A stretch of 17,345 nt of DNA from NCBI GenBank assembly GCA_964457585.1, contig CAYWFU010000066.1:1-17345 (forward strand), given 5' to 3'. The stretch is from an uncultured bacterium (GTDB lineage Bacteria > JACRDZ01). The position numbers and the translations under genes are program-made. Position 1 is the stretch's first letter. Each line of letters opens with the position of its first letter. Of the stretch, positions 1 to 17,345 are shown in pieces. The notes under the pieces are model-generated. The model made no database searches, was not told the DNA's origin, and was given only the letters and a program-made list of their open reading frames with translations.

Positions 1-191
1 AATATAAATTTAAATATACAAATGCGTTTTTAGGGAATTTGGTTGAAAAATAATTATACTTTTTAACTTTTAAAGAACGTTATAGTATTGTCCCTTGAAT
101 TTCCCCCTTACAATGAATGAATTTTTTAAAGCATTTGGAGCGTAAGACAATAAAACTTAAGTCAAATATGCAATTGCAGTTCAAATATGTC

Positions 192-220
192 TTGACATGA
201 CATAACTTTATTGATATAAA
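192..220 (+). promoter_or_regulatory. Sigma-70-type promoter: TTGACA, 17 nt spacer, TATAAA, ending 6 nt before the ATG at 227 (possible leaderless mRNA)
   Basis: Read directly: TTGACA at 192-197, 17-nt spacer, TATAAA at 215-220, ATG at 227. No Shine-Dalgarno sequence between the -10 element and the ATG. Confidence 0.4.
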
Positions 221-226
221 TCAATT

Positions 227-1456
227 ATGATTATACAGAATAATATTTATATACATAGAGAGATAGAAAAAATATTAAAAAAAGTTAGTATGGATTTTCC
301 AGCAATAGTTTTAACTGGTCCGCGGCAAACGGGTAAATCTACCATACTTAAAAAAATATTTGGTAAAACACATACCTTAATTTCTTTTGATGATCCTCTC
401 ACGCGGGAAAAAGCAATCTCTGACCCGAAATTACTGATTGATGAAGCCGGTGAAAAAATAATTTTTGATGAAATTCAATATGTACCCCAAATTCTTTCTT
501 ATATAAAAATACTTATTGATAACGATCGACGGAAATACGGCCGGTTTATTATAACCGGATCGCAACAGTTCAGCCTTATCAAAAATTTAGGTGATACGTT
601 AGCTGGTAGAGTTGCCTTGCTTGATTTGTTAGCATTTGATCTACGAGAAAAAAGGCAGGTATCTTTTTTAAAGGATAAACTAATTAATTCAGAAAGTGCT
701 TTTATTCATTCCTGTCTCCAAGGTTCATTCCCAGAAATAGTTGTTAATTCGAATATTGATGTCACAACCTGGTATGGAAGTTATATTCAAACCTATTTAG
801 AAAGGGATATACGTACTGTTTATAATATTGGAAGTCTTAGAGAATTTCAACAGTTTATGCGTCTGTTAGCTGCCCGATGCTCTCAGATATTAAATATGAA
901 TAGTTTTGCTAATGATTTAGGTATTAGTGTTAATACCATTAAAAACTGGATTTCGATATTAGAAGCAGGCAGGATTATCTATGTCCTACCACCTTATTAT
1001 AGAAATTTAGGTAAAAGAATTACTAAAAGCCCAAAAATATATTTTTTAGATGTCGGATTAGTTTGCTATCTAACCGGGGTAAAAGATAGGGAGCATTTGT
1101 TGAATGGACCATTGGCCGGTCCATTGTTTGAAAATTTTGTAATTCAGGAGACGGTCAAATATTTTTTTAACAAAGGATTGAGGGCAAATATATTTTATTT
1201 GCGAACGCATAACGATGTAGAAATTGATTTGATTATAGAATCTAATTTAGAGATTTTCCCCTTTGAGATTAAATTAAATAAAACTCCAAATGCAGGTATG
1301 GCATTACCTATAGAGAAATTCAAAAAAATATTTGATAAACTGGCAATTAAACCAGGTAAAATTATTTCTTTAAGTGAAATTAATACAAATTTGACGGAGA
1401 ACGTAGCATCAATAACTCTAGACTCATATTTGACAAGCCTTAAAGATATTGCTTGA
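227..1456 (+). CDS. AAA+ superfamily ATPase, AAA_14/DUF4143 family (COG1373-like)
   Basis: N-terminal P-loop GPRQTGKST about 30 aa from the start, then Walker B-like IIFDEIQY. Length (about 400 aa) and architecture are typical of DUF4143 ATPases. ATG start; the stop overlaps the next gene. Confidence 0.8.
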   Translation: MIIQNNIYIHREIEKILKKVSMDFPAIVLTGPRQTGKSTILKKIFGKTHTLISFDDPLTREKAISDPKLLIDEAGEKIIFDEIQYVPQILSYIKILIDNDRRKYGRFIITGSQQFSLIKNLGDTLAGRVALLDLLAFDLREKRQVSFLKDKLINSESAFIHSCLQGSFPEIVVNSNIDVTTWYGSYIQTYLERDIRTVYNIGSLREFQQFMRLLAARCSQILNMNSFANDLGISVNTIKNWISILEAGRIIYVLPPYYRNLGKRITKSPKIYFLDVGLVCYLTGVKDREHLLNGPLAGPLFENFVIQETVKYFFNKGLRANIFYLRTHNDVEIDLIIESNLEIFPFEIKLNKTPNAGMALPIEKFKKIFDKLAIKPGKIISLSEINTNLTENVASITLDSYLTSLKDIA

Positions 1457-1472
1457 TAGGTTCTGGTGTGTT

Positions 1473-2315
1473 ATGCTTGAAATTAATGAAGTTGAAATAA
1501 AAAGAATTTTAAATCCCACTTATATTGATCTGGGAGAATATGTAATTAATCCTTATATGGGATGTGAATTTTCATGTTTATACTGTTATGTAAGATCAAA
1601 CAGAGTTGTGAGCAAAAAAAATAAATCATGGGGTGAATTCCTTGATATAAGAATTAATGCTCCTTTACTGCTTGAAAAAGAATTACTTATAAAAAAACCA
1701 AAAACAGTATTATTAGGTTCTACTACTGAATGCTTTCAGCCTGCTGAAAATAGATATCATATTACAGAAAAAGTACTGGAAATTTTGAATAAAAATAAAA
1801 TTCATTATGTGATATTGACACGTTCTACATACATATTGAATTATATCAATTTACTAAAAACCGGTTTCTGTAAAAATATTTATTTTACAATAAACGATTT
1901 TTCTCATGATTTCAAAAATAAACTTGAACCAAAAACTCCTTCATTTGAATCAAGACTTGAAGCAGTTAAAAAGCTTATTGAAGAAAATATTACAGTCATT
2001 CCTTATTTTTCTCCAGTACTTCCATTTATTTCTGAATATAATGATATTTTTAAAAAATTGAATTATGTTAAAACTATTGAGTTTGAATGCATTAATTTCA
2101 GACTTAAAAACTTTTCAGAGATTATTAATAAAATCGGTGAAGTTAATTTATCAATAATGGAAAAATATAAAAAAATGGGTGAGGATAGGGTTTTTTATTA
2201 TAGTGTATGGGAAGAGATAAAAAATAAAATAGCATTAAATGCAAAAAATACAGGAATAAACTTTAATATATATATTCACAAATTTGAAGGTTATTTTGAA
2301 AATAAATATAATTAA
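1473..2315 (+). CDS. Radical SAM protein, SPL/DNA-photolyase-like (COG1533 family)
   Basis: CxxxCxxC motif (GCEFSCLYCY) near the N-terminus. Size about 280 aa. The ORF track starts at a TTG at 1449 that overlaps the upstream gene; the ATG at 1473 (MLEINEVE...) is the more likely start. Confidence 0.7.
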   Translation: MLEINEVEIKRILNPTYIDLGEYVINPYMGCEFSCLYCYVRSNRVVSKKNKSWGEFLDIRINAPLLLEKELLIKKPKTVLLGSTTECFQPAENRYHITEKVLEILNKNKIHYVILTRSTYILNYINLLKTGFCKNIYFTINDFSHDFKNKLEPKTPSFESRLEAVKKLIEENITVIPYFSPVLPFISEYNDIFKKLNYVKTIEFECINFRLKNFSEIINKIGEVNLSIMEKYKKMGEDRVFYYSVWEEIKNKIALNAKNTGINFNIYIHKFEGYFENKYN

Positions 2316-2338
2316 TCAATTTCCCAATTTATATTGAT

Positions 2339-2355
2339 TGGCATAAAAAATGCTT
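2339..2355 (+). promoter_or_regulatory. Candidate sigma-54 (-24/-12) promoter TGGCAT-N5-ATGC upstream of the regulator operon
   Basis: TGGCATaaaaaaTGCtt gives the GG-N10-GC spacing of the TGGCAC-N5-TTGC consensus. It lies about 35 nt upstream of the ATG at 2392. An NtrC-type activator is encoded in the downstream operon. Confidence 0.35.
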
Positions 2356-2391
2356 ATTAAAATATTATAAATTTACTTGGGAAAAAATAAA

Positions 2392-2673
2392 ATGATCAAT
2401 ATAAAACAAGAAACATTAATATCAAAAGAAAAAAAAGATAAAAGTGACTTTAATAATATTATTACGGATAAAAAGCAGGTAAATATTGTTAATAAGAATT
2501 GCAAGTCCCTCATAAATACCGAACAATTCAATAAAAAAGCAAATAAATTATTGTCAAGATGGAGTGGTATTCAAATTAATTCATTGGAAGACTGTAAAAA
2601 GCTGAGGAATGAAATGAATGAACTTGTAAGCACTTTTATCTATATTAAACTTGACAATAGGGGAAATATGTAG
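2392..2673 (+). CDS. Small Lys/Asn-rich hypothetical protein (93 aa from the ATG; the ORF track uses a TTG at 2377)
   Basis: Open reading frame only; low-complexity K/N-rich sequence with no recognisable motif. Its position between the sigma-54-like promoter and the receiver gene is the only support. Confidence 0.3.
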   Translation: MINIKQETLISKEKKDKSDFNNIITDKKQVNIVNKNCKSLINTEQFNKKANKLLSRWSGIQINSLEDCKKLRNEMNELVSTFIYIKLDNRGNM

Positions 2674-2836
2674 TTTAATATGAAATATTGCAGTATGGCT
2701 TAATTAAGTTATAATTAATTATTACAAAATTATAGAAAAAAATCCATAGTTTTATGGAATTAATTCTATGATTAATGAACGTTTCATATGTGTATATCCC
2801 CTTAATATATTTGCTCAATTATATTATGTTATTCAA

Positions 2837-3247
2837 ATGAATACCAAGAAACCCATGAAAAAAATCGATAATTTTTCAAAAAACCGTTTATTTAATTTTA
2901 AGGAAATCCTTTTAGTTGATGACGAAGAGGATCTCGGATGGATTTTGCAAAAAGTTTTCAACGATATAGGATATAAATTTATTTTTGCTTCAACGATTAA
3001 AGATGGATTAAAAAAAATTAAAAAATATGAAAATATTGATGTGGCAATAATTGATTTTAAAATAGATAGAGAAAACGGTTTTGATTTTATTAAAAAAGCA
3101 AAAAAAATAAATAGCAAAGTTGAATTTATTATGATATCGGCATTTGGAGATTCAGATATAAAAGAAAAAGCAAAACAATCGGGTATTCAACATTTTTTGG
3201 ATAAACCTATAAAGTTAGAAAAATTATTATACCTGGTAAGGCAGTGA
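2837..3247 (+). CDS. Stand-alone response regulator receiver (CheY-like) domain protein
   Basis: Receiver motifs LLVDDEE ... AIIDFKIDRENG ... IMISAFGD ... K. No output domain. The N-terminal 23 aa of the ORF-track version (start 2768) do not look native; the start is most likely the ATG at 2837 or 2855. Confidence 0.7.
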   Translation: MNTKKPMKKIDNFSKNRLFNFKEILLVDDEEDLGWILQKVFNDIGYKFIFASTIKDGLKKIKKYENIDVAIIDFKIDRENGFDFIKKAKKINSKVEFIMISAFGDSDIKEKAKQSGIQHFLDKPIKLEKLLYLVRQ

Positions 3248-3259
3248 GTCATAAAATTT

Positions 3260-4849
3260 ATGAATGAAACAAATCATACTAATAATCTACCAAAAGGTGA
3301 ATTAAAAAGAGCTGTCGATGCATGGAGATTGGGTTGGGATTCTGTTAATAAGATGTTCTATACCCATGATAATACTTATAAAATTGTAAGAGTGAATAAA
3401 GCATTTGCGAATTTCTTTAACCTTTCTCCAAAAGAAATTATCGGTAAAAAATGTTATGAATTAATTCATGGAACTTGTGATCCAACCGCAAGCTGTCCTT
3501 ATAATAAAATTGTTGAAACCCAAAAACCAATGACCACAGAATTTTTTGAAAAGCATCTTGAAATTCATCTTGAAGTAACAGCATCTCCAATATTCGATTC
3601 TACAGGTATTATAATAGGAAGCACCAATTTTATTACTGATATTACCGAAAGAAAACAGTTTGAAACGAGATTACAAAAAAGTGAAGAACGATTTCGCACT
3701 TCAGTGGATTGTATGCTGGATTGTTTTGGTATTTATTCTGCTATTCGCAACAAAAGCAATAAGATCATAGATTTCAAAATAGATTATGTAAACGATGAAG
3801 CCTGCAAAAACAATTTTATGTCTAAAGAAGAACAAATTGGCAAGAACCTTCTGGAAATACTTCCAGCTCAAAAAAAACTTGGACTTTTTGAAAAATATTG
3901 TCAGGTCGTGGAAACAGGCACCCCTTTGATCGAAGAAAAATTTATTTATGAAGATTATTATAAAGGACGATTTATTTCGAGAATATTTGATATAAGAGCC
4001 GTGAAACTGGGAGATAGTTTTGTTGCTTCATGGAGGGATATTACTGAACGAAAAAAAGCCGAAGAAGAAATAATAAAAGAAAAAAACAGGGTTGAGGAGC
4101 TATTAAATAAGCTGGATATTGCATATAAAAAATTAAAAGAAACACAAAATGAACTTCTCCATCGTGAAAAAATTGCGACAACCGGTGTTCTTGCCGCAGG
4201 TGTAGCACATGAAATAAGAAATCCTCTTGCTATTATTGGCATGACTGTCAATTATCTTGAAAGTAAACTTAAGGAGAATGATCCCAAAAGAGAACTTACT
4301 GAAGCCATAATAAAAAAAGTGGAGAGACTGGATAAAGTAACCAAGGAACTTTCAAATTACGGCCGGACAACAGAACTTAATATAAAAAGACGTAATACTA
4401 ATAAATGTATAAATTTAAATCTATCTCTGATTAAGACTAAATGCAAAGTTCAGGGAATAAAGATAGTAAAAAATTTTTCAAAACTTCCATTGGTTGATAT
4501 TGATGATGAACAGATGGATAAAGTTTTTCTGAATATCCTTGATAATGCAGTACAGGCTATGGGAAAAGGAGGAATATTAACCATTTCAACAAATATGGAT
4601 AAAGAAAATAATATGGTAGTTATAGAAATCAGTAATACCGGACCTTCAATAGAAAATAAATATCTCTCGCATATTTTTGAACCATTTTTCACAGCAAAAA
4701 AAAAGGGTACGGGACTGGGGCTTGCAATTGCTCAGAATGTTGTATTCAGACACAATGGGAAGATTGAAGTTAAAAATAGAACATTGAACAAAAATAAAGG
4801 AGTTAGTTTTGTTATTTGTCTGCCGGTTAACTCTTCTATTAAGGAATAA
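3260..4849 (+). CDS. Cytoplasmic sensor histidine kinase with two PAS domains (HisKA + HATPase_c)
   Basis: H-box AHEIRNPLAII, N-box NILDNAVQAM, G1 ISNTGPSI, G2 GTGLGLAI. Two PAS-like segments. No hydrophobic transmembrane segments. The first PAS is Cys-rich (CYELIHGTCDPTASCPYNK). Confidence 0.85.
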   Translation: MNETNHTNNLPKGELKRAVDAWRLGWDSVNKMFYTHDNTYKIVRVNKAFANFFNLSPKEIIGKKCYELIHGTCDPTASCPYNKIVETQKPMTTEFFEKHLEIHLEVTASPIFDSTGIIIGSTNFITDITERKQFETRLQKSEERFRTSVDCMLDCFGIYSAIRNKSNKIIDFKIDYVNDEACKNNFMSKEEQIGKNLLEILPAQKKLGLFEKYCQVVETGTPLIEEKFIYEDYYKGRFISRIFDIRAVKLGDSFVASWRDITERKKAEEEIIKEKNRVEELLNKLDIAYKKLKETQNELLHREKIATTGVLAAGVAHEIRNPLAIIGMTVNYLESKLKENDPKRELTEAIIKKVERLDKVTKELSNYGRTTELNIKRRNTNKCINLNLSLIKTKCKVQGIKIVKNFSKLPLVDIDDEQMDKVFLNILDNAVQAMGKGGILTISTNMDKENNMVVIEISNTGPSIENKYLSHIFEPFFTAKKKGTGLGLAIAQNVVFRHNGKIEVKNRTLNKNKGVSFVICLPVNSSIKE

Positions 4850-4864
4850 AAAGGAATATAAATA

Positions 4865-6277
4865 ATGGAATATGACAATACATTGACCGGTAATAAAATA
4901 TTAGTCATTGATGATGAAAACGAAATCGGCTGGATATTTTCTAAAATACTTGGTGATGCCGGATATAATATAATTTCCACTACTTCAGGCAAAGAGGGTT
5001 TGAAAAAATTAATTTCGTTTACTCCTGATCTTATTTTTTTGGATCTAAAACTGCCTGATGAAAACGGAATAGATATTTTGAAAAAAATAAAAGAAATAGA
5101 TAGTGAAATCATGGTAATTATGATTACAGCATTTGAAACAATCCATGATGCTGTGGCAGCAATGAAATTAGGAGCTTATGATTATATCCCCAAACCTATT
5201 CCAAATGATAGGTTAAAAATAATTGTTGATCAGGCAATAGAAAAAAAGCATCTATCAAAAAAAGTAGACTTATTGACCAGAGATATCAACGCTCTTGATG
5301 AGATTGTCGGCCAGTCTCCTGCAATTCAAAAAGTATTTAAGCTGATACAGAATGTAGCCCAGCATGATATTAGTGTAATATTAAGAGGGGAAAGCGGAAC
5401 AGGGAAGGAACTTGTTGCAAGAGCAATTCATTCATTAAGCAAAAGAAAGGATAAATTCTTCGTACCTGTTGATTGCGCTACTCTACCCGATACTCTGGTC
5501 GAAAGCGAGCTATTCGGATATGAGAAAGGTGCTTTTACAGGAGCAGACTCGTTAAAAATAGGTAGATTTGAAATGGCAAATGAAGGGACAATATTTTTAG
5601 ATGAAATAGGGAATCTTGCCATGCATATTCAGATAAAGCTTCTTAGAGTACTTCAGGAGGGAACAGTAGAACGTCTGGGAGGGAGAAAGACAAAAAAACT
5701 TGATGTAAGAATAATTAGTGCGACAAACAAAAATTTGGAAGAAGCTCTCGAAACAGGTGAATTCAGAGACGATCTATATCATCGTCTGAATGTTTTTGAA
5801 ATAACTCTTCCGCCTCTTCGGGAAAGAGGGGATGATTTGATAATTCTTTCACAATATTTTTTAAATAAATTTAATAATGAATATAACAAACATGTGGAGG
5901 GATTTTCAGATGAAGTCATGGAAATATTCAGGACTTACTCGTGGCCCGGAAATGTAAGAGAATTAGGAAATACCATAAGAGCCAGTATTATTCTGGCTAA
6001 AGACAAAATCATGGTAAATAATCTTCCTGCAAGAATAAGATTAAATCTTGAAATTCACAAAAATAAAATTATCCCTGATATTAATATTAAAGAAAAATTA
6101 GATGTAATGACTTTAAAAAGTATTAAAAAAAATGTTGTTCAAAATATGGAAAAACAAATTATAGAGCAAGTTTTAAGTGATGTAAACTGGAACAAGACGA
6201 AGGCAAGCAAAATACTTGATATTGATTATAAAAGCCTTTATAACAAAATCAAACAATATAACATAGCCAAATCATAG
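4865..6277 (+). CDS. Sigma-54-dependent transcriptional activator, NtrC family (receiver + AAA+ sigma-54 interaction domain + Fis-type HTH)
   Basis: Receiver domain (LVIDDENE ... FLDLKLPD). Walker A GESGTGKE, GAFTGA motif (EKGAFTGAD), Walker B IFLDEIG, arginine finger region. C-terminal HTH (KTKASKILDIDYKSLYNKIKQY). Good Shine-Dalgarno sequence (aaagga) upstream. Confidence 0.9.
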   Translation: MEYDNTLTGNKILVIDDENEIGWIFSKILGDAGYNIISTTSGKEGLKKLISFTPDLIFLDLKLPDENGIDILKKIKEIDSEIMVIMITAFETIHDAVAAMKLGAYDYIPKPIPNDRLKIIVDQAIEKKHLSKKVDLLTRDINALDEIVGQSPAIQKVFKLIQNVAQHDISVILRGESGTGKELVARAIHSLSKRKDKFFVPVDCATLPDTLVESELFGYEKGAFTGADSLKIGRFEMANEGTIFLDEIGNLAMHIQIKLLRVLQEGTVERLGGRKTKKLDVRIISATNKNLEEALETGEFRDDLYHRLNVFEITLPPLRERGDDLIILSQYFLNKFNNEYNKHVEGFSDEVMEIFRTYSWPGNVRELGNTIRASIILAKDKIMVNNLPARIRLNLEIHKNKIIPDINIKEKLDVMTLKSIKKNVVQNMEKQIIEQVLSDVNWNKTKASKILDIDYKSLYNKIKQYNIAKS

Positions 6278-7492
6278 TCAATACTCTTTAAACTCAAATC
6301 CTTTTTCTACAAAAATTTTAATGCATATATCTACTATGTCAGGATCATAAAGAATACCTTTATTTTTTTTAATTTCTTCCAGAGCTTTATCTATCCCCAG
6401 AGCAGGTCTATATGGTCTGTAAAAACACATTGCTTCAACAACATCAGCTACAGATAATATTCTTGCTTCAAGAATAATATTATCTCCTCGTAAACTATTC
6501 GGATATCCTGTTCCATTAATTCTTTCGTGATGTTGAAGTACGATTTTTGCAATAGGCCATGGGAATTCTATTGATTTCAAAATATCATAACCACATTGGG
6601 AATGACTTTTAATCAAATTATATTCCACTTCAGTTATCTTCCCCGGTTTACTTAGAATTTCAGACGGAATAGATAATTTTCCAAGATCATGTATGGATCC
6701 AGACATAATAACTGAATCGCTTTGATCCTTATTCAATTTCATTTCTTTTGCTATAACTCCGGCAAGATCGGATACACGCCATTGATGGATGGCTGTATAA
6801 GGATCTTTAACCTGTATTGTCAGGGATATAGCATGAATAATTCCCAATACGCTTTTTCTCTCCCTCAATATTTTGAAGTTTTCTTTCAATTTCTTTTCGT
6901 TTTTTCTCACCTCATTTTCAGCCTGATTTTCTTTAACTGCCATACCAATTATATATCCCAATTCCTCAAGCGAGTTTATCATTTCTAATGTAAATAGATC
7001 ACGTCTTTTATCAGTAACATGCAATAGCCCTATATTTTTATTGTTTACCTTAACAGGTATTAAAGCCATAGATTCATATCCAAATTTAATACATTCATCA
7101 CGAGGATTTATTCCTCTTGAGGTTTTATCCGCAGAAATAAAAAATTCGGTCATGCAATTAGACCAGAAACTGCCTTCTTCGGTAAAAAAATCTTTATTCA
7201 AATCAATTGATTTATTTATAATATTTCCGCATAAACATGCTAAAGCAGTATGCTCGGATGAATTATTATCATAATTTGTACATAGATAATTCTCAGATTT
7301 TATAAATTTATCGGGAAAGCCGCTATTAACAAAAAAAGGATAATCATCAGATTGTTTTAATCTTAATGCAACCGCTTCGCAATCAAGATATTCTTTTATT
7401 AATGCAATCCATTTTATACACATTTCCTCTAATGTTGCATATTGATGAAAAGTTTTTAATATATCAAACTTCAATATTTGTATTTTTTCCAT
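6278..7492 (-). CDS. GAF domain / HD-GYP domain protein (putative c-di-GMP phosphodiesterase)
   Basis: C-terminal HD-GYP signature HHERINGTGYP with upstream HDxGK (IHDLGK). The N-terminal about 200 aa have a GAF-like profile (ALIPVKVNNKNIGLLHV...). Its stop codon abuts the stop of the convergent NtrC gene. Confidence 0.8.
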   Translation of the reverse strand: MEKIQILKFDILKTFHQYATLEEMCIKWIALIKEYLDCEAVALRLKQSDDYPFFVNSGFPDKFIKSENYLCTNYDNNSSEHTALACLCGNIINKSIDLNKDFFTEEGSFWSNCMTEFFISADKTSRGINPRDECIKFGYESMALIPVKVNNKNIGLLHVTDKRRDLFTLEMINSLEELGYIIGMAVKENQAENEVRKNEKKLKENFKILRERKSVLGIIHAISLTIQVKDPYTAIHQWRVSDLAGVIAKEMKLNKDQSDSVIMSGSIHDLGKLSIPSEILSKPGKITEVEYNLIKSHSQCGYDILKSIEFPWPIAKIVLQHHERINGTGYPNSLRGDNIILEARILSVADVVEAMCFYRPYRPALGIDKALEEIKKNKGILYDPDIVDICIKIFVEKGFEFKEY

Positions 7493-7500
7493 CAGTTCCC

Positions 7501-8409
7501 CTATTCCAGGATAAATAATAACGGATTTTTTGCTTCTCCGTTTACATGAACTTCATAATGAAGATGAGGTGCAGTACTCATACCGGTATTCCCCAATAAA
7601 GATATTACTTCATTGCGCTTTACGGGTTGCCCCTCTTTAACCAATAAAAAAGAATTATGTGCATATAAAGTTTGAAATCCATAACCATGCTTGACAATTA
7701 CAACCTTACCATAATCTCTATCCCACCCCGAAAATAAAACAATACCATCTGCAGTTACCTTTACAGGCATACCGAGCTCTTGTGCAATATCCAGTCCTTT
7801 ATGAAAAGTTATTTTACCTGTGAAAGGTGAAATACGATAACCAAAATCTGAAGTTATATATCCTATCAATGGCCATACAGACGGGATTAAATTAGATGAT
7901 ATATCTCTTTTACCAAGAAAATTTATTAAATTTAAGATATCTTCTTTATAAACATTATGTTTATTCCATTGTTCCTGATTAATCCATACAGTTTTATTTA
8001 AATATTTATTTAACAAATTGCTATCTGAATTTATATTGAATGCTAATTCGATTCCGCCTTTTCCATTTAAGTTAAAATCTGTTTTATTATTCATAGAATT
8101 TTTTTTAAAAATTCTATTATCAATCAAGCATGTTATAATTTTATTATTTATGTTACTAATTTTGTTTTTACTTTTATTTATGCTATTACAAAGAACATCA
8201 TTTTTTTTAATAAAATCTTCGTTTATAAGCTTGAGTTTTATAAATTCCATCTTATTTTTATAATAATCCAGAAAAAATATTGTCTGGCAAAAACATATTA
8301 AAATTAATGATATAATAAAAAATTTTATTATTTTTTTTGAAAAATAATATTTTCTGCATGTACCATTTTTAATATTTAACGATAAAAGCGTAATGGAAGT
8401 TAATTTCAT
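7501..8409 (-). CDS. M23/LytM family metallopeptidase with N-terminal membrane anchor
   Basis: M23 motifs HKGLDIA ... ADG ... YG ... HGYG ... YAHNS ... GNTGMSTAPHLHYEV. Hydrophobic N-terminal segment. Confidence 0.8.
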   Translation of the reverse strand: MKLTSITLLSLNIKNGTCRKYYFSKKIIKFFIISLILICFCQTIFFLDYYKNKMEFIKLKLINEDFIKKNDVLCNSINKSKNKISNINNKIITCLIDNRIFKKNSMNNKTDFNLNGKGGIELAFNINSDSNLLNKYLNKTVWINQEQWNKHNVYKEDILNLINFLGKRDISSNLIPSVWPLIGYITSDFGYRISPFTGKITFHKGLDIAQELGMPVKVTADGIVLFSGWDRDYGKVVIVKHGYGFQTLYAHNSFLLVKEGQPVKRNEVISLLGNTGMSTAPHLHYEVHVNGEAKNPLLFILE

Positions 8410-8442
8410 TTAATATTCTCCTGCCAATCGGGATTAATTTAT

Positions 8443-9129
8443 TTATTTAATTTCGATTTTTGAAATCATGTATTCTCTTAGTTTTTCAATTTCTTCAGCA
8501 TTTTTGTCATAAAAAGGAATGAGTGTGTGGTATGTGCTTATTTTATTAATATCTTTCACTTCAACAATTTTGATATCTTCCGGAAGCCATTCTTTTATTC
8601 TGTGATGAGCACCTATAAAAGCTATTCCTGTTTCGTTTTCATTTAAAGTTTTGGTTATTACTTGAGCAATAAATTTATCTCTTTTTGTTAAAAGTTTATT
8701 TTTAACAAATTTGTACTTTAGAAATGCAATAATCTTTTTAAGTTTTGATTTCTCCTGTGTTATTGCAACCAGGCTGTCGCGTTCTTTAAGAATCATATTA
8801 TAATCTTCTGTTTTAACCAGGATTGCTCCGCGATTAACAATGTCTTTTAATAAAGAATAGTTTTTGCTTCCTGATTTTACACCCTCTTCAATTATTTTTA
8901 TTCCAATTTCGCCATCTGCTATCATTCCATCCTGATATATTTTTATACCTGATACATTTATCGATTTGAAATAATCTGTAATTACTTCCCAGAATCCAAG
9001 CACAGTATTAAGATGTTTTTCCCATACATCTCCACCTAAATTTGCAATTCCTCTTTTATTAACATCTTCTCCAAGAGAGCCCAGATCAGCGCTTGTATGA
9101 ATAATAGGTACGTAAATAAGTTTTTTCAT
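8443..9129 (-). CDS. Hypothetical protein in the gvp operon (228 aa)
   Basis: Long ORF, tightly spaced (14 nt) after the gvpJ-like gene on the same strand. No motif I can name. It sits where gvpT/gvpU would be in the B. megaterium gene order, but that is a positional inference only. Confidence 0.55.
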   Translation of the reverse strand: MKKLIYVPIIHTSADLGSLGEDVNKRGIANLGGDVWEKHLNTVLGFWEVITDYFKSINVSGIKIYQDGMIADGEIGIKIIEEGVKSGSKNYSLLKDIVNRGAILVKTEDYNMILKERDSLVAITQEKSKLKKIIAFLKYKFVKNKLLTKRDKFIAQVITKTLNENETGIAFIGAHHRIKEWLPEDIKIVEVKDINKISTYHTLIPFYDKNAEEIEKLREYMISKIEIK

Positions 9130-9143
9130 TGTCTTACTCCTAA

Positions 9144-9446
9144 TCAGGTTACATTTATCCTCTGTTCAAGACGATCTAATCTTTTTGTTATTTCATCATT
9201 TATATTATTATTTTTTGTTTCTTCTTTTGTGACCAAATAGGGATCGTTCTGCCACCAGTTTATCCCCATTTCCATTGCTTTATCCACAGAACTGATTAAA
9301 AGACGAATCTTAATATTAAGCAGATCTATATCAGCAAGTTGTATGCTTATGTCACCGCAAATTACTATTCCCTTATCCAATACTCTTTCCAGAATATCAG
9401 CCAGATTTGTTGCTTCAGTAGCATGTATCAATTTTTGATCAGACAT
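9144..9446 (-). CDS. gvpJ: Gas vesicle protein GvpJ (GvpA-family minor protein)
   Basis: GvpA-family core LADILERVLDKGIVICGDISIQLADIDLLNIKIRLLISSVDKA plus a C-terminal GINWWQNDPYL motif characteristic of GvpJ. It lacks the WxRVSLVGIE motif of the major GvpA. Confidence 0.8.
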   Translation of the reverse strand: MSDQKLIHATEATNLADILERVLDKGIVICGDISIQLADIDLLNIKIRLLISSVDKAMEMGINWWQNDPYLVTKEETKNNNINDEITKRLDRLEQRINVT

Positions 9447-9450
9447 TATA

Positions 9451-9717
9451 TTATTCTCCTATATTTCCCAATTTTTCAATTAATTCAGCTGTTTTCTGAC
9501 GCAATTTCGAAATAGCATGGCAGTTGATGCAATCCATACTTTCAGCATCATAGTCGCTGCAAATAAGAAGAGTATCTACCTCATGCTTGAGTTCTTCGGC
9601 AAATATGGATTTATCATGATTATCTTTAGATTTGTTAACTTTATCTATAAGATTCCCAATTAAGAGCTCTTGTTTGTTGAATATCTGACAATCTATTTCA
9701 GACATTTTTTTATACAT
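9451..9717 (-). CDS. Hypothetical small Cys-containing protein (88 aa) in the gvp operon
   Basis: ORF 4 nt upstream of gvpJ. Four Cys including CINCH (CxxC). SD-like GGGGGA before the ATG. Not recognisably GvpA-family. Confidence 0.45.
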   Translation of the reverse strand: MYKKMSEIDCQIFNKQELLIGNLIDKVNKSKDNHDKSIFAEELKHEVDTLLICSDYDAESMDCINCHAISKLRQKTAELIEKLGNIGE

Positions 9718-9740
9718 TTTTCCCCCAGATTCATTAAATT

Positions 9741-9784
9741 AAGCCTGATAAATCAGGCAACTACAAAAATTTTAATGTAGTTGC
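9741..9784. repeat. Repeat family A copy 1: double-hairpin element (gcctgatAaatcaggc + gcaactaca...tgtagttgc)
   Basis: Same architecture and about 85% identity to copies at 14995-15041 and 17299-17345. All sit upstream of start codons of minus-strand genes. Confidence 0.7.
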
Positions 9785-9809
9785 TCGATTTATCGAGCGA
9801 AATTATAAA

Positions 9810-9929
9810 CTTTCAATTTCCTATACATTAAATTAGATCCCCGATAAAAAATGTCGGGGATGACATATAAGAAAGTTGTGTCATTCCCGACATTTTTTAT
9901 CGGGAATCTTGTCTTTCAATTTCCTATAC
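9810..9929. repeat. MITE-like element: 73-bp near-perfect hairpin (30-bp arms, 9836-9865 / 9879-9908) flanked by a 17-bp direct repeat ctttcaatttcctatac (9810-9826, 9913-9929)
   Basis: Arms gatccccgataaaaaatgtcggggatgaca and its reverse complement (28/30 match), 13-nt loop. Exact 17-bp direct repeats on both sides. Located between gvpK and the downstream 88-aa ORF. Confidence 0.6.
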
Positions 9930-10259
9930 CTATAAATTAATATTTAATTTTAAATCTTCATCTTTCAATCCGAAAAGATCTTTCATCTCCTGCATCTTTT
10001 TTTCTAATTTCATCAGGGATTCACCGATTCTTTCAATTTCGTCTTCTGATAGAGACCCACCTTCAATTCTCCTTATTGCCTGTTTCTCCATAAGCTCTCT
10101 TAAGAGCTCAATTAATGCTAATACTAATCTGGCTAAACCATGCTCAACTTTATCAGGATCAACGTTAATATTATTTAACGAAAGTTTATCTATTTGTGAT
10201 AATTCATCTGTGAATTCTTTTGCTAAAATTGGGTCGATAGGGACTTTATTGCAATCCAT
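9930..10259 (-). CDS. gvpK: Gas vesicle protein GvpK
   Basis: GLARLVLALIELLRELMEKQAIRRIEGGSLSEDEIERIGESLMKLEKKMQEMKDLFGLKDEDL matches the conserved GvpK core (LV ... ELLRQLMERQA-RR ... L ... E ... LG ... L ... L ... FGL ... DL). Confidence 0.85.
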   Translation of the reverse strand: MDCNKVPIDPILAKEFTDELSQIDKLSLNNINVDPDKVEHGLARLVLALIELLRELMEKQAIRRIEGGSLSEDEIERIGESLMKLEKKMQEMKDLFGLKDEDLKLNINL

Positions 10260-11052
10260 TTAATAATCCCTCCTCCTTATCTGTAAAATTATAAGGCGGC
10301 CATGGTCCTGTAAAAAGAAATTTCAGATCCTTTCTTCCCTGTTCCAGTTCTCTGATTCTATTGATAAATTTATCTTCTTTTCCTTTTTCAACCAAAAAAT
10401 TTGCATCCAGAATTATTTTTTTTGTTAGCATCTTTTTAAACGTACTCAATGAACTTACCTCTTCCAGGTAAGGATAAATATCGTTTATTATATTCTCAGC
10501 ATTTTTCATTAATGCTTCTTCATGTTTATATTTTTTAAATTTATTAGCTAAATACTTCCGATACGGGGAATTACCTTCCAGAGCATCAAATATTTTTTGA
10601 CTTTCTTTTAAACAACTAAATGGTATTATTTTTTGACCTGCATTTTCATAATCCCACATTACTTTCAATCCGAATTCCAGTTTATTTTTAACTCTCTGTA
10701 AATTGAGATTAAATTTATCGTATTGCTCTTTTAAAAGTTTTACAATTTCACTTTCTTCTTCAAATGCTGTCCCGAATCTAAAAGGAAGAAGCGAATAATT
10801 TTCCATTAAATCTTCTATTATTTTTTCATATTCAAGTATACATTTTTTGTTAATTTTTAATCTATGGTCCCATATTTCACTAACAGCAATTGCAATATCT
10901 CCGTATGACAGGCAATATAAATAGGAATCGTACAATCCTTTGAAACCAAGTCCTGTTTTATTTATGGAATTATTCGAAATATTAAGATTGGATTCCTTTT
11001 CAATAATGCACGTAAAATCCAATATCGCATAACAGCATTTAACCATTTTCAT
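10246..11052 (-). CDS. GvpF/GvpL family gas vesicle protein (paralog 4, 268 aa)
   Basis: N-terminal YAI ... AVSE, central LPFRFGT, C-terminal ANFLVEKGKEDKF ... TGPWPPYNF. These are hallmarks of GvpF/L. Confidence 0.8.
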   Translation of the reverse strand: MKMVKCCYAILDFTCIIEKESNLNISNNSINKTGLGFKGLYDSYLYCLSYGDIAIAVSEIWDHRLKINKKCILEYEKIIEDLMENYSLLPFRFGTAFEEESEIVKLLKEQYDKFNLNLQRVKNKLEFGLKVMWDYENAGQKIIPFSCLKESQKIFDALEGNSPYRKYLANKFKKYKHEEALMKNAENIINDIYPYLEEVSSLSTFKKMLTKKIILDANFLVEKGKEDKFINRIRELEQGRKDLKFLFTGPWPPYNFTDKEEGLLNGLQ

Positions 11053-11139
11053 AAAATCACCTCGATTTTATTTTTGGTAATGTCAAAAATTAACCACAGA
11101 GAACACAGAGAAACCTTTAAATATTAAATTGTATAAATT

Positions 11140-11167
11140 GTAGAGACGCAAAATTTTGCGTCTCTAC
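11140..11167. repeat. Repeat family B copy 1: perfect 28-bp palindrome GTAGAGACGCAAAATTTTGCGTCTCTAC
   Basis: Perfect dyad. An identical copy lies at 14962-14989. Nested inside a larger imperfect inverted repeat (cacagagaacacagag / ctctgtgtcctc). About 90-115 nt upstream of the GvpF/L start at 11052. Confidence 0.7.
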
Positions 11168-11225
11168 CCCCTCTGTGTCCTCAAATTATTAATTTTTTTA
11201 TACCGTTTTTTAACCTTTCTACATT

Positions 11226-11297
11226 GAAAAAACTAACCACAGAGGTCACCAGAGGATTTTAAAATTTAAAATATTTTTTCTCGGTGTCCTCTGTGGT
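11226..11297 (-). terminator. Intrinsic terminator-like hairpin just downstream of the 62-aa GvpA-family gene (15-bp stem, about 30-nt AT loop, U-tract)
   Basis: Stem aaccacagaggtcacc (11235-11250) pairs with ggtgtcctctgtggt (11283-11297), followed on the minus strand by ttttttc (11226-11232). There is also a T7 run on the plus side (11302-11308), so it is bidirectional. Confidence 0.45.
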
Positions 11298-11320
11298 GAA
11301 ATTTTTTTGTGATTCATTTT

Positions 11321-11509
11321 TTATCCTTTTATTCTTAGCTTTTCCATAGTCTCAACAGAACTCAAAAGCACTCTTAATCCGATATATATAAGATCTATAT
11401 CAGCCACGGAAATAACAATATCTCCGCTTAAAACCACTCCTTTATTCAAAACTCTGTCCAGAATTTCAACCAGATTTATATCATTTGTTTTGGTAATAGT
11501 ATTTTTCAT
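11321..11509 (-). CDS. Small GvpA-family gas vesicle protein, GvpS/J/M-like (62 aa)
   Basis: LVEILDRVLNKGVVLSGDIVISVADIDLIYIGLRVLLSSVETM is the GvpA-family core, but with GDIxISxADIDL instead of the DAWVRVSLVGIE of the major shell protein. It resembles B. megaterium GvpS / haloarchaeal GvpJ/M. Start overlaps the upstream gene stop (ATGA). Confidence 0.8.
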   Translation of the reverse strand: MKNTITKTNDINLVEILDRVLNKGVVLSGDIVISVADIDLIYIGLRVLLSSVETMEKLRIKG

Positions 11510-12366
11510 TTATTTTTTTGTACCTCTGTCATATTAACAAAATTAAACGGAGGCCATGGACCGGAATACTCGAATTCAAAACCTGTTTCACTATATTCTT
11601 TTTTCAATTCTTCGATCGTATCAAAAAATCCATTTACATTTTTTTTGAATAAAAGATAGCTTGAGTTAAATATCATTTTGTTTTTATGCAAATTCGCATT
11701 TTCAGTAAATAATTTGTTTATTACTGCTTCATGCGATTGGCTGCTGAATTTATCGAAACAATATTTTATATAATCATCTAAAATTTTATTTGTCTCGCAG
11801 GCAATTAATTCATCTCTTTTTTTCTTTAATAAAAAAGCCTTTCCAGGACCAGAGCAAAAAATTTTCTGATCATGCTGTTTGATTCTTTCGCTTGTTTCGG
11901 ATATTTTTTTATTCAAGATATTCATATTGCAATATATTTTCAATGCCCATTCTTCTTTATCGTTGAGTTTATATATGTTATCCATTAATTGCGGAGTATA
12001 CTCATCAATCATCTCTTTTAAACTTTCCTCGGTTTTAAATATAGTGCCGAATTTGAATGGAACTATTGTCATATTTTTCATTATGATTCTATTTATATTC
12101 ATATGCGCTTTTACCCTTGGGATAACCCATCCCATCTTACATAAATTTTTTTCTATATTAGTCTCTCCGAATTCATCACTGGAAACAAGTCTGGCAGCAG
12201 CATAAATATCATTATGTCTGATACAAAAAATATCATCGCATAAATCCGAATTTTTCAAATCCGGCTCTCTCAAAGTAATACAATAAATATATAACAGATT
12301 TCCCATATTGAATTTTCTCCAATCATCTTCCCGATTATGATTAGTGTTTCTGTTCATATGATTCAA
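11506..12366 (-). CDS. gvpL: GvpF/GvpL family gas vesicle protein (paralog 3, 286 aa; GvpL-like by position)
   Basis: YIYCI ... AARLVSS, VPFKFGTIF, C-terminal NSSYLLFKKNVNGF ... YSGPWPPFNFV. Located between gvpG and the gvpS-like gene, as gvpL is in B. megaterium. Confidence 0.7.
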   Translation of the reverse strand: MNHMNRNTNHNREDDWRKFNMGNLLYIYCITLREPDLKNSDLCDDIFCIRHNDIYAAARLVSSDEFGETNIEKNLCKMGWVIPRVKAHMNINRIIMKNMTIVPFKFGTIFKTEESLKEMIDEYTPQLMDNIYKLNDKEEWALKIYCNMNILNKKISETSERIKQHDQKIFCSGPGKAFLLKKKRDELIACETNKILDDYIKYCFDKFSSQSHEAVINKLFTENANLHKNKMIFNSSYLLFKKNVNGFFDTIEELKKEYSETGFEFEYSGPWPPFNFVNMTEVQKNK

Positions 12367-12586
12367 CTTCCAGCGCTGTGTTTAATTTAATGTCGTATAC
12401 ATTTCTATCTTTTACTCTGGTCGGTAGTCCGAGAGCTTTTATAAAAGAACTTTCTTCATATGCTTCAGCTTCTGCATACCATCCATCAGCTAATTTTGAT
12501 GTTTTAATAATTTTAATGTCTTCTGTATGTAATGTATTTTTTAAAAATACTGCGACGATTTTTTCAACTTCTTCAATATTGTTCAT
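12341..12586 (-). CDS. Hypothetical 81-aa acidic protein in the gvp operon
   Basis: ORF overlapping both neighbours on the same strand. No motif I can assign. Co-operonic with the gvp genes. Confidence 0.45.
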   Translation of the reverse strand: MNNIEEVEKIVAVFLKNTLHTEDIKIIKTSKLADGWYAEAEAYEESSFIKALGLPTRVKDRNVYDIKLNTALEVESYEQKH

Positions 12587-12836
12587 CAGAATCCCCCTCT
12601 TTCATTTTTCTGATAGCATCCAATTGAGATAAAATTTCTTTTTCATTTTTAATGTATTCTTCTTCACTGATCTCATCCAATTCAAAATCTAGCTGTAATT
12701 TCATGAGTCTTTCTTTTATTTTTCCTTCATCAGATATTTCTTTATCTAATACTTCGCTCAACTTTTCCCCAAGCCAGATAACACCATTCAAAGGTGAAAA
12801 CAATAGATCATCAATTATAAACATTATTTTTCCCAT
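12573..12836 (-). CDS. gvpG: Gas vesicle protein GvpG
   Basis: N-terminal FIIDDLLFSPLNGVIWLGEKL and C-terminal acidic coiled region LQLDFELDEISEEEY ... match GvpG. About 85 aa. Confidence 0.75.
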   Translation of the reverse strand: MGKIMFIIDDLLFSPLNGVIWLGEKLSEVLDKEISDEGKIKERLMKLQLDFELDEISEEEYIKNEKEILSQLDAIRKMKEGDSDEQY

Positions 12837-13594
12837 TCTTCCGGATATATTGTAATATTCACAAAATTGAATATTGGCAATGGTCCAACATATTTAAATT
12901 TGGTTCTATCGGAATATTCTTCATTTAAATCATCGACAATATTATCAAATTCTTTTTCTCGTCCCTTATCCACTAAAAATGCGGCATTAATAAACATGTT
13001 ATCTCCGATAGTTGGATTAAGCTTATAATCAAGAGCCGATTTTTTTACAGCATTAATAATTTTATTCGTCTCGTCTTCCTTTTTTATCTTAAGGGCATAT
13101 TCAACCATTTTCCCAATTTCAACGGTTGCGTTTACATTCTCTCTTACGGAACTTTTTTGGATTTTTTGCTTCAGCAGCTTAATATCATCGTTTTCATCGA
13201 CAATTTCCTTGAAAATATTTTCACTGTTTTTCCATAAACCCTTAATACCAAGCTCTATCTTGTTTTCCATGACTTTTAAAGTATCCTTAAACTCTTTATA
13301 TCGTCTATCGAGTAAATTTCTTATTTCATCCTGCGAAGCAGCAATTGTTCCAAATCGAACAGGCAGAACGCTGCTAAACTCCTTCATTACTTCTTCTATA
13401 ACTTTTTGATGTGACAGTAGATACTCTCTTGCAACTGGAAATTTGGTTACAGGATGACTGCTTATCACCATGCTTAAATTATTGGATCCTATTGTCAGAA
13501 CATCATCGCCTCTTGCACCGATTCCTATTGGGCCGAAAGACATCTCTTTATCCGAACATATTATGCAGTAAACGTATTTTCCTTCTGATATCAT
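12824..13594 (-). CDS. gvpF: GvpF/GvpL family gas vesicle protein (paralog 2, 256 aa; GvpF-like by position)
   Basis: YVYCII ... SMVISS, VLPVRFGTI, AAFLVDKGREKEFD ... YVGPLPIFNFV. Immediately upstream of gvpG, as in the canonical F-G order. Confidence 0.8.
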   Translation of the reverse strand: MISEGKYVYCIICSDKEMSFGPIGIGARGDDVLTIGSNNLSMVISSHPVTKFPVAREYLLSHQKVIEEVMKEFSSVLPVRFGTIAASQDEIRNLLDRRYKEFKDTLKVMENKIELGIKGLWKNSENIFKEIVDENDDIKLLKQKIQKSSVRENVNATVEIGKMVEYALKIKKEDETNKIINAVKKSALDYKLNPTIGDNMFINAAFLVDKGREKEFDNIVDDLNEEYSDRTKFKYVGPLPIFNFVNITIYPEEWEK

Positions 13595-13602
13595 TTTTCA
13601 CC

Positions 13603-14742
13603 TCATTCACAAATTCTGACTATTATTGAATTTTTTTCAAAATCTTCTTTTTTGAAAGAACAGAAATCGTCTTGACAATAATCCGAAATAATCTTGTAAG
13701 CTCTTGTACTTTCATCAAACTCACTTGCAATATTCTCTTTATCCGGATTTCTGTCAGGATGAGTTAATAAAGCTTTCATCTGATGCGCTCTTCTTATTTC
13801 TTCTTTAGTAGCTGTTATATCCAGCCCGAGCTTCTTTCTGCACCAATCAATTTCTTCAAATTGCATTTTCTTAATTTCAAATGCATAAAAATTATAAGTG
13901 GGCAACGGACCAATAATTTTAAAATTCAACTGTTCATTAAATTCACAATTTAACTCTTCTATTTTTTTATTGAAATCTTCAAATTTGTTTTTATTAATTA
14001 AGAAAGCAAAATTACCTATCGTTTTATCATCTTCTGGTATTTGAGATTTACTGCTTTCGACAATTTCATCCAGTGAAGTCTCTATTCGAAGTGTATATTC
14101 TTTTATTCTTTTGTTAACAAAATCCTGAACCATAATACCGAGTTTTATTTTATCCTCAATAGTTACGTTCTCTGCTTTATTAATAAGGTTTTGTTTTGCA
14201 TCCAGAATATCTTTTTCATGACCTATTTCAGTTAAAACTGAGTTAAAATTATTCCATTTGACTATGACATTCATTTCTATCATGTCACTCATCTTATTGA
14301 ATATATCATTTATTATTCTATAACCTTTACTCAAGGACAACCTCACATTATCATCATTATCAATAAAAGTACCGAATTTAACAGGAATGACAGTATGATT
14401 AGACATTATTTCTTCTATTACTTTTTGGTGATTTACAAGTTCTTTAAGTAATGTTTCTTTGAATATGGATGTATAATCTTTAAAAGGTAATCTGCTAACA
14501 ACACAGGCAATATCCTGATGGTTAATCGTATATATTTCGTCAGCTACCATACTGCGGAATTTTTCGATCTTTTCAAAATTGCGAAATACATTCGATTTTT
14601 CATTATTTATCTTAATGATAGCGTATACATATGTCATAAGATTAAAATTTTCATAATGTTTTACAGGAAAACTGCTTGCGAACTTTTCTGAAAATTTATC
14701 AGCAAATTTAAATTGAGTCAATTTAAGCATAGGATCCTCCAT
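13603..14742 (-). CDS. GvpF/GvpL family protein fused to a C-terminal DnaJ-type J-domain (379 aa)
   Basis: The N-terminal about 290 aa have GvpF/L hallmarks (YVYAII, VIPVKFGTF, NFAFLINKNKFEDF ... IIGPLPTYNFY). The C-terminal about 70 aa are a J-domain: W ... KLGLDITATKEEIRRAHQMKALLTHPDRNPDKENIASEFDESTRAYKIISD, with the invariant HPD tripeptide. Confidence 0.8.
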   Translation of the reverse strand: MEDPMLKLTQFKFADKFSEKFASSFPVKHYENFNLMTYVYAIIKINNEKSNVFRNFEKIEKFRSMVADEIYTINHQDIACVVSRLPFKDYTSIFKETLLKELVNHQKVIEEIMSNHTVIPVKFGTFIDNDDNVRLSLSKGYRIINDIFNKMSDMIEMNVIVKWNNFNSVLTEIGHEKDILDAKQNLINKAENVTIEDKIKLGIMVQDFVNKRIKEYTLRIETSLDEIVESSKSQIPEDDKTIGNFAFLINKNKFEDFNKKIEELNCEFNEQLNFKIIGPLPTYNFYAFEIKKMQFEEIDWCRKKLGLDITATKEEIRRAHQMKALLTHPDRNPDKENIASEFDESTRAYKIISDYCQDDFCSFKKEDFEKNSIIVRICE

Positions 14743-14765
14743 AGTTTAGCAAATTATTTATGTCG

Positions 14766-14930
14766 TCAGTTAATTTTATTTTTTTTGTTTAATTTTAGAG
14801 ATAACATATTATTTAACATTTGTACTGCCTTTTGTGGTAACCTCATTTCATTCTGCTCTAAAGTTTGCGTTTTATTTATAAAAGACTTGGAAAATAATTT
14901 TTTTTTTAATTCTTCCATTATTTTTTTCAT
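14766..14930 (-). CDS. Unannotated small ORF (54 aa, MKKIMEELKKKLFSKSFINKTQTLEQNEMRLPQKAVQMLNNMLSLKLNKKNKIN)
   Basis: Hand translation of the minus strand. It has the same AAGGAAG-N7-ATG-AAA-AAA leader as the CDC48-like gene. It ends 24 nt before the GvpF/L-J start. Below the ORF-track length cutoff. Confidence 0.35.
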   Translation of the reverse strand: MKKIMEELKKKLFSKSFINKTQTLEQNEMRLPQKAVQMLNNMLSLKLNKKNKIN

Positions 14931-14961
14931 TTCAAACTTCCTTTAAATTAGATTCTGAACT

Positions 14962-14989
14962 GTAGAGACGCAAAATTTTGCGTCTCTAC
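14962..14989. repeat. Repeat family B copy 2: perfect 28-bp palindrome GTAGAGACGCAAAATTTTGCGTCTCTAC
   Basis: Identical to 11140-11167. Located 32-59 nt upstream of the 54-aa ORF start, between repeat A copy 2 and the duplicated leader. Confidence 0.7.
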
Positions 14990-14994
14990 ACATT

Positions 14995-15041
14995 AAGCCT
15001 GTTGAATCAGGCAACTACAATGCATTATATTTGTAGTTGCC
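14995..15041. repeat. Repeat family A copy 2 (gcctgtTgaatcaggc + gcaactacaatgcattatatttgtagttgcc)
   Basis: Same two-hairpin architecture as 9741-9784 and 17299-17345. Immediately followed by a third small palindrome gcccaattcattgggc (15039-15054). Confidence 0.7.
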
Positions 15042-15077
15042 CAATTCATTGGGCATAAAATGAATACTTTTAAATTC

Positions 15078-17279
15078 CTATACTTTCAAATTATCATTAT
15101 TCGAATTTTTAAGTATTTTTATTGCATCATTAAAATGTTCCATTGTAAGTTTAAAAATCTCTATTTCCTTTTCATCCTGACCATTCTTAATCTTTTCCAA
15201 ATATTCTCTCATGCAAAACATTGATGCCTGCTTGCAAATTGATTTTAAATAAGCACCTGTTAATCCGTCCGTTTTCTCTGCAATTATTTTAAGATCGACA
15301 TCTTTATCCAGAGTCCTGCCTTCCGTATATATTTTAAGTATATCAATCCTTGCATTTTCGTCTGGAGCCGGTAATTTCAATTTCAAATCAAATCTACCGG
15401 ATCTTAATATAGCAGGGTCGATCATATCAATCCTGTTTGTAGCTCCTAGAATTATTACATCTTTTAATTCTTCAATCCCATCAAGCTCAGTCAGGAACTG
15501 GCTAATTACTCGTTCAGTAGTATTGCTCGAATCCCCTCCCCCTGATCCTCTTTTGGGAACTATGGCGTCTATCTCATCAAAAAAAATTATTACCGGTGCA
15601 ACCTGCCTGGCTTTTTTAAAAATTTCTCTTATTCCACGCTCACTCTCACCCAAATATTTACTGATTAATGCAGGTCCTTTAACTGAAATGAAATTAAGTT
15701 CACTCTCAGTTGCCACAGCTTTTGCAAGAAGAGTTTTACCTGTTCCGGGGGCTCCATACAATAATATTCCCTTTGGCGATTGAATTTTTTCTTTTTTGAA
15801 AATTTTTGCATATTTGATTGGCCATTCTATTGCTTCTTGCAGCTCTTTTTTTATTTCTTCAAGCCCACCTACGTCTTCCCATCTAACATTTGGTATTTCA
15901 ACAAAAACCTCTCTTATTGCCGATGGTTCAACTTCCTTCATGGCATCTAAAAAATTATCCATTGTGACTTCAAGTTTCATTAAAATTTCAAACGGTATTT
16001 CCGCCATTTCAAAATCAATTTTCGGTAATATGTTTCTTAATGCTGACATTGCTGCTTCTCGTGCTAGAGCTTCCAGATCTGCTCCGACAAAACCATGTGT
16101 AACTTCAGCTAATTTTTCCAGGTTAACAGCCTCTGTGTTTTCTCCAATATTTTGACCTTCTGCTTTTTTAAGCGGCATACCTCTTGTATGTATTTGTAAA
16201 ATTTCCAATCTTCCGTTTTTATCAGGTATTGAAATACTTATTTCTCTATCAAAACGTCCGGGTCTGCGTAAAGCTGGATCTATCATATTTGGAAGGTTAG
16301 TTGCCCCGATGATAATAATATGCCCCCTGGATTCCAATCCATCCATTAAAGCCAGAAGCTGAGCAACCACTCTGCGTTCAACCTGTTTTTCTACTCCCAT
16401 ATCTTCCCTTTTAGGAGCAATGGCATCTATCTCATCAATAAAAATTATTGCTGGAGCGTGTGCCTGCGCATCTTTAAAAACTTCCCGCAGACGAGCTTCA
16501 CTTTCTCCGTAAAATTTTCCCATAATTTCAGGGCCTGATATATGCGTAAAATATGTATCTGTTTCATTGGCAACAGCTCGTGCGATGAGAGTCTTCCCTG
16601 TACCGGGAGGGCCGTAAAGAAAAACTCCTTTGGGAGGAGTAATACCCAATCTTTCAAATATCTGCGGATATTTTAACGGAAGTTCTATCATCTCTCTGAT
16701 TCTTTGAATTTGCACACCAAGTCCGCCTATATCCTCATAACTGATTTTAGCTTTTTCTTTTTTAGCTCCTTTTGTTTTGATTTTTATCTGAGTAGAGGGA
16801 TTTATCTTAATAATACCTTCAGGGATAGTATCTATTACCCTGTAGTCAGATGTTTTTGTACCGAACAGAGAAACTCTGATTTTGTCTCCTACCACAACAG
16901 GCATTCCTTCAACGAGAGAATTTACATATTTAATATCTTTATCACCCTGGAATAAGGTTAATGCTGTTAATGGCAAGAGTATAATTTTGCTTGCGGTTTT
17001 ATAATCTATTTTTTTTATTTTCACTTTTTCATCAAGACCGGTCTGGGAATTTTCGCGTGATATCCCATCCATTTGAATAATATTTTTTCCTCTATCTTCC
17101 GAATAGCATGGCATTACTTTGGCAGGTGTTTTTCTTTTCCCTTCAACTTCAACAATATCACCTAATTCCAAACCAAGCAGTTTCATGCTTTCAGGATCCA
17201 TCCTGACAATTGCTCTACCCACGTCTTTTGGTAAAGCTTCTTTAACTTTCAAGATAATCGGGTCATTATTTTTTTTCAT
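15078..17279 (-). CDS. CDC48/VAT/p97-like double AAA+ ATPase (N domain + D1 + D2)
   Basis: N-terminal CDC48-N-like [39 protein letters not shown]. Two Walker A motifs GPPGTGKTL / GAPGTGKTL. Two Walker B motifs IIFIDEIDA / IIFFDEIDA. Second-region-of-homology arginines. 733 aa. Confidence 0.9.
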
Positions 17280-17298
17280 TTCAAACTTCCTTTAAATT

Positions 17299-17345
17299 AA
17301 GCCTGATGAATCAGGCAACTACAATGCAATATGTCTGTAGTTGCC
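17299..17345. repeat. Repeat family A copy 3 (gcctgatGaatcaggc + gcaactacaatgcaatatgtctgtagttgcc), runs to the window edge
   Basis: Lies 19 nt upstream of the CDC48-like ATG. May be truncated by the window end. Confidence 0.65.

Follow-up and report, generated by a model that had tools for sequence, protein, structure and literature searches.

The gene for a CDC48/VAT-family ATPase described here belongs to a conserved bacterial gas vesicle (gvp) cluster, and its apparent position at the head of that cluster, like its apparent substitution for the ATPase GvpN, is an artefact of truncation. The window, by which we mean the whole stretch of DNA analyzed (17,345 nucleotides), is an entire contig and appears to hold the distal half of the cluster. 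The reading that we consider probable is that the VAT-like unfoldase is an active, hexameric accessory of a large bacterial gvp cluster, present besides GvpN, and that it forms a proteostasis block with Hsp20, a Get3-like ATPase, and a GvpL/F protein with a C-terminal J domain (GvpL/F::J). The features of the window are collected in Table 1.

Table 1. Annotated features of the window, listed from the CDC48 end of the contig
Feature	Coordinates	Strand	Basis and remarks
REP-like inverted-repeat element (REPIN-like) at the contig end, upstream of CDC48	17296..17345	.	Repeat analysis
30-nt segment with SD and start codon, identical to 14921-14950	17270..17299	-	Exact repeat
CDC48/VAT-family double-ring AAA+ ATPase, N domain + D1 + D2	15078..17279	-	733 aa, ATG start, ORF intact
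Intergenic REP-like elements between CDC48 and the small ORF: REPIN-like hairpin and 28-nt GTAG palindrome	14958..15058	.	
Small ORF, 54 aa (MKKIMEELKKKLFSKSF...)	14766..14930	-	Positional and weak sequence counterpart of the conserved post-CDC48 small ORF in relatives
GvpL/F with C-terminal J domain, HPD motif present	13603..14742	-	Pfam GvpL_GvpF + DnaJ
GvpF/L paralog	12824..13594	-	Pfam
GvpG	12573..12836	-	Pfam
81-aa conserved protein	12341..12586	-	55%–65% identity in relatives; window protein without Pfam match
GvpL/F paralog	11506..12366	-	Pfam
GvpA-family minor protein, 62 aa (GvpM/S/J-like), not major GvpA	11321..11509	-	Profile match
GvpF/L paralog	10246..11052	-	Pfam
GvpK	9930..10259	-	Pfam
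88-aa conserved cluster protein, no named family	9451..9717	-	41%–50% identity, same position in relatives
GvpJ-like protein of the GvpA family, 100 aa	9144..9446	-	Profile match
228-aa conserved terminal cluster protein, no named family	8443..9129	-	53%–60% identity in relatives
Response regulator, PAS histidine kinase, sigma-54 enhancer-binding protein (EBP)	2768..6277	+	

Family and relatives of the CDC48 protein

The sequence-only reading described the 733-residue product as a CDC48/VAT-like ATPase with a CDC48-N domain and tandem D1/D2 modules, and domain profiles, motifs, and structural matches all confirm that description. Pfam places the double-psi barrel (CDC48_N, PF02359) at residues 10–92 with 90.8 bits and the beta-clam (CDC48_2, PF02933) at residues 114–173 with 38.2 bits, both above cut-off, together with 2 AAA modules (PF00004) and 2 AAA_lid_3 domains. 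The NCBIfam model TIGR01243, “CDC48 family AAA ATPase”, matches residues 9–726 with 935.2 bits, against a curated cut-off of 802.65 bits. Both rings carry intact Walker A (GPPGTGKT at 223, GAPGTGKT at 509) and Walker B motifs (IIFIDE at 278, IIFFDE at 564), an aromatic pore loop (KFYG at 255, KYLG at 541), and an intact arginine-finger motif (RPGRFD at 339, RSGRFD at 626). The top match in the PDB is Thermoplasma VAT (5g4f), with 760 bits over residues 4–693, and human p97 reaches 631 bits. By family this is a genuine VAT/CDC48-type double-ring protein unfoldase, and the strength of the alignment to VAT predicts hexameric stacked rings that would thread substrates at the expense of ATP.

The window protein shares with VAT from Thermoplasma acidophilum (5g4f, 5vc7) and with archaeal Cdc48 the order of an N domain (double-psi barrel plus beta-clam), D1, and D2, as well as the aromatic pore loops in both rings. 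Unlike them, it is bacterial, is encoded in a gvp operon, and lacks an HbYX-type tail, and its N domain has diverged from those of archaeal homologs (32%–41% identity) while being conserved within its own clade. The HbYX-type tail docks archaeal Cdc48 on the 20S proteasome. The C-terminus of the window protein reads ...NDNLKV, without the penultimate tyrosine of such a tail, and among the 30 commonest C-terminal tripeptides (about 90 proteins) of the 120 listed homologs a single one (LYT) has it. A penultimate tyrosine is found in 16 of 85 broader CDC48 representatives, so this test discriminates weakly.

The statement that CDC48 homologs are uncommon in bacteria turns out to be too strong. 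The matches listed include more than 100 homologs at 67%–71% identity, for which every organism name given by the source is bacterial (Nitrospirota, Omnitrophica, Syntrophorhabdales/Syntrophorhabdaceae, and Bacteroidetes), and a separate clade is found in Dadabacteria. The best 120 homologs were monophyletic in a rough neighbor-joining tree whose outgroups were taken from a 50%-identity representative library, which merges the gvp-linked clade with other CDC48s. Nearest to them, as outgroup and sister, is the Dadabacteria CDC48 at 53% identity, and the N domain is 73% identical within the gvp-linked clade versus 32%–41% to outgroups. On these comparisons the gvp-linked CDC48s are a distinct bacterial clade. 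The Dadabacteria proteins and Cpa, the Cdc48-like protein of actinobacteria, are likewise bacterial members of the family; Cpa is a proteasome interactor, and the Dadabacteria CDC48, unlike that of the window, adjoins a prepilin peptidase and unrelated genes and is not gvp-linked. The surrounding genes of the window were rightly read as bacterial, with a sigma-54 EBP, an M23 peptidase, and an HD-GYP protein among them. An archaeal contig, on which CDC48 would be a housekeeping gene, was rejected on account of these 3 genes and of the bacterial MAG names of all close relatives.

Gene order in related loci and the end of the contig

We examined about 30 related loci from MAGs that their sources name as Omnitrophica, Syntrophorhabdales, and Bacteroidetes, among others. 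The sample was made up of 5 loci reached through the top homologs, 21 metagenome loci at 64%–75% identity, and loci from MAGs named as Syntrophorhabdales or Bacteroidetes. The order in these relatives is gvpA ... gvpN ... hsp20 (arsA/Get3-like) CDC48 (small ORF) GvpL/F::J ... GvpG ... GvpK ... GvpJ, with CDC48 mid-cluster in every locus. All 18 loci with at least 3.3 kb of sequence upstream of CDC48 have GvpN there, with the 68-aa GvpA further upstream still. The GvpN of one locus (L003) reaches 337.8 bits, above the equivalog cut-off of TIGR02640 (266.8), which makes it a bona fide GvpN. An hsp20 and/or arsA/Get3-like gene directly precedes CDC48 in each of the 25 loci of the 64%–75% clade that show any upstream sequence. 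Directly downstream, GvpL/F::J follows in nearly every locus showing downstream sequence; 2 short contigs (L025 and L030) have no such gene within the 270–414 nt available after CDC48. Neighboring genes in relatives abut or overlap, which indicates an operon: in L040 the start of GvpL/F::J (12208) precedes the end of CDC48 (12211), and in L041 CDC48 begins at 10001, before ArsA stops at 10004.

The association also holds when approached from the other side. The most divergent J-domain GvpL/F fusions, at 33% identity to that of the window, are still directly preceded by CDC48, and L043 keeps both CDC48 and the fusion although hsp20 and arsA are absent. CDC48 and the J-domain fusion had been taken together as pointing to an unfoldase/chaperone module for gas vesicles, and the synteny conserved in every related locus supports this. 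It is scarcely credible that a housekeeping CDC48 adjoins the gvp genes by chance, even though archaea and eukaryotes use CDC48 as a general proteostasis enzyme and the sister Dadabacteria clade sits in an unrelated gene context: the order recurs in about 30 loci that their sources assign by name to several bacterial phyla, the stop codon of one gene overlaps the start codon of the next in relatives, N-domain conservation is specific to the clade, and the reverse association from the J-domain fusion holds as well.

An ArsA homologue and Hsp20 have been described in the gvp clusters of Polaribacter irgensii, Pelodictyon luteolum, and Geobacter uraniireducens (Castillo and Saier 2010, PMC2963123). 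The clusters of that paper resemble the relatives found here in having gvpN, multiple gvpL/F paralogs, gvpG/J/K, hsp20, and an arsA-like ATPase; they differ in that the paper mentions neither a CDC48 gene nor a J-domain-fused GvpL/F. In the gas vesicle literature searched, part of it represented by titles and abstracts, we found no description of CDC48 in a gvp cluster and no paper describing the gvp-linked CDC48 clade paired with J-domain-fused GvpL/F, and the mentions of cdc48 or valosin alongside gas vesicles in PMC6107691 and PMC9258230 are incidental.

No gene of the co-oriented gvp block is visible ahead of CDC48 in the window. CDC48 appears to head the cluster because the contig breaks off 66 nt upstream of its start codon, inside a REP-like hairpin repeat. 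A second, independent Logan assembly of the gene (2288 bp) is broken at the same repeats on both sides, and the REP-like element at the contig end is probably the cause of the assembly break. Profile searches and tblastn detected neither GvpN (AAA_5/TIGR02640 type), nor the 68-aa major GvpA, nor Hsp20 or ArsA-like genes anywhere in the 17.3-kb window. The sequence-only reading was therefore correct that the window lacks GvpN, but the indispensable major gvpA is missing too, and the cluster is thus visibly incomplete.

For these reasons it is highly improbable that CDC48 replaced GvpN as the AAA+ engine of the cluster and is the first gene of its operon. The absence of GvpN from 17.3 kb and the place of CDC48 as first visible co-oriented gene do speak for such a replacement; the contig end inside a repeat, the simultaneous absence of gvpA, and the coexistence of GvpN and CDC48 in each of the 18 loci whose upstream sequence is long enough speak against it. 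GvpN (TIGR02640, MoxR-like, single-ring) resembles CDC48 in being an AAA+ ATPase of gvp clusters, but it belongs to a different AAA+ clade and has about 260–335 aa with one AAA_5 module, versus 733 aa with N, D1, and D2 for CDC48. Since both are found in the same cluster of relatives, one has not been substituted for the other. The claims that CDC48 heads the cluster and that it sits where GvpN would be expected thus both fall, the first to its mid-cluster position in relatives and the second to the GvpN gene found upstream of it there. A conventional gvpN and gvpA upstream of CDC48, which the sequence-only reading named as evidence that would count against it, are present in the relatives and not in this genome. 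The striking impression of “CDC48 instead of GvpN” is a cautionary case, arising from a contig that breaks at a repeat.

Several of the smaller genes can be placed by comparison with the same relatives. The 54-aa ORF next to CDC48 has no family match and no tblastn match in relatives, and its homology to their small ORF is for that reason tentative. The HPD motif of the J-domain GvpL/F is kept in 118 of 120 homologs. At the position of the 81-aa protein, Pfam reports GvpO in L043 and, weakly, in L040; the GvpO match of L002 (18367-18627) comes after GvpJ and not at this position. The 62-aa GvpA-family protein is orthologous to the 83-aa second-half protein of the relatives, not to their 68-aa GvpA.

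Possible roles in gas vesicle proteostasis

By extrapolation from the relatives, gvpA and gvpN would lie beyond the contig end in a proximal half that would also hold several unknown genes, hsp20, and probably an arsA/Get3-like gene, and CDC48 would work alongside GvpN without taking its place. Heterologous expression of GvpA, a hydrophobic protein that depends on chaperone-like assembly factors, leads to proteotoxic stress (PMC12848028). The block of CDC48, Hsp20, Get3-like ATPase, and GvpL/F::J may serve the extremely hydrophobic, aggregation-prone shell proteins of the GvpA family. Holding or shielding GvpA-family subunits would fall to Hsp20 and the Get3-like ATPase, and the J domain of GvpL/F would bring host DnaK (Hsp70) to where assembly takes place. 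Gvp subunits that are mis-assembled or aggregated would be unfolded by threading through CDC48, which might alternatively pull subunits from collapsed vesicles; in both cases the subunits could be re-used or removed. Gene neighborhood is what suggests the client of CDC48, its cooperation with DnaK, and the direction in which it acts, be it quality control in assembly or else recycling or disassembly. The arrangement resembles, by analogy only, the DnaK/DnaJ-ClpB bi-chaperone, where Hsp70 is brought to its client by a J-domain protein and a double-ring AAA+ motor pulls polypeptides out by threading. CDC48, however, is not a ClpB/Hsp100 protein and lacks the M-domain for DnaK docking, and such cooperation would be hypothetical.

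A more specific version, in which CDC48 and GvpL/F::J are a dedicated Hsp70-coupled segregase that extracts or remodels GvpA-family subunits at the growing or collapsed vesicle wall, is possible, though we put it forward tentatively. If it is true, no earlier bacterial CDC48 would have had a defined physiological client, and the pair would supply a missing accessory activity that could account for the failure of many gvp clusters to assemble in heterologous hosts.

It is rather unlikely that CDC48 has no part in assembly and acts in disassembly only, extracting GvpA from collapsed or surplus vesicles so that the shell is recycled or the cell sinks. CDC48/p97 proteins are segregases that pull subunits from stable assemblies, both pore loops of the window protein are aromatic, and such a role fits all of the synteny data, but nothing sets it apart from a role in assembly quality control. 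The tight coupling to GvpL/F points at least equally to assembly, GvpF/L being regarded as nucleation or assembly factors (PMC2963123).

Less probable again is a regulatory role, where CDC48 would unfold or remove a regulator such as the sigma-54 activator or the response regulator, much as haloarchaeal GvpD lowers GvpE. AAA+ unfoldases commonly mediate regulated turnover, and genes for two-component proteins and a sigma-54 EBP occur with the cluster both in the window and in several relatives, where a comparable regulatory set lies upstream of gvpA. The invariant neighbors of CDC48, however, are not regulators but genes of chaperone and structural-assembly type (Hsp20, Get3-like, GvpL/F::J), whereas the regulator genes vary in position and presence, with L005, L040, and L041 having other genes upstream; in addition, the cluster has no protease partner and CDC48 no HbYX tail.

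Work is under way to engineer gvp clusters as acoustic reporter genes. For the problem of how the highly hydrophobic GvpA is built into vesicles, the widespread combination of Hsp20, a Get3-like ATPase, CDC48, and a J-domain adaptor with GvpN in one type of cluster offers a testable hypothesis, namely that assembly or recycling includes a dedicated step of shell-protein proteostasis that consumes energy. It would also assign a likely client to a bacterial CDC48 clade.

REP-like repeats around the CDC48 gene

CDC48 had been described as sharing its leader and start context with the adjacent small ORF. The shared sequence is real, and includes a 30-nt exact repeat (TAATTTAAAGGAAGTTTGAAATGAAAAAAA) that takes in the SD and start codon of CDC48 as well as those of the 54-aa ORF, but it is not a common, gvp-specific regulatory leader, since it consists of REP-like repeats together with this duplicated ribosome-binding site and start codon. 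The hairpin GGCAACTACA-N12-TGTAGTTGCC is found at 15010-15041 and 17314-17345, with 0 occurrences expected by chance. Hairpin units carrying GTAGTTGCC are paired in inverted orientation at three places (9738-9787, 14993-15058, and 17296-17345), and two other stretches (11134-11167 and 14958-14989) hold a GTAG palindrome. The intergenic elements downstream of CDC48 fold as RNA with −54.7 kcal/mol (z = −8.3). REP/REPIN elements are by definition short GC-rich hairpins after GTAG that come in inverted pairs and in many extragenic copies, and the repeats of the window are candidates for this class. An Rfam gathering search of the window gave no match, which sets the leader hairpins outside the described RNA families, and scans of the window for a sigma-54 promoter pattern, for sigma-70 promoters, and for terminators gave no excess over shuffles.

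The REP-like hairpins part CDC48 from its neighbors in the window by at least 66 nt upstream and by 335 nt downstream, and co-transcription of CDC48 is for this reason less certain here than in the relatives. A hairpin scan of a collection of species-representative genomes, to which the genome of the window does not belong, found the same REP-like unit in multiple copies in another MAG (L009, L010, and L012); the other matches in that scan were due to chance.

The CDC48 gene and the end of its contig

The last gene of the window encodes a protein of 733 aa, with an ATG start preceded by AAGGAAG, which the sequence-only reading had described as a VAT-like double-ring unfoldase. This description is correct: Pfam finds CDC48_N, CDC48_2, two AAA and two AAA_lid_3 domains, and the protein scores 935 bits against NCBIfam TIGR01243 (CDC48 family AAA ATPase; curated cut-off 803). 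Two Walker A/B pairs and two arginine-finger motifs are intact, both rings carry aromatic pore loops (KFYG in D1, KYLG in D2), and the closest solved structure is the Thermoplasma unfoldase VAT (5g4f; 760 bits, residues 4-693), with human p97 at 631 bits. At the sequence level all testable defining features of the CDC48/VAT family are present, and the protein is not a GvpN; public annotation of homologous genes already reads "CDC48 family AAA ATPase".

Co-oriented downstream of CDC48 are a 54-aa ORF, a GvpL/F fused to a C-terminal J domain (GvpL/F::J, HPD present), more GvpF/L paralogs, then GvpG, GvpK, two small GvpA-family proteins (GvpM/S and GvpJ types) and three conserved unknowns. The start of GvpL/F::J is ambiguous, the database call (P0299, 375 aa) lying 4 codons downstream of the start of the longest ORF (379 aa). 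The remaining genes (sigma-54 enhancer-binding protein, PAS histidine kinase, response regulator, M23 peptidase and HD-GYP protein) bear out the bacterial surroundings noted earlier. GvpN, as had been stated, is found nowhere in the window, nor are a 68-aa major GvpA, Hsp20 or an ArsA-like gene.

Only 66 nt separate the CDC48 start codon from the window's end. The longest contig carrying this protein is the window itself (17,345 bp), and an independent Logan assembly of the gene (2,288 bp) breaks off at the same repeats on either side of it. The window's end falls within a hairpin, GGCAACTACA-N12-TGTAGTTGCC, of which a second copy lies between CDC48 and the small ORF (chance expectation, 0 copies), and because the contig ends inside this recurring hairpin the assembly most probably broke at the repeat. 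The missing major gvpA, which is indispensable, is an independent sign that the visible cluster is incomplete. The window alone gives no statement on gene content ahead of CDC48.

Gene order in related clusters

The best 120 homologs of CDC48 are 67-71% identical to it, save the window's own protein and an over-long match at 56% (P0002), and the source-given organism names among them are all bacterial (Nitrospirota, Omnitrophica, Syntrophorhabdales/Syntrophorhabdaceae and Bacteroidetes). Loci around several of these and 21 more metagenome loci at 64-75% identity were compared; to label their genes, tblastn was run with the proteins of the window and those from the upstream part of an Omnitrophica locus (L003). 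The usual order, optional genes in brackets, is (histidine kinase, response regulator, sigma-54 enhancer-binding protein, response regulator), gvpA, two to four unknown genes, GvpN, two small unknown genes, Hsp20, (ArsA/Get3-like ATPase), CDC48, (small ORF), GvpL/F::J, GvpF, GvpF, GvpG, an 81-aa protein, GvpL/F, a small GvpA-like protein, (GvpF/L), GvpK, an 88-aa protein, a GvpJ-like protein and a 228-aa protein. Gene by gene, the window's distal half corresponds to these clusters.

GvpN lies upstream of CDC48 in 18/18 loci whose upstream sequence extends for 3.3 kb or more; that of L003 reaches 337.8 bits, the TIGR02640 equivalog cut-off being 266.8, and the gvpA of these relatives (68 aa) is 94-98% conserved. 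The earlier proposal that CDC48 leads the cluster and takes the place of GvpN, which drew on the absence of GvpN from the window, is therefore an artefact of contig truncation, and replacement of GvpN is strongly disfavoured: conventional gvpN and gvpA stand upstream in every informative relative, an arrangement that the proposal had itself named as counting against it.

The synteny also speaks strongly against CDC48 being a housekeeping gene that neighbours gvp genes by chance. Its immediate upstream neighbour is Hsp20 and/or the ArsA-like gene in all 25 clade loci with any upstream sequence, and its immediate downstream neighbour is GvpL/F::J in nearly all loci showing downstream sequence; two short contigs (L025, L030) have no GvpL/F::J within the 270-414 nt available. 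Gene boundaries in relatives abut or overlap, which reads as an operon signature: in L041 CDC48 begins at 10001, before the end of ArsA at 10004, and in L040 GvpL/F::J begins at 12208 while CDC48 runs to 12211. In the reverse direction, homologs of GvpL/F::J nearly all retain both domains (HPD kept in 118/120), and two divergent fusions (33% identity to the window's) have CDC48 directly ahead and GvpN upstream, one of them (L043) even without hsp20 and arsA. The pair CDC48-GvpL/F::J is thus the invariant core.

The two-component and sigma-54 activator genes precede gvpA on the same strand in several relatives; in the window this regulatory set is at the distal cluster end, converging on the cluster, and in L020 and L023 the two cluster halves are swapped; the cluster is thus modular and rearranges between lineages. 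Some related clusters hold a Volactin (PF25216) match amid the GvpF/L paralogs. Faint matches to DnaJ CXXCXGXG zinc-finger and Anti-TRAP families possibly mark another chaperone-type component besides the J-domain fusion, and in one related cluster a 355-aa protein with a KaiB-domain match comes directly after gvpA, where a conserved protein that otherwise has no annotation (L3_u259) is normally encoded.

Coordinates of features in the window and in related loci (L-numbers)
Feature	Locus	Position
CDC48	window	15078-17279 (-)
GvpL/F::J	window	13603-14742 (-)
Regulatory set	window	2768-6277 (+)
Regulatory set	L002; L003; L015; L017; L027	1-2986; 1-3569; 327-2655; 3-2259; 177-3668
Volactin match	L005; L041	13145-14149; 14994-16034
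Zinc-finger/Anti-TRAP match	L005; L043	4050-4373; 12413-13180
KaiB match	L002	3657-4724
REP/REPIN-like family	window	9738-9787; 9835-9909; 11134-11167; 14958-15058; 17296-17345
Copies/related palindromes, other intergenic gaps	window	9738-9787; 9835-9909; 11134-11167; 14958-14989
17-nt direct repeat	window	9810-9826; 9913-9929
GTAGTTGCC... unit	L009; L010; L012	3986-4019; 324-357; 4883-4916
Small ORF	window	14766-14930 (-)
Small ORF	L002; L003; L005	12189-12332; 12148-12306; 10341-10454
Small ORF, start only	L013; L015; L017; L033	9030-; 11628-; 11205-; 930-

A gvp-linked clade and its possible role

In a neighbour-joining tree with full-length representatives of the wider family as outgroups, the sampled top homologs form one clade. 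Its sister group, a Dadabacteria/Thermodesulfobacteriota CDC48 at 53% identity, adjoins a prepilin peptidase and unrelated genes, with no gvp neighbours, and several source-named nearest representatives outside the clade are archaeal (Thermoplasmatota, Woesearchaeota, Halobacteria). Proteins of the CDC48 family usually bind substrates or adaptors through the N-terminal barrel. Because this barrel is 73% identical within the clade versus 32-41% to outgroups (D1: 83% versus about 60%), a conserved, clade-specific partner is argued for. The C-terminal tail is not conserved; only one of the commonest C-terminal tripeptides among the 120 homologs has a penultimate Tyr of the HbYX proteasome-docking type, a weak test since few wider representatives have one.

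The association of CDC48 with gvp genes, judged from gene order, is robust across several source-named bacterial phyla, and a predicted VAT-like unfoldase with intact motifs is a fixed member of one gas-vesicle operon type. On one side of it stands a small heat-shock protein and/or a Get3/ArsA-type ATPase, on the other a GvpL/F that carries a J domain. GvpA, a very hydrophobic protein that aggregates readily, depends on assembly factors with chaperone-like action and exerts proteotoxic stress when made alone (PMC12848028); for the ArsA homologs and Hsp20 of gvp clusters, a part in energising or chaperoning biogenesis has been proposed (PMC2963123). These neighbours and the synteny support the earlier idea of an unfoldase/chaperone module, in which the four genes may form one proteostasis block: shell subunits would find holdases or shields in Hsp20 and the Get3-like ATPase, the J domain would bring host DnaK to the GvpL/F assembly site, and the task of CDC48 would be to thread GvpA-family subunits that are mis-assembled or aggregated, or to extract them from collapsed vesicles, with GvpN retaining a separate role. 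Rival readings are that CDC48 could be a regulatory unfoldase, by analogy with the logic of GvpD, or purely a recycling engine.

The hsp20/arsA style of cluster seen in these relatives was described in 2010, but neither CDC48 nor a J-domain GvpL/F is mentioned there (PMC2963123). A search for gas vesicles with cdc48 or valosin, outside which most subscription-journal papers lie, gave nothing on a gvp-cluster CDC48, the co-mentions in PMC6107691 and PMC9258230 being incidental. The conserved pairing appears undiscussed so far, an earlier description being possible. Though the claim of GvpN replacement fails, the association offers a testable handle on gas-vesicle assembly.

Repeats and the small ORF

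The leader that CDC48 was said to share with the small ORF is real; its basis is mundane. Every copy pairs two inverted units that read GTAGTT-GCC..(short hairpin)..GGC, as in GCCCAATGAATTGGGC-AACTACA-loop-TGTAGTT-GCCTGATTCAACAGGC, an anatomy that looks like that of repetitive extragenic palindromes (REPs) paired as REPINs, and a separate 30-nt exact duplication spans the Shine-Dalgarno sequence and start codon of both genes. The spacer between them folds at -54.7 kcal/mol (z = -8.3), and no Rfam family matches the window's leader hairpins; promoter, sigma-54 and terminator scans of the window were uninformative. REP/BIME hairpins in E. coli operons can serve as mRNA stability barriers, and by analogy such a role here is only a possibility. 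The elements (GTAG, then a short GC hairpin, in inverted pairs) lie in intergenic gaps of the gvp operon on a 30%-GC contig, one of them (9835-9909) flanked by a target-site-duplication-like direct repeat. Multiple copies of this same unit (GTAGTTGCC...) also occur in a MAG of 50% GC that is unrelated (CBDUUU01).

The window's 54-aa ORF matches no described family. Many related clusters have a small ORF (29-54 aa) directly 3' of CDC48, which the window's resembles only loosely, with an N-terminal amphipathic motif (M.KI[IL]EKIKNFF.GK or M.K[LF]IKGL[IV]..[IV]KKFF.GIFKKK) and a Lys/Pro/Glu-rich tail.
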